In this document: positions 1-64,000 of the stretch, piece after piece
How the letters are laid out: each line of letters opens with the position of its first letter
Numbering within the stretch: the first letter of the stretch is position 1
Assembly (NCBI RefSeq): GCF_011045215.1
Contig: NZ_CP049201.1
Strand: one strand, 5' to 3'
From: Escherichia coli
GTDB taxonomy: Bacteria; Pseudomonadota; Gammaproteobacteria; Enterobacterales; Enterobacteriaceae
Length of the DNA: 64,000 nucleotides
Translations under genes and position numbers: made by a program
The notes under the pieces: generated by a model
What the model was told of the DNA's origin: nothing
The model's database searches: none
The model's input: only the letters and a program-made list of their open reading frames with translations

Positions 1-1874
1 TCCTGGGCTTCCAGCCACGCCATTTCGCACTCTTCCAGGCCGGATTTGGCGCTGGCTTGCTGTTGCAGGCAGGCGGTCAACTCCGCTTTACGGCTCTGGT
101 CATACAGTTCGCTGTCGCCGAGTTTCTCTTCCGCCTGCGCCAGTTGCGCGTTCAGCTTCTCCATCTCTTTTTCCAGACGGGCAATCTCTTTACGCAGTGG
201 CTGGGTTTGCGCACGCAACTCCGCTTCCCGACGCTTCTGATCTTTACGTGCCTGGGCGCTGTTCGCGTTCTCTTTTGGCGCTTCGTCGGTCTGGTTTTCC
301 TGCTTTTGTACGTCGCTCAACCACTGTTGATAATCTTCCAGATCGCCGTCGAACGGTTCGACTTTACGATCGTGAACCAGGTAGAGGTCGTCAGTGGTGG
401 AACGCAGCAAATGACGGTCGTGCGAAACGACAACCAGCGCGCCTTCAAACTCGATTAATGCTTCGGTGAGTGCCTGACGCATGTCGAGGTCAAGGTGGTT
501 AGTCGGTTCGTCGAGCAGCAGCAGATTCGGACGCTGCCAGACGATTAATGCCAGCACCAGGCGGGCTTTTTCCCCACCGGAGAAGCGGCGCGTTTCTTCG
601 GTTACTTTATCGCCCTGGAAACCAAAGCCGCCGAGGTAGTCACGCAGTTTTTGCTCCAGTTCCTGCGGCGCTAAACGTGCCAGATGTTGAATAGGCGATT
701 CGTCGGCGCGCAGGTATTCAAGTTGATGCTGGGCGAAGTAGCCGAGCTTGATCCCTTTTGCCAGGCCTATTTCACCACTGACTGGCGCAAGTTCACCGGC
801 TAACAGTTTGATTAATGTCGATTTACCCGCGCCGTTGCGGCCTAACAGACCAATGCGCGAACCGGGGACCAGATTCAGTTTAATCGAGTCGAGAATAATG
901 CGATCGCCATAGCCTGCGCTGACCTTTTCCATCTTCAGTAACGGATTTGGCAGGCTTTCCGGCGCGCGGAAGCTAAAGCGGAACGGGTTGTCGACGTGCG
1001 CGGGGGCAATCAGCTCCATACGCTCCAGCATCTTAATGCGGCTCTGGGCCTGCTTCGCTTTGGTGGCTTTGGCACGGAAACGGTCGATATAACTTTGCAG
1101 ATGTGCCACGCGTTCCTGCTGGCTTTCATACATCGCTTGTTGCTGCGCCAGACGGGTGGCGCGCTGTACTTCAAACGAACTGTAGTTGCCGGTGTACTCG
1201 AACATGCTTTGTTGTTCGATATGAATAATTTTATCAACGATCGGATCGAGGAAGTCGCGGTCGTGAGAGATCAGGATCAGCGTGCCCTGATAGCTCTTCA
1301 GCCATTTTTCCAGCCAGATAACGGCATCGAGATCGAGGTGGTTAGTCGGTTCGTCGAGCAGCAGCAAGTCTGAACGGCAAATCAGCGCCTGGGCAAGGTT
1401 AAGACGCATACGCCAGCCACCAGAGAAATCACTTACCGGGCGCTCCAGTTGTTCATTGCTGAAACCGAGGCCGTGCAGCAGGCTGGCGGCACGGGAGCGA
1501 ATACTCCATGCGTCAATAGCATCCAGCTTGCCATGAATGGTCGCAATGGCGTGCCCGTCGTTACGTTCGTTGGCGTCGTGTAGCTGCGCTTCCAGTTGAC
1601 GATATTCACGGTCGCCGTCAATGACATATTCCAGCGCCGCTTGCGGTAACGCCGGCGTTTCCTGATTCACCCACGCCAGTTGCCAGCTTCCCGGAAAGGT
1701 GTAGCTGCCGCCGTCGGCGCTGATTTCATTTTTCAGCAATGCCAGCAGGGTAGATTTACCACAGCCGTTTTTACCCACCAGGCCGAGTTTCTGCCCGGGG
1801 TTGATGGTGGCGGTGGCATTATCCAGCAGGACGCGCACGCCGCGACGAATTTGTAACGAGGAGAAAACAATCAT
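1..1874 (-). CDS. yheS: ABC-F family ATPase YheS, 3' end runs off the window start
   Basis: Minus-strand ORF starting at ATG 1874 and translating MIVFSSLQIRRGVRVLLDNATATINPGQKLGLVGKNGCGKSTLL with two ABC cassettes; not in ORF track because no stop lies inside the window. Confidence 0.9.
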   Translation of the reverse strand, partial: MIVFSSLQIRRGVRVLLDNATATINPGQKLGLVGKNGCGKSTLLALLKNEISADGGSYTFPGSWQLAWVNQETPALPQAALEYVIDGDREYRQLEAQLHDANERNDGHAIATIHGKLDAIDAWSIRSRAASLLHGLGFSNEQLERPVSDFSGGWRMRLNLAQALICRSDLLLLDEPTNHLDLDAVIWLEKWLKSYQGTLILISHDRDFLDPIVDKIIHIEQQSMFEYTGNYSSFEVQRATRLAQQQAMYESQQERVAHLQSYIDRFRAKATKAKQAQSRIKMLERMELIAPAHVDNPFRFSFRAPESLPNPLLKMEKVSAGYGDRIILDSIKLNLVPGSRIGLLGRNGAGKSTLIKLLAGELAPVSGEIGLAKGIKLGYFAQHQLEYLRADESPIQHLARLAPQELEQKLRDYLGGFGFQGDKVTEETRRFSGGEKARLVLALIVWQRPNLLLLDEPTNHLDLDMRQALTEALIEFEGALVVVSHDRHLLRSTTDDLYLVHDRKVEPFDGDLEDYQQWLSDVQKQENQTDEAPKENANSAQARKDQKRREAELRAQTQPLRKEIARLEKEMEKLNAQLAQAEEKLGDSELYDQSRKAELTACLQQQASAKSGLEECEMAWLEAQ

Positions 1875-2001
1875 AAGGCGCCGTATGTTCAGACTATGTT
1901 AACTTATCATTATGATAATGTAATGTATGGGCGAGCTGCCGCACCGGGCGCAATGGTAGCCCAAAACAGCGACTATACACAAAAACCATACCGGGAGGGG
2001 G

Positions 2002-2556
2002 ATGATGTCTCAGCCAGCGAAAGTTTTGCTGCTGTATGCCCATCCGGAATCTCAGGACTCGGTGGCAAACCGGGTACTGCTTAAACCGGCCACGCAGCTC
2101 AGCAATGTTACCGTGCACGACCTTTACGCGCACTATCCCGATTTTTTTATTGATATCCCCCGTGAGCAGGCATTACTGCGCGAGCACGAGGTGATTGTCT
2201 TTCAGCATCCTCTTTATACCTATAGCTGCCCGGCGCTACTGAAAGAGTGGCTGGACCGGGTATTAAGCCGTGGTTTTGCCAGCGGGCCGGGAGGAAACCA
2301 ACTGGCGGGAAAGTACTGGCGTAGTGTGATTACCACCGGCGAGCCGGAAAGTGCTTACCGTTATGACGCGTTGAATCGCTACCCGATGAGCGATGTCCTG
2401 CGCCCCTTTGAACTGGCGGCGGGCATGTGCCGGATGCATTGGTTAAGTCCCATCATTATTTACTGGGCGAGACGGCAAAGCGCACAGGAGCTGGCGAGCC
2501 ACGCCAGAGCCTACGGTGACTGGCTGGCAAATTCGCTGTCTCCAGGAGGCCGCTGA
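2002..2556 (+). CDS. kefG: glutathione-regulated K+ efflux ancillary protein KefG
   Basis: 184-aa ORF; stop overlaps kefB start (ATGA at 2553-2556). Confidence 0.93.
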
Positions 2557-4361
2557 TGGAAGGTTCCGATTTTTTACTTGCAGGAGTGCTGTTTCTCTTC
2601 GCGGCGGTGGCTGCGGTGCCGTTGGCATCGCGGCTGGGTATTGGCGCTGTGTTGGGATATTTGCTGGCAGGGATTGCAATTGGCCCGTGGGGGCTGGGGT
2701 TTATTAGCGACGTCGATGAGATCCTCCACTTTTCGGAACTCGGCGTGGTGTTCCTGATGTTTATCATCGGCCTTGAGTTGAATCCCTCCAAGCTTTGGCA
2801 ACTGCGGCGTTCGATTTTTGGCGTAGGCGCGGCACAGGTGCTGTTAAGCGCGGCGTTGCTGGCGGGATTATTGATGCTGACGGATTTCGCCTGGCAGGCG
2901 GCGGTGGTCGGTGGCATTGGCCTTGCGATGTCTTCGACCGCAATGGCGTTGCAATTGATGCGTGAGAAAGGGATGAATCGCAGCGAATCCGGGCAGCTCG
3001 GGTTTTCGGTACTGCTGTTTCAGGATCTGGCGGTGATCCCGGCACTGGCGTTAGTGCCGTTGTTGGCGGGTTCGGCAGACGAACATTTCGACTGGATGAA
3101 GATCGGCATGAAGGTGCTGGCGTTTGTCGGCATGCTGATTGGCGGGCGCTATTTATTGCGTCCGGTATTCCGTTTTATTGCAGCTTCTGGCGTGCGGGAA
3201 GTGTTCACCGCCGCGACGCTGCTGCTGGTATTGGGTTCCGCATTGTTTATGGATGCGTTGGGGCTGTCGATGGCGCTCGGTACGTTTATTGCAGGCGTGC
3301 TGCTGGCGGAAAGTGAATATCGCCATGAACTGGAAACGGCTATCGATCCGTTTAAGGGGTTGCTGCTCGGTTTGTTCTTTATATCTGTCGGCATGTCGCT
3401 CAATCTCGGGGTGCTTTATACCCATCTGTTGTGGGTAGTGATAAGCGTGGTTGTGCTGGTGGCGGTGAAAATTCTCGTGTTGTATCTGCTGGCGCGATTG
3501 TATGGCGTGCGTAGCTCAGAGCGGATGCAGTTTGCTGGCGTGTTGAGTCAGGGCGGCGAGTTTGCCTTTGTCCTCTTTTCTACCGCTTCTTCGCAACGCT
3601 TATTCCAGGGCGACCAGATGGCGCTGTTGCTGGTGACGGTGACGCTTTCCATGATGACCACGCCGTTGCTGATGAAGCTGGTGGATAAATGGCTATCCCG
3701 CCAGTTTAACGGACCGGAAGAAGAAGACGAAAAACCGTGGGTCAATGATGATAAACCGCAGGTGATTGTGGTCGGTTTCGGGCGTTTTGGGCAGGTGATT
3801 GGTCGTTTGCTGATGGCAAATAAAATGCGCATTACCGTGCTGGAGCGGGATATCAGCGCCGTTAACCTGATGCGCAAATATGGCTACAAAGTTTATTACG
3901 GTGATGCCACGCAGGTCGATCTTTTACGTTCTGCGGGTGCAGAGGCCGCTGAGTCTATCGTCATTACCTGTAACGAGCCGGAAGACACCATGAAGCTGGT
4001 GGAAATATGCCAGCAGCACTTTCCGCATTTGCATATTCTTGCGCGAGCGCGCGGACGTGTGGAAGCGCATGAGTTATTACAGGCAGGGGTGACGCAGTTT
4101 TCCCGTGAAACATTCTCCAGTGCGTTAGAGCTGGGGCGCAAGACGCTGGTCACGCTTGGCATGCATCCGCATCAGGCACAGCGGGCGCAACTGCATTTTC
4201 GCCGCCTGGATATGCGGATGCTGCGAGAGCTCATCCCAATGCATGCCGATACCGTACAAATTTCTCGCGCCAGGGAAGCCCGACGCGAACTGGAAGAGAT
4301 TTTCCAGCGTGAAATGCAACAAGAACGACGCCAGCTGGACGGCTGGGATGAATTTGAGTAG
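2556..4361 (+). CDS. kefB: glutathione-regulated potassium-efflux system protein KefB
   Basis: 601-aa ORF with membrane domain plus C-terminal nucleotide-binding motif GFGRFGQ. Confidence 0.95.
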
Positions 4362-4370
4362 AGGGTAAAG

Positions 4371-4571
4371 ATGGCAATCCGAAAACGTTTTATTGCGGGC
4401 GCAAAATGCCCGGTCTGTCAGGCGCCGGATTCAATGGCGATGTGGCGCGAAAATAATATTGATATTGTTGAATGTGTTAAGTGCGGACATCAGATGCGAG
4501 AAGCAGACAAAGAAGCTCGCGATCACGTTCGCAAAGATGAGCAAGTGATCGGGATTTTTCATCCGGACTAG
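4371..4571 (+). CDS. yheV: small zinc-ribbon protein YheV
   Basis: 66-aa ORF with CPVC...CVKCGH motifs, directly after kefB. Confidence 0.85.
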   Translation: MAIRKRFIAGAKCPVCQAPDSMAMWRENNIDIVECVKCGHQMREADKEARDHVRKDEQVIGIFHPD

Positions 4572-4665
4572 CGATATGCGCCGAGTTTTTTTAAGCTAGT
4601 GAGTACACGGCTGCAGAATTCCGCTACAATCTGCGCCACTATTCTTCCCATGCTCAGGAGATATC

Positions 4666-5256
4666 ATGAAAGTAGCAAAAGACCTGGTGGTCAGCCTGGC
4701 CTATCAGGTACGTACAGAAGACGGTGTGTTGGTTGATGAGTCTCCGGTGAGTGCGCCGCTGGACTACCTGCATGGTCACGGTTCCCTGATCTCTGGCCTG
4801 GAAACGGCGCTGGAAGGTCATGAAGTTGGCGACAAATTTGATGTCGCTGTTGGCGCGAACGACGCTTACGGTCAGTACGACGAAAACCTGGTGCAACGTG
4901 TTCCTAAAGACGTATTTATGGGCGTTGATGAACTGCAGGTAGGTATGCGTTTCCTGGCTGAAACCGACCAGGGTCCGGTACCGGTTGAAATCACTGCGGT
5001 TGAAGACGATCACGTCGTGGTTGATGGTAACCACATGCTGGCCGGTCAGAACCTGAAATTCAACGTTGAAGTTGTGGCGATTCGCGAAGCGACCGAAGAA
5101 GAACTGGCTCATGGCCACGTTCACGGCGCGCACGATCATCACCACGATCACGACCACGACGGTTGCTGCGGCGGTCATGGCCACGATCACGGTCATGAAC
5201 ACGGTGGCGAAGGTTGCTGTGGCGGTAAAGGCAACGGCGGTTGCGGTTGCCACTAA
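4666..5256 (+). CDS. slyD: FKBP-type peptidyl-prolyl isomerase SlyD with His/Cys-rich metal-binding tail
   Basis: 196-aa ORF; C-terminus HGHVHGAHDHHHDHDHDGCCGGHGHDHGHEHGGEGCCGG. Confidence 0.95.
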   Translation: MKVAKDLVVSLAYQVRTEDGVLVDESPVSAPLDYLHGHGSLISGLETALEGHEVGDKFDVAVGANDAYGQYDENLVQRVPKDVFMGVDELQVGMRFLAETDQGPVPVEITAVEDDHVVVDGNHMLAGQNLKFNVEVVAIREATEEELAHGHVHGAHDHHHDHDHDGCCGGHGHDHGHEHGGEGCCGGKGNGGCGCH

Positions 5257-5270
5257 TACCGAAAAGGTGA

Positions 5271-5299
5271 CAAAAAAGCGGGGAATCCCCGCTTTTTTT
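5271..5299. terminator. bidirectional rho-independent terminator between convergent slyD and slyX
   Basis: aaaaaagcggggaatccccgcttttttt: GC stem flanked by A-run and T-run. Confidence 0.7.
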
Positions 5300-5304
5300 A
5301 CGCC

Positions 5305-5523
5305 TCAATAATGTGGCGGTGGCGTTTCTTCAGCCTGCGACGCGATGTTCGACGGCTGGCTGGCTTTTAACTTCTCGGTCAGCAGACGCAGATGATCGCG
5401 CAGTTTCGCCATCTCCATTTCATGAGCGGTCACCGTGACGTTCAGTTCTTCAATGGTGATTTCCTGAAAAGCCAGTCGGCTCTCCAGCTCTGCCAGGCGT
5501 GCTTCCAATGATAAATCCTGCAT
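5305..5523 (-). CDS. slyX: protein SlyX
   Basis: 72-aa coiled-coil-like ORF at the conserved position. Confidence 0.9.
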
Positions 5524-5603
5524 GATTCACCTCTTTTGTCGAATGGTTGCCGCGGATTCTACTTAACTTTGCTGCCCGAGACAGCACTCATTTCGCGGTC
5601 ATC

Positions 5604-5631
5604 GAAACTAATTTAAACAAAAAGAGTCTGA
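5604..5631 (+). promoter_or_regulatory. candidate sigma-E type promoter upstream of fkpA
   Basis: gaaact-N17-tctga resembles the sigma-E -35/-10 consensus; fkpA is a known sigma-E regulon member. Confidence 0.35.
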
Positions 5632-5743
5632 AAATAGATGATAATAGGGCGTGTCTGTATGTAGATTTGTTCGACAACGCTTTATAGTACCCTTCTGATA
5701 ATAGTTAACCCTGGGGTGAGATGCCCCGATCCTGGAGATATGG

Positions 5744-6556
5744 ATGAAATCACTGTTTAAAGTAACGCTGCTGGCGACCACAATGGCCGTTGCCCTGCAT
5801 GCACCAATCACTTTTGCTGCTGAAGCTGCAAAACCTGCTACAACTGCTGACAGCAAAGCAGCGTTCAAAAATGACGATCAGAAATCAGCTTATGCACTGG
5901 GTGCCTCGCTGGGTCGTTACATGGAAAACTCTCTAAAAGAACAAGAAAAACTGGGCATCAAACTGGATAAAGATCAGCTGATCGCTGGTGTTCAGGATGC
6001 ATTTGCTGATAAGAGCAAACTCTCCGACCAAGAGATCGAACAGACTCTGCAAGCATTCGAAGCTCGCGTGAAATCTTCTGCTCAGGCGAAGATGGAAAAA
6101 GACGCGGCTGATAACGAAGCAAAAGGTAAAGAGTACCGCGAGAAATTTGCCAAAGAGAAAGGTGTGAAAACCTCTTCAACTGGTCTGGTTTATCAGGTAG
6201 TAGAAGCCGGTAAAGGCGAAGCACCGAAAGACAGCGATACTGTTGTAGTGAACTACAAAGGTACGCTGATCGACGGTAAAGAGTTCGACAACTCTTACAC
6301 CCGTGGTGAACCGCTCTCTTTCCGTCTGGACGGTGTTATCCCGGGTTGGACAGAAGGTCTGAAGAACATCAAGAAAGGCGGTAAGATCAAACTGGTTATT
6401 CCACCAGAACTGGCTTACGGCAAAGCGGGTGTTCCGGGGATCCCACCGAATTCTACCCTGGTGTTTGACGTAGAGCTGCTGGATGTGAAACCAGCGCCGA
6501 AGGCTGATGCAAAGCCGGAAGCTGATGCGAAAGCCGCAGATTCTGCTAAAAAATAA
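5744..6556 (+). CDS. fkpA: periplasmic FKBP-type peptidyl-prolyl isomerase FkpA
   Basis: 270-aa ORF with signal peptide MKSLFKVTLLATTMAVALHA and FKBP domain. Confidence 0.95.
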   Translation: MKSLFKVTLLATTMAVALHAPITFAAEAAKPATTADSKAAFKNDDQKSAYALGASLGRYMENSLKEQEKLGIKLDKDQLIAGVQDAFADKSKLSDQEIEQTLQAFEARVKSSAQAKMEKDAADNEAKGKEYREKFAKEKGVKTSSTGLVYQVVEAGKGEAPKDSDTVVVNYKGTLIDGKEFDNSYTRGEPLSFRLDGVIPGWTEGLKNIKKGGKIKLVIPPELAYGKAGVPGIPPNSTLVFDVELLDVKPAPKADAKPEADAKAADSAKK

Positions 6557-6565
6557 GCATTAAGA

Positions 6566-6596
6566 ACCGCCGCCTGACCAGGCGGCGGTTTTTTTA
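6566..6596 (+). terminator. rho-independent terminator after fkpA
   Basis: accgccgcc-tgacca-ggcggcgg followed by tttttttatt. Confidence 0.75.
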
Positions 6597-6722
6597 TTAC
6601 AGGCCGGATATAATTAGTGCTGGAAAGCGGAACCTCCGCTGTATTAATTTAGTTACCCGCATCATTAATGAGCCTGCCCTGAAAAGTTAACGACAGGCTC
6701 CTGAAAAGGAGTGTTTTTTTTC

Positions 6723-7830
<1,108 letters not shown>

Positions 7831-7831
<1 letters not shown>

Positions 7832-8190
7832 TGAAACGAATTGCGTTTGTTTTTTCTACTGTGCCTCATGGTACCGCTGCCGGGCGGGAAGGTTTAGATG
7901 CTTTACTGGCAACTTCCGCGTTAACTGACGAGCTGGCCGTCTTCTTTATTGCTGATGGCGTTTTTCAGCTACTGCCAGGACAAAAGCCCGGTGCGGTGCT
8001 GGCGCGTGATTACATTGCCACTTTTAAATTGTTGGGTCTGTACGACATTGAACAGTGCTGGGTTTGTGCGGCTTCACTGCGCGAACGTGGGTTAGATCCG
8101 CAGACACCCTTTGTTGTCGAAGCCACGCCGCTCGAAGCAGATGCCTTACGCCGCGAACTTGGCAACTACGATGTAATTTTGAGGTTTTGA
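7831..8190 (+). CDS. tusC: sulfurtransferase complex subunit TusC
   Basis: 119-aa ORF, ATGA overlap with tusD. Confidence 0.93.
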
Positions 8191-8197
8191 GGCGTTT

Positions 8198-8485
8198 ATG
8201 CTGCACACATTACATCGCTCACCCTGGCTGACGGATTTTGCTGCGCTGCTGCGTCTGCTCAGTGAAGGCGACGAACTGCTGTTATTGCAAGATGGCGTAA
8301 CTGCCGCAGTTGACGGTAACCGCTACCTTGAAAGTCTGCGTAATGCCCCCATTAAGGTCTATGCCCTGAACGAAGACCTTATTGCCCGCGGTTTGACTGG
8401 TCAAATTTCGAACGACATCATTCTCATTGACTATACTGATTTCGTCAGACTTACGGTTAAGCACTCCAGCCAGATGGCCTGGTGA
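8198..8485 (+). CDS. tusB: sulfurtransferase complex subunit TusB
   Basis: 95-aa ORF, third gene of tusDCB. Confidence 0.93.
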
Positions 8486-8507
8486 TGGCGGGATCGTTGT
8501 ATATTTC

Positions 8508-8985
<478 letters not shown>

Positions 8986-9066
8986 TGGTTCTCCGTTAAG
9001 TAAGGCCAAACGTTTTAACTTAAATGTCAAACTAAACTCGTAGAGTTTTGGACAATCCTGAATTAA

Positions 9067-9552
<486 letters not shown>

Positions 9553-9636
9553 TCCCTTCGGAGTTTTAGTCACCAGGCGGGCGCTTCCAGTAAGCAGCCC
9601 GCTTTGGGCTACTTAAATTGAACGCCTAAAAGATAA

Positions 9637-11763
<2,127 letters not shown>

Positions 11764-11776
11764 GCCTAAGGGTTAA

Positions 11777-13018
<1,242 letters not shown>

Positions 13019-13043
13019 TTACACGTTAATTAGTTTTGAATTG

Positions 13044-13069
13044 AAAAGGGCGCTTCGGCGCCCTTTTTG
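13044..13069 (+). terminator. rho-independent terminator after tufA
   Basis: aaaagggcgc-ttcg-gcgccctttttg. Confidence 0.8.
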
Positions 13070-13143
13070 CTGCCTGTAATTTGAGCTCGAAATATTTAGT
13101 CGTAATTTTGCTCGCTGAACTATGGCGCAAATAAAACTGTGCT

Positions 13144-13167
13144 ATTGTAATCATAACTATTCTCATT
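13144..13167 (+). promoter_or_regulatory. candidate Fur box in the bfd promoter region
   Basis: attgtaatcataactattctcatt is AT-rich and loosely resembles the GATAATGATAATCATTATC consensus; bfd is known to be Fur-regulated. Confidence 0.3.
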
Positions 13168-13200
13168 TACACTTTGCGCAGAATTTGAACGGGAGCAATC

Positions 13201-13395
13201 ATGTACGTTTGTTTGTGTAATGGTGTAAGTGACAAAAAAATTCGCCAGGCAGTCCGTCAGTTTCATCCGCAATCTTTCCAACAATTGCGTAAGTTTATTC
13301 CTGTGGGAAATCAATGTGGTAAGTGCATTCGCGCCGCGCGCGAAGTGATGCAGGACGAGTTGATGCAGATGCCAGAATTTAAAGAGATTGCTTGA
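13201..13395 (+). CDS. bfd: bacterioferritin-associated ferredoxin
   Basis: 64-aa ORF MYVCLCNGVSDKKIRQ... with Cys ligands for a 2Fe-2S cluster. Confidence 0.93.
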   Translation: MYVCLCNGVSDKKIRQAVRQFHPQSFQQLRKFIPVGNQCGKCIRAAREVMQDELMQMPEFKEIA

Positions 13396-13467
13396 AGCCC
13401 ACGCTTATTTTTTGACAACCAGCTAGCCCCATCTACGCTCTAATAGTGGAAGCGGAGGGACTATAAA

Positions 13468-13944
13468 ATGAAAGGTGATGTTAAAATCATAAATTATCTC
13501 AATAAACTATTGGGAAATGAGCTTGTCGCAATCAATCAGTATTTTCTCCATGCCCGGATGTTTAAAAACTGGGGGCTGATGCGTCTCAATGACGTTGAAT
13601 ACCATGAATCCATCGATGAGATGAAACACGCTGATAAGTATATCGAGCGTATTTTGTTTTTAGAAGGAGTCCCCAACTTACAGGATTTAGGCAAACTGGG
13701 GATTGGTGAAGATGTCGAAGAGATGCTGCAATCCGACCTGCGATTAGAGCTGGAAGGCGCGAAGGATCTGCGTGAGGCTATCGCATATGCCGACAGCGTT
13801 CATGACTATGTTAGCCGCGATATGATGATCGAGATCCTTGCTGATGAAGAAGGTCATATCGACTGGCTCGAAACTGAACTGGATCTCATCGGTAAAATCG
13901 GCCTACAAAATTACCTGCAATCACAAATTAAAGTTAAAGATTAA
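13468..13944 (+). CDS. bfr: bacterioferritin
   Basis: 158-aa [39 protein letters not shown]. Confidence 0.96.
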
Positions 13945-14408
13945 CGGCCTATCAGCAAACTATCCCAGCCTATAACGAAACCCGCAGCCGCCAGAAATGG
14001 CCCAAAAGGCAGCGGGTTTTTTAATGATTCTTTTCCTCTCATGAGCAGACCAATAACTACGGCTCCGCAAGCGAATGAGGCAGCAAGGAAAACCAGTCGT
14101 GGTAAGAAGGCCCATGAATGCCAGGCGCCAAGGGCGGCGAGAAACTTCACATCACCATAGCCTAATCCTTCTTTATGGCGCAGTATGCGATACCCCCAGT
14201 AAATGACAGCGAATGTGCCGTAACCAATAATTGCCCCCCATAACGCATCGGCTAAACCATCAGGATGACAAACTTGATAGAACAAAAGACCTGACCAGAG
14301 TAACGGGCATGTAAATCTGTCAGGTAACAAGCCATGCTTTGCATCCCAGAAAAAAAGTAGGGCTGATAAACAAGCGTACAAAATTAGAAAGGGAAGGGTA
14401 GTGTCCAT
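13941..14408 (-). CDS. compact A24-family prepilin (type IV leader) peptidase-like protein at the gspO position
   Basis: 155-aa polytopic membrane ORF with D-x3-H-x3-LPD and GYGDVK motifs; convergent with bfr, 4-nt overlap; no N-terminal Cys-rich domain. Confidence 0.7.
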
Positions 14409-14580
14409 AAAACATCCTCTGTAATTGGAGTATCACCATCGAATAACTCCGGATGCTCAGCAACAGAGAGAGCGCTGATTTGTTAACCTGATTCCGGTGA
14501 AAAACGCTATCTTCATAACCTTACAAATTTCGTGGAATGCAGCTCGCAATCTGCGCGTTGCGATTAATTTCCACCCAATG

Positions 14581-14608
14581 CTTGCGTCAGGCTCAGATTT
14601 GCGTATAA
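14581..14608 (+). promoter_or_regulatory. S10 operon promoter, followed by the about 175-nt leader (L4-responsive attenuator region)
   Basis: ttgcgt-N16-tataat with GC-rich discriminator gcgcggg; long untranslated leader before rpsJ. Confidence 0.6.
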
Positions 14609-14765
14609 TGCGCGGGCTTGTCGTAGTTGACAGCAGGTTCAATCTGAACCTCAGTTAGCCGAATTTGGCTACCTAACAATGCTCCCAATCGGGGAGCTAC
14701 GTAAGAACGGTTACACTCTCCCATCAATCGTAATGGGTCTGAGGAGTAATCATTTTCGTTTATAA

Positions 14766-15098
<333 letters not shown>

Positions 15099-15118
15099 TC
15101 AGGTCATTGAGCGATTGA

Positions 15119-17514
<2,396 letters not shown>

Positions 17515-17527
17515 TTTTAGAGGATAA

Positions 17528-17809
<282 letters not shown>

Positions 17810-17814
17810 GGTAG

Positions 17815-19743
<1,929 letters not shown>

Positions 19744-19767
19744 TACAGTACACTCTCTCGATACGAA

Positions 19768-19799
19768 TAAACGGCTCAGAAATGAGCCGTTTATTTTTT
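19768..19799 (+). terminator. rho-independent terminator at the end of the S10 operon
   Basis: aaacggctca-gaaa-tgagccgttt followed by attttttc. Confidence 0.75.
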
Positions 19800-19820
19800 C
19801 TACCCATATCCTTGAAGCGG

Positions 19821-19829
19821 TGTTATAAT
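19821..19829 (+). promoter_or_regulatory. spc operon promoter, extended -10 element
   Basis: tgttataat (TGnTATAAT) about 80 bp upstream of rplN; -35 not confidently assigned. Confidence 0.45.
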
Positions 19830-19895
19830 GCCGCGCCCTCGATATGGGGATTTTTAACGACCTGATTTTCGGGTCTCAGTAGTAGTTGACATTAG

Positions 19896-21158
<1,263 letters not shown>

Positions 21159-21169
21159 GGTAGGGTTAC

Positions 21170-21478
<309 letters not shown>

Positions 21479-21505
21479 TTGTCACCAATTGAATCACGGG
21501 AGTAA

Positions 21506-22813
<1,308 letters not shown>

Positions 22814-22818
22814 GGTAG

Positions 22819-23952
<1,134 letters not shown>

Positions 23953-23959
23953 GTAGCAG

Positions 23960-25439
<1,480 letters not shown>

Positions 25440-25457
25440 TTTTTTCGCATATTTTTC

Positions 25458-25486
25458 TTGCAAAGTTGGGTTGAGCTGGCTAGATT
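25458..25486 (+). promoter_or_regulatory. alpha operon promoter
   Basis: ttgcaa-N17-tagatt upstream of the rpsM leader. Confidence 0.5.
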
Positions 25487-25576
25487 AGCCAGCCAATCTT
25501 TTGTATGTCTGTGCGTTTCCATTTGAGTATCCTGAAAACGGGCTTTTCAGCATGGAACGTACATATTAAATAGTAG

Positions 25577-25942
<366 letters not shown>

Positions 25943-25955
25943 TCGGGGTGATTGA

Positions 25956-27002
<1,047 letters not shown>

Positions 27003-27027
27003 AGCTTAGTACCAAAGAGAGGACACA

Positions 27028-28017
27028 ATGCAGGGTTCTGTGACAGAGTTTCTAAAACCGCGCCTGGTTGATATCGAGCAAGTGAGTTCGACGCACGCCA
27101 AGGTGACCCTTGAGCCTTTAGAGCGTGGCTTTGGCCATACTCTGGGTAACGCACTGCGCCGTATTCTGCTCTCATCGATGCCGGGTTGCGCGGTGACCGA
27201 GGTTGAGATTGATGGTGTACTACATGAGTACAGCACCAAAGAAGGCGTTCAGGAAGATATCCTGGAAATCCTGCTCAACCTGAAAGGGCTGGCGGTGAGA
27301 GTTCAGGGCAAAGATGAAGTTATTCTTACCTTGAATAAATCTGGCATTGGCCCTGTGACTGCAGCCGATATCACCCACGACGGTGATGTCGAAATCGTCA
27401 AGCCGCAGCACGTGATCTGCCACCTGACCGATGAGAACGCGTCTATTAGCATGCGTATCAAAGTTCAGCGCGGTCGTGGTTATGTGCCGGCTTCTACCCG
27501 AATTCATTCGGAAGAAGATGAGCGCCCAATCGGCCGTCTGCTGGTCGACGCATGCTACAGCCCTGTGGAGCGTATTGCCTACAATGTTGAAGCAGCGCGT
27601 GTAGAACAGCGTACCGACCTGGACAAGCTGGTCATCGAAATGGAAACCAACGGCACAATCGATCCTGAAGAGGCGATTCGTCGTGCGGCAACCATTCTGG
27701 CTGAACAACTGGAAGCTTTCGTTGACTTACGTGATGTACGTCAGCCTGAAGTGAAAGAAGAGAAACCAGAGTTCGATCCGATCCTGCTGCGCCCTGTTGA
27801 CGATCTGGAATTGACTGTCCGCTCTGCTAACTGCCTTAAAGCAGAAGCTATCCACTATATCGGTGATCTGGTACAACGTACCGAGGTTGAGCTCCTTAAA
27901 ACGCCTAACCTTGGTAAAAAATCTCTTACTGAGATTAAAGACGTGCTGGCTTCCCGTGGACTGTCTCTGGGCATGCGCCTGGAAAACTGGCCACCGGCAA
28001 GCATCGCTGACGAGTAA
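27028..28017 (+). CDS. rpoA: DNA-directed RNA polymerase subunit alpha
   Basis: 329-aa [56 protein letters not shown]. Confidence 0.98.
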
Positions 28018-28033
28018 CCGGATCACAGGTTAA

Positions 28034-28441
<408 letters not shown>

Positions 28442-28454
28442 TCTGAAGCAACGT

Positions 28455-28482
28455 AAAAAAACCCGCCCCGGCGGGTTTTTTT
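28455..28482 (+). terminator. rho-independent terminator of the alpha operon
   Basis: aaaaaaacccgccccggcgggttttttt. Confidence 0.85.
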
Positions 28483-28547
28483 ATACCCGTAGTATCCCCA
28501 CTTATCTACAATAGCTGTACTCTTTTTGTTCATCCCCTGGAGTATAT

Positions 28548-28916
28548 ATGTGGTTACTTGACCAGTGGGCAGAGCGTCATATAGCAGAAGCGCAAGCGAA
28601 AGGTGAGTTTGATAACCTGGCAGGTAGCGGCGAACCATTGATACTTGATGATGATTCTCATGTGCCACCGGAATTACGTGCGGGGTATCGCTTGCTGAAG
28701 AATGCCGGTTGCTTACCGCCAGAACTTGAGCAACGGAGGGAAGCAATTCAGCTTCTGGATATCCTCAGAGGTATCCGTCACGATGACCCGCAATATCAAG
28801 AGGTTAGCCGTCGATTGTCATTACTGGAATTGAAGCTGCGACAAGCTGGATTGAGTACCGATTTTTTACGCGGCGATTATGCTGACAAGTTGTTGGACAA
28901 AATCAACGATAACTAG
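28548..28916 (+). CDS. yhdN: DUF1992-family protein YhdN
   Basis: 122-aa ORF at the conserved position after rplQ. Confidence 0.85.
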   Translation: MWLLDQWAERHIAEAQAKGEFDNLAGSGEPLILDDDSHVPPELRAGYRLLKNAGCLPPELEQRREAIQLLDILRGIRHDDPQYQEVSRRLSLLELKLRQAGLSTDFLRGDYADKLLDKINDN

Positions 28917-28926
28917 TGGAGTATGT

Positions 28927-29352
28927 ATGTATCGCATTGGTGAGCTGGCAAAAATGGCGGAAGTAACACCCGACACGATTCGTTATTACGAAAAGCAGCA
29001 GATGATGGAGCATGAAGTGCGTACCGAAGGTGGGTTTCGCCTGTATACCGAAAGCGATCTCCAGCGATTGAAATTTATCCGCCATGCCAGACAACTAGGT
29101 TTCAGTCTGGAGTCGATCCGCGAGTTGCTGTCGATCCGTATCGATCCTGAACACCATACCTGTCAGGAGTCAAAAGGCATTGTGCAGGAAAGATTGCAGG
29201 AAGTCGAAGCACGGATAGCCGAGTTGCAGAGTATGCAGCGTTCCTTGCAACGCCTTAACGATGCCTGTTGTGGGACCGCCCATAGCAGTGTTTATTGCTC
29301 GATTCTTGAAGCTCTTGAACAAGGGGCGAGTGGCGTTAAGAGTGGCTGTTGA
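28927..29352 (+). CDS. zntR: MerR-family Zn(II)-responsive transcriptional regulator ZntR
   Basis: MYRIGELAKMAEVTPDTIRYYEKQQMM HTH with C-terminal Cys/His metal ligands; track ORF starts upstream at 28879. Confidence 0.93.
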   Translation: MYRIGELAKMAEVTPDTIRYYEKQQMMEHEVRTEGGFRLYTESDLQRLKFIRHARQLGFSLESIRELLSIRIDPEHHTCQESKGIVQERLQEVEARIAELQSMQRSLQRLNDACCGTAHSSVYCSILEALEQGASGVKSGC

Positions 29353-29407
29353 TTTTTTGCACTGGCAGGATTACACTCGCGCCGTTAAATAACCAACTGG
29401 AGTTTTT

Positions 29408-29626
29408 ATGAGCCGATATCAGCATACTAAAGGGCAGATAAAGGATAATGCGATAGAAGCATTACTACATGATCCCTTATTCCGACAGCGCGTAGAGAAA
29501 AATAAGAAGGGGAAAGGCAGTTACATGCGAAAAGGAAAACATGGCAATCGGGGGAACTGGGAGGCCAGTGGCAAGAAAGTAAATCACTTTTTTACCACTG
29601 GTCTTCTGCTTTCAGGGGCTTGTTAA
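29408..29626 (+). CDS. arfA: alternative ribosome-rescue factor ArfA
   Basis: 72-aa [47 protein letters not shown]. Confidence 0.9.
29563..29603 (+). promoter_or_regulatory. stem-loop inside the arfA 3' coding region
   Basis: ggccagtgg ... ccactgg inverted repeat enclosing a T-run; at the location of the reported RNase III cleavage/termination hairpin that yields non-stop arfA mRNA. Confidence 0.6.
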
Positions 29627-30033
29627 GAGCGGTTATTCTGCTCTTTCAGCAAATCACGAATTTCTGTCAGTAATACTTCTTCTTTAGTTGGTGCTGGTGC
29701 GGCTGCTGGTTCTTCTTTTTTCCGATTCAGTTTGTTGATTAGCTTAATCGCCATAAAGATGGCAAAGGCCACAATCAGAAAATCAAAGACGTTTTGAATG
29801 AAGACACCGTAATGCATCACAACAGCAGGGATATCCCCCTGCGCGTCGCGTAGCGTGACAGCAAACTGTTTAAAGTCGATCCCGCCAATTAATAAGCCCA
29901 GAGGTGGCATGATGATATCGGCAACCAGTGAAGATACAATCTTCCCGAATGCCGCACCGATAATGACACCCACCGCTAAATCCACCACGTTCCCGCGCAT
30001 CGCAAATTCGCGAAATTCTTTAATAATGCTCAT
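29623..30033 (-). CDS. mscL: large-conductance mechanosensitive channel MscL
   Basis: 136-aa [49 protein letters not shown]. Confidence 0.97.
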
Positions 30034-30162
30034 GTTATTCTCCCTATGAAGCCGACAACCATAAGTCTAACAAATGTTAAGCCATTTTCCTGCCAGGAAT
30101 GAATTTAATTAATCCTTGATAATCAAAGGGAAATAATAAGGCGTCATTAGACGCCTTATTAA

Positions 30163-31539
30163 TTACAAGAAGAAAGGGCTTGGCTGGAAGAGTCTTTCGA
30201 CGTCGGTAATAAATTTTTTATCTGTGAGGAACATAATTACGTGATCGCCTTGCTCAATGCGCAGATTGTCATTGGCAATCATCACGTCGTTTCCACGTAC
30301 CACCGCTCCAATAATCGTTCCTGGCGGTAGCTTGATTTCGTCAATGACTCTGCCGACAACGCGTGAGGTGCTTTCATCACCGTGAGCAACGGCTTCAATA
30401 GCTTCTGCTACGCCGCGGCGCAATGAGGAAACACCAACAATATCTGCTTTTCGCACATGGCTAAGCAACGCAGAAATAGTTGCTTGTTGTGGTGAAATCG
30501 CAATATCGATCACGCTCCCCTGAACCAGATCCACATAAGCGCGACGCTGGATCAATACCATCACCTTTTTCGCACCCATACGTTTGGCAAGCATGGCGGA
30601 CATGATATTGGCCTCGTCATCGTTGGTGACGGCAATAAACAGATCAACTTGATCGATATGTTCTTCGGCCAGCAGTTCTTGATCCGACGCATCACCAAAA
30701 AAGACGATCGTATTCTGCAACTTTTCCGCCAGTTCGGCAGCGCGCTGCTGATTACGTTCGATGAGTTTAACGCTGTAATCTTTTTCCAGACGACGCGCCA
30801 GCCCTGCACCGATATTACCGCCACCAACCAGCATGATCCGCTTATACGGTTTTTCCAGTCGCTGTAATTCACTCATCACCGCGCGGATATGCTGTGAAGC
30901 GGCAATAAAGAACACTTCATCACCAGCCTCAACAATGGTCGAACCTTGCGGACGAATGGGGCGATCGTGGCGGAAAATTGCTGCCACACGAGTATCGATA
31001 TGTGGCATATGTTCGCGCATGGTCGAAAGTGCATTACCAATCAGCGGGCCGCCATAATAGGCTTTAACCACAGCGAGGCTGACTTTACCCTCAGCGAAGT
31101 TCACCACCTGCAATGCGCCGGGATACTCAATCAGTCGGTAAATATTATCGATAACCAACTGCTCTGGTGCGATCAGATGATCAATCGGTACAGCATCTGA
31201 ATGAAATAGCTTATCGGCATCGCGCACGTAGTCTGGTGAGCGGATACGAGCGATGCGATTAGGGGTGTTGAAAAGTGAGTAGGCTACCTGGCAGGCAACC
31301 ATATTGGTTTCATCTGAACTGGTTACAGCAACCAGCATATCGGCGTCGTCGGCACCTGCCTCCCGCAATACGCGTGGATGAGAGCCATGCCCCTGCACGA
31401 CTCGCAGGTCAAATTTATCCTGCAAGGTCCGCAGACGCTCACCGTTGGTATCGACAACAGTGATATCGTTGTTCTCGCCAACCAGGTTTTCCGCCAGTGT
31501 GCCGCCAACCTGGCCGGCACCCAGAATGATAATTTTCAT
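30163..31539 (-). CDS. trkA: Trk potassium uptake system NAD-binding protein TrkA
   Basis: 458-aa ORF with two Rossmann motifs ([20 protein letters not shown]). Confidence 0.97.
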
Positions 31540-31560
31540 CAGTCGCGACCCGTTATCTCA

Positions 31561-32850
31561 TCACTTTTTGATTAGCTTAGCGTAAAAGAAGCCGTCGCCC
31601 TCTTCGGCACCAGGCAGATTTTGTTTACCCGGTTGCTCTGGTGTTCCTGTTTCGCAAAGTTCGGCATCAGCGGTACGTTGCAAAAAGGCTTTAATCTGCA
31701 GGCTATTCTCTTCCGGTAACACCGAACAGGTGGCATAGACCAGGGTTCCACCGGATTTTAAATGCGGCCAAATGGCGTCGAGAATTTCAGACTGCAATTG
31801 CGCGAGTTCTGGGATATCGCGATCGCGACGTAACCATTTAATATCCGGATGGCGACGAATCACACCGGTTGCTGAACAAGGCGCATCTAATAAAATGCGA
31901 TCAAACTGTTGCTCGCCACACCATTGGGAAGGGTAACGGCCATCACCTTGTTTCACGGTTGCCTTCATACCAAGGCGTTTTAAATTGTCGTAAACGCGAG
32001 AGAGGCGCTGTTCGTCAATATCAACCGCAACAACCTGCGCTTCTGGTGCCACCTCAAGGATATGCGTTGTTTTACCGCCGGGGGCGGCACAAAGATCCAG
32101 AATGTGTTCACCGTTTTGTGGCGCAAGCCAGGTCATGCAACCTTGTGCTGATGCATCCTGAACGGTAACCCATCCGTCTTCAAAACCAGGTAGCGCATGA
32201 ACAGGTGCAGGTGTTTCCAGCCGTACAGCATCAGGGTAATCCGCATGCGGGAAACCTTTCATTCCTGCTTCATCCAGCAATGCAAGCCAGCTGTCGCGGG
32301 AATGATGCGTACGATTAATACGCAGCCACATTGACGGACGCTGGTTATTGGCTTCGACGATGGATTGCCACTGCTCTGGATACGCTTTTTGCAGACGCTT
32401 CAGCAACCAGGAAGGATGCAGATAACGTGCATCACTGGTATTAAACTCGGCTAATAACTCTTCTTGCTGACGCTGGAACTGGCGTAATACACCGTTAATC
32501 AACCCTTTAAGTTGCGGACGCTTAATTGCGATAGCGCCTTCAACCGTTTCAGCCAGCGCAGCATGAGGTGGAATGCGGGTATAAAGCAGTTGATACAAAC
32601 CAACCATAATCAGGTAATGCACAGTGCGCTGTTTGCCGGTCATCGGACGGGCCATTAACTTATTAATCAGCCAGTCTAACTGCGAAAGCGTACGCAGTAC
32701 GCCAAAGCACAACTCTTGAAGAAGTGCTTTGTCTTTATCGGAAACTTTTTGCTGGAGCGGTGGCAGAATGTTGCTTAATGATTGCCCTTGCTCGACGACT
32801 TGTTCAACGGCCTGGGCCGCCATGCTACGTAAATTACGTTGTTTTTTCAT
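31561..32850 (-). CDS. rsmB: 16S rRNA m5C967 methyltransferase RsmB
   Basis: [27 protein letters not shown]; track ORF starts 7 codons upstream; NusB-like N-domain plus SAM-MTase domain. Confidence 0.93.
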
Positions 32851-32895
32851 AAGTATAAAAATGCCCGGCAAGACCGGGCTTAGAAGATTGGACTA

Positions 32896-33843
32896 TCAGG
32901 CCAGACGGTTGCCCGGAACAAACCATTCCCGACGAGAATTCAGGAGGTCTTGCGCGCTCATCGCTTTCTTACCCGCAGGTTGTAACGAGAGCAGATTCAG
33001 GATGCCATCACCAGTCGCAACCTGAATGCCTTGTTTGTTGGCTTCAAGGATCGTTCCTGGTGCAGCGTTGGTTGCCGTATCAATGACCGACGCTTTCCAG
33101 ACTTTAATCGGCTGTCCTTCAATTTCCAGCCAGCTCATTGGCCATGGATTGAAAGCACGAATGCAGCGTTCAAGCTGTGCTGCCGAAAGTGACCAGTCAA
33201 TACGCGCTTCTTCTTTACTCAACTTCTCGGCGTAAGTGACAAGAGTTTCGTCCTGAACTTCTGGTTTCGCCGTGCCGTCTGCCAATTGTTTCAACGTGGT
33301 GATAAGCCCTTGTGGGCCAAGCTCTGCCAGCTTGTCGTACAGCGTACCACTGGTATCTTCTGCAGTAATCGGGCAGGAGAGCTTATAGAGCATGTCACCG
33401 GTGTCTAAACCAACATCCATTTGCATAATGGTCACACCAGTTTCTGCATCACCCGCCCATAGTGAGCGTTGGATTGGTGCAGCACCGCGCCAGCGTGGCA
33501 GCAGTGAACCATGAACGTTGATACAGCCAAGACGCGGCATCTCCAGCACTGCTTTAGGCAGAATTAAGCCATAGGCGACGACAACCATAACATCAGCCTG
33601 TAGATCGGCGACCAGTTGCTGGTTTTCTTGTGGACGCAGGGAAACCGGTTGAAAAACGGGCAGACCTTTTTCCTCAGCCAGAACTTTAACCGGGCTGGGC
33701 ATCAGTTTTTTACCGCGTCCTGCCGGTCGGTCTGGCTGGGTGAACACGCCAACGACGTTATGACCAGAAGACAACAGCGCGTCGAGATGACGCGCTGCAA
33801 AGTCAGGTGTACCCGCAAAAATAATACGTAGTGATTCTGACAC
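32896..33843 (-). CDS. fmt: methionyl-tRNA formyltransferase
   Basis: 315-aa ORF. Confidence 0.97.
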
Positions 33844-33857
33844 GTTAGTTCTTATCC

Positions 33858-34367
33858 TTAAGCCCGGGCTTTCAGACGATCCAGTTTTTCAACTTTCTGA
33901 CGAATACGTTGTTGTTTCAGCGGTGACAGATAATCCATAAACAGTTTGCCGACCAGGTGATCCATCTCATGCTGAATACAGATGGCTAACAGACCGTCTG
34001 CTTCCAATTCAAATGGTTTACCGTCACGGTCCAGGGCGCGAATTTTAACTTTCTCTGCGCGTGGCACTAAAGCACGTTGTTCAGGGATCGACAGGCAACC
34101 TTCTTCAATGCCTGTTTCGCCGCTTTTTTCTAAAAGCTCCGGATTGATTAACACCAGCCGTTCGTCACGGTTTTCCGAAACATCAATAACAATGATACGT
34201 TGATGGATATCAACCTGGGTTGCCGCCAGGCCAATACCTTCTTCTGCGTACATCGTCTCGAACATATCATCGACGATACGCTGAATTTCTGCATTCACTT
34301 CTTCTACCGGTTTAGCAACTTTGCGAAGCCGCTCGTCCGGAATATGTAACACTTGCAAAACTGACAT
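33858..34367 (-). CDS. def: peptide deformylase
   Basis: 169-aa ORF with [14 protein letters not shown] and QHEMDHL motifs. Confidence 0.98.
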
Positions 34368-34496
34368 AAATCTCCAGAGATGTGTTCAGGAGTTAGAAAG
34401 ATTATTTCTTCTATTCTAGACAAATCCCCCTCTGATTGACAGCATCACTGACCAATCGCAAAGATTGCTAAGGCTGCTTATGGCAGGGAGATAAGG

Positions 34497-35621
34497 ATGG
34501 TCGATACAGAAATTTGGCTGCGTTTAATGAGTATCAGCAGCTTGTACGGCGATGATATGGTCCGTATAGCTCACTGGCTGGCAAGACAGTCGCATATTGA
34601 TGCGGTTGTATTGCAGCAAACAGGGCTTACATTGCGGCAGGCACAACGCTTTCTTTCATTTCCGCGGAAGAGTATCGAAAGCTCACTTTGTTGGTTGGAG
34701 CAACCCAACCATCATTTAATCCCTGCGGACAGCGAATTTTATCCTCCTCAACTTCTGGCGACGACAGATTACCCCGGCGCACTGTTTGTTGAAGGAGAAC
34801 TGCACGCGCTGCATTCATTTCAGCTTGCCGTAGTGGGGAGTCGGGCGCATTCATTGTATGGCGAGCGATGGGGACGATTATTTTGCGAAACTCTGGCGAA
34901 GCATGGAGTGACAATTACGAGTGGACTGGCGCGTGGAATCGATGGTGTAGCGCATAAAGCAGCCTTACAGGTAAATGGCGTCAGCATTGCTGTATTGGGG
35001 AATGGACTTAATACCATTCATCCCCGCCGCCATGCCCGACTGGCTACCAGTTTGCTTGAACATGGTGGGGCACTTGTCTCGGAATTTCCCCTCGATGTTC
35101 CACCCCTTGCTTACAATTTCCCACGAAGAAATCGCATTATCAGTGGTCTAAGTAAAGGTGTACTGGTGGTGGAAGCGGCTTTGCGCAGTGGTTCGTTGGT
35201 GACAGCACGTTGTGCGCTTGAGCAGGGGCGTGAAGTTTTTGCCTTGCCAGGACCAATAGGGAATCCGGGAAGCGAAGGGCCTCACTGGTTAATAAAACAA
35301 GGTGCGATTCTTGTGACGGAACCGGAAGAAATTCTGGAAAACTTGCAATTTGGATTGCACTGGTTGCCAGACGCCCCTGAAAATTCATTTTATTCACCAG
35401 ATCAGGAAGACGTGGCATTGCCATTTCCTGAGCTCCTGGCTAACGTAGGAGATGAGGTAACACCTGTTGACGTCGTCGCTGAACGTGCCGGCCAACCTGT
35501 GCCAGAGGTAGTTACTCAACTACTCGAACTGGAGTTAGCAGGATGGATCGCAGCTGTACCCGGCGGCTATGTCCGATTGAGGAGGGCATGCCATGTTCGA
35601 CGTACTAATGTATTTGTTTGA
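34497..35621 (+). CDS. dprA: DNA-processing protein DprA (Smf)
   Basis: 374-aa ORF, divergent from def-fmt. Confidence 0.9.
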
Positions 35622-36066
35622 AACCTATATTCACACAGAAGCTGAGTTGCGTGTGGATCAAGACAAACTTGAACAGGATCTTACCGACGCAGGATTTGAT
35701 CGAGAAGATATCTACAATGCCCTGCTTTGGCTGGAAAAGCTTGCGGATTATCAGGAAGGACTGGCAGAACCGATGCAACTGGCCTCTGATCCACTCTCCA
35801 TGCGTATTTATACCCCTGAGGAGTGTGAAAGACTGGATGCCAGCTGTCGTGGTTTTCTGCTTTTCCTTGAGCAAATTCAGGTGCTTAACCTTGAAACCCG
35901 TGAAATGGTGATAGAGCGAGTGCTCGCGCTGGATACCGCAGAGTTCGACCTGGAAGACCTGAAATGGGTAATCCTGATGGTGTTGTTCAATATTCCGGGC
36001 TGCGAAAATGCGTACCAGCAAATGGAAGAATTACTCTTTGAAGTGAATGAAGGTATGCTGCATTAA
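35593..36066 (+). CDS. smg: protein Smg
   Basis: 157-aa ORF; overlaps the dprA 3' end by 29 nt. Confidence 0.9.
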
Positions 36067-36094
36067 TCATTTCTTTAATTCAGCATAAGTTGTT

Positions 36095-36637
36095 ATGGCG
36101 AAATCAGCACTGTTCACGGTGCGTAATAATGAATCCTGCCCAAAATGCGGGGCTGAACTGGTTATTCGATCCGGGAAACACGGTCCGTTTCTTGGCTGCT
36201 CACAGTATCCGGCGTGTGACTACGTCCGTCCTCTGAAATCTTCAGCGGATGGACATATTGTCAAAGTTCTGGAGGGGCAGGTTTGCCCTGCATGTGGCGC
36301 AAATCTGGTATTACGCCAGGGACGCTTTGGTATGTTTATTGGTTGCAGTAACTACCCTGAATGCGAACATACCGAACTTATCGATAAACCGGACGAAACA
36401 GCAATTACATGTCCCCAATGCCGGACGGGCCATCTGGTCCAGCGCCGCTCCCGTTATGGCAAAACATTTCACTCCTGTGATCGCTACCCGGAGTGTCAAT
36501 TTGCCATTAACTTCAAACCCATAGCTGGAGAATGCCCTGAGTGTCATTATCCGCTACTCATCGAAAAGAAAACCGCGCAGGGTGTAAAACACTTTTGTGC
36601 CAGTAAACAATGTGGAAAGCCGGTTTCGGCGGAATAA
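36095..36637 (+). CDS. yrdD: topoisomerase-type C4 zinc-ribbon DNA-binding protein YrdD
   Basis: 180-aa ORF with four repeated CPxC...C zinc-ribbon modules. Confidence 0.88.
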
Positions 36638-36641
36638 TAAC

Positions 36642-37214
36642 GTGAATAATAACCTGCAAGGAGACGCTATCGCAGCTGCGATAGATGTCCTCAATGAAGA
36701 ACGTGTCATCGCCTATCCAACGGAAGCCGTTTTCGGCGTCGGGTGCGATCCTGATAGCGAAACAGCAGTGATGCGACTGTTGGAGTTAAAACAGCGTCCG
36801 GTTGATAAGGGGCTGATTTTAATCGCGGCAAATTACGAGCAGCTTAAACCCTATATTGATGACACCATGCTGACTGATGCGCAGCGTGAAACCATTTTTT
36901 CCCGCTGGCCAGGTCCTGTCACCTTTGTCTTTCCCGCGCCTGCGACAACACCGCGCTGGTTGACGGGCCGCTTTGATTCGCTTGCTGTACGAGTCACCGA
37001 CCATCCGTTGGTGGTTGCTTTGTGCCAAGCTTATGGTAAACCGCTGGTTTCTACCAGTGCCAACTTGAGTGGATTGCCACCTTGTCGAACAGTAGACGAA
37101 GTTCGCGCACAATTTGGCGCGGCGTTCCCGGTTGTGCCTGGTGAAACGGGGGGGCGTTTAAATCCTTCAGAAATCCGCGATGCCCTGACGGGTGAACTGT
37201 TTCGACAGGGGTAA
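36642..37214 (+). CDS. tsaC: threonylcarbamoyl-AMP synthase TsaC (YrdC), GTG start
   Basis: [37 protein letters not shown] from GTG at 36642; the longer track ORF overlaps yrdD. Confidence 0.88.
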
Positions 37215-37218
37215 CATA

Positions 37219-38037
37219 ATGGAAACCTATGCTGTTTTTGGTAATCCGATAGCCCACAGCAAATCGCCATTCATTCATCAGCAATTTGCTCAGCAACTGA
37301 ATATTGAACATCCCTATGGGCGCGTGTTGGCACCCATCAATGATTTCATCAACACACTGAACGCTTTCTTTCGTGCTGGTGGTAAAGGTGCGAATGTGAC
37401 GGTGCCTTTTAAAGAAGAGGCTTTTGCCAGAGCGGATGAGCTTACTGAACGGGCAGCGTTGGCTGGTGCTGTTAATACCCTCATGCGGTTAGAAGATGGA
37501 CGCCTGCTGGGTGACAATACCGATGGTGTAGGCTTGTTAAGCGATCTGGAACGTCTGTCTTTTATCCGCCCTGGTTTACGTATTCTGCTTATCGGCGCTG
37601 GTGGAGCATCTCGCGGCGTACTACTGCCACTCCTTTCCCTGGACTGTGCGGTGACAATCACTAATCGGACGGTATCCCGCGCGGAAGAGTTGGCTAAATT
37701 GTTTGCGCACACTGGCAGTATTCAGGCGTTGGGTATGGACGAACTGGAAGGTCATGAGTTTGATCTCATTATTAATGCAACATCCAGTGGCATCAGTGGT
37801 GATATTCCGGCGATCCCGTCATCGCTCATTCATCCAGGCATTTATTGCTATGACATGTTCTATCAGAAAGGAAAAACTCCTTTTCTGGCATGGTGTGAGC
37901 AGCGAGGCTCAAAGCGTAATGCTGATGGTTTAGGAATGCTGGTGGCACAGGCGGCTCATGCCTTCCTTCTTTGGCATGGCGTTCTGCCTGATGTAGAACC
38001 GGTCATCAAACTATTGCAACAGGAGTTGTCAGCGTGA
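37219..38037 (+). CDS. aroE: shikimate dehydrogenase AroE
   Basis: [38 protein letters not shown]; track ORF starts 9 codons upstream. Confidence 0.95.
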
Positions 38038-38291
38038 ATCAGGCCATCCAGTTTCCGGACAGGGAAGAGTGGGACGAGAATAAAAAATGTGTATGTTTTC
38101 CCGCTCTCGTGAATGGCATGCAACTGACATGTGCGATCTCTGGCGATAGCCTGGCGTATCGCTTTACTGGAGATACGCCAGAGCAGTGGTTAGCGAGTTT
38201 TCGTCAGCATCGCTGGGACCTGGAAGAAGAAGCGGAAAACTTAATTCAGGAACAAAGTGAAGATGATCAAGGTTGGGTCTGGTTACCCTGA
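38034..38291 (+). CDS. yrdB: protein YrdB
   Basis: 85-aa ORF, ATGA-type overlap with the aroE stop. Confidence 0.85.
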
Positions 38292-38821
38292 TCCAGGTAT
38301 TCGTCTTTCCATTTCACGTAATTATTCGCGGAGTAACGTAACCCAGCCTTCTCTTCATCACTTAACGGGCGGATCTGTTTGACGGGACTACCGAGATACA
38401 GATATCCGCTCTCCAGCCGTTTATTTTGTGGGACCAGACTACCCGCACCAATCATCACATCATCTTCTACTATTGCGCCATCAAGTAAAATTGAGCCCAT
38501 CCCAACCAAAACTCGATTGCCAATGGTGCAGCCGTGGAGCATCACCTTGTGACCAACAGTGACATCTTCGCCAATGGTTAATGGGTTGCCATCTGGGTTG
38601 TACGAGGATTTATGAGTGACATGCAACATACTGCCATCCTGGATATTGGTGCGTGCTCCGATCTGTACATAATGTACATCTCCACGAATCACAACGAGCG
38701 GCCAGATCCCCACATCATCAGCCAGACGAACGTCACCAATCACGACACTGCTATCGTCGATCATTACGCGCTGACCGATTTGTGGAAAAAGATCGCGGTA
38801 TGGGCGTAAAACATCAGACAT
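38267..38821 (-). CDS. yrdA: gamma-carbonic-anhydrase-like hexapeptide-repeat protein YrdA
   Basis: MSDVLRPYRDLFPQIGQRVMIDDSSVVIGDVRLADDVGIW start at 38821; the 293-aa track ORF is an upstream extension across the rrnD promoter region. Confidence 0.88.
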   Translation of the reverse strand: MSDVLRPYRDLFPQIGQRVMIDDSSVVIGDVRLADDVGIWPLVVIRGDVHYVQIGARTNIQDGSMLHVTHKSSYNPDGNPLTIGEDVTVGHKVMLHGCTIGNRVLVGMGSILLDGAIVEDDVMIGAGSLVPQNKRLESGYLYLGSPVKQIRPLSDEEKAGLRYSANNYVKWKDEYLDQGNQTQP

Positions 38822-38973
38822 ACTTACCTCAGCAATAAATGATTTACTAATGACTTTGGGGGCATTATTGGCCTTGTGCAAGTCTTTTAGTATGCAAAAA
38901 AGCACCGTTTTGTGTGCGATTGCAGCAAAAAGGGTGAAAAAACAACAAACAGAAAAAAAGATCAAAAAAATAC

Positions 38974-39001
38974 TTGTGCAAAAAATTGGGATCCCTATAA
39001 T
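38974..39001 (+). promoter_or_regulatory. rrnD promoter P1
   Basis: ttgtgc-N16-tataat with GC-rich discriminator gcgcctcc and an A-rich UP element upstream (38953-38973). Confidence 0.8.
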
Positions 39002-39081
39002 GCGCCTCCGTTGAGACGACAACGTGAAACACTTCACAGGATGGTCGGAACAACGAAGAGAAAAAACCCTGAAATTCAGGG

Positions 39082-39110
39082 TTGACTCTGAAAGAGGAAA
39101 GCGTAATATA
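39082..39110 (+). promoter_or_regulatory. rrnD promoter P2
   Basis: ttgact-N17-taatat about 105 bp downstream of P1. Confidence 0.75.
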
Positions 39111-39149
39111 CGCCACCTCGCGACAGTGAGCTGAAAGCCGCGTCGCAAC

Positions 39150-39169
39150 TGCTCTTTAACAATTTATCA
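39150..39169 (+). promoter_or_regulatory. rrn leader boxA antitermination element
   Basis: tgctctttaacaatttatca matches the boxA consensus. Confidence 0.8.
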
Positions 39170-39293
39170 GACAATCTGTGTGGGCACTCGAAGATACGGA
39201 TTCTTAACGTCGCAAGACGAAAAATGAATACCAAGTCTCAAGAGTGAACACGTAATTCATTACGAAGTTTAATTCTTTGAGCATCAAACTTTT

Positions 39294-40835
<1,542 letters not shown>

Positions 40836-40903
40836 CCTTAAAGAAGCGTTCTTTGTAGTGCTCACACAGATTGTCTGATGAAAATGAGCAGTAAAACCTC
40901 TAC

Positions 40904-40980
<77 letters not shown>

Positions 40981-41022
40981 AATTTGCACGGCAAATTTGA
41001 AGAGGTTTTAACTACATGTTAT

Positions 41023-41098
41023 GGGGCTATAGCTCAGCTGGGAGAGCGCCTGCTTTGCACGCAGGAGGTCTGCGGTTCGATCCCGCATAGCTCCACCA
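41023..41098 (+). tRNA. alaU: tRNA-Ala (anticodon UGC)
   Basis: ggggctatagctcagctgggagagcgcctgctttgcacgcagg...ctccacca. Confidence 0.97.
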
Positions 41099-41161
41099 TC
41101 TCTGTAGTGATTAAATAAAAAATACTTCAGAGTGTACCTGCAAAGGTTCACTGCGAAGTTT

Positions 41162-41176
41162 TGCTCTTTAAAAATC
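41162..41176 (+). promoter_or_regulatory. spacer boxA element
   Basis: tgctctttaaaaatc upstream of 23S. Confidence 0.7.
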
Positions 41177-41272
41177 TGGATCAAGCTGAAAATTGAAACA
41201 CTGAACAACGAAAGTTGTTCGTGAGTCTCTCAAATTTTCGCAACTCTGAAGTGAAACATCTTCGGGTTGTGA

Positions 41273-44175
<2,903 letters not shown>

Positions 44176-44268
44176 ACAACGCCGAAGCTGTTTTGGCGGA
44201 TTGAGAGAAGATTTTCAGCCTGATACAGATTAAATCAGAACGCAGAAGCGGTCTGATAAAACAGAATT

Positions 44269-44388
44269 TGCCTGGCGGCCGTAGCGCGGTGGTCCCACCT
44301 GACCCCATGCCGAACTCAGAAGTGAAACGCCGTAGCGCCGATGGTAGTGTGGGGTCTCCCCATGCGAGAGTAGGGAACTGCCAGGCAT
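44269..44388 (+). rRNA. rrfD: 5S ribosomal RNA, copy 1
   Basis: tgcctggcggccgtagcgcggtggtcccacctgacccc...ctgccaggcat, 120 nt. Confidence 0.97.
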
Positions 44389-44400
44389 CAAATTTAGCGT

Positions 44401-44476
44401 GCTGATATGGCTCAGTTGGTAGAGCGCACCCTTGGTAAGGGTGAGGTCCCCAGTTCGACTCTGGGTATCAGCACCA
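44401..44476 (+). tRNA. thrV: tRNA-Thr (anticodon GGU)
   Basis: gctgatatggctcagttggtagagcgcacccttggtaagggtgagg...atcagcacca. Confidence 0.97.
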
Positions 44477-44513
44477 CTTTTTAGGTTAAAGTTCGGCAGA
44501 TTAGAAAAGAATT

Positions 44514-44633
44514 TGTCTGGCGGCAGTAGCGCGGTGGTCCCACCTGACCCCATGCCGAACTCAGAAGTGAAACGCCGTAGCGCCGATGGTAGTGTGGGGC
44601 CTCCCCATGCGAGAGTAGGGAACTGCCAGACAT
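44514..44633 (+). rRNA. rrfF: 5S ribosomal RNA, copy 2
   Basis: tgtctggcggcagtagcgcgg...ctgccagacat, 120 nt; distal 5S after thrV identifies the rrnD-type architecture. Confidence 0.96.
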
Positions 44634-44645
44634 CAAATCAAGCGA

Positions 44646-44675
44646 AAGGCCATCCGAAAGGATGGCCTTTTTGCT
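44646..44675 (+). terminator. rrnD terminator
   Basis: aaaggccatcc-gaaa-ggatggccttttt. Confidence 0.85.
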
Positions 44676-44693
44676 TTTCGAACTAACATTCAA

Positions 44694-44910
44694 TTAATGG
44701 ATTACCTGCGATAAAAATGCCCTCGTACGCTCTGATTTAGGATGCGCAAAAAATTCATCAGGTGCAGCTTGCTCCACTATTTCCCCACGATCCATAAAAA
44801 TTACCCGGTCAGCGACGGTTCGTGCAAACCCCATCTCATGTGTTACACACAACATTGTCATACCCGACTGCGCCAGCCCAATCATCGTATCCAGCACCTC
44901 TTTCACCATC
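44694..44910 (-). pseudogene. yhdZ: yhdZ 3' fragment (ABC ATPase C-terminus, H-loop region) cut off by the IS insertion
   Basis: 71-aa remnant MVKEVLDTMIGLAQSGMTMLCVTHEMGFARTVADRVIFMDRGEIVEQ; its ATG is adjacent to the IS end. Confidence 0.85.
44905..44910. repeat. target-site duplication ACCATC (copy 1)
   Basis: Identical 6-mer abuts both IS ends and maps to the yhdZ ..EMVK.. codons. Confidence 0.75.
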
Positions 44911-47412
<2,502 letters not shown>

Positions 47413-47419
47413 AGTGTCC

Positions 47420-48526
47420 TCAATGCGGTGTACGCCCGGTAGTAAAACGTTTTTCCAGATGTTGGCTATAACGTGACATGCTGAAACAGAAGATCCAGTA
47501 GATCAGCGCGGCGAAAACATACCCTTCCGTCGACATACCCAACCAGGCGGGATCAACGGTTGCCTGCTGAACGCTACTGAAAAGATCGAACAACCCGATG
47601 ATGATCACCAGGCTGGTATCTTTGAAGAGTGCGATGATGGTATTTACCAGCCCAGGAATTACCAGCTTCAACGCCTGTGGCAGAATAACCAGCCCCTGAG
47701 TTTTCCAGTAACCCAATGCCAGTGACTCTGCCGCTTCATATTGCCCTTTAGGCAGCGCCTGTAATCCGCCTCGCACGACTTCCGCAACATATGCTGACTG
47801 AAACAGGATCACGCCAACCAGCGCGCGGATCAGTTTGTCGATACTGGTGCCTTCTGCCATAAACAACGGCAGCATGACCGAAGACATAAACAATACGGTA
47901 ATCAGCGGTACGCCGCGCCAGAACTCGATAAAAATGACCGATAAGATACGCACAATCGGCATATGGGAGCGGCGACCTAACGCCAGTAAGATCCCCCACG
48001 GTAGCGCCCCCGCAATCCCAACGGATGCAATAATTAAAGTTAGCGTCAGCCCGCCCCATTGCCGGGTTTCAACCCGCTCAAGAGCAAAAAAACCGCCATA
48101 CATCAGCCACCAGACAATCAGTGGGTAAATCACCGCCCAGGCCGCAATATAGCGACCGCGATGCGGGAGTATTTTCCAGAACATTGGTGCGATCGACACA
48201 AGCCCAATCAGTAATGCGAGGTTAATTCGCCAGCGTTGGTCGTGTGGGTAAAGCCCATACATAAACTGACCAAATCGTTCGTGGATGAAGACCCAACAGG
48301 CACCAGCTTTTGTGCAGTCGGCACGCGTTGAGCCAACCCAGTTAGCCTGCAAAAATGCCCAGTTCAGCAACGGTGGGATCAGTTCCCACATCAACCATAT
48401 GCAGCCAATAGTCAGCAGGCTATTGCTCCAGCTGGAGAACAGATTTTTTCGCACCCACACCATCGCGCGGTTTGAGTTATGGCTCGCCGGGCGCGGGGGA
48501 TGAGACAGCAATACTTTTGTCATCAT
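47420..48526 (-). CDS. yhdY: amino-acid ABC transporter permease YhdY
   Basis: 368-aa polytopic ORF (start may be the second Met at 48523). Confidence 0.9.
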   Translation of the reverse strand: MMTKVLLSHPPRPASHNSNRAMVWVRKNLFSSWSNSLLTIGCIWLMWELIPPLLNWAFLQANWVGSTRADCTKAGACWVFIHERFGQFMYGLYPHDQRWRINLALLIGLVSIAPMFWKILPHRGRYIAAWAVIYPLIVWWLMYGGFFALERVETRQWGGLTLTLIIASVGIAGALPWGILLALGRRSHMPIVRILSVIFIEFWRGVPLITVLFMSSVMLPLFMAEGTSIDKLIRALVGVILFQSAYVAEVVRGGLQALPKGQYEAAESLALGYWKTQGLVILPQALKLVIPGLVNTIIALFKDTSLVIIIGLFDLFSSVQQATVDPAWLGMSTEGYVFAALIYWIFCFSMSRYSQHLEKRFTTGRTPH

Positions 48527-48532
48527 GACTCC

Positions 48533-49714
48533 TTAGCGTTCAACGATCGCGATGCGGCGGTTATAGATATTCATCAGCAGCGAGATAGTCAGGCTGATAA
48601 TCAGATAGACCGACATGGTCATGGCTATCGTCTCGATGGCTTGCCCCGTCTGATTGAGCACGGTGCCGGCAAACAGCGAAACCATATCGGGATAGCCAAT
48701 AGCGGCGGCAAGAGAGGAGTTTTTGACGATGTTGAGATACTGGCTGGTTAACGGTGGAATAATCACCCGCAATGCCTGGGGAATAATGACCTGGCGTAGC
48801 GTAACCGGGTTGGGTAATCCCAGTGACCGAGCCGCTTCATGTTGACCATAAGGCACTGCCTGGATCCCAGCGCGGATAATCTCGGCGATAAATGCAGATG
48901 TATAAACCGAAAGTGCCAGCGTTAAGGCTGCCAGTTCAGGAATTAAAACCATCCCGCCGCGGAAGTTAAAGCCTCGTAGGGCTGGGACATCCCAGTGTAG
49001 TGCTGCGCCAAAAAGCCATTGCGCCAGTAAAGGCAAACCAATGATCAACACTGCGGCGATCGGCCAGGTGCGGCGCAGTTGTCCGGTCTTTATCTGGTAT
49101 GTTTTATTAAAGCGGAATAGCCCAACAGAAAGGACTATAGCCATAACAACAGCCAGGATAAACGCAATAAATCCGTCTCCCAGCTGCGGTGACGGAATAT
49201 AAAGCCCACGATTGCTCAAAAAGGCCAGATCAAACGCGCTCACAGTCTGGCGTGGTCCGGGCAAATTGCGCAACACGGCAAAGTACCAGAAGAAGATTTG
49301 CAGCAGCGGGGGAATATTACGGAAGATCTCAATATAAATTGTGGAAAGCTTTCGTAGCAGCCAGTTATCCGAAAGTCTCGCCAGACCGATAAAGAAGCCC
49401 AAAACAGAAGCGAACACAATACACAATGCAGAAACCAGTAGCGTATTGAGTAAGCCGACAATAAAAACGCGTCCGTAGGTGTCGCCCTGCTGGTAATCTA
49501 TCAAATGCTGGACAATACCGAAGCCGGCGCCGCGATCCAGAAAGGCAAAACCTGAAGTAATGCCACGATTATTGAGATTCGTTACAGTGTTGTGAAATAA
49601 CCAACCAACAATGCCGACAACAGCAACAACGGCAAGGATCTGGAATAACCAGGCACGAACCGTAGGGTTGGCAAAGGAGAGTGAGCCTTTAACGGTTGAG
49701 CGGCGATGAGACAT
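48533..49714 (-). CDS. yhdX: amino-acid ABC transporter permease YhdX
   Basis: MSHRRSTVKGSLSFANPTVRAWLFQ start; the track ORF extends 6 codons upstream. Confidence 0.9.
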   Translation of the reverse strand: MSHRRSTVKGSLSFANPTVRAWLFQILAVVAVVGIVGWLFHNTVTNLNNRGITSGFAFLDRGAGFGIVQHLIDYQQGDTYGRVFIVGLLNTLLVSALCIVFASVLGFFIGLARLSDNWLLRKLSTIYIEIFRNIPPLLQIFFWYFAVLRNLPGPRQTVSAFDLAFLSNRGLYIPSPQLGDGFIAFILAVVMAIVLSVGLFRFNKTYQIKTGQLRRTWPIAAVLIIGLPLLAQWLFGAALHWDVPALRGFNFRGGMVLIPELAALTLALSVYTSAFIAEIIRAGIQAVPYGQHEAARSLGLPNPVTLRQVIIPQALRVIIPPLTSQYLNIVKNSSLAAAIGYPDMVSLFAGTVLNQTGQAIETIAMTMSVYLIISLTISLLMNIYNRRIAIVER

Positions 49715-49781
49715 AGAAACCTCGGAAAGCATAACGCTGAAGAGAGCGCCGCCGTAGCGACGCTCGTTACCTCACACCGAC

Positions 49782-50807
49782 TTAACGCACGGGCGGCGCG
49801 TACTGAATACCGCCGTTATTCCAGAGATTATTTTGCCCACGTTTAATTTTCAGCGGGCTTTCTGAACCTACGTTACGCTCAAAAATTTCCGAGTAGTTAC
49901 CCACCTGTTTGATGATGTTATAGGCCCATTTATTATCCAACTTCAGATCCTTGCCGTAATCGCCTTCTTTACCCAGCAGATGTGCCATATCAGGCGTTGC
50001 TGGATTAGCCGCTTTTTCATCGACGTTCTGGGAATTGATGCCCATCTCTTCAGCATTTAGCATGGCGAAAAGCGTCCAGCGTACAATCGAGAACCATTCA
50101 TCATCGCCACGACGAACTACCGGCCCAAGCGGTTCTTTAGAGATAACCTCCGGTAAGACAATCCATTCAGCCGGGTTGCTTAATTTGATGCGCAGGGCAT
50201 ACAGTTGGGATTGATCCGAAGCCAGCGTATCGCAGCGACCAGATTCCAGTGCCTTCGCTGATTCGTCAGAGCGATCGAAAGTCACTGGTGTGTACTTCAT
50301 ATTGTTTGCCTTGAAATAGTCGGCGACGTTGAGTTCGGTATCAGTACCCGCCTGAATACAGACGGTAGCGCCATCCAGTTCTTTCGCGCTTTTTAGCCCC
50401 GCTTTATCGTGCGTCAGGAAGCCTATGCCGTCGTAATAAGTGACGCCAGTAAATGCCATTCCCATCCCGGCATCGCGAGATGAAGTCCAGGTCGTATTAC
50501 GGGAGAGCAAATCCACCTCCCCTGACTGTAAAGCGGTGAAGCGTTCTTTTGCAGTGAGCGGGGTATATTTCACTTTCGTGTCGTCACCAAATACAGCAGC
50601 GGCAACACCACGACAAATATCAACATCAATACCTGAAAATTTACCGTCAGCATCGGCATAAGAGAACCCAGGTAATCCATCACTGATCCCGCATTGCACA
50701 AAACCTTTTTTCTGTACGGCATCAAGCGTCGCGCCAGCATGCGCCTGATTTGCAACGGCAAGCAGCACGCTGGCGGCAGCCAGTGTGGCTATCATCATCT
50801 TTTTCAT
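49782..50807 (-). CDS. yhdW: amino-acid ABC transporter periplasmic binding protein YhdW
   Basis: 341-aa ORF with signal peptide MKKMMIATLAAASVLLAVANQAHA. Confidence 0.9.
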   Translation of the reverse strand: MKKMMIATLAAASVLLAVANQAHAGATLDAVQKKGFVQCGISDGLPGFSYADADGKFSGIDVDICRGVAAAVFGDDTKVKYTPLTAKERFTALQSGEVDLLSRNTTWTSSRDAGMGMAFTGVTYYDGIGFLTHDKAGLKSAKELDGATVCIQAGTDTELNVADYFKANNMKYTPVTFDRSDESAKALESGRCDTLASDQSQLYALRIKLSNPAEWIVLPEVISKEPLGPVVRRGDDEWFSIVRWTLFAMLNAEEMGINSQNVDEKAANPATPDMAHLLGKEGDYGKDLKLDNKWAYNIIKQVGNYSEIFERNVGSESPLKIKRGQNNLWNNGGIQYAPPVR

Positions 50808-51096
50808 AATGCTTCCTGTGAGGCGAAAATTATCGTTATAGGACGTTTGGGAAACGTCTTTTACCTGTCTGTGGCCATCCTCTTATAAGCAAAAGTAGTG
50901 CCAGCTTTTGCGCACGATTTCGCGTCGCAATAAGCTGAGTGTAGACAGGAAATAATAAAAACAGCGCCCCGCAATGGTGCGAAAATGAAACATGCGCCAC
51001 ATTTTGGCGCAAAATATTTACGCGTGTTTTACTAAGCAGAATAATGATTGTTAGCGTGAGTATATTTCTGGTGGGAAGTGTGAAAATTAAATTGAT

Positions 51097-51125
51097 GCGT
51101 TATTTCGAAAGCGGCGAAATAACGC
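51097..51125. repeat. perfect 11-bp inverted repeat with 7-bp spacer in the yhdW-yhdV intergenic region
   Basis: GCGTTATTTCG-aaagcgg-CGAAATAACGC. Confidence 0.6.
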
Positions 51126-51237
51126 GATATAACATGCTAAATCAGCAGGGAATTATCCAGCAGAATATAGCAATATTTTATCTTATGGAGAGATACTGTA
51201 TCGTTAAACAGAGCGCGGAAATCCGCGCCCTGTTCAG

Positions 51238-51459
51238 TTATTTCGACAGAGCGATGATCCCCATCGTCAGGCCAGCAACAGCTGCTGCCCCGCCAGCAAT
51301 AGCCCCAGCCGTTTCCCAGTTATCCTGAGTCGTGCCTTTCATACAGGTATTGGTGTGAACCAGACGACCCTGATCGTCATAAACCGGAACGCAGGGCGAA
51401 TCATGAGCACAGCCCGCCAGCAATGCGGTGAGCAATGCCACAGGAATTAATCTTTTCAT
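51238..51459 (-). CDS. yhdV: lipoprotein YhdV
   Basis: 73-aa ORF with lipobox LLAGC and Gly/Ala-rich C-terminus. Confidence 0.85.
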   Translation of the reverse strand: MKRLIPVALLTALLAGCAHDSPCVPVYDDQGRLVHTNTCMKGTTQDNWETAGAIAGGAAAVAGLTMGIIALSK

Positions 51460-51678
51460 GGTGTTACCTCAGTAATAAACGCTAACGCTTAATAAGTTAA
51501 CTCTCTTATTAACGTGCTGAATGCCATTTTATCACCGGAGGTTATAAATCTTGCGGAATGAATAATGACAAATTATGTGAATTGTAAAAATAGTGAAGGG
51601 AGCGGGAACTATAGAAAGTTTTTAAAGAGTGAGAAGAAGAATATCTTATTAATTTTTATGGGTTTCACTGAGAATAAT

Positions 51679-51702
51679 AAAGGCGCCCGAAAGCGCCTTT
51701 AT
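51679..51702 (-). terminator. rho-independent terminator after acrF
   Basis: Minus-strand aaaggcgc-tttcgg-gcgccttt followed by attattc. Confidence 0.7.
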
Positions 51703-51711
51703 GTTTCTGAT

Positions 51712-54700
51712 TTATCCTTTAAAGCAACGGCGGATCACCACAAAGAACACCGGTACGAAGAAGATTGCCAGCAACGTTGCAGAGACCATTCCTCCCATTA
51801 CCCCGATACCCACAGCGTTCTGCGCGCCACTGCCGGCACCGTTACTGATAGCCAGCGGTAATACGCCGAGAATAAAGGCGAGAGAGGTCATCAGGATAGG
51901 ACGCAGACGCATACGTACTGCCATTAGTGTCGCTTCAACAACATCTTTACCCTCTTTCTCCATGAGATCTTTAGCGAACTCAACAATCAAAATAGCGTTT
52001 TTGGCCGACAAGCCAATTGTCGTTAGCAAGCCCACCATAAAGTAGACGTCATTTTTTTGATTAAAGAGTGTCGCCGCCAGCAGCACGCCGACAATCCCTA
52101 ACGGCACGACCAACATAACCGAGACAGGAATTGACCAGCTTTCATAGAGTGCAGCAAGGCACAGGAAAACAACCACAAAGGAAATTGCTACCAGAGCGGG
52201 AGCCTGGTTTCCCGATAAGCGTTCCTGATACGACATACCCGTCCAGTCATAACCAATGCCCGCAGGTAATTTTGACGCAAGGTTTTCCATCAACGCCATG
52301 GCATCGCCGGAACTGGTTCCTGGCGCGGCTTCCCCCTGAATCTCCATTGACGGCAGACCGTTGTAGCGTTCCAGTCGCGGAGAGCCATACACCCAATGTG
52401 AAGTGGTAAAGGCAGAGAATGGCACCATTTCGCCGTTGGCGCTGCGGACATAAAGTTTATCGACATCTTCTGGCAGCATACGGAATTTGGCATCCGCCTG
52501 AACATACACCTTTTTCACGCGACCACGGTCGATGAAGTCGTTAACGTAAGTCCCACCCAGCGCCGTTGAAATGGTCTGATTGATGTCAGAAAGTGAAACA
52601 CCTAATGCCTGCGCCTTTTCCTGGTCAACTTCCAGTTTAAACTGCGCGGTGTCTTCCAGGCCATTAGGACGCACGCTGACTAAGCTGGCAGGATGTTGCG
52701 CCGCCATACCAAGCAACTGGTTACGGGCCTGGGTTAGGGCATCGTGACCCAGCCCAGCCTGATCAATTAACTCAAAGTCGAAACCCGTTGCCGTGCCCAG
52801 TTCAACAATGGCTGGCATGTTGAATGGAATGACAAAACCGTCGCGGATCTTGCCCAATTCCATTTTGGCACGATGGATTACCGCTTCCGCACTGTTTTCG
52901 TCACCATTACGCTCTTCCCACGGTTTCAGACTGACGAAGGCCATACCGGCGTTTTGTGCCTGGCCGCTGAAGCTAAAGCCGTTAACCGTAAAGACACTTT
53001 CAACGTTCGCTTTCTCGTTCTTCAGATAGTAATCCGTCACTTGATCCAACACTTTTTGCGTCCGCTCTTGCGTCGCGCCAGCGGGTAACTGAATCATGGT
53101 CAGAAAGACACCCTGATCCTCTTCAGGTAAGAAGGAAGACGGAAGACGTAAAAACAACACCACCATTCCTGCAACAATCAGCGCATAGATCAGTAAATAT
53201 CGTCCTGTGGAACCGAGGATTTTGCCGACGCTGTTGGTGTAGTGGTTAACGCTATGATCGAAGGTGGTATTAAACCAGCCGAAGAAACCGCCCTTATTTT
53301 CGTGATGCTCAGCAGAGACGGGTTTAAGCAGCGTTGCACATAACGCAGGGGTAAGAATCAATGCCACCAGAACAGAAAGCGCCATTGCCGAAACGATGGT
53401 GATAGAGAACTGGCGATAAATTGCCCCAGTAGAACCGCCGAAGAATGCCATCGGAATAAATACCGCTGACAGCACCATCGCGATACCCACCAGTGCGCCC
53501 TGGATTTGCGACATTGATTTTTCCGTCGCTTCTTTTGGCGGGAGCTTATCCTCCATCATCACGCGCTCGACGTTCTCCACCACCACTATCGCATCATCGA
53601 CGAGCAGCCCGATGGCAAGCACCATCCCGAACATCGTTAGTGTGTTGATGGAGTAACCAAAAGCGGCGAGGATGGCAAACGTCCCTAACAACACCACGGG
53701 TACCGCAATGGTGGGGATCAGCGTTGCTCGCATATTCTGCAAGAACAGATACATCACCAGGAACACCAGCATAATAGCTTCGAACAGTGTTTTTACCACT
53801 TCGTGAATAGAAAGCTGGACGAATGGCGTGGTGTCATAAGGGTAGAGAACCTTCATTCCCTGCGGGAAGAATGGCTGTAATTCCGCCAGTTTTGCCTTAA
53901 TGGCTTTCGCGGTATCGAGAGCATTCGCGCCGGTTGCCAGCTTAATACCCAGGCCCGCCGCCGGTTTTCCGTTGATGCGAGCGATAACGTTATAGTTTTC
54001 ACCGCCAAGTTCAACCCGTGCGACATCTTTCAGGCGTACCACCGAGCCGTCACTGTTTACGCGCAGGGTCACTTTGCCGAATTCTTCCGGATTTTTTAAC
54101 CGCGTCTGAGCAATAATCGAGGCATTCAACTGTTGCCCTGGTAACGCTGGCGTTCCGCCCAACTGTCCGGCAGCGATCTGATCGTTCTGTACCTTCAACT
54201 GGTTAATCACATCAACCGGTGTCAGTTTATATTTGTTTAGCAGATCGGCGTCCAGCCAGATACGCATCGCATACTGTGCGCCGAAAAGCTGTACGTCACC
54301 GACGCCATTCAGACGGCTAAGCGTATCTTTAACGTTAGAGGCCACATAGTCCGAGATATCGTCCTGTGTGGTGTCTGGGTTATCAGAGACAAAGCCCGCC
54401 ACCATCAAATAGCTGCTACTGGACTTTTCAACACTGATCCCCTGCTGCTGAACCTCCTGCGGCAGCAACGGCGTGGCGAGCTGGAGTTTGTTCTGCACCT
54501 GCACTTGCGCGATATCAGGATCGGTCCCGGACTGGAAGGTAAGGGTAATTGTCACGCTACCGGCGGAATCGCTGGTGGAGGACATATACATCAGGTTATC
54601 GATACCGTTCATATTCTGTTCGATAACCTGCGTCACCGTATCCTGCACGGTCTGCGCATCAGCGCCCGGATAGTTTGCTGAAACAGAAACCGCTGGCGGT

Positions 54701-54816
54701 GCAATGGTTGGATACTGAGCGACGGGCAATTGTAGGATCGCCAGTGCGCCAGCCATCATCAGAATAATGGCCAGCACCCATGCAAATATCGGTCGTCGAA
54801 TAAAAAAGTTTGCCAT
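51712..54816 (-). CDS. acrF: RND multidrug efflux transporter AcrF
   Basis: 1034-aa [39 protein letters not shown]. Confidence 0.96.
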
Positions 54817-54827
54817 GTCAGATTACC

Positions 54828-55985
54828 TTACTTCGATGCAGTATCTGCGGGGGTATCGGTAGTGGCTTTAACCTGCTCTCCCGGACGCGCTTTTTGCAGG
54901 CCGCTGACAATGACTTGATCGCCAGATTTCAGACCTTCGCTAATCAACCATTTATCGCCAATCGCCTGACTGGCAACGACAGGGCGCGCTTCAACCTGAC
55001 TTTTATCGTTAACAATCAGCACGGTTGCATCACCACGCGGTGTGCGGCTAACGCCTTGTTGCGGGATAAGAATGGCGTCAGGTTGGACGCCTTCATCAAT
55101 CCGTGCACGCACAAACATACCCGGCAAAAGCGTATGTTGCGGGTTAGGGAAGACAGCACGTAGGGTTATGGAGCCGGTGCTTTCATCAACGGTCACATCG
55201 GAGAATTGCAGCGTACCTTTCAGGGGATAGGTTTGACCGTTTTCCATGACCAACTCTACGTTGCTGGTGGCGTTTTCCTTATGCAAATTTCCTTGCTCTA
55301 CGGATTGCTTCAGCCTCATAAAATCGTTGCTGGATTGGGTCACATCAACGTAGATAGGATCGAGCTGCTGGACAGTTGCCAGTTCAGTCGTTTGCCCATT
55401 AGTGACAAGAGCGCCTTCGGTCACAGTTGATTTGCCGATACGTCCGCTAATTGGCGCAGTCACTTTGGTATAAGCAAGATTGATGCGAGCGCTTTCGACT
55501 GTGGCTTTTGCGGCAATCACGGCGGCATCGGCCTGGCGAGCATCAGCAATGGCCTGGTCGTACTCCTGCTGGCTGATGTATTTCGTACCCACGAGCGGAA
55601 CGTAACGTTTTACCGTCAAATGCGCGATGGCGGCGGCGGCTTCACTTTTCGCCAGTTCGCCTTTCGCGCTGTCATAATTTGCCTGATAGGTCGCGGGATC
55701 GATCTGGTACAGGGACTGGCCTGCTTGCACATCGCTGCCTTCAGTGAAATTGCGATTCAGTACGATCCCGCTAACCTGTGGGCGAACTTCGGCTATACGA
55801 TAAGCATTGGTGCGGCCTGGTAATTCAGTCTTAACTTCTAACGGGGCCGTTTTTACAATATGAACGGTAACCTGCGGTTCACCGACGTGAGCTTTCTCTT
55901 CTCCCTTATCGTTACAATCGGCGATTAAAGCCGCGGAGATCAGAATAAAGGAGGGCAGGAGGAAAAACCTGGCATGTTTCGTCAT
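54828..55985 (-). CDS. acrE: periplasmic adaptor (membrane fusion) protein AcrE
   Basis: 385-aa ORF with lipobox, immediately upstream of acrF. Confidence 0.96.
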   Translation of the reverse strand: MTKHARFFLLPSFILISAALIADCNDKGEEKAHVGEPQVTVHIVKTAPLEVKTELPGRTNAYRIAEVRPQVSGIVLNRNFTEGSDVQAGQSLYQIDPATYQANYDSAKGELAKSEAAAAIAHLTVKRYVPLVGTKYISQQEYDQAIADARQADAAVIAAKATVESARINLAYTKVTAPISGRIGKSTVTEGALVTNGQTTELATVQQLDPIYVDVTQSSNDFMRLKQSVEQGNLHKENATSNVELVMENGQTYPLKGTLQFSDVTVDESTGSITLRAVFPNPQHTLLPGMFVRARIDEGVQPDAILIPQQGVSRTPRGDATVLIVNDKSQVEARPVVASQAIGDKWLISEGLKSGDQVIVSGLQKARPGEQVKATTDTPADTASK

Positions 55986-56383
55986 TACTATTCCTCAAAA
56001 AACCAAAAGCGCGTTATTTACCCAAAAAGGCAACGCGTTAACTCGCAGAAAGAAAAATACAGTTCGCTATCCTACAAATTATCATTCGTCGATGTAAGGA
56101 ATAGTTATGAATACAGGCGTCTCAAGGCACATAAACACAAAAAAAGATTAATATTCTACTGTTTTATTTTGACGCGGGTTGAAAGAGGCAGAATTAAAAC
56201 CTCGTAAATTGAAATATATATTGATGTAGTGAATGTATCTTAGGTAAATAATATATATTATTTATTTAACGATTTATAGCAACTCAATATTAGCCTCTCG
56301 TATAAATACACATTAGGTGATAGATTAACCTTCGCTATTTTCTCACTCTGTGTCGAATATATTTATTTCCTGAATAATTAATC

Positions 56384-57046
56384 ATGGCAAAAAGAACCAA
56401 AGCCGAAGCTCTGAAGACCCGGCAAGAACTGATTGAAACTGCCATCGCCCAGTTTGCGCAGCATGGCGTAAGCAAGACGACGCTCAACGACATTGCCGAC
56501 GCCGCTAACGTTACGCGTGGCGCTATCTACTGGCACTTCGAAAACAAGACTCAACTGTTTAATGAGATGTGGTTGCAACAGCCTTCATTGCGGGAGTTAA
56601 TCCAGGATCACTTGACGGCTGGGTTAGAGCATGACCCGTTTCAACAATTGCGTGAAAAATTGATTGTCGGCTTGCAATATATTGCCAAAATTCCCCGCCA
56701 GCAGGCGTTGCTGAAAATCTTATATCACAAATGTGAATTTAATGATGAGATGCTGGCCGAGGGAGTGATACGCGAAAAGATGGGCTTTAATCCGCAGACT
56801 CTCCGTGAAGTATTGCAGGCGTGTCAGCAAAAAGGTTGTGTAGCAAATAACCTCGATTTAGATGTTGTGATAATTATTATTGATGGTGCCTTCAGCGGAA
56901 TTGTTCAAAACTGGTTAATGAATATGGCGGGTTATGATCTTTATAAACAAGCCCCCGCTCTTGTCGATAACGTATTAAGAATGTTCATGCCAGATGAAAA
57001 CATAACGAAATTAATTCATCAAACGAATGAATTAAGTGTCATGTAA
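56384..57046 (+). CDS. acrS: TetR-family repressor AcrS (EnvR)
   Basis: 220-aa ORF with N-terminal TetR HTH, divergent from acrEF. Confidence 0.93.
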   Translation: MAKRTKAEALKTRQELIETAIAQFAQHGVSKTTLNDIADAANVTRGAIYWHFENKTQLFNEMWLQQPSLRELIQDHLTAGLEHDPFQQLREKLIVGLQYIAKIPRQQALLKILYHKCEFNDEMLAEGVIREKMGFNPQTLREVLQACQQKGCVANNLDLDVVIIIIDGAFSGIVQNWLMNMAGYDLYKQAPALVDNVLRMFMPDENITKLIHQTNELSVM

Positions 57047-57054
57047 ATTCACAT

Positions 57055-57255
57055 TCAGTCCTGAAAATTCAGTTCGTCACAGTTAACCAGTTTTAGTGGA
57101 TTAACTGAGTTCATATTGCGGCATTTGTCTGTTTCTGTTGCCAGCAGTTCAATCCACTGCATCAGTAAAGTATCAAACAGAAAAACGAAGACAGCGAAAA
57201 CGACGAGCCACCAATACTTGCGAATCATTACCTGAGCCTGTGCATGTTTAACCAA
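57055..57255 (-). CDS. yhdU: small membrane protein YhdU
   Basis: ORF with a single TM segment (YWWLVVFAVFVFLF); true start may be the internal Met (MIRKYWW). Confidence 0.6.
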   Translation of the reverse strand: MVKHAQAQVMIRKYWWLVVFAVFVFLFDTLLMQWIELLATETDKCRNMNSVNPLKLVNCDELNFQD

Positions 57256-57311
57256 GTCTGGCAGGAAATATACACGAAATGAATAATCTGAAAACCAGGC
57301 TTACACATCCT

Positions 57312-58202
57312 TTACTTTGTAATGAGATCGGGGTCAACTTCGCTTAACCGGCTTCGTTTTGACAGGTTGCCGGTCTTTCTTTTTTTCACTTTCGCCAGTT
57401 CTTCCGCAGAGTAATGCGACGCGACATCCAGCCGTCGAAGCCCCATTTTGATGTACTCGCTGTTGATCTCAATACCAATGAATTTTCGTCCGCTGGCGAT
57501 GGCTACGGCACCGGTAGTAAAGCTACCAGCAAACGGGTCGAGAACGATATCGCCTGGGTTGGAAGAGGCGAGAATAATGCGTTTCAGTAAGGCTTCCGGT
57601 TTTTGCGTCGGGTGGTTTTCATATTCATCCATCAAATAACGCACGCGAGGAAAATCCCAGACGTTACCCGGTACTTTTTGATGATTGTAAGGCTGTGGAG
57701 GATTTTTGCGATAATCGATCAACGCGCGCTGCGATCCGGTTTTGGCTTCTACCAGAATAGCATCACCGTTGAATGTGTAGTTCTTTGCGTCTTTCACCAT
57801 CATCAGGATGGGTTCGTACATGGAGCCGTAGTGTTTTTTCGCCTGCACTCCAGAACTGTCATAGGACCAGACGATCCGACTTTTGATGGTAAAAAGCTTG
57901 CGGCACTGGAGATCGATAAAGGGCATGTTTTCCGTACTGTTCATGATGTACATGCTGCCCTGCTTTTTCAGAACGCGGTGGCACTCTGCAATCACTTCAA
58001 ACAGCCAGTCGATAAACAGATCTTCTTTCCAGGCTTCGATCAGACCATCAAAATTTTTACCGATGTTATACGGTGGGTCGGCAAAGATCAGATCGACGCT
58101 TTCAGTAGGTAGCTTTTTAAGTTCGGCAAGGGCATCACCGTGAATAATGGTCTTAGCTTCATTACCAAACCGGGTCGGTTCACATCCTGTTCTCATGGTC
58201 AC
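57312..58202 (-). CDS. yhdJ: orphan N6-adenine DNA methyltransferase YhdJ
   Basis: ORF with the DPPY motif (FADPPYNIG) and SAM-binding region; start may be 2 codons downstream. Confidence 0.92.
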   Translation of the reverse strand: MTMRTGCEPTRFGNEAKTIIHGDALAELKKLPTESVDLIFADPPYNIGKNFDGLIEAWKEDLFIDWLFEVIAECHRVLKKQGSMYIMNSTENMPFIDLQCRKLFTIKSRIVWSYDSSGVQAKKHYGSMYEPILMMVKDAKNYTFNGDAILVEAKTGSQRALIDYRKNPPQPYNHQKVPGNVWDFPRVRYLMDEYENHPTQKPEALLKRIILASSNPGDIVLDPFAGSFTTGAVAIASGRKFIGIEINSEYIKMGLRRLDVASHYSAEELAKVKKRKTGNLSKRSRLSEVDPDLITK

Positions 58203-58223
58203 TCCCTTTGTGACACCTATAAA

Positions 58224-58260
58224 AAAGGCGCTTCCCCATGCCGAGTAGCGCCTTTTTAAT
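58224..58260 (-). terminator. rho-independent terminator after fis
   Basis: Minus-strand aaaaaggcgct-N14-agcgccttttttat. Confidence 0.75.
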
Positions 58261-58281
58261 CAAGCATTTAGCTAACCTGAA

Positions 58282-58578
58282 TTAGTTCATGCCGTATTTT
58301 TTCAATTTTTTACGCAGCGTACCACGGTTGATGCCCATCATCAGCGCAGCACGGGTCTGGTTACCACGGGTGTATTGCATCACCATGTCCAACAGGGGCT
58401 GTTCTACTTCAGCCAGTACCAGCTCATAGAGGTCATTCACATCCTGACCATTCAGTTGAGCAAAATAGTTCTTCAGTGCCTGTTTAACCGAGTCACGCAG
58501 GGGTTTTTGGGTTACCTGATCCTGAGAGTTAACGGTAGAAACGGTCAGTACGTCAGAATTTACGCGTTGTTCGAACAT
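58282..58578 (-). CDS. fis: nucleoid-associated DNA-binding protein Fis
   Basis: 98-aa [48 protein letters not shown]. Confidence 0.98.
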
Positions 58579-58603
58579 AGTTCTGTCAGCTCTTTATTTC
58601 TGT

Positions 58604-59569
58604 TTACGCAAAATTTTCGAAGTATGCCTCCAACGCCTCCAGCTGTTCGCTGGCATCCTCAATGGCGTTGAATGTGCGCCGAAACTGGTCATTTGGAGCG
58701 TGTTCCTGGAGATACCAGGAAACGTGTTTACGTGCAATTCGGTACCCTTTTGCCGGACCATAAAAGTCATGCAGTTCCCGAACGTGCGCGCAAAGCAAGC
58801 GCTTAACCTCTGCCAAAGGCAGCGGGGGCAGCAACTCCCCAGTGTCCAGATAATGCTGGATTTCCCGAAAGATCCAGGGTCTTCCCTGAGCTGCGCGGCC
58901 TATCATCAGGGCATCCGCCCCTGTATAGTCGAGCACAGCTCTGGCTTTAAGCGGGTCAGTAATGTCGCCATTCGCGATAACCGGAATGGAAACTTTCTGC
59001 TTAACTGCCCGAATACTGTCGTACTCAGCTTCTCCATTGAACAAACAGGCGCGTGTACGGCCATGAATGGTCAGAGCCTGAATGCCACAGTCTTCAGCCA
59101 GTTGGGCAATCTCTTCGCAGTTACGGTGTTCCGGTGCCCAGCCAGTGCGAATTTTCAGGGTAACAGGAACGTCCACTGCATTGACGACCTCGGTAAGGAT
59201 CGATTTAACGACATCCGGGTACTGCAAGAGGGCTGAACCTGCGAGCTTGCGATTCACTTTTTTAGCCGGGCAACCCATATTGATATCAATAATCTGGGCA
59301 CCGCTTTCCACGTTAATACGTGCTGCATCTGCCATTTCTTTCGGATCGCTACCAGCAATTTGCACGGTGCGAATACCGGGTTCATCAATGTGCACCATCC
59401 GTAAACGAGATTTGTCGCTTTCCCAAACCTGTGGGTTAGAAGACATCATCTCGGATACTGTCAATCCGGCTCCCATCTCGTAGCACAACGTCCGAAAAGG
59501 TCTGTCTGTAATGCCAGCCATGGGCGCTGCGATCAGGCGATTTCTGAGCTGATATTGTCCGATGCGCAT
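58604..59569 (-). CDS. dusB: tRNA-dihydrouridine synthase B
   Basis: 321-aa [32 protein letters not shown], co-operonic with fis. Confidence 0.96.
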
Positions 59570-59897
59570 GAGTTAAGAAATGACCATACTGTGACTGCAA
59601 GGCGGCGTATATTACGCATTTTTTGCACGAGATGAAAGGCCAAACTTTGACCAATCCTCTGAGATGGATCAAAGAATTGCATTTAAAATGAGCGTGGTGC
59701 GATAATTACTCATAAAAATCATCATATTAGAAAATAGTGACTAAAATTTACACTCAAAGAAATTTGAGTAAGTTCTCAATTTTTCTTTATGAATGAAAAT
59801 TTTGGCACGCAAATTTGCGTAAATAATCGGCAAATTTACGTGCCTTTTGTGAGCTTGCTCGCACTTCGCCCCGCGTCACCCTACGGCGATGCGAAGG

Positions 59898-60779
59898 TTA
59901 ATTCTTACGACCGGTAATACGGCACCACTCTTCTTTTTCCACGACCGGGTCCAGTGCGAAGCTGTCGGCATAAGCTTCACAAACGCTCTCTGCCTGGCTT
60001 GCCAGAATACCGGAAAGGCCCAGCAAACCGCCTGAAACCGGCAGGACGCTGATTAACGGTGCCAGTTCACGTAATGGGCCTGCAAGGATGTTAGCGACCA
60101 CCACGTCAGCTTTCATTTCTTCTGGCTGATCTTTCGGTAAGTAGAGTTCCAGACGGTCAGAAACGCCATTACGTTCGGCGTTATCGCGGCTGGCCTGAAT
60201 CGCCTGCGGATCGATATCAATACCAATGGCTTTTGCTGCACCCAGTTTCAGCGCCGCGATCGCCAGAATGCCGGAACCACAGCCAAAGTCGATGACTGTT
60301 TTACCGGTTAAATCGAGGCTGTCGAGCCATTGCAGGCACAGAGAGGTGGTTGGATGGGTACCCGTACCAAACGCCAGCCCTGGATCTAACATCACGTTGA
60401 CGGCGTTTTCGTCCGGCACATCACGCCAGCTAGGGCAGATCCACAGTCGTTCACCAAAGCGCATCGGGTGGAAATTATCCATCCATTCGCGCTCCCAGTC
60501 TTTATCTTCTAGTTGTTCGATTTTATGCGCGAAGCCTGCGCCGAGCAGCGGATGGTTTTCCAGAATCGCCACCACGTCGTTCATATCGGTTTCAGCGTCG
60601 AACAGACCAATCACATCGGTGTCGCCCCACAGGCGCGTTTCGCCCGGCAGCGGCTCAAATACTGGCGTATCGTGGGTATCCTGAAAAGTGATAGAAACGG
60701 CACCCGCTTCCATCAGCGCATCGCTAAGATCTTCCGCGTTCGCGCCGGTGGTGTTCAGTTTCAGTTGGATCCAAGGCAT
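59898..60779 (-). CDS. prmA: ribosomal protein L11 methyltransferase PrmA
   Basis: 293-aa ORF with SAM motif [13 protein letters not shown]. Confidence 0.96.
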
Positions 60780-60790
60780 GGCAAAACTCT

Positions 60791-62242
60791 TTATTTATCA
60801 GTAGTCAAAACGGTAGCTTGCGGGACGGATGTACCGAAACGGTTTCCGACCAGGAAAGCCAGCAAACTTAGTAGTAACGAGGGCACGATAGGGTGGAAGC
60901 CCAGGTACTGAATATTCAGCGTCGCGAGTACGGCATACAGCACGCCGCCAACGATCATCGCACTTAGCGCGCCTTTGGCGTTGGCGCGTTCCCAGTAAAG
61001 ACCCAGCACCAGCGGCCACAGGAAAACGGCTTCCAGCCCACCGAAGGCCAACAAATTCAGCCAGATGATCATTTCTGGCGGCTTCCAGGCGGCAAGCAGC
61101 AGCAACGCGCCGAGAACTAACGTAATTACCGCCGACATCCGCTTCAGACGCGTCTCGTTTTGCATTTGATCCGGACGGATATTCAGATAGAGATCTTTAA
61201 TGATCGTAGCGGAACTTTGTAGCAATTGGGCGTTAATTGTCGACATGATCGCAGCCATAGGTGCAGCCAGAAAGATCCCGGCAGCAAACGGTGGCAGCAC
61301 TTTTACCATTAACGTCGGGATCACCAGATCCGGTACGGTGAGATCGGGGATCACTGCACGACCTAACGCTCCTGCCAGGTGCATACCGAACATCAGGATT
61401 GCGACTACAATCGTACCGATGATGATCCCCCGGTGTACTGCTTTGCTGTCTTTATAAGAGATACAGCGCACCGCAGTATGCGGCAGGCCTATAACGCCAA
61501 AGCACACCAGTACCCAGAACGACGTCATAAAGGCAGGCGACAGAATATCGTCAGCGCCTTGTGGCGTAACCAGTTGCGGATCGATGGTTTGCAAGGTCTG
61601 TACTGCGTTGCTTAAGCCGCCAGCGGCATGTACCACGCCAATAAGCAGCACAACGGTGCCAATCAGCATCACAAGCCCTTGCATGGTGTCGTTCAGCACG
61701 CTGGCGCGAAAGCCACCAAAGGCGGTATATAACGCAATGCTGATACCAAAAATCAGCAGCCCGGTTTCATAAGGAATACCCGCCGCGGTTTCCAGCAGGC
61801 GCGCACCGCCGATAAACTGCACGGTCATCGCACCAACGAACGCAACCAGCAAACTCAAACTCGCCAGCCACACCAGAAGACGACTCTGGTAGCGGGCAAA
61901 CAGCATATCGTTCAGCGTCACTGCATTGTAGCGGCGCGCAAGAATCGCAAACTTCTTGCCGAGAATACCGAGCGAAAGCCAGACTGCAGGAAGCTGAATC
62001 ATCGCCAGCAATACCCAGCCAAGGCCGTATTTGTAAGCAGCTCCAGGCCCGCCGATAAACGAACTGGCACTGATATAAGTCGCGGTGAGCGTCATCGCCA
62101 GCACAATACCGCCCATAGAGCGGCTGCCGAGGAAATACTCATTAAGAAAGGTGCCGGTGCTCCGTTTACGCATCGCATAAACCGAGATACCGAACACCAC
62201 TACCAGATAGGCGACCAGCGGTAGAATTACTTCAAGCTGCAT
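60791..62242 (-). CDS. panF: sodium/pantothenate symporter PanF
   Basis: [28 protein letters not shown] start; the track ORF begins 2 codons upstream. Confidence 0.95.
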
Positions 62243-62474
62243 CGTCATCCTCCAGCGGGATATCGCGATAGATAAATTTCACCATCGCCCAGCACAGTCC
62301 AATAAACAGCAGCGGTGTCAGGATGCAGGCCATCTCAAACCAGCGCGGAAAGCCGGTAAAACCGGGGGCAACGCCAGGTAAGTAAGCGGCTACTAACCAT
62401 ACCGCCAGATACAAAAGGGTCAGCCCCAGCGCCCAGCGCGCCTCTTTATGGGCCTGAACAAAACGAGTGTCCAT
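62232..62474 (-). CDS. yhdT: small membrane protein YhdT
   Basis: 80-aa two-TM ORF overlapping the panF start. Confidence 0.85.
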   Translation of the reverse strand: MDTRFVQAHKEARWALGLTLLYLAVWLVAAYLPGVAPGFTGFPRWFEMACILTPLLFIGLCWAMVKFIYRDIPLEDDDAA

Positions 62475-62582
62475 TTTTTGTCCCTGATGGGTGAAGAAAG
62501 CGGGGATTGTACCTTATGGGGGTTGTCGATCCCCAGTAATAAAAAAGGCCGGAAAATCCGGCCTTTTGACGCTTTAGCAGTC

Positions 62583-63932
62583 TTATTTTTCCTGAAGACC
62601 GAGTTTTTTCTCCAGATAGTGGATGTTAGTGCCACCATGCTGGAAGTTCTCGTCATTCATGATGCGGATCTGCAGATCAATATTGGTCTTGATACCGTCG
62701 ATGATCAGCTCCTGCAGCGCATTCTTCATGCGAGCAATCGCCACGTCACGGTTTTCACCGTAGCAAATCAGTTTGCCGATCATTGAGTCATAGTACGGCG
62801 GTACAGTGTAGCCCGCGTAGATATGAGACTCCCAACGCACGCCAAAACCGCCAGGTGCGTGGAAACGGGTGATTTTGCCTGGGCTTGGCAGGAAGGTGTT
62901 CGGATCTTCGGCGTTAATACGGCATTCCACCGCATGGCCGCGAACATGAACCTCTTCTTGCTTGATCGACAGCGGTTGACCTGCCGCGATACGCAGCTGT
63001 TCTTTGATCAGGTCAACGCCGGTGATCATTTCAGTAACCGGGTGTTCTACCTGAATACGGGTGTTCATTTCGATGAAATAGAACTCGCCGTTTTCGAACA
63101 GGAACTCGAAAGTACCTGCACCGCGATAGCCGATATCAACACACGCTTTAGCGCAACGTTCGCCGATGTAGCGGCGCAGTTCCGGGGTAATGCCCGGTGC
63201 TGGCGCTTCTTCGACCACTTTCTGATGGCGGCGCTGCATGGAGCAGTCACGTTCCGCCAGATAGATAGCGTTGCCCTGACCGTCAGCCAGTACCTGAATC
63301 TCGACGTGGCGAGGATTTTCCAGGTATTTCTCCATGTAAACCATGTCGTTATTGAAAGCGGCTTTCGCTTCCGCACGGGTCATGGAGATGGATTGTGCCA
63401 GTTCCGCGTCGCCGCGCACTACGCGCATACCGCGACCGCCGCCGCCGCCGGAGGCTTTGATAATCACCGGATAACCAATGCGTTTAGCAATGGCGCGGTT
63501 TTTATCCATATCGTCGCCCAGCGGGCCGTCAGAACCTGGTACACAAGGAACGCCCGCTTTTTTCATCGCGGCGATTGCCGACACTTTGTCACCCATCAGG
63601 CGAATAGTGTCTGCTTTCGGGCCGATGAAGATAAAGCCAGAACGTTCAACCTGCTCGGCAAAATTGGCGTTCTCGGAGAGGAAGCCGTAACCCGGATGGA
63701 TTGCTACTGCGCCGGTGATTTCAGCGGCGCTGATGATTGCCGGGATGTTCAGATAACTTTTTACTGACGGAGCAGGGCCGATACAGACCGTTTCATCTGC
63801 CAGTAATACGTGTTTTAGATCGCGATCCGCGCTGGAGTGCACAGCGACAGTCTTGATGCCCAGTTCTTTACAGGCACGAAGAATACGCAATGCAATCTCG
63901 CCGCGGTTGGCAATAACAATTTTATCCAGCAT
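62583..63932 (-). CDS. accC: biotin carboxylase AccC
   Basis: [33 protein letters not shown] start; the track ORF is an upstream in-frame extension. Confidence 0.97.
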
Positions 63933-63942
63933 GTTCGCCTCG

Positions 63943-64000
63943 TTACTCGATGACGACCAGCGGCTCGTCAAATTCTACCGGTTGTCCACTTTCGACCAGA
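63943..64000 (-). CDS. accB: biotin carboxyl carrier protein AccB, 3' end only (starts beyond the window end)
   Basis: Minus-strand tail ...[18 protein letters not shown] then stop, 10 bp upstream of accC. Confidence 0.85.

Follow-up and report, generated by a model that had tools for sequence, protein, structure and literature searches.

The 3' end of the arfA coding sequence in the stretch of Escherichia coli DNA under investigation harbors a hairpin that can be read, with a probability of about 88%, as an autoregulatory element acting on two strands: on the arfA strand it would be a switch in which RNase III generates a non-stop mRNA, and on the opposite strand it would belong to the 3' UTR of mscL, whose end would result from Rho termination followed by trimming. 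The stretch as a whole (64 kb, hereinafter the window) is a piece of the E. coli chromosome with the gene order rpoA-rplQ-yhdN-zntR-arfA / mscL-trkA. The arfA ORF, present both in the ORF list and in the NCBI pipeline annotation, spans positions 29408-29626 (+) and consists of 72 codons followed by TAA, while the mscL ORF lies at 29623-30033 (-) and encodes 136 amino acids (Pfam PF01741, 160.8 bits). A profile search with the arfA product retrieved the ArfA family (PF03889) with 89.5 bits against a cutoff of 25.5, the match covering residues 4-45 only; the same product matches the ArfA chains of the PDB, whose cryo-EM constructs stop at residue 55-60 or earlier.

The comparison with K-12 MG1655 revealed that the two arfA genes differ at nt 6 and nt 210 only, the hairpin (nt 146-206) being identical, and that the position, the structure and the neighbours of the K-12 arfA (yhdL) stem-loop are also the same (PMC3989581, PMC8012679). 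On the basis of this identity, the hairpin is the same element as the stem-loop at the 3' end of the K-12 arfA coding sequence, found here in another E. coli strain, and its functional features may be carried over from K-12. The locus is present in 5,425 of the 5,426 complete E. coli genomes, and the NCBI pipeline annotates the same arfA/mscL overlap in K-12 MG1655 as well as in a strain nearly identical to this one. The biology of the arfA hairpin has been in the literature since 2011 and that of the mscL side since 2023, and no new biology is added here. The original sources for the arfA stem-loop are reportedly Garza-Sanchez et al. 2011 (Mol Microbiol 80:1204) and Chadani et al. 2011 (Genes Genet Syst 86:151). 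The RNase III cuts, the truncated mRNA, its tmRNA tagging, the mscL 3' end, the antisense effect and the in vitro cleavage of the mscL UTR have all been demonstrated by others on the identical K-12 sequence.

On the arfA strand, the minimum free energy structure places the complete hairpin, an RNase III substrate and leaky terminator, at 29553-29613, in agreement with the published nt 146-206 (PMC10070815); it covers codons 49-69 of the 72, downstream of the Pfam domain (which ends at codon 45) and upstream of the stop codon. According to RNAfold, it is composed of a lower helix of 14 bp, including four G·U pairs (29558-29571 / 29595-29608), a 1x1 mismatch in which the unpaired C29572 faces A29594, an upper A/U-rich helix of 8 bp (29573-29580 / 29586-29593) closed by the loop AAAUC (29581-29585), and, outermost, four weaker pairs (29553-29556 / 29610-29613). 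In the lower helix, the 5' arm (29558-29571) contains most of the near-invariant segment GAGGCCAGTGGCAA (29561-29574), and the 3' arm (29595-29608) reads CCACTGGTCTTCTG, as recognized both in the folded structure and in the species alignment. The sequence-only reading had described a stem formed by ggccagtgg and ccactgg around a T-run, within codons about 52-65. The two segments (29563-29571 and 29595-29601) are indeed present and complementary, and the codon interval is the right one for this core, since E52 starts at 29561 and G65 occupies 29600-29602. However, a size of 7-9 bp does not hold for the whole stem, which is a 22-bp helix (14 + 8 bp) of the size handled by RNase III, and the T-run (29588-29593) is not in the loop: it makes up the 3' side of the upper helix, paired with AAGAAAG. 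With a single 1x1 mismatch between its two parts, the helix spans roughly two turns (some 20 bp or more).

The structure is among the most stable of the window. The region 29553-29613 (+) folded alone gives -29.9 kcal/mol and falls among the 11 best of the 31,970 61-nt windows scanned on both strands of the 64-kb window, i.e., in the top 0.03% (background mean -12.9, sd 4.5 kcal/mol, n = 31,970); for the segment 29540-29640, RNAfold yields -36.5 kcal/mol (z = -3.88), and none of 200 dinucleotide shuffles was equally stable. A repeat finder reported the element as two 19-nt arms, 84% complementary and 5 nt apart, while an inverted-repeat scan of the whole window based on 8-nt seeds was unable to seed it, the longest exact complementary run being 7 nt. 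The search of 29300-29750 against Rfam 15 with permissive thresholds retrieved no match for the arfA hairpin; the sub-threshold matches were generic microRNA-precursor hairpins with at most 18 bits against cutoffs of 55-96, which is at chance level.

It had also been suggested that RNase III cleavage or termination within this stem generates a non-stop mRNA and makes ArfA synthesis dependent on failed tmRNA rescue, and this is what has been published for K-12, whose hairpin sequence is identical. In K-12, RNase III cleaves the stem, the product of the truncated message is tagged by tmRNA and repressed, and the full-length ArfA is unstable (PMC3989581, PMC8012679, PMC10107115). The published cut on the 5' arm falls at 29572/29573 (+), i.e., between arfA nt 165 and 166 and directly after the Gly55 codon, a position that follows from the reported 24-nt fragment (nt 166-189) and from the start of yrdG at MG1655 3438484, corresponding to window position 29573; the published cut on the 3' arm (29596-29597, arfA nt 189/190) is staggered from it by 2-3 nt (PMC10070815). 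These positions are second-hand, and the studies disagree by 1 nt or so. A transcriptome-wide in vivo map of RNase III cleavage, in which arfA is a worked example, reported 2-nt dangling ends at the arfA cuts (PMC6212723); the interval bounded by the two cuts includes two G-C pairs (G31-C57 and G32-C56), and the in vivo rule formulated in the same study asks for one or more such pairs there. The downstream product is a 54-nt sRNA (29573-29626, +; MG1655 3438431-3438484 mapped to the window), annotated in RefSeq as the ncRNA yrdG (b4846), an "arfA-derived small regulatory RNA", which is processed further into pieces of some 24 and 30 nt and is antisense to the mscL 3' UTR (PMC10070815).

On these grounds, the following scheme can be proposed. 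Codons 49-69 of the arfA mRNA would fold into the hairpin of about 22 bp, and RNase III would cleave both of its arms, after nt 165 (29572/29573) and after nt 189 (29596/29597), while some RNA polymerases would also halt at the U-rich tail just past the stem. By either route the mRNA would end after about codon 55 without a stop codon, and ribosomes would stall at its 3' end. If tmRNA-SmpB is working, the nascent ArfA would be tagged for proteolysis and the decay of the arfA mRNA promoted; if trans-translation is saturated or absent, an untagged ArfA(1-55) would be released, recruit RF2 and rescue non-stop ribosomes. From the cut mRNA only codons 1-55 would be translated, the 17 later codons and the natural stop codon remaining effectively unexpressed. 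The arfA hairpin represents a clear case of expression gated by the failure of quality control, ArfA being made only when tmRNA is overwhelmed.

As for the opposite strand, the mscL 3' UTR (+1 to +64) occupies 29559-29622 (-), according to PMC10070815 citing SMRT-Cappable-seq, and is wholly antisense to arfA codons 51-72. The dominant mscL 3' end (+64) was located by Term-seq at MG1655 3438498, i.e., window position 29559 (-), in three growth conditions, and it is abundant, with 8,682 and 17,389 reads in two of the conditions (PMC7815308 and its supplement). The mapping of 3' ends on both strands, which had been proposed as a check, is thus provided by published data for mscL; on the arfA strand, instead, no dominant sense 3' end is listed by the same Term-seq of wild-type cells, as expected for an unstable non-stop RNA, so that these data lend the arfA side no support of their own. 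The overlap of the arfA and mscL transcripts follows from these mapped ends. The mscL-strand RNA forms a hairpin of its own at 29562-29604 (-) (centroid -20.6), so that the 3' end lies 3 nt past it; the structure is weakened in this allele, the G·U pairs of the plus strand becoming A·C mismatches, as happens with the invariant pair G29561·U29605 and, in this strain, with G29559·U29607. The mean of 77 species is -29.7 kcal/mol. Just 3' of it lies a C-rich, U-poor tract (CCCAGUUCCCCCGAUUGCCAUG, 29540-29561, -), a candidate Rho-loading (rut-like) site, and the C/G ratio is 1.5-1.6 over the next 100-150 nt. The 12 nt following the hairpin (CCCAGUUCCCCC) contain only two U, which is not the U tract of an intrinsic terminator, and the 77 species show on average 6.7 C and 2.4 U in these positions. 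A Rho score of 5.84 (p = 3e-28) was assigned to MG1655 3438536, corresponding to window position 29521 (-), 38 nt further downstream (PMC7815308), although such scores use 800-nt windows and do not locate the point of termination.

It is known that Rho-terminated transcripts may end just after stem-loops lacking a U tract, with rut sites located downstream (PMC6061677), and the mscL strand shows the features of this type, those of the sequence having been computed here and the 3' end and the Rho score taken from mapped published data. The mscL 3' end is therefore most likely the outcome of Rho termination and exonuclease trimming, with the hairpin acting as a protective structure rather than as an intrinsic terminator, since a U tract is missing, the downstream stretch is rich in C and a strong read-through is induced by bicyclomycin. 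The mRNA would be terminated by Rho further downstream and then trimmed in the 3'-to-5' direction back to the hairpin; alternatively, RNase III cleavage or a weak termination dependent on the hairpin could give rise to the end. The suggestion that the arfA structure might also end mscL transcripts stands in the sense that the hairpin marks their end, but not in the sense of an intrinsic terminator. Morra et al. 2023 (PMC10070815) reported that the arfA sRNA regulates mscL by an antisense mechanism and that the mscL 3' UTR is cleaved by RNase III in vitro; the UTR would thus also be a target of RNase III and of the 54-nt antisense yrdG, with a decrease of mscL mRNA. This antisense overlap ties translational stress to osmotic and excretion physiology. 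A 49-nt mscL-derived RNA is also mentioned in secondary citations.

The conservation analysis showed that the hairpin is under strong purifying selection as a nucleotide sequence. Across 75 species, the synonymous entropy was 0.147 bit for the codons of the hairpin arms versus 1.163 bit for the N-terminal codons, and the codons without any synonymous variation were 6/9 in the arms versus 0/34 in the N-terminal part; codons 52-54 showed zero synonymous variation and codon 55 a single variant. In 77 species of Enterobacteriaceae (a set that leaves out L006, L075 and L077, whose arfA was missed by the pattern match), the paired cells were 91.6%, versus 43-63% with slid partners, and RNAalifold returned a consensus helix at 29559-29607. 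The closing pair of the upper helix covaries, being C-G in 46 species, U-A in 28 and U-G in three; otherwise, covariation is weak within Enterobacteriaceae, because the arms barely vary. Position T29602, which forms a G·U pair in the window, is a C (G-C pair) in most of the other species and in about half of the E. coli genomes. Eight distant ArfA homologs (40-67% identity) all possess, within the ORF, a hairpin that begins at codons 46-55 and has a different sequence; six of these homologs (L084 and L086-L090) have no mscL neighbour, and in another one (L083) the hairpin is 109 nt from the mscL stop codon. The support for the structure comes mainly from its stability, its positional conservation and the distant homologs.

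The invariance of the arms goes far beyond the needs of base pairing. The fact that they do not vary at the nucleotide level, that compensatory changes are almost absent and that the encoded peptide is not translated suggests that the segment might play three roles at the same time: in the arfA mRNA it would be a leaky terminator and a substrate of RNase III, in the Rho-terminated mscL mRNA an exonuclease-blocking and RNase III-sensitive 3' stem-loop, and, thirdly, it would be the source of a perfectly matched antisense sRNA. That the hairpin has been selected as a two-strand module, and not merely as an arfA switch, is at present a tentative idea, more doubtful than probable; the invariance of the arms could also be explained by some sequence-specific factor binding the hairpin.

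The arfA and mscL ORFs converge on a shared TTAA (29623-29626) seen in the ORF list and in the annotation, where the arfA stop codon TAA takes 29624-29626 and that of mscL (the reverse complement of tta) takes 29623-29625; the 4-nt convergent overlap that had been noticed is therefore real, and it is the same as in K-12. In other Enterobacteriaceae, the stop-to-stop offset is 0, -4, -6, -26/-27, -33, -47 or -65 nt, and the hairpin stays equally far from the mscL stop codon while the arfA stop codon moves. Judging from this comparison, the 4-nt overlap is lineage-specific and incidental, and probably without a function of its own. A functional TTAA overlap, in the sense of translational or termination coupling, was considered and ruled out, given how much the offset differs between close relatives (0 to -65 nt). 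Since the stop codon and the 17 codons preceding it are effectively unexpressed, this stop would be free to drift into mscL.

Other explanations of the same data have been taken into account, two of which concern the mechanism by which the arfA and mscL transcripts end. It is rather unlikely, even if worth considering, that the arfA hairpin is mainly a Rho-independent terminator, with RNase III playing a secondary part and the non-stop mRNA arising chiefly from polymerases stopping at the U-rich tail. This tail follows the inverted repeat (UCUGCUUUCAGG, 29605-29616, +), is partly paired in the outer stem and probably marks the place of the leaky intrinsic termination described for rnc mutants, where a truncated arfA mRNA has its 3' end just downstream of the repeat (PMC3989581); it is U-rich both here (UCUGCUUUC) and across the 77 species (mean 6.1 U in 12 nt), and 4/8 of the distant homologs carry textbook terminators with a clear U tract (a hairpin, then UUUUU). 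In E. coli, however, the stem base GGCC/GGUC is followed by UUCUGCUUUC, in which the run of U is interrupted and partly paired in the lower or outer stem. Moreover, in vivo mapping of the RNase III cuts showed the 2-nt stagger that was expected, and the downstream 54-nt fragment exists as an annotated sRNA, which requires transcription to proceed through the hairpin. Read-through is also implied by a Rho-dependent component on the arfA strand (published score 2.49 at 29570); a related reading, according to which part of the premature termination on this strand is itself dependent on Rho, looks possible but improbable on balance. A consensus promoter and terminator scan called nothing at the hairpin on either strand, which is weak evidence, since the scan demands an uninterrupted stem, a 3-8-nt loop and at least three G-C pairs, and the internal C·A mismatch breaks the stem. 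The chances of a bidirectional intrinsic terminator serving both arfA and mscL are slim. The genes are convergent, the hairpin is stable on both strands, the mscL end falls 3 nt after the minus-strand hairpin, and the +64 UTR end itself came from a study on bidirectional terminators; nevertheless, the sequence past that hairpin has only the two U mentioned above (mean 2.4), no A tract upstream of the plus-strand stem is available to provide a U tract on the opposite strand, and an end 3 nt past the stem is closer than the usual 7-9-nt U-tract end. In addition, bicyclomycin increases read-through on the mscL strand 5.8-fold (p = 3e-28), and the whole set of features fits the published signature of Rho-terminated, exonuclease-trimmed transcripts.

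The remaining explanations regard the reason why the segment is conserved. That it primarily serves mscL, as a 3' stabiliser or terminator, with arfA merely overlapping it, might be suggested by the far wider distribution of mscL compared with arfA, by the abundance of the mscL 3' end in the Term-seq data and by the constant distance between the hairpin and the mscL stop codon in Enterobacteriaceae, against a mobile arfA stop. Such a possibility is very slim, in that the arfA genes without an adjacent mscL (L084, L086-L090) retain a hairpin within the ORF, with the codon position unchanged, the hairpin of L083 lies far from the mscL stop codon, and synonymous mutations disrupting the stem raise the level of arfA mRNA (PMC3989581). 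Finally, the idea that the inverted repeat is due to chance, or is a by-product of a coding constraint on the stretch EASGK...FFTTG, has a negligible probability. Conservation is seen in the amino acids EASGK and F(F)TTG, but it is at the nucleotide level and includes synonymous third positions, and the segment lies past both the Pfam domain and the RNase III cut. Natural E. coli arfA variants of 88-92 amino acids, including one with a frameshift in the T-run, also exist; like the moving stop codon, they mark the downstream part of the ORF as dispensable. The coding constraint is ruled out by the synonymous-site invariance together with these frameshifted variants, and chance is refuted by the z-score of the fold and by its rank in the top 0.03% of the windows. 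The reading retained is that of an RNase III non-stop switch on the arfA strand and a probable Rho-dependent, trimmed end on the mscL strand.

Hairpins inside rescue-factor genes are found in other systems as well. Schaub et al. 2012 is reportedly the source for the terminators of Bacillus subtilis brfA and of other proteobacterial arfA genes. In brfA and in these arfA genes, an ORF-internal Rho-independent terminator generates the non-stop mRNA; E. coli arfA shares with brfA a rescue-factor mRNA made non-stop by a hairpin of its own ORF, and hence repressed by trans-translation (PMC8012679), but it differs in relying mainly on the cleavage of a long helix by RNase III, with a degenerate U tract only. 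The mscL strand, in turn, resembles the transcripts of Dar & Sorek 2018 (PMC6061677) in its precise end past a stable, U-less stem-loop, in the C-rich downstream region and in the bicyclomycin-sensitive read-through; unlike them, its stem-loop is also the reverse complement of the regulatory hairpin of a convergent gene and is itself an RNase III substrate. The pair formed by the arfA sRNA and the mscL UTR is the one of PMC10070815, with the same 54-nt segment (29573-29626), the +1 to +64 UTR and the 4-nt overlap of MG1655. In that study, Morra et al. class E. coli as "proximal" and not as "overlap", whereas the annotated ORFs share four nucleotides including the stop codons; they are silent on how the mscL 3' end is formed, the combination of Rho and trimming being proposed here from other datasets. 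The arfA/mscL pair is also listed as a convergent excludon by ExcludonFinder (PMC12288877).

The window belongs to the E. coli chromosome: 5,425 of 5,426 complete E. coli genomes match an 801-nt query around the locus, with zntR, arfA and mscL as the genes under the match; one E. coli match to the same query is carried by a plasmid record. The genes rpoA-rplQ-yhdN-zntR-arfA run in this order on the plus strand, toward the convergent mscL-trkA of the minus strand. The arfA gene (29408-29626, plus strand; 72 codons, Pfam PF03889) and mscL (29623-30033, minus strand; 136 aa, PF01741) have the TTAA at 29623-29626 in common, with the arfA TAA at 29624-29626 (plus) and the mscL TAA at 29623-29625 (minus). 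The 4-nt convergent overlap of the two stop codons, claimed by the sequence-only reading, is therefore real, and it is identical in the NCBI annotation of a 99.9%-identical strain and of K-12 MG1655. Only nt 6 and nt 210 distinguish the arfA gene of the window from that of MG1655; over the hairpin, the window therefore has the very sequence on which the K-12 experiments were done.

The stem originally described (ggccagtgg, 29563-29571, with ccactgg, 29595-29601) is present, but it represents only the core of a much longer plus-strand hairpin. RNAfold applied to 29540-29640 yielded -36.5 kcal/mol (z = -3.88), a stability reached by 0 of 200 dinucleotide shuffles. A lower helix of 14 bp, including four G·U pairs (29558-29571 with 29595-29608), is separated by the mismatch C29572·A29594 from an upper helix of 8 bp (29573-29580 with 29586-29593), which is capped by the 5-nt loop AAAUC; four weak outer pairs (29553-29556 with 29610-29613) complete the structure, which spans 29553-29613 and coincides exactly with the "nt 146-206" given for arfA in the literature (PMC10070815). 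The fold pairs the T-run within the upper helix, so that it constitutes the 3' arm and not the loop around which the stem had been drawn; the proposed range of about codons 52-65 is right for the core. Folded by itself, the 61-mer 29553-29613 reaches -29.9 kcal/mol and is among the 11 most stable of the 31,970 61-nt windows on both strands of the 64 kb.

Reviews and subsequent work state that this stem-loop reduces arfA mRNA and protein, that its stem is cut by RNase III, and that synonymous stem-breaking mutations or the loss of rnc raise both mRNA and protein; in rnc mutants, a truncated arfA RNA ends just 3' of the repeat, which was interpreted as premature termination (PMC3989581, PMC8012679, PMC10107115). 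According to the same works, the truncated ArfA product is tagged by tmRNA and then degraded, full-length ArfA is rare and unstable owing to its hydrophobic tail, and active ArfA lacks the last 17-18 residues. In the in vivo transcriptome-wide map of RNase III cleavage, arfA is the worked example, with two cuts leaving 2-nt overhangs (PMC6212723). The fragments of Morra et al., nt 166-189 (24 nt) and nt 190 to the stop codon (30 nt) (PMC10070815), place the cuts at 29572|29573, directly after the Gly55 codon, and at 29596|29597; the two G-C pairs lying between them (G29570-C29596 and G29571-C29595) agree with the in vivo rule (PMC6212723). RefSeq annotates 29573-29626 as the 54-nt ncRNA yrdG, "arfA-derived small regulatory RNA". 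Thus, on a sequence identical to that of the window, hairpin formation, double cleavage and some premature termination have been published, together with a stop-less arfA mRNA ending at about nt 165, on which, in healthy cells, ribosomes stall and tmRNA tags the product; when trans-translation is overwhelmed, untagged ArfA(1-55) is made and then RF2 is recruited. The idea of a non-stop mRNA and of ArfA synthesis depending on failed tmRNA rescue is, hence, what has been reported for K-12.

In order to assess conservation, 80 Enterobacteriaceae arfA loci were retrieved by a one-genome-per-species scan. The alignment of 78 hairpin sequences contains no gaps and shows little or no variation in GAGGCCAGTGG-AA and in the core of TTACCACTGG-CTTC. 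When the E. coli structure is imposed on it, 91.6% of the cells are paired, versus 43-63% with partners slid by 1-3 columns; independently, RNAalifold found a consensus helix over 29559-29607. Covariation is seen at the pair that closes the upper helix (C-G 46, U-A 28, U-G 3), and 11 of the 26 pairs never vary. Among 75 species, synonymous entropy averages 0.147 bit over the conserved arm codons (52-56 and 61-66), six out of nine of which show no synonymous variant; the value for the 34 conserved codons of the N-terminal functional domain is 1.163 bit, and none of them is invariant. The Pfam ArfA domain ends at residue 45, the ArfA used in structural work is truncated at residue 55-60 or shorter, and natural E. 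coli alleles of 88-92 aa (proteins P0002, P0005, P0013, P0057 and P0070; changes at 29588-29626) carry shifted stops or frameshifts past the hairpin, P0057, with a 1-nt deletion in the T6 run, being found on 136 contigs. Taken together, these data fit a 3' segment of the ORF that is not translated; selection acts on the nucleotides and not on the protein, and the part of the ORF past the cut site can evidently vary freely.

The arms 29561-29574 and 29592-29606 are (nearly) invariant in nucleotide sequence, synonymous sites included, in 75-77 Enterobacteriaceae species, and compensatory double substitutions are almost absent. Such a constraint exceeds the needs of base pairing, even though the encoded peptide is untranslated, and a functional constraint acting on two strands would be its most attractive explanation. 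E. coli itself is polymorphic here: over 29553-29613, 2,581 genomes carry the exact sequence of the window and another 2,840 have 1-3 nt changed, and position 29602 is a T/C polymorphism. The C, as checked in two variant strains, gives a G-C pair in place of the plus-strand G·U and removes an A·C mismatch from the mscL-strand hairpin; it is present, with a G-C pair on both strands, in about half of the E. coli genomes and in most other species. In the window allele, the core of the minus-strand hairpin is weaker (-20.6 vs. -27.9 kcal/mol), since G·U pairs of the plus strand correspond to A·C mismatches on the other.

The 3' UTR of mscL (+1 to +64 past its stop codon) is antisense to the 3' coding part of arfA; its hairpin is cleaved by RNase III in vitro, and mscL mRNA is lowered by arfA or by the hairpin-derived sRNA alone (Morra et al. 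2023, PMC10070815). The released 54-nt arfA fragment pairs with this UTR and lowers mscL mRNA, as published on the identical sequence, and mscL-arfA is in the ExcludonFinder list as a convergent excludon. In the Term-seq tables of Adams et al. 2021 (PMC7815308), whose coordinate convention was checked against the MG1655 sequence before mapping, the dominant mscL-strand 3' end lies at MG1655 3438498, i.e., 29559 (minus strand) or mscL +64, in all three growth conditions (8,682 and 17,389 reads in the two with counts read). This is 3 nt beyond the minus-strand hairpin (29604 to 29562), bearing out the suggestion that the same structure also ends mscL transcripts.

Intrinsic termination is unlikely to be the mechanism. 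Beyond the minus-strand stem comes CCCAGUUCCCCC, which has 2 U in 12 nt (on average 2.4 U and 6.7 C in 77 species), the C/G ratio is 1.5-1.6 over the next 100-150 nt, and a Rho termination region was reported at MG1655 3438536, i.e., 29521 (minus strand; Rho score 5.84, p = 3e-28; PMC7815308). The mscL strand shares the signature described by Dar and Sorek for Rho-terminated transcripts, in which the precise steady-state end lies directly after a stable, U-less stem-loop acting as a block to PNPase and RNase II, and rut sites follow closely (PMC6061677). From these features we infer that Rho probably terminates the mscL transcript, which would then be trimmed back to the hairpin by exonucleases; RNase III and the arfA sRNA would act on the trimmed 3' UTR. 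The absence of a U tract and the Rho signal on the mscL strand likewise argue against a bidirectional intrinsic terminator, as which the hairpin could otherwise be read.

On the arfA strand, intrinsic termination is plausible as a contributing route; as the main role of the hairpin, it is opposed by the sRNA from further downstream and by the RNase III cleavage sites that were mapped, both of which show substantial read-through. A sense-strand Rho termination region inside arfA (29570, plus strand; MG1655 3438487; score 2.49, p = 1.7e-5; published bicyclomycin data) also suggests that the stop credited to the hairpin may be partly Rho-dependent. In all eight distant ArfA homologs examined (L083-L090, 40-67% protein identity), an ORF-internal hairpin starts at codons 46-55, with a sequence that is unrelated or compensated. 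An obvious U tract follows it in L085, L088, L089 and L090, as in classic terminators; L084, L086 and L087 have long helices without a U tract (RNase III type), and L083 is intermediate (6 U in the 12-nt tail). The hairpin might instead be an element of mscL that arfA merely overlaps; this reading is contradicted by the arfA genes that have hairpins and no mscL neighbor, a convergent mscL being present in only two of the eight homologs (L083 and L085). The hairpin thus belongs primarily to arfA. In every Enterobacteriaceae locus where both genes are readable, mscL converges on arfA, but the position of the arfA stop is not fixed: the ORF ends abut (0) or overlap by 4, 6, 26-27, 33, 47 or 65 nt. 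Given this variability, the 4-nt overlap characterizes Escherichia, many Citrobacter and a few other loci and is not a conserved device.

A chance or protein-coding artefact is refuted by the fold z-score, the top-11 fold rank, the synonymous-site constraint and the frameshifted natural alleles. All elements of the finding were already on record: the hairpin of arfA and its non-stop regulation were published in 2011 and the antisense overlap with mscL in 2023, RefSeq lists the sRNA, and the 3' end is contained in public Term-seq tables. The sequence-only reading thus correctly recognized a system that was known. What is added here is the exact anatomy, its statistical significance, the K-12 identity, the nucleotide-level purifying selection, and the conservation in distant homologs of the ORF-internal position, together with the non-conservation of the stop-codon overlap.

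Some minor observations concern the surroundings. One scanned arfA locus (L027, NZ_CACSJJ010000125.1, 383 nt), from an assembly labelled Arthrobacter sp., is Raoultella-like (87% identity) and most likely represents contamination. A terminator-like minus-strand hairpin (30134-30161; 12 pairs, then TTTCCCTTTG) immediately follows the stop codon of trkA, on the upstream side of mscL, and is probably the trkA terminator; a promoter-like match (30162-30133) overlaps it, suggesting that mscL has its own promoter. Inside the zntR ORF, a terminator-like match (29265-29288, plus strand; 10 pairs, then TGTTTATTGC) is probably due to chance, since a consensus scan of the region gave no more such matches than shuffled sequence. 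Lastly, the published rplQ Term-seq 3' end (MG1655 3439590, i.e., 28467) falls within the terminator hairpin of rplQ (28455-28482, plus strand), at its loop and not in its U tract, which may reflect processing or a mapping oddity of that entry.

What the first reader, a model, noticed from the sequence alone, without database searches (positions are those of the whole stretch)
44269..44633. The two 5S rRNA copies differ at four positions, one pair compensatory
Copy 2 differs from copy 1 at positions 3 (C to T), 12 (C to A), 87 (T to C) and 117 (G to A). Positions 3 and 117 pair in helix I, so the C-G pair becomes U-A and the helix is kept, consistent with both copies being functional.
Basis: seen in the sequence. 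Interest (0 to 1): 0.3.

Follow-up and report, generated by a model that had tools for sequence, protein, structure and literature searches.

The report
Two 5S genes of E. coli rrnD
The two 5S ribosomal RNA genes are the well-known tandem pair (rrfD and rrfF) at the end of the E. coli rrnD operon; three of their four differences are the normal species-wide signature of rrfF, and only one (U87C) is peculiar to this strain, so the finding is correct but ordinary.

Summary
Copy 1 (44269-44388) and copy 2 (44514-44633) are both 120 nt and differ only at C3T, C12A, T87C and G117A. Positions 3 and 117 pair in helix I, so C-G becomes U-A.

The locus is the end of an E. coli-type rrnD operon: 23S, rrfD, thrV (tRNA-Thr GGU), rrfF, terminator, then yhdZ.

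The four differences have three separate histories:
- **U3-A117** is the hallmark of rrfF. It is in K-12 MG1655 and nearly all of 5,426 complete E. coli genomes. It is also in all 41 post-thrV 5S genes recovered from at least 16 named Enterobacterales genera, while 22 of 23 proximal copies keep C-G.
- **C12A** is an ordinary loop-A dimorphism, also found in K-12 rrfA, rrfB and rrfE.
- **T87C** lies in hairpin loop D and is private. No complete E. coli genome has it in rrfF, although it occurs sporadically in other 5S paralogues and in the rrfF of E. whittamii. It is either a rare neutral variant or a base-call error, and only reads can decide.

Both copies are intact 5S rRNAs (Rfam 92.8 and 89.0 bits against a threshold of 38). 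They share processing-site flanks and sit in one transcription unit, so "both functional" is supported but not demonstrated. This is already known and of low interest.

The parts
41273..44175 (+). 23S rRNA gene of the operon (rrlD); context for the 5S pair
   Evidence: Rfam RF02541, 2877 bits, full model
44269..44388 (+). 5S rRNA copy 1 = rrfD (proximal); canonical E. coli 5S sequence, C3-G117, C12, U87
   Evidence: Rfam RF00001 92.8 bits; identical to K-12 rrfD/C/G/H
44401..44476 (+). tRNA-Thr (anticodon GGU) = thrV, between the two 5S genes
   Evidence: ARAGORN; Rfam tRNA 70.7 bits; annotated thrV in K-12
44477..44513 (+). 37-nt thrV-rrfF spacer ending in AGAATT, the same motif that precedes copy 1
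   Evidence: identical spacer in K-12 and other E. coli
44514..44633 (+). 5S rRNA copy 2 = rrfF (distal); U3-A117, A12, C87
   Evidence: Rfam RF00001 89.0 bits; differs from K-12 rrfF (b3272) only at position 87
44516..44516 (+). rrfF nt 3 (U), pairs with nt 117 (A, window 44630): compensatory helix I pair
44630..44630 (+). rrfF nt 117 (A), partner of nt 3
44525..44525 (+). rrfF nt 12 (A) in loop A; a C/A dimorphism shared with K-12 rrfA, rrfB and rrfE
44600..44600 (+). rrfF nt 87 (C) in hairpin loop D; the strain-private difference
44644..44671 (+). intrinsic terminator stem-loop (12 pairs) followed by a T run; the only terminator-like site on the + strand in 44100-44800, and it lies after copy 2

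Best explanation
The segment is the distal end of the rrnD ribosomal RNA operon of an E. coli-lineage genome: 23S, 5S (rrfD), tRNA-Thr (thrV), second 5S (rrfF), terminator. Both 5S genes are transcribed on the one rrnD precursor. By inference from established rRNA processing, each is released by RNase E cuts in the conserved flanks, with RNase P acting at thrV. Both then fold into the standard three-armed 5S structure. The four differences have three histories. (1) U3-A117 is an old compensatory change in helix I that marks the post-thrV paralogue throughout many Enterobacterales. It most likely arose through a near-neutral U.G intermediate. It has probably escaped homogenisation because positions 3 and 117 lie about 10 nt from the ends of the block of homology between 5S copies, so gene conversion rarely reaches them. 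The interior, including loop A, is kept in step with the other copies. (2) C12A is an ordinary loop-A dimorphism among E. coli 5S paralogues. (3) U87C is a private transition in the unpaired hairpin loop D of this strain's rrfF, with no effect on secondary structure. It is probably a neutral lineage variant. Shown here: the anatomy, the pairing, and the population and cross-genus distribution. Inferred: the processing route, the edge-of-homology mechanism and the ribosomal use of the rrfF product.
For: Anatomy: Rfam and ARAGORN give 23S, 5S, tRNA-Thr(GGU), 5S. The only + strand terminator lies after copy 2 and there is no promoter-like site. The K-12 annotation names the same order rrlD-rrfD-thrV-rrfF. 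Synteny is yrdA-rrnD-yhdZYX-acrEF.

E. coli population: K-12 rrfF carries C3T, C12A and G117A but not T87C. The thrV-spacer-rrfF module is present in 5,392 of 5,426 complete genomes. 52 of 60 evenly sampled records differ from the window by a single base over 201 nt. 5,020 records have a 5S copy within one mismatch of the window's rrfF, and none is identical. Among the eight K-12 5S genes only rrfF has U3-A117, and C12A is also in rrfA, rrfB and rrfE.

Other genera: a scan of species-representative genomes for the A117 3' end gave 52 loci. All 41 copies lying just after thrV have U3-A117. 22 of 23 proximal copies have C3-G117 and one has U3.G117. The loop-A sequence (nt 11-15) is the same in both copies in 19 of 23 genomes although it takes six states across genomes.

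Energetics on the Rfam structure: C-G -23.5, U.G -20.8, U-A -21.4 and C/A -16.3 kcal/mol.

Flanks: GAATT before and CAAAT after both copies, and the same in most distal copies of other genera.

T87C: seen in rrfD of strain FT130, rrfA of Rb-50, two other chromosomal paralogues and a laboratory plasmid, and in the rrfF of E. whittamii. Other strains carry other private rrfF variants: C36T, C97T, C35T and G18A. The window is at best 99.4% identical to any complete E. coli genome over 17 kb, so a lineage-private base is unremarkable.

Literature: the two 5S genes around tRNA-Thr in rrnD are described in PMC4696680 and PMC7283268. The latter also reports that loop D can be opened and tethered to 23S rRNA with viable cells.
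Against: No expression, processing or ribosome-incorporation data for the rrfF product were examined. The cross-genus scan required A117 and an exact 42-mer, so distal copies homogenised to G117 would not have been found. '41/41' therefore shows that A117 always comes with U3. It does not show that every distal copy keeps the pair. The scan was also not exhaustive: the E. coli type strain was not returned although it carries the pattern. The edge-of-homology mechanism is an inference, and one E. coli strain (Z1323CEC0017) has a conversion that did reach position 3. Whether C87 is real cannot be decided without reads.
Confidence: 0.88

Rival explanations
1. rrfF is a redundant, weakly constrained spare copy. 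It looks intact because gene conversion from the seven other 5S genes keeps repairing it, not because its own product is needed. On this reading the compensatory pair and U87C are tolerated drift.
For: About 8 of 60 evenly sampled E. coli genomes carry an extra variant or loss in the 201-nt thrV-rrfF stretch. Four of the five variant modules examined have a private substitution in rrfF itself, and the fifth has a C3/A117 mismatch allele. C3/A117 also occurs in two other species' loci. Strains deleted for rrfF-rrsD are viable laboratory stocks (PMC9825170). Loop-A states move in concert between copies.
Against: All 41 post-thrV copies with A117 have the matching U3, so helix I is under purifying selection. 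The module is kept in 5,392 of 5,426 E. coli genomes and across many genera with no truncation or decay. Its Rfam score is almost that of copy 1. Published work cited in PMC7283268 (Ammons et al. 1999, not read here) reports a marked fitness cost of 5S gene deletions.
Confidence: 0.15
2. The T87C difference (window 44600) is a sequencing or consensus error, so the two copies truly differ at only three positions, as in K-12.
For: No rrfF in 5,426 complete E. coli genomes has C87. The best-matching genomes differ from the window over 581 nt only at this base. Repeated rRNA genes are error-prone in assembly and polishing.
Against: The same T>C change exists in independent assemblies in other paralogues and in E. 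whittamii rrfF. Other strains carry comparable private rrfF variants. The source lineage is at least 0.6% diverged from every complete genome. The change sits in an unpaired loop.
Confidence: 0.2
3. The U3-A117 pair is selected for its own sake. It would give the distal 5S a helix I that is partly orthogonal to that of the proximal copy on the same transcript, which discourages mispairing between copies, or it would mark a functionally specialised 5S.
For: Duplex energies: native helix I -18.6 (copy 1) and -16.5 (copy 2) kcal/mol; cross-pairing of the copy 1 5' strand with the copy 2 3' strand only -11.8. The pair is paralogue-specific across many genera while the interior is homogenised.
Against: The other cross-pairing (copy 2 5' strand with copy 1 3' strand) is hardly penalised, at -15.9. 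The MFE fold of the 365-nt transcript still uses a swapped outer helix despite the mismatch. Co-transcriptional folding and rapid processing make the problem doubtful. The edge-of-homology explanation accounts for the same pattern without selection.
Confidence: 0.06

Closest known systems
E. coli K-12 rrnD distal genes rrfD (b3274), thrV (b3273) and rrfF (b3272)
   Same: Same gene order, spacing, spacers and flanks. rrfD is identical. rrfF is identical at 119 of 120 nt, including U3, A12 and A117. The two 5S genes flanking tRNA-Thr in rrnD are described in PMC4696680 and PMC7283268. From memory and not verified here, the arrangement was first sequenced by Duester and Holmes, Nucleic Acids Res. 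1980.
   Different: rrfF nt 87 is C here and U in K-12. The window has a single terminator directly before yhdZ, whereas K-12 has terminator 1, the rrF (TLR) small-RNA module and a second terminator (PMC8144298). yhdZ is interrupted by IS100 in the window.
Post-thrV 5S genes of other Enterobacterales (Citrobacter, Salmonella arizonae and diarizonae, Leclercia, Silvania, Dickeya, Pantoea, E. whittamii and others)
   Same: 5S, tRNA-Thr, 5S arrangement with a 34-41 nt spacer in most. The distal copy has U3-A117 and the proximal copy C3-G117. The distal copy of E. whittamii is identical to the window's rrfF, including C87.
   Different: The loop-A sequence (nt 12-14) differs by genus and is usually shared by both copies of a genome. 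In the window, as in E. coli, S. diarizonae and C. sedlakii, the two copies differ at nt 12.
Intragenomic 5S rRNA microheterogeneity in E. coli (C12A in rrfA/B/E, C92T in rrfA, G13T in some strains)
   Same: Single-base differences between paralogues in loops, or differences that give wobble pairs.
   Different: Those variants are not compensatory double changes and are not tied to one paralogue across genera.

Membership tests
Bacterial 5S rRNA (Rfam RF00001) | Covariance-model score above the curated gathering threshold over the full model | tested here: met
   92.8 bits (copy 1) and 89.0 bits (copy 2) against 38; model positions 1-120 matched and not truncated
Bacterial 5S rRNA (Rfam RF00001) | Helix I formed by the 5' and 3' ends, with all pairs standard | tested here: met
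   Pairs 1-10 with 110-119 are standard in both copies; 3-117 is C-G in copy 1 and U-A in copy 2. Only the consensus 11-109 position is non-canonical, and it is the same in both copies.
Bacterial 5S rRNA (Rfam RF00001) | Location downstream of 23S rRNA in an rrn operon | tested here: met
   16S, tRNA-Ile, tRNA-Ala, 23S, 5S on the + strand at 39294-44388
Bacterial 5S rRNA (Rfam RF00001) | Product incorporated into the 50S subunit with L5, L18 and L25 | not testable with these tools
   No expression or ribosome data are available for this strain
E. coli rrnD distal module (rrfD-thrV-rrfF) | Gene order 23S, 5S, tRNA-Thr(GGU), 5S, terminator | tested here: met
   same order as annotated in K-12
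E. coli rrnD distal module (rrfD-thrV-rrfF) | Chromosomal neighbourhood: yrdA upstream, yhdZ-yhdY-yhdX-acrF downstream | tested here: met
   Window 38642-58000 is collinear with E. coli PapM-32-1 yrdA..yhdJ at 99.3-99.7% identity, apart from the IS100 insertion
E. coli rrnD distal module (rrfD-thrV-rrfF) | rrfF signature U3, A12, A117 relative to rrfD | tested here: met
Decaying or pseudogenised rRNA copy (considered) | Broken helices, truncation, or a CM score near or below threshold | tested here: not met
   Full-length match at 89.0 bits with no broken pair. The energy of the consensus structure is -21.4 against -23.5 kcal/mol for copy 1.

The most novel reading that the evidence does not exclude
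The U3-A117 pair of the post-thrV 5S gene is actively maintained, not merely spared by gene conversion. It would either keep the two helix I stems on one precursor from cross-pairing, or mark a 5S species with a distinct role such as the surplus or extraribosomal 5S discussed in PMC7283268. The strain's extra loop-D change (U87C, near 23S H39/H42) would then be a further step of divergence of that paralogue.
Probability: 0.06. Interest if true: 0.5.

Novelty: already known. Interest (0 to 1): 0.1.

Why it matters
It matters little. The tandem 5S genes of rrnD and the rrfF sequence are textbook features of E. coli, annotated in K-12. The finding serves as a sanity check that the window is an rrnD locus of the E. 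coli lineage. It also gives a tidy example of compensatory evolution in an rRNA helix, combined with concerted evolution of the rest of the gene. The one strain-specific item, U87C in loop D of rrfF, is at most a rare neutral allele and could serve as a lineage marker if reads confirm it.

Tried and rejected
- **MFE folding.** Folding each 5S alone does not reproduce the accepted 5S structure for copy 1 and gives different folds for the two copies. I rejected it as evidence and evaluated both sequences on the Rfam consensus structure instead.
- **Full-transcript fold.** The MFE fold of the 365-nt rrfD-thrV-rrfF transcript predicts a swapped helix between the copies. I treated this as an artefact of a purely thermodynamic model. 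It gives no support to the anti-mispairing idea.
- **Primary literature.** Duester and Holmes 1980 by DOI and Ammons et al. 1999 by PMC id are not held. The search for 'rrfF' returned mostly unrelated acronyms.
- **Source strain.** I looked for the source strain or a close relative that could show the state of nt 87. No complete E. coli genome exceeds 99.4% identity over 17 kb or shares the IS100 insertion, so this check was not possible.
- **Other rrn operons of the same genome.** The window holds only one rrn operon, so K-12's eight 5S genes were used as a proxy.
- **Constraint on rrfF versus rrfD.** The identity bands of the search tool cannot separate 0 from 1 mismatch in a 120-nt query, and the best place per record is biased. 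I therefore made no rate comparison between rrfF and rrfD.

Full report
**What is there.** Rfam and ARAGORN place a complete rRNA operon on the + strand:

| Feature | Window coordinates |
|---|---|
| 16S rRNA | 39294-40835 |
| tRNA-Ile | 40904-40980 |
| tRNA-Ala | 41023-41098 |
| 23S rRNA | 41273-44175 |
| 5S rRNA (Rfam match) | 44271-44386 |
| tRNA-Thr (GGU) | 44401-44476 |
| second 5S rRNA (Rfam match) | 44516-44631 |

The only terminator-like site on the + strand in 44100-44800 follows the second copy, at 44644-44671: 12 pairs and then a T run. No promoter-like site lies between the genes. Both 5S genes therefore belong to one transcription unit.

**Check of the observation.** A direct comparison gives four differences and no others: C3T, C12A, T87C and G117A.
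- The Rfam covariance model pairs nt 3 with nt 117 in both copies, C-G in copy 1 and U-A in copy 2, with no non-canonical flag.
- On the Rfam consensus structure, positions 12 and 87 are unpaired, in loop A and the hairpin loop of the helix IV/V arm.
- In simulation, four random substitutions hit both sides of one pair and keep a standard pair in about 1% of trials.
- The consensus structure scores -23.5 kcal/mol for copy 1 and -21.4 for copy 2. On the copy 1 background, the single-step intermediates score -20.8 (U3.G117) and -16.3 (C3/A117). The likely path was therefore through the nearly neutral G.U wobble.

**Identity of the locus.** The 581-nt stretch around the two genes matches 5,308 of 5,426 complete E. 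coli genomes over at least 80% of its length. Those genomes annotate it as 5S, tRNA-Thr, 5S and yhdZ. In K-12 MG1655 the same order is annotated rrlD, rrfD (b3274), thrV (b3273), rrfF (b3272). The window from 38642 to 58000 is collinear with yrdA-rrnD-yhdZYX-acrFE-acrS-yhdU-yhdJ of strain PapM-32-1 at 99.3-99.7% identity, apart from one insertion. No complete E. coli genome is more than 99.4% identical over the 17 kb downstream. E. whittamii and another Escherichia lineage are only 90-92% identical. The source is therefore a member of the E. coli (or Shigella) lineage that is not in that collection.

**Three histories for four differences.** Aligned with K-12 and with the best-matching strain, the window's copy 1 is identical to rrfD. 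Copy 2 differs from their rrfF at one base only, nt 87.

- **U3, A12 and A117 are the normal rrfF sequence.** The thrV-spacer-rrfF module is present in 5,392 of 5,426 genomes. 52 of 60 records sampled evenly down the ranking differ from the window by one base in 201. 5,020 records have a 5S copy within one mismatch of the window's rrfF, and none is identical.
- **C12A is not specific to rrfF.** Among the eight K-12 5S genes, rrfC, D, G and H are canonical, rrfB and rrfE carry C12A, rrfA carries C12A plus C92T, and only rrfF carries U3-A117. C12A is thus a common loop-A dimorphism, and the helix I pair is the only paralogue-specific feature.
- **T87C is private to this rrfF.** A query covering nt 13-116 finds C87 in five E. 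coli records only. They are rrfD of FT130, rrfA of Rb-50, two other chromosomal 5S genes and a laboratory plasmid.

**Depth of the compensatory pair.** An exact-pattern scan of species-representative genomes for the 3' end with A117 (any base at 87) returned 52 loci. They come from Citrobacter, Salmonella enterica subsp. arizonae and diarizonae, Escherichia, Leclercia, Kluyvera, Klebsiella indica, Pluralibacter, Pseudocitrobacter, Superficieibacter, Silvania, Lelliottia, Dickeya, Pantoea, Xenorhabdus and others.
- In all 41 cases where the 5S lies just after a thrV homologue, nt 3 is U.
- Of the 23 proximal copies visible in the same loci, 22 have C3-G117 and one has U3.G117.
- The loop-A sequence (nt 11-15) takes six different states across these genomes, yet it is the same in the proximal and distal copy in 19 of 23 genomes. 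The interior of the gene therefore evolves in concert while the terminal pair stays paralogue-specific.
- The distal copy of E. whittamii has exactly the window's rrfF sequence, C87 included. Given 90% overall identity, this is best read as a recurrent transition.
- Caveats: the scan was conditioned on A117 and on an exact 42-mer, so homogenised distal copies were invisible. It was also not exhaustive.

**Mechanism.** Shown: both genes are structurally intact, sit in one transcription unit and carry the same immediate flanks. GAATT precedes and CAAAT follows each copy, and the same holds in most distal copies of other genera.

Inferred from established knowledge of E. coli rRNA maturation (from memory, not tested here): RNase E cuts in these AU-rich flanks, RNase P and 3' exonucleases release thrV, and both 5S species enter the 5S pool.

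The persistence of U3-A117 next to an otherwise homogenised gene is most simply explained by position. The two sites lie about 10 nt inside the ends of the homology shared by 5S paralogues, so conversion tracts rarely include them. The requirement for pairing then explains why they are always found together. One natural E. coli strain, Z1323CEC0017, has an rrfF converted at nt 3 and 12 but not at 117, which leaves a C/A mismatch. This shows that such conversions occur and are rare.

Loop D, where U87C lies, approaches 23S H39 and the base of H42. It can even be opened and tethered to 23S rRNA in viable cells (PMC7283268). A U-to-C change there is therefore likely to be tolerated. Other strains carry comparable private rrfF changes: C36T, C97T, C35T and G18A.

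**Rivals.**
- **rrfF as a weakly constrained spare copy maintained only by conversion.** This cannot be excluded. The frequency of private variants and the viability of rrnD deletions point that way. The invariable compensation at 3/117 and the retention of the module across genera point to selection on helix I.
- **A base-call error at 44600.** This remains possible, because no other E. coli rrfF has C87. Only reads can settle it.
- **Selection for partly orthogonal helix I stems.** There is a small energetic rationale: -11.8 kcal/mol for the cross-paired outer helix against -18.6 and -16.5 for the native helices. However, the other cross-pairing is barely penalised, and the model MFE of the full transcript still swaps strands.

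**Comparison with what is known, and verdict.** The extra 5S gene of rrnD around tRNA-Thr is described in the literature (PMC4696680; PMC7283268). The rrfF sequence is annotated in K-12. The finding is accurate, its interpretation is reasonable, and the feature is already known. The only new datum is a single private base in an unpaired loop. Interest is low.

Noticed in passing
window 44911-46864 (target duplication 44905-44911 and 46865-46871): A 1.95-kb IS100 element (IS21 family) is inserted in the ABC-transporter ATPase gene yhdZ just downstream of rrnD. It carries istA at 45756-46778 and istB at 44977-45759, both on the - strand, with imperfect terminal inverted repeats TGTCAACG.../...CGTGACA. 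The target ACCATC(T) is duplicated. No complete E. coli genome has this insertion.
   Followed up: partly
window 44634-44700: This rrnD ends in a single terminator directly before yhdZ. It lacks the rrF (TLR) small-RNA module and second terminator that follow rrfF in K-12 (PMC8144298). About 587 of 5,463 E. coli records match the window-type end at 99% identity or more.
   Followed up: partly
L065 (E. coli Z1323CEC0017, NZ_CP148409.1) 375-494: The rrfF of this strain carries only G117A, with C3 and C12 restored. This is a partial gene conversion that leaves a C3/A117 mismatch in helix I. C3/A117 is also seen in a C. portucalensis locus (L045) and a Leclercia MAG locus (L059).
   Followed up: partly
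L061-L064 (four E. coli strains), rrfF: Other strains carry their own private single-base rrfF variants: C36T, C97T, C35T and G18A. Roughly 8 of 60 evenly sampled genomes have an extra change or loss in the thrV-rrfF stretch, which may hint at somewhat relaxed constraint on rrfF.
   Followed up: partly
L007 (NZ_CP192742.1, 10.5-kb laboratory plasmid) 489-608: A laboratory-built plasmid carries a 5S gene with C12A plus T87C next to blaNDM-4. It is presumably an rrnB-derived vector fragment, and it has the same loop-D change as the window.
   Followed up: no
L057 (CACSKA010000008.1, labelled Chryseobacterium sp. 18061): A contig labelled Chryseobacterium carries a Citrobacter-type 5S, tRNA-Thr, 5S module with the same 5S variant pattern as Citrobacter sp. 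18056 (L023) from the same project. The assembly is probably mislabelled or contaminated.
   Followed up: no
L039 (Pseudenterobacter timonensis) proximal 5S: The proximal copy carries G18A plus T65C on the two sides of the helix II pair 18-65 (G.U becomes A/C), and also T87C. This double change does not give a standard pair.
   Followed up: no
window 41166-41265 and 25507-25618: Rfam also reports StyR-44 in the spacer just upstream of 23S (106.9 bits) and the alpha-operon ribosome-binding-site element (102.7 bits). Both are expected in this chromosomal region of enterobacteria.
   Followed up: no
Genome-contig scan: The scan did not return the E. coli type strain, although (H69) shows that it carries the searched pattern. 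Absence from that scan is therefore not evidence of absence.
   Followed up: no

What the first reader, a model, noticed from the sequence alone, without database searches (positions are those of the whole stretch)
50808..51237. 430-bp non-coding spacer between yhdV and yhdW with a perfect 11-bp inverted repeat and a second GC hairpin
GCGTTATTTCG-N7-CGAAATAACGC (51097-51125) is a perfect palindrome, a candidate dimeric regulator operator or strong hairpin. A second stem, gcgcgg-aaat-ccgcgc (51213-51228), sits just after the yhdV stop. The spacer is long for this compact region and presumably holds the yhdWXYZ promoter; no convincing protein-coding gene lies in it.
Basis: seen in the sequence. 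Interest (0 to 1): 0.3.

Follow-up and report, generated by a model that had tools for sequence, protein, structure and literature searches.

The report
Escherichia-only palindrome upstream of yhdW
The 430-bp gap between yhdV and yhdW in E. coli holds a conserved transcription terminator, the already published nitrogen-regulated (sigma-54) yhdW promoter, and a real 11-bp perfect palindrome that occurs only in Escherichia and has no demonstrated function, so this is an ordinary regulatory spacer with one unexplained hairpin.

Summary
Both repeats are real and lie at the stated coordinates. The window is E. coli, and acrF, yhdV, yhdW and yhdX all read on the minus strand.

- **GC hairpin.** It is longer than described (14 pairs, 51205-51236). 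It is the E. coli copy of a stem-loop found after yhdV in all 76 enterobacterial loci that carry yhdV, with compensatory changes. It is the yhdV intrinsic terminator.
- **Proximal half of the spacer (about 51015-50808).** It is strongly conserved. It holds the published sigma-54 promoter CTGGCACTACTTTTGCT, two conserved NtrC-like dyads 30 bp apart, an invariant 13-mer and a 5'UTR hairpin.
- **Perfect palindrome (51097-51125).** It is far beyond chance and present in 5355 of 5426 E. coli genomes, but absent outside Escherichia. Half of the other loci (41 of 80) carry a near-consensus CRP site about there.
  - In other Escherichia lineages the arm spacing varies.
  - It fails the NagC/Mlc rule, has no U-tract, matches no Rfam family and is single-copy.
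  - My best guess (about 0.3) is a weak secondary stem-loop acting on read-through RNA from yhdV. A neutral by-product (about 0.3) and an unknown operator or enhancer (about 0.25) remain open.

Interest is low.

The parts
51205..51236 (-). yhdV intrinsic terminator hairpin: 14 pairs, 4-nt loop, starting 2 nt after the stop codon.
   Evidence: The minus-strand fold is -24.5 kcal/mol, z -6.7. A GC-rich hairpin lies 0-40 nt after the stop in all 76 loci with full-length yhdV, usually AAAGCGCGG-loop-CCGCGCTTTTGC. RNAalifold finds 9 pairs, 7 of them with compensatory changes. In E. coli the T-tract is eroded to CTCTGTTTAACG.
51097..51125 (.). Perfect 11-bp inverted repeat with a 7-nt spacer. It is specific to Escherichia and its function is unproven.
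   Evidence: establish the repeat. It is present in 5355/5426 E. coli genomes, of which 3892 are identical to the K-12 33-mer and about 1357 have a change at the outer two positions of one arm. It is absent from the equivalent zone in all non-Escherichia loci.
51056..51086 (-). Sigma-70-like hexamer pair TTTTCA-16-TATACT (51086..51059) that includes the conserved box ATACTCAC (51063..51056; ATATTCAC in other genera). Its status as a promoter is unproven.
   Evidence: The promoter scan scores it 9/12, and the number of hits in the region is at chance level. The box is conserved with at most 1 mismatch in 54/80 loci. It lies 34 bp from the CRP-like site in 28 of 31 loci where both were measured.
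50995..51011 (-). Distal NtrC-like dyad TGCGCCAAAATGTGGCG, part of the perfect 7-bp inverted repeat TGCGCCA-N5-TGGCGCA (50993-51011).
   Evidence: I7. It has 4 mismatches to TGCACCA-N3-TGGTGCA and lies 108 bp upstream of TGGCAC. The site is conserved across genera.
50965..50981 (-). Proximal NtrC-like dyad CGCACCATTGCGGGGCG, 30 bp from the distal one.
   Evidence: It has 4 mismatches in E. coli and 2-4 in other genera, at a conserved position. A published NtrC ChIP-seq peak is assigned to yhdWXYZ.
50937..50949 (-). Invariant 13-mer CCTGTCTACACTC between the dyads and the sigma-54 promoter. Its function is unknown.
   Evidence: It is exact in 62/80 loci and has 1-2 mismatches in 11 more, at a fixed distance from TGGCAC. 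No match to the IHF consensus WATCAANNNNTTR occurs in the spacer.
50888..50904 (-). Sigma-54 promoter yhdWp, CTGGCACTACTTTTGCT (-24 GG at 50902-50901; -12 GC at 50890-50889).
   Evidence: It is the only TGGCAC-N5-TTGCW match in the 64 kb window. The identical 17-mer is a sigma-54 ChIP-seq site 70 bp upstream of yhdW in PMC4591121. It is described as a perfect consensus in PMC7045595 and gives an RpoN gSELEX peak in PMC8743547. It is conserved in all loci.
50808..50877 (-). yhdW 5'UTR of about 70 nt from the predicted start. It contains the stem-loop GACGTTT-CCC-AAACGTC (50858..50842) and the invariant ATAACGATAA...CACAGGA Shine-Dalgarno region.
   Evidence: (I4). A local stem of at least 5 pairs is present in 73 of 77 loci, with differing stem sequences such as GGCGT/ACGCC, AGCGT/ACGCT and GGCGTG/CACGCC. 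RNAalifold on the MAFFT alignment did not recover it.

Best explanation
The spacer is a composite control region read on the minus strand.

(1) Terminator (shown). Directly after the yhdV stop sits the conserved yhdV intrinsic terminator hairpin.

(2) yhdWXYZ control region (shown or published). The proximal ~210 bp holds two NtrC-like enhancer dyads 30 bp apart, an invariant 13-mer, the sigma-54 -24/-12 promoter and a structured 5'UTR.

(3) The palindrome (inferred). The distal ~130 bp between these two parts evolves fast. In Escherichia it has lost the CRP-type site and the far-upstream NtrC-like site seen in other genera. In their place it carries the perfect 11-bp palindrome.

I think the palindrome most likely acts, if at all, as an RNA stem-loop on transcripts that read through the yhdV terminator, whose T-tract has eroded in E. 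coli. In that role it would be a weak back-up stop or a 3'-end-protecting hairpin. It would help insulate the nitrogen-controlled yhdW promoter from yhdV, which is strongly induced by acid. I think a fixed-geometry protein operator is less likely.

Confidence in (1) and (2) is about 0.9. Confidence in the mechanism proposed for the palindrome is about 0.3.
For: Terminator:
- Hairpin energy and z-score.
- Present in 76/76 loci, with T-tracts in most genera.
- Compensatory changes in 7 of 9 pairs.

Promoter:
- The only consensus match in the window.
- Published sigma-54 ChIP-seq, RpoN gSELEX and NtrC ChIP-seq.
- Conservation profile.

Palindrome as a hairpin rather than an operator:
- Pairing potential is kept in other Escherichia lineages while the spacer between TTATTTCG and CGAAATAA changes: 7 nt in E. 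coli, 6 nt in L004, 7-bp arms with an 8-nt spacer in L003, and an imperfect 8/10 stem in L005.
- Within E. coli the two common variants both hit the outermost two stem positions and leave 9-10 inner pairs intact.
- It folds independently within the 206-nt read-through RNA.
- The minus-strand tail AUCAAUUUAAUUUUC is richer in U than the plus-strand tail GAUAUAAC.
- yhdV is among the genes most induced at pH 4.4, about 6 log2 units (PMC10746267), so read-through is a plausible problem.
- The E. coli yhdV terminator has a weaker T-tract than its orthologues.
Against: - The palindrome's stem is AT-rich (5 G:C pairs of 11) and its loop is long (7 nt).
- The first 8 nt after the stem hold only 4 U, and the terminator scan did not call it.
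- My rough d'Aubenton-Carafa-type estimate is clearly negative.
- No 3' end for yhdV or this spacer is listed in the Term-seq tables of PMC7815308, although yhdV is barely expressed in those conditions.
- The two natural arm variants give no strand information. The O157 change keeps a G-U pair on the minus strand, and the B2 change keeps one on the plus strand.
- Polymorphism in the arms is not clearly lower than in the flanks.
- The element is absent from every other genus, which manages without it. A neutral origin fits equally well.
Confidence: 0.4

Rival explanations
1. The palindrome is a DNA-binding site for a dimeric regulator. It could be an operator or activator site at about -45 to -73 of the sigma-70-like promoter TTTTCA-16-TATACT. 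Alternatively it could be a distal enhancer for a sigma-54 activator, about 208 bp upstream of the -24 element. Either way it would replace the CRP input seen in other genera.
For: - The dyad symmetry is perfect over 29 bp and far beyond chance.
- The inner 9 bp of both arms are almost invariant in 5355 E. coli genomes.
- The right arm TCGAAATAAC is the best-conserved stretch of the distal spacer among Escherichia lineages and partly in Citrobacter, which shares ATAACGCA.
- Its centre lies 208 bp from TGGCAC, about where the CRP site centre lies in other genera (205-207 bp).
- TTATTT-N11-AAATAA resembles the 23-bp AT-armed NagC/Mlc quasi-palindrome.
- yhdW is reported as a target of Lrp and of ZraSR. 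This shows that other regulators act at the locus, not that they bind the palindrome.
Against: - Half-site spacing differs among Escherichia lineages.
- NagC/Mlc sites have invariant TT/AA at positions +/-5,6 (PMC4288165). Here those positions are TC/GA, so the arms sit 2 bp too far apart.
- There is no CRP match within 2 mismatches.
- The canonical NtrC consensus has no match within 3 mismatches anywhere in the spacer.
- None of the papers read places a binding peak about 215 bp upstream of the sigma-54 motif.
- The element is single-copy in each genome at BLAST sensitivity.
Confidence: 0.25
2. The palindrome has no function. It would be a by-product of mutation (template-switch 'correction' of a quasi-palindrome) in a stretch of spacer that lost its ancestral sites and is drifting in Escherichia.
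For: - The distal spacer is the least conserved part of the region.
- Escherichia has lost both the CRP-like site and the distal NtrC-like site present in other genera.
- One Escherichia lineage (L005) has only an imperfect 8/10 version, as expected for a quasi-palindrome precursor.
- About 25% of E. coli genomes carry an arm substitution without apparent consequence.
- No terminator or operator criterion that I could test is met.
Against: - Pairing potential is retained in at least three Escherichia lineages despite indels in and next to the element.
- The inner stem is essentially fixed in E. coli.
- The chance expectation for such a repeat is about 0.05 per 64 kb.
Confidence: 0.3
3. The palindrome belongs to a small gene: an sRNA terminator, a leader peptide with attenuator, or the 94-aa plus-strand ORF.
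For: - An 11-codon ORF (ATG at 51134, MLYRVISPLSK) spans the left arm and loop on the minus strand (read).
- A 94-aa ORF spans the palindrome on the plus strand.
Against: - There is no Shine-Dalgarno sequence before the mini-ORF, and its ATG is ATT in L003 and L004.
- The 94-aa ORF has in-frame stops in B2, O157 and O103 strains and in other Escherichia, and no Pfam match above cut-off.
- No Rfam family matches at E <= 1 except two sub-threshold STnc40 hits over terminators.
- No promoter-like site lies upstream of the palindrome on the minus strand.
Confidence: 0.03

Closest known systems
NtrC/sigma-54 nitrogen-scavenging promoters of E. coli (glnAp2, glnHp2, argT, astC type)
   Same: It has a consensus -24/-12 element. 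Two dyad sites 30 bp apart lie about 80-110 bp upstream. NtrC and sigma-54 binding are published, and the downstream operon is an amino-acid ABC transporter.
   Different: Each dyad has 4 mismatches to TGCACCA-N3-TGGTGCA in E. coli. No IHF consensus lies between enhancer and promoter; an invariant 13-mer of unknown role sits there instead. A preprint also attributes regulation to ZraSR.
Rho-independent (intrinsic) terminators
   Same: The yhdV hairpin has a GC-rich stem, lies right after the stop codon, has A- and T-tracts in most genera and shows covariation. The palindrome has a stable stem whose bottom three pairs are G:C.
   Different: The E. coli yhdV hairpin has an interrupted T-tract (CTCTGTTTAA). 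The palindrome has an AT-rich stem, a 7-nt loop and no U-tract. It was not called by the scan.
NagC/Mlc (ROK family) operators
   Same: Both are 23-bp quasi-palindromes with AT-rich arms (TTATTT...AAATAA). The palindrome has A/T at +/-11, as in Mlc sites (rule from PMC4288165).
   Different: The invariant TT/AA at +/-5,6 is TC/GA here, so the arms are displaced outward by 1 bp on each side. The locus has no link to amino-sugar or glucose genes.
CRP (cAMP receptor protein) sites
   Same: In 41 of 80 other loci a TGTGA-N6-TCACA site (0-2 mismatches) lies about 195-207 bp upstream of TGGCAC (mostly 205-207), about where the E. coli palindrome lies.
   Different: The E. coli sequence has no CRP match within 2 mismatches. 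The palindrome has odd symmetry (N7) and different half-sites.
REP/BIME and other intergenic stem-loop repeats that stabilise upstream mRNA
   Same: It is an intergenic hairpin downstream of a gene, which could protect a 3' end.
   Different: It is single-copy, with a median of one place per genome. It shows no similarity to a repeat family and no second copy in the window.

Membership tests
Sigma-54-dependent promoter | TGGCAC-N5-TTGCW with GG at -24 and GC at -12, on the strand of the downstream gene | tested here: met
   CTGGCACTACTTTTGCT at 50904..50888 (minus strand) is the only match in the 64 kb window. It is conserved in all 80 loci with at most 1 mismatch.
Sigma-54-dependent promoter | Binding of sigma-54 holoenzyme | not testable with these tools
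   Published for the identical 17-mer by ChIP-seq (PMC4591121) and by RpoN gSELEX peak (PMC8743547).
NtrC enhancer (UAS) | Tandem TGCACCA-N3-TGGTGCA dyads about 100-140 bp upstream of the start site | tested here: inconclusive
   No match within 3 mismatches in the spacer. Two conserved dyads 30 bp apart have 4 mismatches each in E. coli and 2-4 in other genera. A published NtrC ChIP-seq peak is assigned to yhdWXYZ at 80-bp resolution.
Intrinsic terminator (yhdV hairpin, 51205-51236) | Stable GC-rich stem-loop just downstream of the stop codon | tested here: met
   -24.5 kcal/mol, z -6.7. Present in 76/76 loci.
Intrinsic terminator (yhdV hairpin, 51205-51236) | U-tract immediately 3' of the stem | tested here: inconclusive
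   Orthologues have CCGCGCTTTTGCTTT. E. coli has CCGCGC-TCTGTTTAACG, part of which pairs with AACAG. The scan did not call it.
Intrinsic terminator (yhdV hairpin, 51205-51236) | Pairing maintained by compensatory substitutions | tested here: met
   7 of 9 consensus pairs have changes on both sides.
Intrinsic terminator (palindrome, 51097-51125) | GC-rich stem followed by a U-tract | tested here: not met
   5 of 11 pairs are G:C. The tail is AUCAAUUU on the minus strand and GAUAUAAC on the plus strand. It was not called by the scan.
NagC/Mlc operator | Invariant TT at -6,-5 and AA at +5,+6 from the centre of symmetry | tested here: not met
   The rule comes from PMC4288165. With the centre at 51111, these positions read TC and GA.
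NagC/Mlc operator | C/G at +/-11 (high-affinity NagC) or A/T at +/-11 (Mlc) | tested here: inconclusive
   Positions +/-11 are T and A, which is Mlc-like. This is meaningless if the +/-5,6 rule fails.
CRP site | TGTGA-N6-TCACA with few mismatches | tested here: not met
   No match within 2 mismatches in the E. coli spacer. It is met in 41/80 other loci at a fixed position.
Multicopy intergenic repeat (REP/BIME etc.) | Many copies per genome | tested here: not met
   Median of one place per E. coli genome for 81-nt and 33-nt queries. There is one match in the window even with 3 mismatches allowed.
Described RNA family (Rfam 15) | Covariance-model match at or above the gathering score | tested here: not met
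   Only sub-threshold hits were found: STnc40 at 22-25.5 bits against a gathering score of 45, both over terminators, and one to a Brucella sRNA family. Nothing matched over the palindrome.
Protein-coding gene | ORF kept intact in relatives, or a family match | tested here: not met
   The 94-aa ORF is broken in several E. coli phylogroups and in other Escherichia. No Pfam hit is above cut-off for three spacer ORFs.

The most novel reading that the evidence does not exclude
The palindrome is a newly evolved, Escherichia-specific binding site for an uncharacterised dimeric regulator or sigma-54 enhancer-binding protein. It would have replaced the ancestral CRP input to the yhdWXYZ control region. 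That would be a datable case of regulatory rewiring of a nitrogen-scavenging and host-colonisation transporter.
Probability: 0.12. Interest if true: 0.45.

Novelty: new member of a known kind. Interest (0 to 1): 0.17.

Why it matters
It matters only modestly. The main functional content of the spacer, the sigma-54/NtrC-dependent yhdW promoter, is already in the literature, and the GC hairpin is a routine terminator.

The comparison across 80 enterobacterial loci adds three things:
- The whole proximal half of the spacer is a tightly conserved control module with at least two unexplained parts: an invariant 13-mer and a covarying 5'UTR hairpin.
- Most genera have a well-placed CRP site that Escherichia and Citrobacter lack.
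- E. coli carries a perfect palindrome about where that site lies.

A 2026 preprint links YhdWXYZ to antibiotic homeostasis and gut colonisation. Lineage differences in its control region could therefore be worth one reporter experiment. Nothing here challenges current understanding.

Tried and rejected
- **Rfam scan** of 50000-52000 at E <= 1 found nothing over the palindrome.
- **Consensus scans of the window:**
  - Lrp (YAGHAWATTWTDCTR, up to 3 mismatches) gave 64 hits against 75 expected. Three of them cluster at 51125-51182, but this is not significant overall.
  - NtrC gave no hit in the spacer within 3 mismatches.
  - IHF gave none in the spacer.
  - Nac-type ATA-N9-TAT gave one hit at 51167-51181, with the window-wide count at chance level.
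- **NagC/Mlc idea.** I raised it from memory of TTATTT...AAATAA operators and rejected it on the published +/-5,6 rule.
- **Published 3' ends.** Term-seq tables of PMC7815308 hold nothing for yhdV or the spacer, only an antisense end inside yhdW. PMC9023263 has no supplements held as text.
- **ZraR lead.** Two papers found no yhd target. The original Rome et al. 2018 paper is not in the library.
- **Paper cap.** The limit of 15 papers was reached, so PMC3118216 (AtoC target prediction, which mentions yhdW once) could not be read.
- **5'UTR alignment.** RNAalifold on the MAFFT alignment missed the hairpin because the stems are out of register. Per-sequence folding was used instead.
- **Haplotype counts.** Searches gave identical numbers. 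BLAST clips two adjacent terminal mismatches, so 1357 is the sum of the B2-type and O157-type variants, not the count of each.
- **Class II CRP promoter idea for other genera.** The CRP centre lies 33.5 bp upstream of the -10-like hexamer, not 29.5 bp, so I did not adopt it.
- **Genome-wide search for the dyad.** It was not possible.

Full report
**Identity and orientation**

The 651 bp around the finding are 100% identical to E. coli strain PapM-32-1 and 95-99% identical to 5368 of the other matching E. coli genomes. RefSeq annotation of that strain and of K-12 BW25113 shows, all on the window's minus strand:
- acrF (54816..51712);
- a 73-aa membrane/lipoprotein gene, yhdV (51459..51238);
- the spacer;
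- the amino-acid ABC transporter binding-protein gene yhdW (50807..49782), intact here and frameshifted in K-12;
- yhdX.

Everything below is therefore read on the minus strand.

**The observation**

Both repeats exist at the stated coordinates.

The palindrome GCGTTATTTCG-N7-CGAAATAACGC (51097-51125) is perfect. It folds to -13.9 kcal/mol on the minus strand and -14.7 on the plus strand, with z about -3.5. A script counted perfect inverted repeats with arms of at least 11 bp and loops of 3-12 nt. The window has 8, whereas Markov-simulated windows average 0.05. The other seven are all A-tract/GC-stem/T-tract hairpins of the terminator type. This one is different: AT-rich, with a 7-nt loop and no flanking A- or T-tracts.

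It has 13-nt arms on DNA and 14 pairs on minus-strand RNA (51236..51205), at -24.5 kcal/mol and z -6.7. On the plus strand the value is -18.6 kcal/mol.

**The GC hairpin is the yhdV terminator**

I fetched 80 loci encoding YhdW orthologues from one genome per species. The genera include Escherichia, Citrobacter, Enterobacter, Kosakonia, Lelliottia, Leclercia, Phytobacter, Atlantibacter, Cedecea and Buttiauxella.
- yhdV lies upstream of yhdW in nearly all of them (76 loci with a tblastn hit, 75 full-length), with a spacer of 300-505 bp.
- Each of the loci examined has a GC-rich hairpin 0-40 nt after the yhdV stop. It usually has the form AAAGCGCGG-loop-CCGCGCTTTTGCTTT.
- Several lineages have different stems: GGCGTGG/CCACGCC, ACGGCGCG/CGCGCCGT and GAGTGCGG/CGCACTC.
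- RNAalifold on 47 of these sequences gives 9 pairs, 7 of them with changes on both sides.
- In Escherichia the A- and T-tracts have become AACAG/CTGTT. This lengthens the stem but interrupts the U-tract, which explains why the simple scan did not call it.

**The proximal half is the known sigma-54 control region**

TGGCAC-N5-TTGCW occurs once in the 64 kb window, at 50903..50888 on the minus strand. Published evidence for this promoter:
- The 17-mer CTGGCACTACTTTTGCT is listed as a sigma-54 ChIP-seq site 70 bp upstream of yhdW (PMC4591121).
- yhdWp is described as a perfect consensus promoter (PMC7045595).
- An RpoN gSELEX peak lies between yhdV and yhdX (PMC8743547).
- An NtrC ChIP-seq peak is assigned to yhdWXYZ (PMC4066584).
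- Lrp is reported to act directly at yhdW (bioRxiv 10.1101/276808).
- A 2026 preprint cites ZraSR control. Two other studies did not see a yhd target for ZraR.

The alignment of 80 spacers shows near-complete conservation from about 51015 to the ATG. The conserved elements are:
- two dyads 30 bp apart, TGCGCCAAAATGTGGCG (51011..50995) and CGCACCATTGCGGGGCG (50981..50965);
- an invariant CCTGTCTACACTC (50949..50937), exact in 62 of 80 loci;
- the promoter itself;
- a 5'UTR with a stem-loop whose sequence varies while the pairing is kept.

The dyads are only NtrC-like. The canonical consensus has no match within 3 mismatches in the spacer. Each dyad has 4 mismatches in E. coli and 2-4 elsewhere. 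Calling them the NtrC enhancer is an inference from their position, their conservation and the published ChIP peak.

**The palindrome is lineage-specific**

In the same alignment the palindrome region scores near zero for conservation.
- No non-Escherichia locus has an inverted repeat of at least 7 bp in the equivalent zone, apart from the yhdV terminators.
- Instead, 41 of 80 loci have a CRP-type site there (TGTGA-N6-TCACA). Of these, 37 have at most 1 mismatch.
- The CRP-type site centres mostly 205-207 bp upstream of TGGCAC. In 28 of 31 loci where both were measured, it lies exactly 34 bp upstream of a conserved box ATATTCAC.
- Several genera have a second CRP-like site 52 bp further upstream.
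- Many genera also have a better NtrC-like site about 339 bp upstream, right after the terminator.
- Escherichia and Citrobacter lack all of these. They share only ATAACGCA with each other, which forms the palindrome's right arm.

The E. coli palindrome centre lies 208 bp from TGGCAC.

**Variation inside Escherichia**
- The 33-mer around the palindrome matches 5355 of 5426 complete E. coli genomes, once per genome.
- 3892 genomes are identical to K-12, with perfect arms and the loop CTGCTTT.
- About 1357 genomes carry a change at one of the two outermost positions of one arm: G to A in B2-type strains and C to T in O157-type strains.
- About 100 genomes differ otherwise. The window's own loop variant CCGCTTT is rare.

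The two arm variants are uninformative about strand, because one keeps a G-U pair on the minus strand and the other keeps one on the plus strand.

Three other Escherichia lineages keep the core TTATTTCG/CGAAATAA but with different geometry:
- L004 has TTATTTCGAA-CC-TTCGAAATAA.
- L003 (E. whittamii) has 7-bp arms and an 8-nt spacer.
- L005 has an imperfect 8/10 stem.

Pairing kept while spacing changes is what a hairpin tolerates and what a fixed-geometry dimer operator usually does not. It is also what a drifting quasi-palindrome would look like.

**Tests of specific identities**
- Rfam: nothing over the palindrome.
- Terminator: not called. The tail is AUCAAUUU.
- NagC/Mlc: the arms TTATTT-N11-AAATAA recalled these operators. 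The published rule of invariant TT/AA at +/-5,6 is not met, since those positions read TC/GA.
- CRP, NtrC, IHF, Lrp and Nac consensus scans: nothing specific at the palindrome.
- Coding: the overlapping 94-aa ORF is broken in other strains and has no family match. An 11-codon minus-strand ORF has no Shine-Dalgarno sequence and loses its ATG in L003 and L004.
- Published 3' ends: none are listed for yhdV or the spacer, but yhdV is poorly expressed in standard media. It is induced about 6 log2 units at pH 4.4.

**Mechanism**

Two statements are well supported: the spacer begins with the yhdV terminator and ends with the sigma-54/NtrC-dependent yhdW control region.

For the palindrome I commit, with a probability of about 0.3, to an RNA-level role. 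It would be a secondary stem-loop on transcripts that escape the T-tract-eroded yhdV terminator, stopping them weakly or protecting their 3' end. This would help keep acid-induced yhdV transcription out of the nitrogen-controlled operon. It folds independently within the 206-nt read-through RNA.

A functionless by-product of quasi-palindrome correction is about equally likely (0.3). A protein site, either an operator at -45 to -73 of the sigma-70-like TTTTCA-16-TATACT or a distal enhancer, is somewhat less likely (0.25).

**Verdict**

The spacer is an ordinary and largely already-described regulatory region. The palindrome is a real, unannotated, genus-specific hairpin of uncertain and probably minor function.

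Noticed in passing
Loci L023-L082, about 195-207 bp upstream of TGGCAC (mostly 205-207). Example: L038, TGTGATTAAATTCACA.: 41 of 80 enterobacterial loci carry a near-consensus CRP site at a fixed distance from the sigma-54 promoter, 34 bp upstream of a conserved ATATTCAC box. Several also have a second CRP-like site 52 bp further upstream. Escherichia and Citrobacter lack them. The spacing (centre 33.5 bp from the -10-like hexamer) fits neither class I nor class II CRP promoters.
   Followed up: partly
window 50937-50949 (minus strand): The 13-mer CCTGTCTACACTC between the NtrC-like dyads and the sigma-54 promoter is exact in 62 of 80 loci and nearly exact in 11 more. It is more conserved than the dyads themselves. 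It does not match the IHF consensus, and no function is known to me.
   Followed up: partly
window 50842-50858 (minus strand), within the yhdW 5'UTR: The stem-loop GACGTTT-CCC-AAACGTC is kept in 73 of 77 loci as a stem of at least 5 pairs with different sequences (GGCGT/ACGCC, AGCGT/ACGCT, GGCGTG/CACGCC). It is followed by an invariant ATAACGATAA...CACAGGA. This may be a conserved post-transcriptional control element.
   Followed up: partly
window 49782-50807: yhdW is intact here (341 aa), as in most E. coli, but is annotated as frameshifted in K-12 BW25113. A 2026 preprint builds on this difference.
   Followed up: partly
Loci L032-L082, about 339 bp upstream of TGGCAC, just after the yhdV terminator. 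Example: L075, TGCTACATGGTGGTGCA.: Many genera have a third NtrC-like site that is closer to consensus (2-4 mismatches), far upstream. It is absent in Escherichia and Citrobacter.
   Followed up: partly
window about 51015-51055, compared with other genera: Escherichia and Citrobacter have about 11 bp (one helical turn) less DNA between the ATATTCAC-type box and the NtrC-like dyads. The box lies 160 bp from TGGCAC in these two genera and 171-173 bp elsewhere.
   Followed up: partly
L086:1-385 (E. coli JE86-ST02): An IS1 element is inserted about 15-20 bp upstream of the palindrome. It replaces the yhdV side of the spacer and leaves the palindrome and the yhdW control region intact.
   Followed up: no
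window 51167-51181 and 51562-51576: Two ATA-N9-TAT (Nac-type) matches flank yhdV. A paper citing RegulonDB lists yhdV under Nac and Leu-Lrp control. The count of such matches across the window is at chance level.
   Followed up: no
window 51679-51700 (minus strand) and 51206-51267: A terminator-like hairpin AAAGGCGCTTTCGGGCGCCTTT follows acrF. It and the yhdV terminator give sub-threshold Rfam STnc40 hits (25.5 and 22 bits against a gathering score of 45). This probably reflects only terminator-like shape.
   Followed up: no
yhdW coding region (MG1655 position 3419118, minus strand, in PMC7815308): The Term-seq supplement lists a 3' end antisense to yhdW. This implies some antisense transcription across the operon.
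   Followed up: no

What the first reader, a model, noticed from the sequence alone, without database searches (positions are those of the whole stretch)
55986..56383. acrS-acrE divergent promoter region is intact and very AT-rich
The 398-bp spacer is extremely AT-rich (for example 56210-56290), consistent with the H-NS-silenced acrEF promoter. In laboratory strains acrEF is often activated by IS insertion here; this strain carries an active-looking IS nearby in yhdZ but none at this site.
Basis: partly seen in the sequence, partly recalled or inferred. Interest (0 to 1): 0.2.

Follow-up and report, generated by a model that had tools for sequence, protein, structure and literature searches.

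The report
Intact AT-rich acrS–acrEF control region
This is the normal, uninterrupted control DNA between the E. coli efflux-pump operon acrEF and its neighbouring regulator gene acrS: it is very AT-rich, as published H-NS silencing of acrEF would lead one to expect, differs from K-12 by one base, and is ordinary.

Summary
Window 55986-56383 is exactly the 398-bp spacer between divergent acrE (54828-55985, -) and acrS/envR (56384-57046, +). At 30.9% GC it is the most AT-rich 398-bp stretch of the 64-kb window (window mean 50.5%). The core 56210-56290 is 18.5% GC.

The spacer has the K-12 length and differs from K-12 by one base (56119 G, not A). It holds no IS or rearrangement. This is the usual state: 5214 of 5230 complete E. 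coli genomes with a match carry it contiguously. The nearby IS is real. It is a complete 1954-bp IS100 in yhdZ (44911-46864), 9.1 kb away, and none of 5426 genomes shares that junction.

The interpretation rests on published work, not on anything tested here. That work covers H-NS repression of acrEF, an H-NS mark on the envR/acrE spacer, and IS1/IS2/IS5 insertions 86-187 bp upstream of acrE in acrB mutants.

New detail from 15 spacers in four genera:
- Length (376-413 bp) and an AT-rich core are conserved, but the core sequence is not.
- The acrE-proximal blocks are nearly invariant and form a weak promoter-like pair, CTTACA-18-TAGGAT.
- A 10-nt match to half of the AcrR/EnvR operator sits in the core.

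Verdict: already known, low interest.

The parts
51712..54816 (-). acrF, RND permease (1034 aa), second gene of the acrEF operon
   Evidence: ORF list. NCBIfam RND permease subfamily TIGR00915 at 1866.7 bits, above its 940.35 cut-off. Annotated acrF in matching RefSeq genomes.
54828..55985 (-). acrE, periplasmic adaptor lipoprotein (385 aa), ATG at 55985-55983
   Evidence: 99.7% amino-acid identity to K-12 AcrE.
55986..56383 (.). acrE/acrS divergent intergenic region, 398 bp, 30.9% GC, no insertion
   Evidence: Contiguous in 5214 of 5230 E. coli genomes with a match.
56384..57046 (+). acrS (envR), TetR-family repressor (220 aa)
   Evidence: NCBIfam NF007430 equivalog at 432.9 bits, cut-off 274. 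98.6% identity to K-12.
56186..56290 (.). Extreme AT-rich core (about 18-23% GC). Inferred to be the H-NS nucleation or spreading platform.
   Evidence: An 81-bp core of 13.6-23.5% GC is present in all 15 spacers from four genera, 152-327 bp (mostly about 200-310 bp) upstream of the acrE ATG. The sequence is poorly conserved. 23 of 42 positions variable within E. coli fall here.
56069..56074 (-). Candidate -10 hexamer TAGGAT of the native acrEF promoter (inferred)
   Evidence: Lies in block 56064-56081, mean column conservation 0.94 across four genera, and is invariant in the E. coli sample. The published G>A at -86 in evolved acrB mutants (PMC9783932) falls on 56071 and would give TAGAAT. The IS2 target GTAGG is 56075-56071.
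56093..56098 (-). Candidate -35 hexamer CTTACA, 18 bp upstream of TAGGAT (inferred)
   Evidence: Lies in block 56092-56106, mean column conservation 0.93, and is invariant within E. coli.
56071..56172 (.). Zone where published acrEF-activating IS1/IS2/IS5 insertions map (-86 to -187 from the acrE ATG). Uninterrupted here.
   Evidence: Positions from PMC9783932, converted to window coordinates and base-checked.
56119..56119 (.). Only difference from K-12 (G here, A in K-12), 134 bp upstream of acrE, in a variable stretch
   Evidence: G is also found in PapM-32-1 and other Escherichia lineages. ATCC 25922 shares the A.
56194..56222 (+). Promoter-like site TTAAAA-17-TATATT directed towards acrS
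   Evidence: Consensus scan. The same hexamers are listed for envR in the RpoD SELEX paper PMC3946193. The -10-like TAyATT is largely conserved across genera; the -35 is not.
56215..56239 (.). Imperfect palindrome TATATATTGA-TGTAG-TGAATGTATC. It contains GTGAATGTAT (56229-56238), identical to 10 nt of the acrAB AcrR/EnvR operator. Candidate EnvR/AcrR site (lead only).
   Evidence: Operator TACATACATTCACAAATGTATGTA read in the MG1655 acrA/acrR spacer. The 10-mer match was reached in 23 of 2000 dinucleotide shuffles. Arms pair 7/10 here, 10/10 in E. albertii, and 4-8/10 in the other thirteen spacers.
44911..46864 (-). IS100 (IS21 family) inserted in yhdZ, 9.1 kb from the spacer. Not part of the acrEF control region.
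   Evidence: The junction is found in none of 5426 genomes.

Best explanation
The region is the ordinary wild-type regulatory spacer between the divergent genes acrS (envR) and acrEF of Escherichia coli, essentially in its K-12 state.

Shown here:
- It is flanked by intact acrE, acrF and acrS.
- It is 398 bp long, differs from K-12 by one base, and contains no mobile element.
- It is the most AT-rich stretch of the window.

Inferred from published work on the same DNA: the AT-rich core (about 56186-56290) is coated by H-NS, which keeps both divergent promoters nearly silent, so acrEF is a cryptic back-up of AcrAB. In acrB-deficient strains under selection it is switched on by IS1, IS2, IS5 or IS10 landing 86-187 bp upstream of acrE. 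These elements bring or create a promoter and separate acrE from the silencing DNA.

My own inference from comparative data:
- The native acrEF core promoter may be the weak, deeply conserved pair CTTACA-18-TAGGAT (56098-56069, minus strand), giving a leader of about 77 nt.
- The AT-rich core is constrained in composition and not in sequence.
- A half-operator-like site at 56229-56238 may be where EnvR or AcrR acts locally.

The expected phenotype of this strain is low basal acrEF expression.
For: - Gene identities and coordinates.
- One SNP against K-12 and no gaps.
- Composition statistics.
- Contiguous copy in 5214 of 5230 and 5217 of 5241 E. coli genomes with a match.
- Literature: H-NS represses acrEF (PMC4462101; PMC6599122); H-NS mark on the envR/acrE spacer plus predicted divergent promoters (PMC3946193); IS positions and SNPs upstream of acrE (PMC9783932); EnvR represses acrAB and envR is H-NS-silenced in Salmonella (PMC9780535).
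- Comparative: spacer length 376-413 bp and GC 30-35% in 15 Escherichia, Citrobacter, Salmonella and Pseudocitrobacter loci. Conserved blocks at 56064-56081 and 56092-56106. Mean column conservation is 0.80 for the acrE-proximal half and 0.59 for the acrS-proximal half. An AT core is present in every species.
- The published -86 G and -92 T match the bases at 56071 and 56077.
- No Rfam family in the spacer. No ORF conserved beyond close E. coli relatives.
Against: - Nothing contradicts the identification.
- The mechanistic layer is not tested here: no H-NS binding, transcript or start-site data exist for this strain.
- The promoter scan finds no more promoter-like sites than shuffles give (2 against 2.0 +/- 1.4), and it did not report CTTACA-18-TAGGAT, which scores 8 of 12 and falls below its threshold.
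- PMC3946193 proposes a different acrEF promoter (TTGAGT-19-AATAAT, about 270 bp upstream). That is also only a prediction, and it lies in non-conserved sequence.
- The SNPs at -86 and -92 co-occurred with an IS5 at -94, so they may tune a hybrid promoter and need not reveal the native one.
- A match to the H-NS high-affinity motif (recalled from memory) is not enriched: 1 hit with 2 mismatches against 0.49 expected.
Confidence: 0.9

Rival explanations
1. The AT-richness is not functional. The spacer is weakly constrained intergenic DNA that has drifted towards the AT-biased mutational equilibrium of enterobacteria, and H-NS binding is a passive consequence of that drift.
For: The AT-rich core is the least conserved part of the spacer, both across genera (column conservation 0.59 against 0.80) and within E. 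coli (23 of 42 variable positions in 100 bp). No specific H-NS motif is enriched.
Against: - Spacer length (376-413 bp) and an 81-bp core of 14-24% GC are retained at a similar distance from acrE in all 15 loci of four genera, despite sequence turnover.
- The other nine intergenic regions nearby are 34.5-50% GC.
- Published genetics show that H-NS loss derepresses acrEF.
Confidence: 0.15
2. This strain carries a functionally altered, possibly activated, acrEF control region because of the G at 56119 or the nearby IS100.
For: One base differs from K-12, 134 bp upstream of acrE and within the zone where activating insertions occur. An intact, strain-private IS100 lies 9.1 kb away.
Against: - The G is shared by PapM-32-1 and other Escherichia lineages and lies in a variable stretch outside the conserved blocks, so the K-12 A looks like the derived state.
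- IS100 lies beyond acrF, yhdV, yhdW, yhdX and yhdY, downstream of the operon, and cannot supply a promoter to acrE.
- IS100 is not among the elements reported to activate acrEF in the papers read.
Confidence: 0.04
3. The spacer hides an unannotated gene, either a small protein or a small or structured RNA.
For: A 77-aa ORF runs through 55974-56207 (+). A short hairpin in the acrE leader is predicted in all species, and one of its pairs shows compensatory changes.
Against: - The ORF has no Pfam match. It occurs only in the window and K-12, is shortened to 67 aa in one clade, and is absent from the other Escherichia lineages and other genera.
- No Rfam hit lies in the spacer even at E<=1.
- The leader folds no better than shuffles (z = -0.8).
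- The consensus structure is only 3 pairs at -2.1 kcal/mol.
Confidence: 0.03

Closest known systems
acrS(envR)-acrEF intergenic region of E. coli K-12 MG1655 (b3264/b3265, NC_000913.3 3413466-3413863)
   Same: Same flanking genes and orientation, same 398-bp length, 397 of 398 identical bases.
   Different: One substitution (56119 G versus A). AcrS differs from K-12 at 3 of 220 residues and AcrE at 1 of 385.
IS-activated acrEF alleles (IS1, IS2, IS5 in E. coli acrB mutants; IS1, IS10 in Salmonella DT204 acrB mutants)
   Same: Same locus. The published insertion points (-86 to -187) map to 56071-56172 of this window.
   Different: No insertion here. The window carries the uninterrupted, presumably silent state.
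Other H-NS-silenced cryptic operons activated by IS insertion (for example bgl; the fucAO/IS5 case in PMC11894529)
   Same: An AT-rich silencing region upstream of a cryptic operon, with activation by IS insertion upstream (general knowledge; the title and abstract of PMC11894529 were seen).
   Different: Here the silenced region is a divergent promoter shared with a TetR-family regulator that mainly represses a different operon, acrAB.
acrR-acrAB divergent region with the 24-bp AcrR/EnvR operator TACATACATTCACAAATGTATGTA
   Same: Paralogous architecture: a TetR repressor gene divergent from an RND adaptor-pump operon. 10 nt of the operator (GTGAATGTAT) recur at 56229-56238.
   Different: The acrA/acrR spacer is 141 bp against 398 bp here. 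Only one half-site is matched, and the local palindrome has 7 of 10 pairing arms with different spacing. Binding has not been shown.

Membership tests
E. coli acrS(envR)/acrEF divergent intergenic region | Bounded by the start codons of acrE and acrS, which are transcribed divergently | tested here: met
   ATG of acrE at 55985-55983 (-) and ATG of acrS at 56384 (+). Protein families; RefSeq annotation of matching genomes.
E. coli acrS(envR)/acrEF divergent intergenic region | Collinear, near-identical sequence to the K-12 reference spacer over its whole length | tested here: met
   398 of 398 columns aligned without gaps, 1 mismatch. 93.7-100% identity to 5214 genomes.
H-NS-silenced promoter region | Markedly AT-rich DNA with many TpA steps relative to the genome | tested here: met
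   30.9% GC against 50.5%; core 18.5%; 12.6 TpA per 100 bp against 4.6.
H-NS-silenced promoter region | H-NS occupancy of the DNA | not testable with these tools
   Only literature for K-12, whose spacer differs by 1 bp: the envR/acrE spacer is marked 'HNS' in PMC3946193.
H-NS-silenced promoter region | Derepression of the adjacent genes when hns is deleted | not testable with these tools
   Reported for acrEF by Nishino & Yamaguchi 2004, as cited in PMC6599122 and PMC4462101. The primary paper is not held.
IS-activated acrEF allele | An insertion sequence within about 200 bp upstream of acrE | tested here: not met
   No extra DNA relative to K-12. The nearest IS is IS100 at 44911-46864.
TetR-family (AcrR/EnvR) operator | Two inverted half-sites forming a palindrome of about 24 bp like the acrAB operator | tested here: inconclusive
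   One half-site matches 10 of 10 (p about 0.012 by shuffling). The partner arm pairs 7 of 10 here, 10 of 10 in E. albertii, and 4-8 of 10 elsewhere.
TetR-family (AcrR/EnvR) operator | Binding by EnvR or AcrR protein | not testable with these tools
   The papers read show EnvR binding only for the acrAB promoter.
Sigma-70 promoter (candidate acrEp CTTACA-18-TAGGAT) | -35 and -10 hexamers at 16-18 bp spacing, with A at position 2 and T at position 6 of the -10 | tested here: met
   4 of 6 plus 4 of 6 matches with an 18-bp spacer; TAGGAT has A2 and T6. This is below the 9-of-12 threshold of the scan, so it is weak.
Sigma-70 promoter (candidate acrEp CTTACA-18-TAGGAT) | A mapped transcription start site downstream | not testable with these tools
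   No start-site data were found in the held literature.

The most novel reading that the evidence does not exclude
The spacer has two layers.

The first is a deeply conserved, intrinsically weak acrEF core promoter (CTTACA-18-TAGGAT, 56098-56069). This is the element that IS2 insertions split and that the adaptive G>A at -86 improves.

The second is an upstream AT-rich core whose composition and position, but not sequence, have been kept across Escherichia, Citrobacter, Salmonella and Pseudocitrobacter. This core contains a half-operator shared with acrAB, through which EnvR or AcrR could act locally.

As far as the held literature shows, neither the native promoter nor a local EnvR site has been mapped.
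Probability: 0.35. Interest if true: 0.25.

Novelty: already known. Interest (0 to 1): 0.1.

Why it matters
The result mainly helps with annotation. It says that this strain's acrEF back-up efflux operon is in the usual silent, unrearranged configuration, so no acrEF-based efflux phenotype is expected from this locus. The strain keeps the documented one-step route to resistance, which is IS insertion 86-187 bp upstream of acrE if AcrAB is lost or inhibited. The comparative footprint offers specific and cheap targets for anyone mapping the native acrEF promoter or a local EnvR site: the two conserved blocks, the composition-only AT core and the operator-like half-site. None of this changes what is known about the system.

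Tried and rejected
- Rfam search at E<=1 over 55500-57400: nothing in the spacer. There was one sub-threshold hit inside the acrE coding sequence.
- Small-ORF hypothesis: the 77-aa ORF at 55974-56207 has no Pfam match and is not conserved beyond the closest relatives.
- Structured acrE leader: z = -0.8 and a 3-pair consensus, so rejected.
- H-NS high-affinity motif TCGATAAATT (recalled from memory): 1 hit with 2 mismatches against 0.49 expected, which is not informative.
- Generic promoter and terminator scan: no enrichment over shuffles.
- Reading T>G at -92 as creating an extended -10 (TGn) for TAGGAT: the register does not fit, so dropped.
- A conserved full palindrome around 56215-56239: perfect only in E. 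albertii and weak in Citrobacter and Salmonella, so kept only as a lead.
- Primary papers (Kobayashi 2001, Jellen-Ritter 2001, Nishino 2004 and 2009, Hirakawa 2008, Olliver 2005) are not held. Their content is cited only through papers that describe them.
- I could not list every one of the roughly 16-24 genomes with a broken spacer. Only two examples were inspected.

Full report
**What is at the coordinates**

The window carries three relevant ORFs:
- a 385-aa ORF on the minus strand at 54828-55985;
- a 1034-aa ORF on the minus strand at 51712-54816;
- a 220-aa ORF on the plus strand at 56384-57046.

The 220-aa protein passes the NCBIfam equivalog for the acrEF/envCD operon regulator, at 432.9 bits against a cut-off of 274. 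The other two are an AcrA-like adaptor and an AcrB-like RND permease. In matching RefSeq genomes, including K-12 MG1655, the same genes are annotated acrE, acrF and acrS/envR. The finding's interval 55986-56383 is exactly the 398-bp spacer between the two divergent start codons.

**Is it unusually AT-rich?**

Yes.
- The spacer is 30.9% GC in a window of 50.5%.
- It is the lowest 398-bp stretch in all 64 kb. Only 0.02% of such windows are as low, and all of them overlap it.
- The lowest 81-bp window of the whole sequence (17.3%) starts at 56212.
- Among the ten intergenic regions of the neighbourhood it is the most AT-rich; the others are 34.5-50% GC.
- It has 12.6 TpA steps per 100 bp, against 4.6 for the window.

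**Is it intact?**

Yes.
- It aligns to the K-12 spacer over 398 columns without a gap.
- There is a single substitution: 56119 is G here and A in K-12, 134 bp upstream of acrE.
- It is identical to the spacer of strain PapM-32-1.

Intactness is the rule in nature. 5214 of 5230 complete E. coli genomes with a match hold the spacer as one contiguous piece. With 100-bp flanks added, the figure is 5217 of 5241.

I looked at two exceptions. Both are IS1-mediated deletions and neither is a simple insertion. Strain 035152 lost acrEF, and IS1 ends 61 bp from acrS. Strain GN25 lost acrS, the spacer and the first codons of acrE.

Relative to K-12, the window has 1954 extra bases inside yhdZ, at 44911-46864. 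The element has:
- TG...CA termini and a 6-bp direct repeat, ACCATC;
- an intact 340-aa transposase (rve domain) and a 260-aa IstB helper;
- 99.8% identity to elements annotated IS100/IS100kyp.

None of 5426 genomes shares the yhdZ junction, so the insertion is private and probably recent. It lies 9.1 kb from the spacer, on the far side of acrF, yhdV, yhdW, yhdX and yhdY. It cannot drive acrE.

**What the literature says about this DNA**

acrEF is barely expressed in wild-type K-12, and hns deletion raises its expression (PMC4462101; PMC6599122; both cite Nishino & Yamaguchi 2004).

The RpoD genomic-SELEX catalogue lists the envR/acrE spacer with an 'HNS' mark. It predicts TTAAAA-17-TATATT for envR and TTGAGT-19-AATAAT for acrEF (PMC3946193). 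The first of these is the site the consensus scan found at 56194-56222.

[quoted passage not shown] Point changes T>G at -92 and G>A at -86 were also found. Earlier work reported IS1 and IS2 at -90 and -187 (PMC9783932).

Converted to window coordinates, these sites are 56071-56172. The reported bases (G at -86, T at -92) match the sequence, and that stretch is uninterrupted here.

EnvR/AcrS is described as mainly a repressor of acrAB. It binds the same 24-bp palindrome as AcrR and is itself H-NS-silenced in Salmonella (PMC9780535; PMC6790063).

None of it can be measured from sequence.

**Comparative anatomy (new here, modest)**

A scan of one genome per species with AcrS found orthologous loci in Escherichia clades, E. 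albertii, E. whittamii, Citrobacter, Salmonella enterica subsp. arizonae and diarizonae, and Pseudocitrobacter.
- In 15 loci the spacer is 376-413 bp and 30-35% GC, next to coding DNA of 48-53% GC.
- AcrE is 83-87% identical across genera, while AcrS is only 63-71%.
- The alignment shows that the acrE-proximal half is well conserved (mean column conservation 0.80) and the acrS-proximal half is not (0.59).
- Every species nevertheless keeps an 81-bp core of 14-24% GC, 152-327 bp (mostly about 200-310 bp) upstream of acrE.
- Within E. coli, 23 of 42 variable positions fall in 56186-56285.

Composition and position are kept while sequence turns over. This is what a binding platform for a protein that reads AT-richness and not a specific motif would look like. 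Neutral AT-biased drift remains a possible rival.

**Conserved blocks near acrE**

Two nearly invariant blocks are TCGCTATCCTACAAATTA (56064-56081) and ATGTAAGGAATAGTT (56092-56106). On the acrE strand they read CTTACA, then 18 bp, then TAGGAT. This is a weak sigma-70-like pair.
- Both hexamers are invariant in the E. coli sample.
- The IS2 target GTAGG lies inside the -10-like hexamer.
- The evolved G>A at -86 would turn TAGGAT into TAGAAT.

I infer that this is the native acrEF core promoter, with a leader of about 77 nt. Three cautions apply:
- it scores below the threshold of the scan;
- the SNPs co-occurred with an IS5 at -94, so they may tune a hybrid promoter;
- no start-site data were found.

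The leader shows no convincing RNA structure.

**Operator-like site**

The acrAB operator TACATACATTCACAAATGTATGTA was read in the MG1655 acrA/acrR spacer. Ten of its bases, GTGAATGTAT, occur at 56229-56238. A match that long arose in 23 of 2000 dinucleotide shuffles.

It forms the right arm of an imperfect palindrome at 56215-56239. The arms pair 7 of 10 here and 10 of 10 in E. albertii, but only 4-8 of 10 in the other thirteen spacers. It overlaps the predicted acrS promoter. This is a lead for a local EnvR/AcrR site and not a finding.

**Other possibilities checked**
- No Rfam family matches the spacer.
- The 77-aa ORF at 55974-56207 has no Pfam hit and disappears outside the closest relatives.
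- The G at 56119 is shared with other Escherichia lineages and lies in variable sequence, so it is unlikely to matter.

**Verdict**

It is already known and of low interest.

Noticed in passing
window 44911-46864: Complete IS100 (IS21 family; 1954 bp, 6-bp direct repeat ACCATC, intact istA and istB) interrupts yhdZ. The junction is absent from all 5426 complete E. coli genomes searched, so the insertion is private to this strain and probably recent.
   Followed up: yes
L003 (NZ_CP101705.1, strain 035152) 5288-6061; L086 (NZ_CP139196.1, strain GN25) 5041-5926: Two natural isolates carry IS1-mediated deletions at this locus. One removed acrEF, yhdV and part of yhdW, leaving IS1 61 bp from acrS. 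The other removed acrS, the whole spacer and the first ~15 codons of acrE, leaving IS1 directly next to a truncated acrE.
   Followed up: partly
window 55699-55886 (-): Sub-threshold Rfam hit to Burkholderia sRNA family Bcj14 (39.8 bits, gathering score 59, E = 4.6e-5) inside the 5' part of the acrE coding sequence. It probably reflects coding-sequence similarity of RND adaptor genes and not an RNA gene.
   Followed up: no
window 49782-50807 (-): The yhdW homologue (amino-acid ABC transporter substrate-binding protein, 341 aa) is intact here, as in PapM-32-1. In the K-12 derivative it is annotated as a frameshifted pseudogene.
   Followed up: no
window 44621-44678 versus L001 2486-2597: The rrfF-yhdZ intergenic region differs in length from K-12. 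The BLAST segments overlap by 58 bp in the window and skip about 110 bp of K-12. PapM-32-1 also has the short form.
   Followed up: no
L004-L019 (acrS orthologue loci): Across genera AcrS evolves much faster than the pump adaptor it sits beside (63-71% against 83-87% amino-acid identity to the window proteins). The AcrS scan returned clear orthologues (62% identity or more) only from Escherichia, Salmonella, Citrobacter and Pseudocitrobacter; the next hits drop to 39% or less.
   Followed up: partly
window 56009-56035 (acrE leader, minus strand): Conserved leader segment GGTAAATAACG(A/C)GCTTT, preceded by a short inverted repeat (TTACCG...CGGTAA in Citrobacter and Salmonella; TTGCC...GGGTAA in E. 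coli), 25-50 nt upstream of the acrE ATG. It is conserved across four genera, is not a stable RNA structure, and its function is unknown.
   Followed up: partly

What the first reader, a model, noticed from the sequence alone, without database searches (positions are those of the whole stretch)
57312..58202. Orphan N6-adenine methyltransferase gene yhdJ with no restriction partner
A DPPY-motif amino-methyltransferase sits alone between the fis terminator and yhdU-acrS, with no nuclease or specificity gene nearby. From the literature YhdJ modifies ATGCAT sites and is poorly expressed, so this is a known solitary methyltransferase and not a new restriction-modification system.
Basis: partly seen in the sequence, partly recalled or inferred. 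Interest (0 to 1): 0.2.

Follow-up and report, generated by a model that had tools for sequence, protein, structure and literature searches.

The report
Known solitary DNA methylase gene yhdJ
This is the already described E. coli gene yhdJ, a stand-alone DNA adenine methylase (M.EcoKII, site ATGCAT) with no restriction enzyme partner; the finding is correct but ordinary.

Summary
The ORF is real and is yhdJ (M.EcoKII). It is 292/294 aa identical to the E. coli K-12 protein and passes the NCBIfam equivalog NF008572 (588.9 bits, cut-off 292) and Pfam PF01555. DPPY (aa 40-43) lies N-terminal to the AdoMet motif DPFAGSFTTG (aa 220-229). One correction: the start is the ATG at 58196, not the in-frame GTG at 58202.

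The gene sits between the fis terminator and yhdU-acrS. The same order holds in Escherichia, Citrobacter and Salmonella. The CDS is present in 5417 of 5426 complete E. coli genomes and is under strong purifying selection (dN/dS 0.05-0.09).

No nuclease is linked. All neighbours are housekeeping genes. A profile of the restriction enzyme that accompanies YhdJ's closest non-enteric relatives finds nothing in the whole 64 kb window.

Added value: 59-71% identical relatives in cyanobacteria, Bacteroidota and other Proteobacteria almost always have an adjacent Type II restriction enzyme gene. The enteric YhdJ clade nests among them. So YhdJ is the methylase half of a mobile restriction-modification family, fixed alone.

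The literature already describes ATGC(m6A)T specificity, silence in K-12 and partial activity in Salmonella. Verdict: already known, low interest.

The parts
57312..58196 (-). yhdJ coding sequence (294 codons plus stop): beta-class N6-adenine DNA methyltransferase M.EcoKII
   Evidence: ORF. Pfam PF01555 2.4e-64. NCBIfam NF008572 equivalog 588.9 bits against a cut-off of 292, aligned 1-294/294. 292/294 aa identical to K-12 b3262. Annotated yhdJ in 5417 of 5426 complete E. coli genomes.
58197..58202 (-). It is most likely 5' untranslated leader, not coding.
   Evidence: The GTG overlaps the Shine-Dalgarno, and both RefSeq and the NCBIfam model start at the ATG.
58202..58206 (-). Shine-Dalgarno GGGAG, 5 nt before the ATG
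   Evidence: Read directly from the sequence. 100% identical to K-12.
58068..58079 (-). Codons for the catalytic motif IV, D-P-P-Y (aa 40-43)
   Evidence: Invariant in all 69 family members aligned.
57510..57539 (-). Codons for the AdoMet-binding motif I, DPFAGSFTTG (aa 220-229). Because it lies C-terminal to motif IV, the motif order is that of the beta class.
   Evidence: D220, P221, F222, G224, F226 and T228 are invariant in 69 members. The motif aligns with CcrM DPFFGVGTTG.
58221..58257 (-). Intrinsic terminator of the dusB-fis operon: hairpin plus U-run, ending 24 nt before the yhdJ ATG. It forms the upstream boundary of the yhdJ unit.
   Evidence: RNA fold. The hairpin is invariant in Escherichia, Citrobacter and Salmonella. 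The simple terminator scan missed it.
57055..57228 (-). yhdU (DUF2556, 57 aa), a small hydrophobic protein gene that always follows yhdJ in enteric genomes
   Evidence: Pfam PF10831 3.9e-36. Present after yhdJ in 23 of 23 enterobacterial loci that extend that far. Absent from the non-enteric restriction-modification loci.

Best explanation
The feature is yhdJ, the chromosomal gene for the solitary Type II beta-class DNA N6-adenine methyltransferase M.EcoKII. By established knowledge of this enzyme class, the protein binds S-adenosyl-methionine through its C-terminal motif I (DPFAGSFTTG). It flips the target adenine into the DPPY pocket and transfers a methyl group to N6. From published experiments on the 99%-identical K-12 protein, the target is the second A of ATGCAT. 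No restriction enzyme partner exists, so the gene does not form a restriction-modification system. It is a core, vertically inherited gene of Escherichia, Citrobacter and Salmonella at the fixed position fis-terminator/yhdJ/yhdU. It descends from the methylase half of a horizontally mobile Type II restriction-modification family. In E. coli it is expected to be very weakly expressed. The yhdJ start codon lies 24 nt after the fis terminator, which leaves no room for a promoter of its own in between. What is shown here: identity, motifs, synteny, orphan status, ancestry and purifying selection. What is taken from the literature: specificity and silence. What is inferred: the cause of the low expression.
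For: - **Identity.** (PF01555; NF008572 at 588.9 bits against 292; 292/294 aa identical to K-12).
- **Motifs and class.**. The best solved relative is CcrM 6pbd at 1.9e-33.
- **Core gene.** (5417 of 5426 genomes; at least 80% of the CDS in 5387).
- **Purifying selection.** (dN/dS 0.054-0.087 where dS is unsaturated; all orthologues are 294 aa without stops).
- **Orphan status.** Searches show housekeeping neighbours only. One search finds no trace of the cognate REase family in six frames of the 64 kb window or in 24 enterobacterial loci.
- **Ancestry.**. Of 56 non-enteric relatives, 48-49 carry an adjacent PADLOC REase_II PDLC03455 gene, and the enteric clade nests among them.
- **Upstream region.** (terminator; no sigma-70-like site upstream).
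- **Literature.** PMC4444293 reports ATGC(m6A)T and NsiI protection when overexpressed, no methylation signal at 1644 ATGCAT sites in K-12 ER2796, and no deletion phenotype. PMC9239280 reports zero ATGCAT methylation in a Salmonella yhdJ deletion mutant.
Against: - **Nothing contradicts the identity.**
- **No methylation or expression data exist for this strain.** The two substitutions relative to K-12 (I29L, A31T) are untested, although they lie outside the invariant positions.
- **The terminator does not explain silence on its own.** Salmonella has the same invariant terminator and spacing yet methylates about half of its ATGCAT sites.
- **Read-through is not clearly the transcript source.** PMC4751926 reports that deleting dusB-fis does not change yhdJ mRNA.
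- **The primary paper could not be read.** Broadbent et al. 2007 is not held, so its content is taken from papers that cite it.
Confidence: 0.95

Rival explanations
1. Biological role as a genomic vaccine. YhdJ is kept because ATGCAT methylation protects the chromosome against invading restriction-modification systems of the same specificity, either from cleavage on their entry or from killing after their loss. Dcm does this against EcoRII.
For: The restriction-linked relatives are numerous and phylogenetically scattered, including many gut and rumen Bacteroidales. That means a mobile system enteric bacteria could meet. Purifying selection persists with no known phenotype (PMC9239280). The Dcm/EcoRII precedent is cited in PMC11602122. 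Orphan methylases as protection against restriction-modification parasitism are discussed in PMC3424554.
Against: In K-12 the gene gives no detectable methylation (PMC4444293), so it could not protect. In Salmonella only about 50-60% of sites are methylated, and partial methylation does not protect against a nuclease. The ATGCAT specificity of the restriction-linked relatives was not established here. ATGCAT depletion in their loci is only suggestive (O/E 0.56, rank 8 of 64).
Confidence: 0.15
2. Epigenetic regulator. YhdJ methylation at particular ATGCAT sites controls transcription under conditions not yet tested, in the way Dam or CcrM do.
For: The gene is conserved as an orphan. In Salmonella, ATGCAT methylation is the most condition-dependent mark, and unmethylated sites are enriched in intergenic regions.
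Against: Deletion changes only 12 transcripts in LB and none in SPI-2 medium, mostly without an ATGCAT site nearby. No association was found between differential methylation and expression. The gene is silent in K-12.
Confidence: 0.1
3. Part of a working restriction-modification or other defence system whose nuclease is unlinked or unrecognised. One version of this is that yhdU is a functional partner.
For: yhdU always follows yhdJ. yhdU has a marginal PADLOC match to KwaA (E 0.0039).
Against: yhdU encodes a 57-aa hydrophobic DUF2556 protein, not a nuclease, and the KwaA match is at noise level. No REase family hit was found in 64 kb. K-12 lives with unmethylated ATGCAT sites, and the yhdJ deletion has no phenotype. 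The yhdJ-yhdU double deletion has no phenotype in a predation assay.
Confidence: 0.02
4. Decaying remnant of a restriction-modification system, on its way to becoming a pseudogene.
For: It is derived from a restriction-modification family. It is silent in K-12. Occasional IS1 interruptions occur (H36), and a truncation prevails in S. Paratyphi A.
Against: dN/dS is 0.05-0.09 and the length is 294 aa in three genera. All catalytic motifs are invariant. At least 80% of the CDS is matched in 99.3% of complete E. coli genomes. The cloned K-12 enzyme is active.
Confidence: 0.02

Closest known systems
M.EcoKII (YhdJ, b3262) of E. coli K-12
   Same: 292/294 aa identical. Same locus between fis and yhdU. 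The fis-yhdJ intergenic region is 100% identical. It is the orthologue.
   Different: Two substitutions, I29L and A31T, upstream of the DPPY motif. This strain's yhdU ends about 2 codons earlier than the K-12 gene (57 aa against 59 aa annotated).
YhdJ of Salmonella enterica
   Same: Orthologue at the same fis-terminator/yhdJ/yhdU position and 294 aa long. ATGCAT m6A depends on it.
   Different: About 76.5% aa identity to subsp. arizonae and diarizonae. It is detectably active in vivo, whereas the K-12 gene is silent. Salmonella has an extra MHYT-GGDEF-EAL gene between yhdU and acrS.
Type II restriction-modification family: PADLOC MTase_II PDLC03299 with REase_II PDLC03455. From my own recollection of the source organisms, this is probably the AvaIII/NsiI/BfrBI/Ppu10I group of ATGCAT enzymes; that was not verified here.
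   Same: The methylases are 59-71% identical over nearly full length. DPPY, NHPTQKP and DPFxGxFTT are invariant, and many invariant positions lie in the central region. YhdJ's best PADLOC model is this MTase_II (8.9e-156).
   Different: Those loci carry a 345-395 aa restriction enzyme gene immediately after the methylase gene. The window and all enteric loci have none, not even a remnant.
CcrM of Caulobacter (PDB 6pbd)
   Same: Beta-class N6-adenine methylase and the best solved-structure match (1.9e-33, aa 10-265). It shares the DPPY and HPTQKPEALL motifs. It is also an orphan.
   Different: CcrM recognises GANTC, carries an extra C-terminal domain (366 aa against 294 aa) and is a cell-cycle regulator (my own knowledge). 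The NCBIfam CcrM equivalog scores 136 bits against a cut-off of 830, so YhdJ is not a member.
Dcm of E. coli (relative of M.EcoRII)
   Same: A chromosomal orphan methylase, conserved in enteric bacteria, related to the methylase of a mobile Type II system of the same specificity (PMC11602122; PMC4444293).
   Different: Dcm is a C5-cytosine methylase from a different fold family. It is constitutively active and linked to vsr repair.

Membership tests
YhdJ / M.EcoKII orthologous group (NCBIfam NF008572, equivalog) | Full-length match above the curated cut-off | tested here: met
   588.9 bits against a cut-off of 292, aligned 1-294 of 294.
YhdJ / M.EcoKII orthologous group | Near-identity to the experimentally characterised K-12 protein | tested here: met
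   292/294 aa identical, no gaps.
YhdJ / M.EcoKII orthologous group | Conserved chromosomal position dusB-fis / yhdJ / yhdU / acrS | tested here: met
   The same order holds in all the Escherichia, Citrobacter and Salmonella loci that extend far enough: fis in 24 of 24, yhdU in 23 of 23.
YhdJ / M.EcoKII orthologous group | m6A at the second adenine of ATGCAT | not testable with these tools
   Known for the K-12 and Salmonella proteins from the literature. Needs a methylome or an NsiI protection assay for this allele.
Beta-class N6-adenine / N4-cytosine DNA methyltransferases (Pfam PF01555) | Pfam domain above the gathering score | tested here: met
   217.7 bits against 26.7, aa 34-251.
Beta-class N6-adenine / N4-cytosine DNA methyltransferases (Pfam PF01555) | Catalytic (D/N/S)PP(Y/F/W) motif IV lies N-terminal to the AdoMet motif I, with the recognition region between them | tested here: met
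   DPPY at aa 40-43 and DPFAGSFTTG at aa 220-229. Aligns to CcrM, M.MboIIA and M.RsrI. Motif I reads FxGxF rather than FxGxG, and that F is invariant in the whole subfamily.
Complete Type II restriction-modification system | A restriction endonuclease gene linked to the methylase gene | tested here: not met
   A profile HMM of the cognate REase family (38 sequences) gives no hit at E<=10 in six frames of the 64 kb window. The annotated neighbours are housekeeping genes.
Complete Type II restriction-modification system | Methylase belongs to a family whose other members are restriction-linked | tested here: met
   48-49 of 56 non-enteric relatives have an adjacent PDLC03455 REase gene or fragments of one.
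CcrM (NCBIfam NF050803, equivalog) | Score above the curated cut-off, and the C-terminal DNA-binding extension | tested here: not met
   136 bits against a cut-off of 830. The protein ends at aa 294, whereas CcrM 6pbd has 366 aa.

The most novel reading that the evidence does not exclude
YhdJ is the domesticated methylase half of a widely mobile ATGCAT restriction-modification family. That family is common in, among others, gut Bacteroidales. YhdJ was captured once behind the fis terminator in the ancestor of Escherichia, Citrobacter and Salmonella, together with or next to yhdU. Strong purifying selection keeps it because conditional ATGCAT methylation immunises the chromosome against invasion or post-segregational killing by that family. 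This would give the long-unexplained conservation of a 'silent' methylase a testable function. The ancestry part is well supported here. The immunising function is speculation.
Probability: 0.15. Interest if true: 0.45.

Novelty: already known. Interest (0 to 1): 0.1.

Why it matters
In itself it matters little. The gene, its specificity, its orphan status and its silence in K-12 are published, and the gene is annotated in essentially every E. coli genome. The open question is why a methylase with no detectable activity or phenotype in E. coli is kept under strong purifying selection in three genera. The comparison made here shows that its nearest relatives are halves of a mobile restriction-modification system. 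That points to one concrete experiment: challenge with an ATGCAT restriction-modification system. It does not answer the question.

Tried and rejected
- **Terminator scan.** The consensus scan did not report the fis terminator. RNA folding and cross-genus alignment were used instead.
- **Primary paper.** Broadbent et al. 2007 (PMC1913422) is not held. Its results are quoted through PMC4444293 and others.
- **Named enzyme link.** I tried to tie the restriction-linked relatives to a named enzyme through the M.AvaIII sequence used in PMC7489255. The sequence is in neither the text nor the supplements. The ATGCAT specificity of those relatives therefore remains an inference from 59-71% identity and invariant central-region residues.
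- **ATGCAT avoidance test.** O/E is 0.56 (rank 8 of 64 palindromes) in restriction-positive loci and 0.78 (rank 30 of 59) in enteric loci. In the window itself O/E is 0.60 from 6 sites, none near yhdJ. This is suggestive but not decisive, because many palindromes are depleted.
- **Nuclease remnant.** A search for a degraded restriction enzyme remnant in the yhdJ-acrS gap, including yhdU, found none.
- **Terminator as the cause of silence.** I tested whether the fis terminator arrangement explains E. coli silence against Salmonella activity. It does not, because the arrangement is the same in both.
- **Defence-library names.** Pfam and NCBIfam have no model for the neighbour restriction enzyme. 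Only PADLOC recognises it.
- **yhdU as a defence protein.** The PADLOC KwaA match at E 0.0039 was rejected as noise.

Full report
**Observation**

The window carries an uninterrupted minus-strand ORF at 57312..58202 (296 aa from a GTG). The biologically supported start is the ATG at 58196 (294 aa), for three reasons:

- RefSeq annotates the collinear gene as 885 bp in a 99.8%-identical strain and in K-12.
- The NCBIfam equivalog model aligns residues 1-294 of 294.
- The GGGAG ribosome-binding site lies 5 nt before this ATG and overlaps the GTG.

**Identity**

- The protein matches Pfam PF01555 (N6_N4_Mtase, 2.4e-64).
- It matches the NCBIfam equivalog NF008572, 'adenine-specific DNA-methyltransferase', at 588.9 bits against a cut-off of 292.
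- It is 292/294 aa identical to K-12 YhdJ (b3262), differing only at I29L and A31T.
- The 421 nt from the end of dusB through fis to the yhdJ start are 100% identical to K-12.
- DPPY lies at aa 40-43 and the AdoMet motif DPFAGSFTTG at aa 220-229. This is the beta-class order, with motif IV before motif I.
- The best solved relatives are CcrM (6pbd, 1.9e-33), then M.MboIIA and M.RsrI.
- The CcrM equivalog itself is far below its cut-off (136 bits against 830). The protein is CcrM-like, not a CcrM.

**Context**

The window is E. coli chromosome. It is collinear at 99.4-99.7% identity with strain PapM-32-1 and at 98.9% with MG1655.

On the minus strand the order is prmA, dusB, fis, fis terminator, yhdJ, yhdU. 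Convergent acrS follows, and then acrEF.

The fis terminator is a 14-pair hairpin at 58222-58257, followed by a U-run that ends at 58221. The 83-nt stretch containing it folds at -24.2 kcal/mol, z -2.7. It ends 24 nt before the yhdJ ATG. The simple scan found no sigma-70-like site upstream of yhdJ.

The rest of the 64 kb holds ribosomal protein operons, an rrn operon, an amino-acid ABC transporter and similar housekeeping genes. No nuclease or specificity subunit is annotated there.

**Conservation**

- The 1.3 kb locus is found in 5423 of 5426 complete E. coli genomes.
- The CDS is found in 5417 of them. At least 80% of its length is matched in 5387, and IS1 interruptions are rare.
- Pairwise dN/dS against other Escherichia alleles is 0.054-0.087 where dS is unsaturated (0.05-0.57).
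- Citrobacter and Salmonella orthologues are all 294 aa without stops.

The gene is maintained by selection. It is not decaying.

**Where it comes from**

A scan of one genome per species returned 80 loci. Twenty-four are Escherichia, Citrobacter or Salmonella. All 24 have fis immediately upstream, and all 23 that extend far enough have yhdU downstream. The fis terminator hairpin is invariant and lies 22-28 nt before the start codon in all three genera.

The other 56 loci are 59-71% identical relatives. They are scattered over Nostoc/Anabaena, Prochlorococcus, Pseudoalteromonas, Marinobacterium, Pseudomonas, many Bacteroidota, Chlorobiaceae and some Clostridia.

Clustering the flanking ORFs showed one gene family immediately after the methylase gene in 48 of these loci and in no enteric locus. 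The products are 345-395 aa. The gene is co-directional in Bacteroidota and convergent in Proteobacteria and cyanobacteria. Pfam and NCBIfam have no model for it. PADLOC identifies it as a Type II restriction enzyme, REase_II PDLC03455 (E 1e-61 to 1e-157). YhdJ's own best PADLOC model is MTase_II PDLC03299 (8.9e-156).

I built a profile HMM from 38 full-length members of the nuclease family and searched the six-frame translations. The results were:

| Loci | Result for the nuclease |
|---|---|
| 38 non-enteric | intact |
| 6 non-enteric | fragmented or shortened |
| 4 non-enteric | cut off by a contig end |
| 1 non-enteric | a weak distant piece |
| 7 non-enteric | absent |
| Whole 64 kb window | nothing at E<=10 |
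| 24 enteric loci | nothing at E<=10 |

A neighbour-joining tree places the enteric orphans as a single clade nested among restriction-linked methylases. DPPY, NHPTQKP and DPFxGxFTT are invariant across all 69 sequences aligned, and many further invariant positions lie in the central region. This fits a shared specificity but does not prove one.

One genome with an identical Fis and the same terminator lacks both yhdJ and yhdU (L088). yhdU has no homologue in the non-enteric loci.

The simplest reading is this. The methylase gene of a mobile Type II system was fixed once, without its nuclease, just behind the fis terminator in the common ancestor of the three genera.

**What the literature says**

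- PMC4444293 states that M.EcoKII methylates the second A of ATGCAT and protects against NsiI when overexpressed, citing Broadbent et al. 2007. The activity has not been seen in wild-type K-12: no m6A signal at 1644 ATGCAT positions in ER2796. Deletion has no phenotype. [quoted passage not shown]
- A nanopore study of environmental E. coli likewise found no ATGCAT motif (PMC9911048).
- In Salmonella the enzyme is active but partial and condition-dependent. Methylation disappears in the yhdJ deletion mutant, with almost no transcriptomic or virulence effect (PMC9239280; bioRxiv 10.64898/2026.01.27.702048).
- Deleting dusB-fis does not change yhdJ mRNA (PMC4751926). The yhdJ-yhdU deletion has no effect in a predation assay (PMC10728724).
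- The idea that orphan methylases are often degradation products of restriction-modification systems, and may protect against them, is established (PMC3424554). The Dcm/EcoRII precedent is cited in PMC11602122.

**Mechanism**

- Shown here: an intact beta-class DNA amino-methyltransferase with all catalytic and cofactor motifs; no partner nuclease; core-genome status; purifying selection; ancestry in a restriction-modification family.
- From the literature: N6-methylation of the second adenine of ATGCAT, and silence in K-12.
- Inferred: low expression because the gene begins 24 nt after a strong terminator, with no room for a promoter in between.

This last inference is incomplete. Salmonella has the same arrangement and does methylate. 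The only visible difference is a 5-bp stem (GTCAC-N7-GTGAC) around the ribosome-binding site in Escherichia, against a weaker ribosome-binding site in Salmonella. I could not resolve this.

**Not established**

The recognition site of the restriction-linked relatives was not established. The sequence of M.AvaIII was not available in the paper that used it. ATGCAT depletion in the restriction-positive loci is only suggestive: O/E 0.56, rank 8 of 64, against 0.78 in the enteric loci.

**Verdict**

This is the known solitary methyltransferase yhdJ, not a new restriction-modification system. The novelty class is 'already known' and interest is low. The only residual interest is the old question of why this apparently idle gene is conserved. 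The restriction-modification ancestry documented here suggests a direct challenge experiment for that question.

Noticed in passing
window 44911-46864 (target duplications at 44905-44910 and 46865-46870): A 1954-bp IS100 (IS21 family) is inserted in yhdZ, the ATPase gene of the yhdWXYZ amino-acid ABC transporter. It carries istA at 45756-46778(-) and istB at 44977-45759(-), has TGTCA...TGACA ends and a 6-bp ACCATC target duplication. It splits yhdZ into 46792-47412 and 44694-44909. The element is 99.5-99.8% identical to IS100 copies elsewhere. No complete E. coli genome of 5426 covers the junctions (best coverage 84%), so this insertion site appears specific to the source strain.
   Followed up: partly
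window 58197-58215 (minus strand), and loci L004-L040: In Escherichia only, the yhdJ ribosome-binding site sits in the loop of a 5-bp stem (GTCAC AAAGGGA GTGAC) directly before the ATG. Citrobacter and Salmonella lack this stem. It might bear on why yhdJ is silent in E. coli but active in Salmonella, although the fis terminator and spacing are the same in both.
   Followed up: partly
window 57055-57255 (minus strand): yhdU (DUF2556, a small hydrophobic protein) is invariably paired with yhdJ in Escherichia, Citrobacter and Salmonella. It is absent from the restriction-linked relatives and from a Fis-identical genome that lacks yhdJ (L088). The longest ORF here starts at a TTG (66 aa), whereas RefSeq uses the internal ATG (57 aa). 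The K-12 gene is annotated 2 codons longer. Its function is unknown.
   Followed up: partly
L026-L083 (non-enteric loci), e.g. L042 6839-7972, L032 6853-7920: The restriction enzyme family next to the YhdJ-like methylases has no Pfam or NCBIfam model; only PADLOC PDLC03455 recognises it. In at least five loci (L028, L049, L054, L058, L082) it is split by frameshifts or stops while the methylase stays intact. In seven loci it is absent altogether. These look like independent steps towards orphan methylases.
   Followed up: partly
L086, L089-L091 (Salmonella-type loci) 5665-7764: Salmonella-type loci carry an extra MHYT-GGDEF-EAL signalling protein gene between yhdU and acrS. It is absent from the window and from other E. 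coli.
   Followed up: no
window 39294-44631 and 25507-25618: A complete rrn operon: 16S, two tRNAs (Ile and Ala in the collinear RefSeq genome), 23S, 5S, a third tRNA (Thr in that genome) and a second 5S. A StyR-44 match lies in the spacer before the 23S gene. The alpha-operon ribosome-binding-site element was also found by Rfam. All of this is ordinary.
   Followed up: no

What the first reader, a model, noticed from the sequence alone, without database searches (positions are those of the whole stretch)
59804..59844. Long imperfect palindrome between prmA and the dusB-fis promoter
ggcacgcaaattt ... aaatttacgtgcc forms a 13-bp stem with one mismatch, contains the self-complementary gcaaatttgc, and is followed by ttttgt on the plus strand. 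It lies about 55 bp after the prmA stop, roughly 235-275 bp upstream of dusB, and could be a prmA terminator, an insulator, or a binding site in the Fis-autoregulated region.
Basis: seen in the sequence. Interest (0 to 1): 0.2.

Follow-up and report, generated by a model that had tools for sequence, protein, structure and literature searches.

The report
prmA mRNA 3′-end terminator hairpin
The palindrome is real and encodes the stem-loop where E. coli prmA transcripts end just upstream of the fis promoter region, an ordinary gene-end signal already listed in published 3′-end maps.

Summary
The inverted repeat exists and is longer than reported: 15-nt arms (59830-59844 and 59804-59818), 14/15 complementary, 11-nt loop. 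prmA, dusB and fis are all on the minus strand. On that sense strand the one mismatch becomes G·U, giving a perfect 15-bp RNA stem (ΔG −23.1 kcal/mol, z −6.2).

Published 3′-end maps (Bar et al. 2023, PMC10687069) place the primary prmA 3′ terminus at MG1655 3410050/51. That is window 59799/98, 5-6 nt past this stem, in at least three datasets.

It is not a canonical intrinsic terminator. The TTTTGT run is on the wrong strand; the sense tail is AAAAUUUUC. That tail still gives a very weak all-A/U RNA:DNA hybrid, and the downstream RNA is C-poor. I therefore favour weak Rho-independent termination over Rho termination followed by exonuclease trimming, but this is unproven.

The loop also holds a strong Fis-consensus match centred at −222 from fis P. 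The hairpin sequence is Escherichia-specific. 26% of E. coli genomes carry a U·U mismatch in the stem, and no compensatory changes were seen.

Verdict: ordinary and already documented; low interest.

The parts
59830..59844 (-). 5' arm of the RNA hairpin in the prmA sense (GGCACGUAAAUUUGC); the promoter-distal arm
   Evidence: This arm carries all stem polymorphisms seen in E. coli: 59841 A>G, 59838 U>C, 59837 A>U or A>G, 59834 U>C.
59819..59829 (-). 11-nt loop (CGAUUAUUUAC)
   Evidence: Polymorphic at 59829 and 59827.
59804..59818 (-). 3' arm of the RNA hairpin (GCAAAUUUGCGUGCC); the promoter-proximal arm
   Evidence: Invariant in all sampled E. coli; one change in E. albertii.
59796..59803 (-). 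A4U4 tail (AAAAUUUU) holding the mapped prmA mRNA 3' ends. The dominant ends at MG1655 3410050/51 correspond to window 59799/59798.
   Evidence: TRS Supplementary Data 2-4 of PMC10687069. The RNA:DNA hybrid is -4.5 kcal/mol, among the weakest 0.8% of 8-mers in the window.
59845..59897 (-). Proximal part of the 100-nt prmA 3' UTR. It includes a GC-rich hairpin without a U tail (arms 59886-59896 and 59864-59874) and the A-tract CACAAAA that abuts the main stem.
   Evidence: (I13), (hypervariable among E. coli). The 3' UTR length of 100 nt is from TRS Supplementary Data 4.
59898..60779 (-). prmA coding sequence (ribosomal protein L11 methyltransferase), the gene whose transcript ends at the hairpin
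59817..59831 (.). Fis-consensus 15-mer GCGTAAATAATCGGC centred on the hairpin loop (centre 59824, -222 from the fis P start); a putative distal Fis site
   Evidence: The consensus scan scores it 15/17, a level reached by 0.05% of window 15-mers. The control sites at -43 and +24 were recovered. The TSS frame comes from PMC3865300. No footprint could be checked here.

Best explanation
The 41-bp palindrome encodes, on the minus (prmA-sense) strand, a 15-bp stem-loop that forms the 3' end of the panF-prmA messenger.

Shown: the RNA folds strongly, and steady-state prmA transcripts end 5-6 nt after the stem, at the start of the U-run in AAAAUUUU. Coverage drops by about 70-97% there.

Inferred: RNA polymerase stalls on the all-A/U stretch. 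Completion of the GC-clamped stem then pulls the transcript from the very weak 8-bp A4U4 hybrid. This would be a non-canonical and probably leaky Rho-independent terminator, and the same hairpin protects the finished mRNA from 3' exonucleases. I put about 0.5 on this mechanism.

Its role is to stop upstream transcription from running into the growth-phase-controlled dusB-fis promoter region, which begins right at its promoter-proximal arm. The same DNA also carries a good Fis consensus in the loop (-222), so it probably doubles as the most distal Fis site of the fis upstream region.
For: Structure: 15-nt arms, 14/15 complementary, with the mismatch becoming G·U only on the sense strand. Sense ΔG is -23.1 kcal/mol, z -6.2.

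RNA 3' ends: peaks at MG1655 3410046-3410064 (dominant 3410050, signal 0.69), 3410045-3410053 (dominant 3410051, signal 0.97, 'Primary prmA') and 3410046-3410056 (dominant 3410050, signal 0.70). The tables print this exact hairpin. The 3' UTR is 100 nt.

Field usage: Gerganova et al. 2015 describe 'natural terminators' flanking dusB-fis.

Intrinsic rather than Rho: the tail hybrid AAAAUUUU is -4.5 kcal/mol, among the weakest 0.8% of 8-mers. The 100 nt downstream are 9% C with C/G 0.82, which is poor rut material, and the upstream UTR has C/G 0.83. The base of the stem is GC-rich.

Comparative: orthologous prmA genes in many Gammaproteobacteria are followed by a strong hairpin, with or without a U-tract.

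Conservation: within Escherichia the hairpin is far better conserved than the adjacent UTR segment 59845-59897.

Fis site.
Against: There is no U-tract directly after the stem; four A's intervene. A d'Aubenton-Carafa-type score is strongly negative on the sense strand (about -57, against about -10 on the other strand). The built-in terminator scan did not call it.

Adams et al.'s own Term-seq peak list has no 3' end here. prmA is weakly expressed: 0.29 read starts per nt, against 3.4 for accC.

1,421 of 5,425 E. coli genomes carry a U·U mismatch in the middle of the stem. No compensatory double substitution exists in the sample.

Polymorphism is confined to the distal arm. The proximal arm is as invariant as the fis regulatory DNA next to it, so the conservation could be DNA-level rather than RNA-level.

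Steady-state 3' ends cannot separate termination from trimming.
Confidence: 0.72

Rival explanations
1. The hairpin is only a protective stem-loop. Transcription ends further downstream, by Rho, by collision with protein or RNA polymerase complexes on the fis promoter region, or by RNase E cleavage in the AU-rich spacer. 3'-to-5' exonucleases (PNPase, RNase II) then trim the RNA back to the hairpin, as Dar & Sorek 2018 described for Rho-dependent transcripts.
For: Dar & Sorek found that Rho-dependent transcripts end immediately after stable stem-loops lacking U-rich tails, and that Rho dependence is commoner in weakly expressed genes. prmA is weakly expressed. The tail is not a canonical U-tract. 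One dataset shows a broad peak reaching 19 nt past the stem.
Against: The RNA downstream of the hairpin is only 9% C with C/G below 1, and the upstream UTR is G-rich and structured, so no rut-like segment is visible. An A-tract precedes the stem, a feature Dar & Sorek associate with intrinsic rather than Rho-dependent ends. The A4U4 hybrid is unusually weak. No Rho termination region was called near it by Adams et al., though the strong fis promoter downstream makes that assay blind here.
Confidence: 0.22
2. The selected function is at the DNA level, as part of the fis upstream regulatory region. The loop is the most distal Fis site, and the proximal arm overlaps an RNA-polymerase-binding or upstream-promoter segment. 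On this view the RNA hairpin is a by-product, and prmA 3' ends merely collect there.
For: The Fis consensus is 15/17 at -222, alongside recovered control sites at -43 and +24 and further hits at -84, -102 and -144. The proximal arm and everything toward fis P are invariant in E. coli, while the distal arm varies. Shimada 2014 picked GTGCCA-18-AAAAAT, whose first hexamer lies in the proximal arm, under an RpoD-holoenzyme SELEX peak. In other genera the homologous block is partly alignable without forming this hairpin. From memory, Ball 1992 and Pratt 1997 footprinted six Fis sites reaching about -220; those papers were not held.
Against: The mismatch is G·U-compatible only on the transcribed strand, and two of the population variants are A>G changes that keep sense-strand pairing. 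The mapped RNA ends show the hairpin is used as RNA. The predicted Fis site itself is polymorphic at its -3 and -5 positions. A Fis site needs only 15 bp and does not explain 15-bp complementary arms.
Confidence: 0.25
3. It is a bidirectional terminator, or mainly an antisense one. Read on the plus strand, the hairpin followed by UUUUGUGAG stops divergent transcripts that start in the fis upstream region (the 'div' promoter of Nasser et al. 2002) before they run antisense into prmA.
For: The plus-strand tail is the more canonical one (nT 3.5, score about -10 against -57). An A-tract on one side and a T-tract on the other is the usual layout of bidirectional terminators. Cameron 2013 cites at least five start sites in the E. 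coli fis region.
Against: The plus-strand RNA stem has a C·A mismatch and is weaker (-19.4 kcal/mol, z -3.05), and the A>G population variants add further C·A mismatches on that strand. The TRS files contain no terminus at MG1655 340999x/341000x on the opposite strand. Adams 2021 lists none either. The paper describing the div promoter could not be read.
Confidence: 0.1
4. It is a pair of operators for a dimeric transcription factor. The 14-bp perfect palindrome ACGCAAATTTGCGT and its near-copy 21 bp away (two helical turns) would be two binding sites, and the long hairpin is just the consequence of two palindromic sites side by side.
For: Direct repeat D2 has 21-bp spacing, and there is a perfect 14-bp palindrome. 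The half-sites equal PurR-box half-sites, ACGCAAA / TTTGCGT (from memory).
Against: The central CG that LacI/PurR-family hinge helices require is missing, so the half-site spacing is 2 bp too short. The second copy is the polymorphic arm. The motif is not conserved outside Escherichia. No further copies occur in the window.
Confidence: 0.03

Closest known systems
Rho-independent (intrinsic) transcription terminators of E. coli
   Same: It has a stable stem-loop with a GC-rich base just after an operon end, an upstream A-tract, and a weak A/U-only RNA:DNA hybrid after the stem. RNA 3' ends map a few nucleotides past the stem.
   Different: There is no contiguous U-tract adjacent to the stem; the tail is AAAAUUUUC. 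The stem is unusually long (15 bp) and AU-rich, and the loop is large (11 nt). Classical scoring functions reject it.
Protective 3' stem-loops of Rho-dependent transcripts (Dar & Sorek 2018, PMC6061677)
   Same: It is a stable hairpin not followed by a proper U-tract, it defines a precise steady-state 3' end, and the gene is weakly expressed.
   Different: An A-tract precedes the stem and there is no C-over-G enrichment downstream (9% C). Rho dependence is untested.
Distal Fis binding sites of the fis (dusB-fis) promoter upstream region (Ball 1992; Pratt 1997; cited from memory)
   Same: It contains a 15-bp G-N13-C element with an A/T core at -222, in register with other consensus hits that match the promoter's known Fis-site layout.
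   Different: A Fis site needs no long inverted repeat. The footprint was not verifiable here, and the site is polymorphic in E. coli.
Bidirectional terminators between convergent or neighbouring units (Ju et al. 2019, cited from memory)
   Same: It is a symmetric hairpin flanked by an A-run on one side and a T-run on the other.
   Different: The flanking genes are co-directional, and no opposite-strand 3' ends have been found.

Membership tests
Intrinsic (Rho-independent) terminator | Stable, GC-containing RNA stem-loop on the transcribed strand just downstream of a gene or operon end | tested here: met
   15-bp stem, ΔG -21.6 to -23.1 kcal/mol, z -6.2, with 5 of the 6 basal pairs G-C. It starts 54 nt after the prmA stop.
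Intrinsic (Rho-independent) terminator | U-rich tract of about 7-8 nt immediately following the stem | tested here: not met
   The sense tail is AAAAUUUUCAUUC. The T-weighted tail score is 0.46 and the discriminant about -57. The built-in scan did not call it. However, the 8-nt hybrid is all A/U and very weak (-4.5 kcal/mol).
Intrinsic (Rho-independent) terminator | Transcript 3' ends a few nucleotides downstream of the stem in vivo | tested here: met
   Published tables give dominant ends at MG1655 3410050/51, 5-6 nt past the stem, in three datasets.
Intrinsic (Rho-independent) terminator | Release without Rho (purified RNA polymerase in vitro; insensitive to bicyclomycin) | not testable with these tools
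   No in vitro or bicyclomycin data for this site could be found. The Adams 2021 Rho list has nothing here, but the assay is blind next to the strong fis promoter.
Protective stem-loop of a Rho-dependent transcript | Stable hairpin at the steady-state 3' end without a U-rich tail and without an upstream A-tract | tested here: inconclusive
   A hairpin at the 3' end is present. The tail has four displaced U's, and an upstream CACAAAA A-tract is present.
Protective stem-loop of a Rho-dependent transcript | C-over-G (rut-like) RNA immediately downstream | tested here: not met
   The 100 nt downstream contain 9 C and 11 G, with GC 0.20.
Protective stem-loop of a Rho-dependent transcript | Longer 3' tails in pnp/rnb mutants and read-through with bicyclomycin | not testable with these tools
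   The Dar & Sorek supplementary tables are not held.
Fis binding site | 15-bp G-N13-C with an A/T-rich core and A(-3)/T(+3) | tested here: met
   GCGTAAATAATCGGC at 59817-59831 scores 15/17, in the top 0.05% of the window. The control sites at -43 and +24 were recovered. The consensus weights were recalled from Shao 2008 / Stella 2010.
Fis binding site | Protection by Fis in footprinting, or occupancy in vivo at this position | not testable with these tools
   The primary papers (Ball 1992, Pratt 1997, Nasser 2002, Hengen 1997) are not held. ChIP resolution would not separate -222 from -43.
Structured RNA family (Rfam) | Match to a curated covariance model at its gathering score | tested here: not met
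   The only hits are generic hairpin matches to miRNA models, far below threshold (best 27 bits against a gathering score of 80).
Repeated extragenic palindrome or other dispersed repeat | Multiple copies per genome | tested here: not met
   There is one place per genome in 5,425 E. coli genomes and no other copy in the window.

The most novel reading that the evidence does not exclude
This may be a dual-use element that arose within Escherichia. The same 41 bp would be both the prmA terminator (as RNA) and the outermost Fis site of the fis upstream region (as DNA). Fis occupancy, or supercoiling-driven cruciform extrusion of the AT-rich palindrome, would then tune how much panF-prmA transcription leaks into the dusB-fis promoter, coupling upstream read-through to growth phase. 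The common U·U allele (26% of genomes) would be a natural variant of that leak.
Probability: 0.08. Interest if true: 0.4.

Novelty: already known. Interest (0 to 1): 0.1.

Why it matters
It matters little beyond annotation. The finding fixes the 3' boundary of the panF-prmA transcription unit, giving a 100-nt 3' UTR. It also shows that the fis upstream regulatory region abuts, and partly overlaps, the upstream gene's terminator.

This is useful when designing fis promoter constructs. Fragments cut at about -200 remove the terminator and the putative distal Fis site, while fragments reaching about -300 include them.

It is also a clean example of a 3'-end hairpin with a displaced U-run (A4U4) that classical terminator finders miss.

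Tried and rejected
- **Rfam scan:** only spurious miRNA-like hairpin hits.
- **Built-in terminator and promoter scan:** missed the element because its loop limit is 8 nt. Its two 'terminator' calls lie in the fis core promoter and are false positives.
- **Term-seq peak lists:** Adams 2021 and TERMITe have no entry here. Supplements for Dar & Sorek 2018, Choe 2022 and Grünberger 2022 are not held.
- **Primary papers not held:** those on the fis promoter (Nasser 2002, Pratt 1997, Ball 1992, Ninnemann 1992, Hengen 1997), Peters 2012 and Thomason 2015. The footprinted Fis-site positions and the 'div' promoter are therefore cited from memory only.
- **Full-text search for the sequence itself:** nothing found.
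- **Covariation test on Escherichia variants:** uninformative. There is too little divergence and no double changes.
- **Cross-genus structural conservation:** the hairpin sequence is not conserved outside Escherichia, so no covariance model was built.
- **PurR/LacI-family operator idea:** rejected. The central CG is missing, the motif is not conserved, and the second copy is polymorphic.
- **Dispersed-repeat idea:** rejected, because the element is single-copy.
- **Dps binding to inverted repeats at the fis locus (PMC5553809):** Dps binding there was seen in only one of two experiments and at low resolution, so it was not pursued.

Full report
**Context.** The window is Escherichia coli. ORF listing and BLAST against 5,426 complete E. 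coli genomes identify prmA (60779..59898), dusB (59569..58604) and fis (58578..58282), all on the minus strand. The window's minus strand is the MG1655 plus strand, so MG1655 coordinate = 3409951 + (59898 − window coordinate). The palindrome is MG1655 3410005-3410045. Cameron et al. 2013 (PMC3865300) give 296 bp between the prmA stop and the dusB-fis start site. That puts the start site at about 59602 and the palindrome at −202 to −242.

**Observation.** The inverted repeat is real and slightly longer than described: arms 59804-59818 and 59830-59844, 15 nt each, 14/15 complementary, with an 11-nt loop. The left arm holds a perfect 14-bp palindrome, ACGCAAATTTGCGT. Strand matters. On the prmA-sense RNA the single C/A mismatch becomes a G·U pair, giving 15 uninterrupted pairs (ΔG −23.1 kcal/mol, z −6.2, 0 of 200 shuffles as good). 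The plus-strand RNA keeps a mismatch (−19.4 kcal/mol, z −3.05). In a sliding 45-nt fold of the whole window on both strands, it ranks 15th of 84 strong local structures and has the lowest GC content among the top ones. It is single-copy and matches no Rfam family.

**What it is.** The decisive evidence is published. Bar, Argaman, Eldar and Margalit 2023 (PMC10687069) list a 3' terminus on the MG1655 plus strand in three datasets:
- peak 3410046-3410064, dominant 3410050, signal 0.69;
- peak 3410045-3410053, dominant 3410051, signal 0.97, annotated 'Primary prmA';
- peak 3410046-3410056, dominant 3410050, signal 0.70, in their own LB RNAtag-seq data.

The last row prints the folded sequence CAAAAGGCACGUAAAUUUGCCGAUUAUUUACGCAAAUUUGCGUGCCAAAAUU (−23.1 kcal/mol), a maximum U-run of 4 and a 100-nt 3' UTR. 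Their signal approaches 0 for full read-through. Judging by sheet order, the first row comes from Barsheshet RNAtag-seq data and the second probably from the re-analysed Dar & Sorek Term-seq data. That assignment is inferred, not verified. In window coordinates, prmA transcripts end at 59799/59798, 5-6 nt past the stem. Gerganova et al. 2015 also speak of 'natural terminators' flanking dusB-fis. Adams et al.'s own Term-seq peak list has no entry between 3405373 and 3410852. This is most simply explained by low prmA expression: 0.29 read starts per nt, against 3.4 for accC and 6.0 for fis.

**Mechanism.** In the prmA sense it is the A-tract CACAAAA that precedes the stem, and the tail is AAAAUUUUCAUUC. 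Classical scoring rejects the sense strand (T-weighted tail 0.46, discriminant about −57) and is borderline for the opposite strand (about −10). Three features nevertheless favour Rho-independent release:
- The 8-nt hybrid AAAAUUUU is all A/U, at −4.5 kcal/mol with nearest-neighbour values recalled from Sugimoto 1995. That is weaker than 99.2% of 8-mers in the window, and weaker than the plus-strand tail.
- The base of the stem is GC-rich, and an A-tract lies upstream.
- The RNA on either side is poor rut material: 9% C and C/G 0.82 in the 100 nt downstream, and C/G 0.83 in the structured upstream UTR.

The alternative is termination further downstream followed by PNPase/RNase II trimming back to the hairpin, as Dar & Sorek showed for Rho-dependent transcripts that end at U-less stem-loops. 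It fits the displaced U-run, the low expression and one broad peak, and it cannot be excluded from steady-state ends. My split is about 0.5 intrinsic (weak or leaky), about 0.22 trimming after Rho, roadblock or RNase E, and the remainder other or mixed. No opposite-strand 3' end is reported at the hairpin, so the antisense or bidirectional reading has no support beyond sequence.

**DNA-level overlap.** I scanned the intergenic region with the Fis consensus, using weights recalled from the literature. The scan recovers the two sites Cameron et al. say flank the start site, at −43 (score 15.5) and +24 (score 13). It also gives hits at −144, −84 and −102. The loop of the palindrome, GCGTAAATAATCGGC, is centred at 59824 (−222) and scores 15/17, a level reached by 0.05% of window 15-mers. 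The palindrome therefore very likely also contains the outermost Fis site.

**Evolution.** Across nine Enterobacteriaceae, the core fis promoter is nearly invariant but the hairpin sequence is confined to Escherichia. Other genera have partly alignable sequence there that does not form this stem, and they have other hairpins after prmA, some canonical terminators and some U-less.

Within 5,425 E. coli genomes the exact 91-nt haplotype counts are:
- window / K-12 haplotype: 2,670;
- an allele with A>U at 59837, creating a U·U mismatch in mid-stem: 1,421 (ΔG −17.8 kcal/mol);
- two A>G alleles that keep pairing as G·U on the sense strand only: 140 and 40.

All stem polymorphisms lie in the promoter-distal arm. 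The proximal arm is invariant, like the fis regulatory DNA next to it, while the UTR segment 59845-59897 is hypervariable. A formal pair count gives 97.8% paired cells, no double compensatory change, three one-sided changes and three unpaired cells. This is evidence neither for nor against RNA-level selection.

**Verdict.** The element is an ordinary, non-canonical gene-end hairpin that overlaps the distal edge of the fis regulatory region. It is already present in published tables, so novelty is nil and interest is low.

Noticed in passing
window 59848-59863: A CRP-like palindrome, TGTGAGCTTGCTCGCA, matches TGTGA-N6-TCACA at 9 of 10 positions; only 4 such matches occur in the 64 kb. It sits immediately next to the hairpin. 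Its half-sites are invariant in E. coli while the 6-bp spacer varies. It is found at a nearly fixed distance from fis P (centre -254 to -256) in Escherichia, Citrobacter, Enterobacter, Klebsiella sp. and Superficieibacter. This holds even in E. cloacae, where it lies 910 nt from the prmA stop. It is better conserved than the hairpin, and I do not know it from the literature.
   Followed up: partly
window 59864-59896: A second, GC-rich hairpin lies directly after the prmA stop (11-nt arms, 82% complementary, no U tail). This segment is hypervariable among E. coli strains, with nearly half its positions differing in one divergent strain.
   Followed up: partly
window 59807-59820 and 59828-59841: A perfect 14-bp palindrome, ACGCAAATTTGCGT, has half-sites equal to those of the PurR box but lacks the central CG. 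A near-copy lies 21 bp away (two helical turns). It is probably incidental to the hairpin.
   Followed up: partly
window 59837: This stem position is tri-allelic in E. coli. On the sense strand it is A in the K-12 type (49% of genomes), U in 26% (giving a U·U mismatch; I judged this class B2-like but did not check its phylogroup) and G in 2.6% (giving G·U).
   Followed up: yes
window 59779-59808: Shimada et al. 2014 list an RpoD-holoenzyme SELEX peak in the prmA-dusB spacer with the picked promoter GTGCCA-18-AAAAAT. Its first hexamer lies in the hairpin's promoter-proximal arm. It may correspond to one of the upstream tandem promoters reported for fis.
   Followed up: no
window 59540-59760: Fis-consensus hits at -144, -102, -84, -43 and +24, and an IHF-like AATCATCATATTA at 59717-59729 (about -121), reproduce the known architecture of the fis promoter. 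The two 'terminator-like' hits of the simple scan (59652-59638 on the minus strand and 59605-59617 on the plus strand) fall on Fis site II with the -35 element and on the -10 element, and are false positives.
   Followed up: partly
L006 and L007 (Enterobacter cloacae, Enterobacter sp. BIGb0383), upstream of dusB: The prmA-dusB spacer is about 1.2 kb in these species, against about 330-370 bp in most Enterobacteriaceae. This recalls the 628-bp spacer that Cameron et al. reported for Salmonella. The content of the insert was not examined.
   Followed up: no
window 59789-59917 (+): A 42-codon plus-strand ORF starts at an ATG just before the hairpin and runs antisense into the prmA 3' end. No support was found for it, and it is probably spurious.
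   Followed up: no
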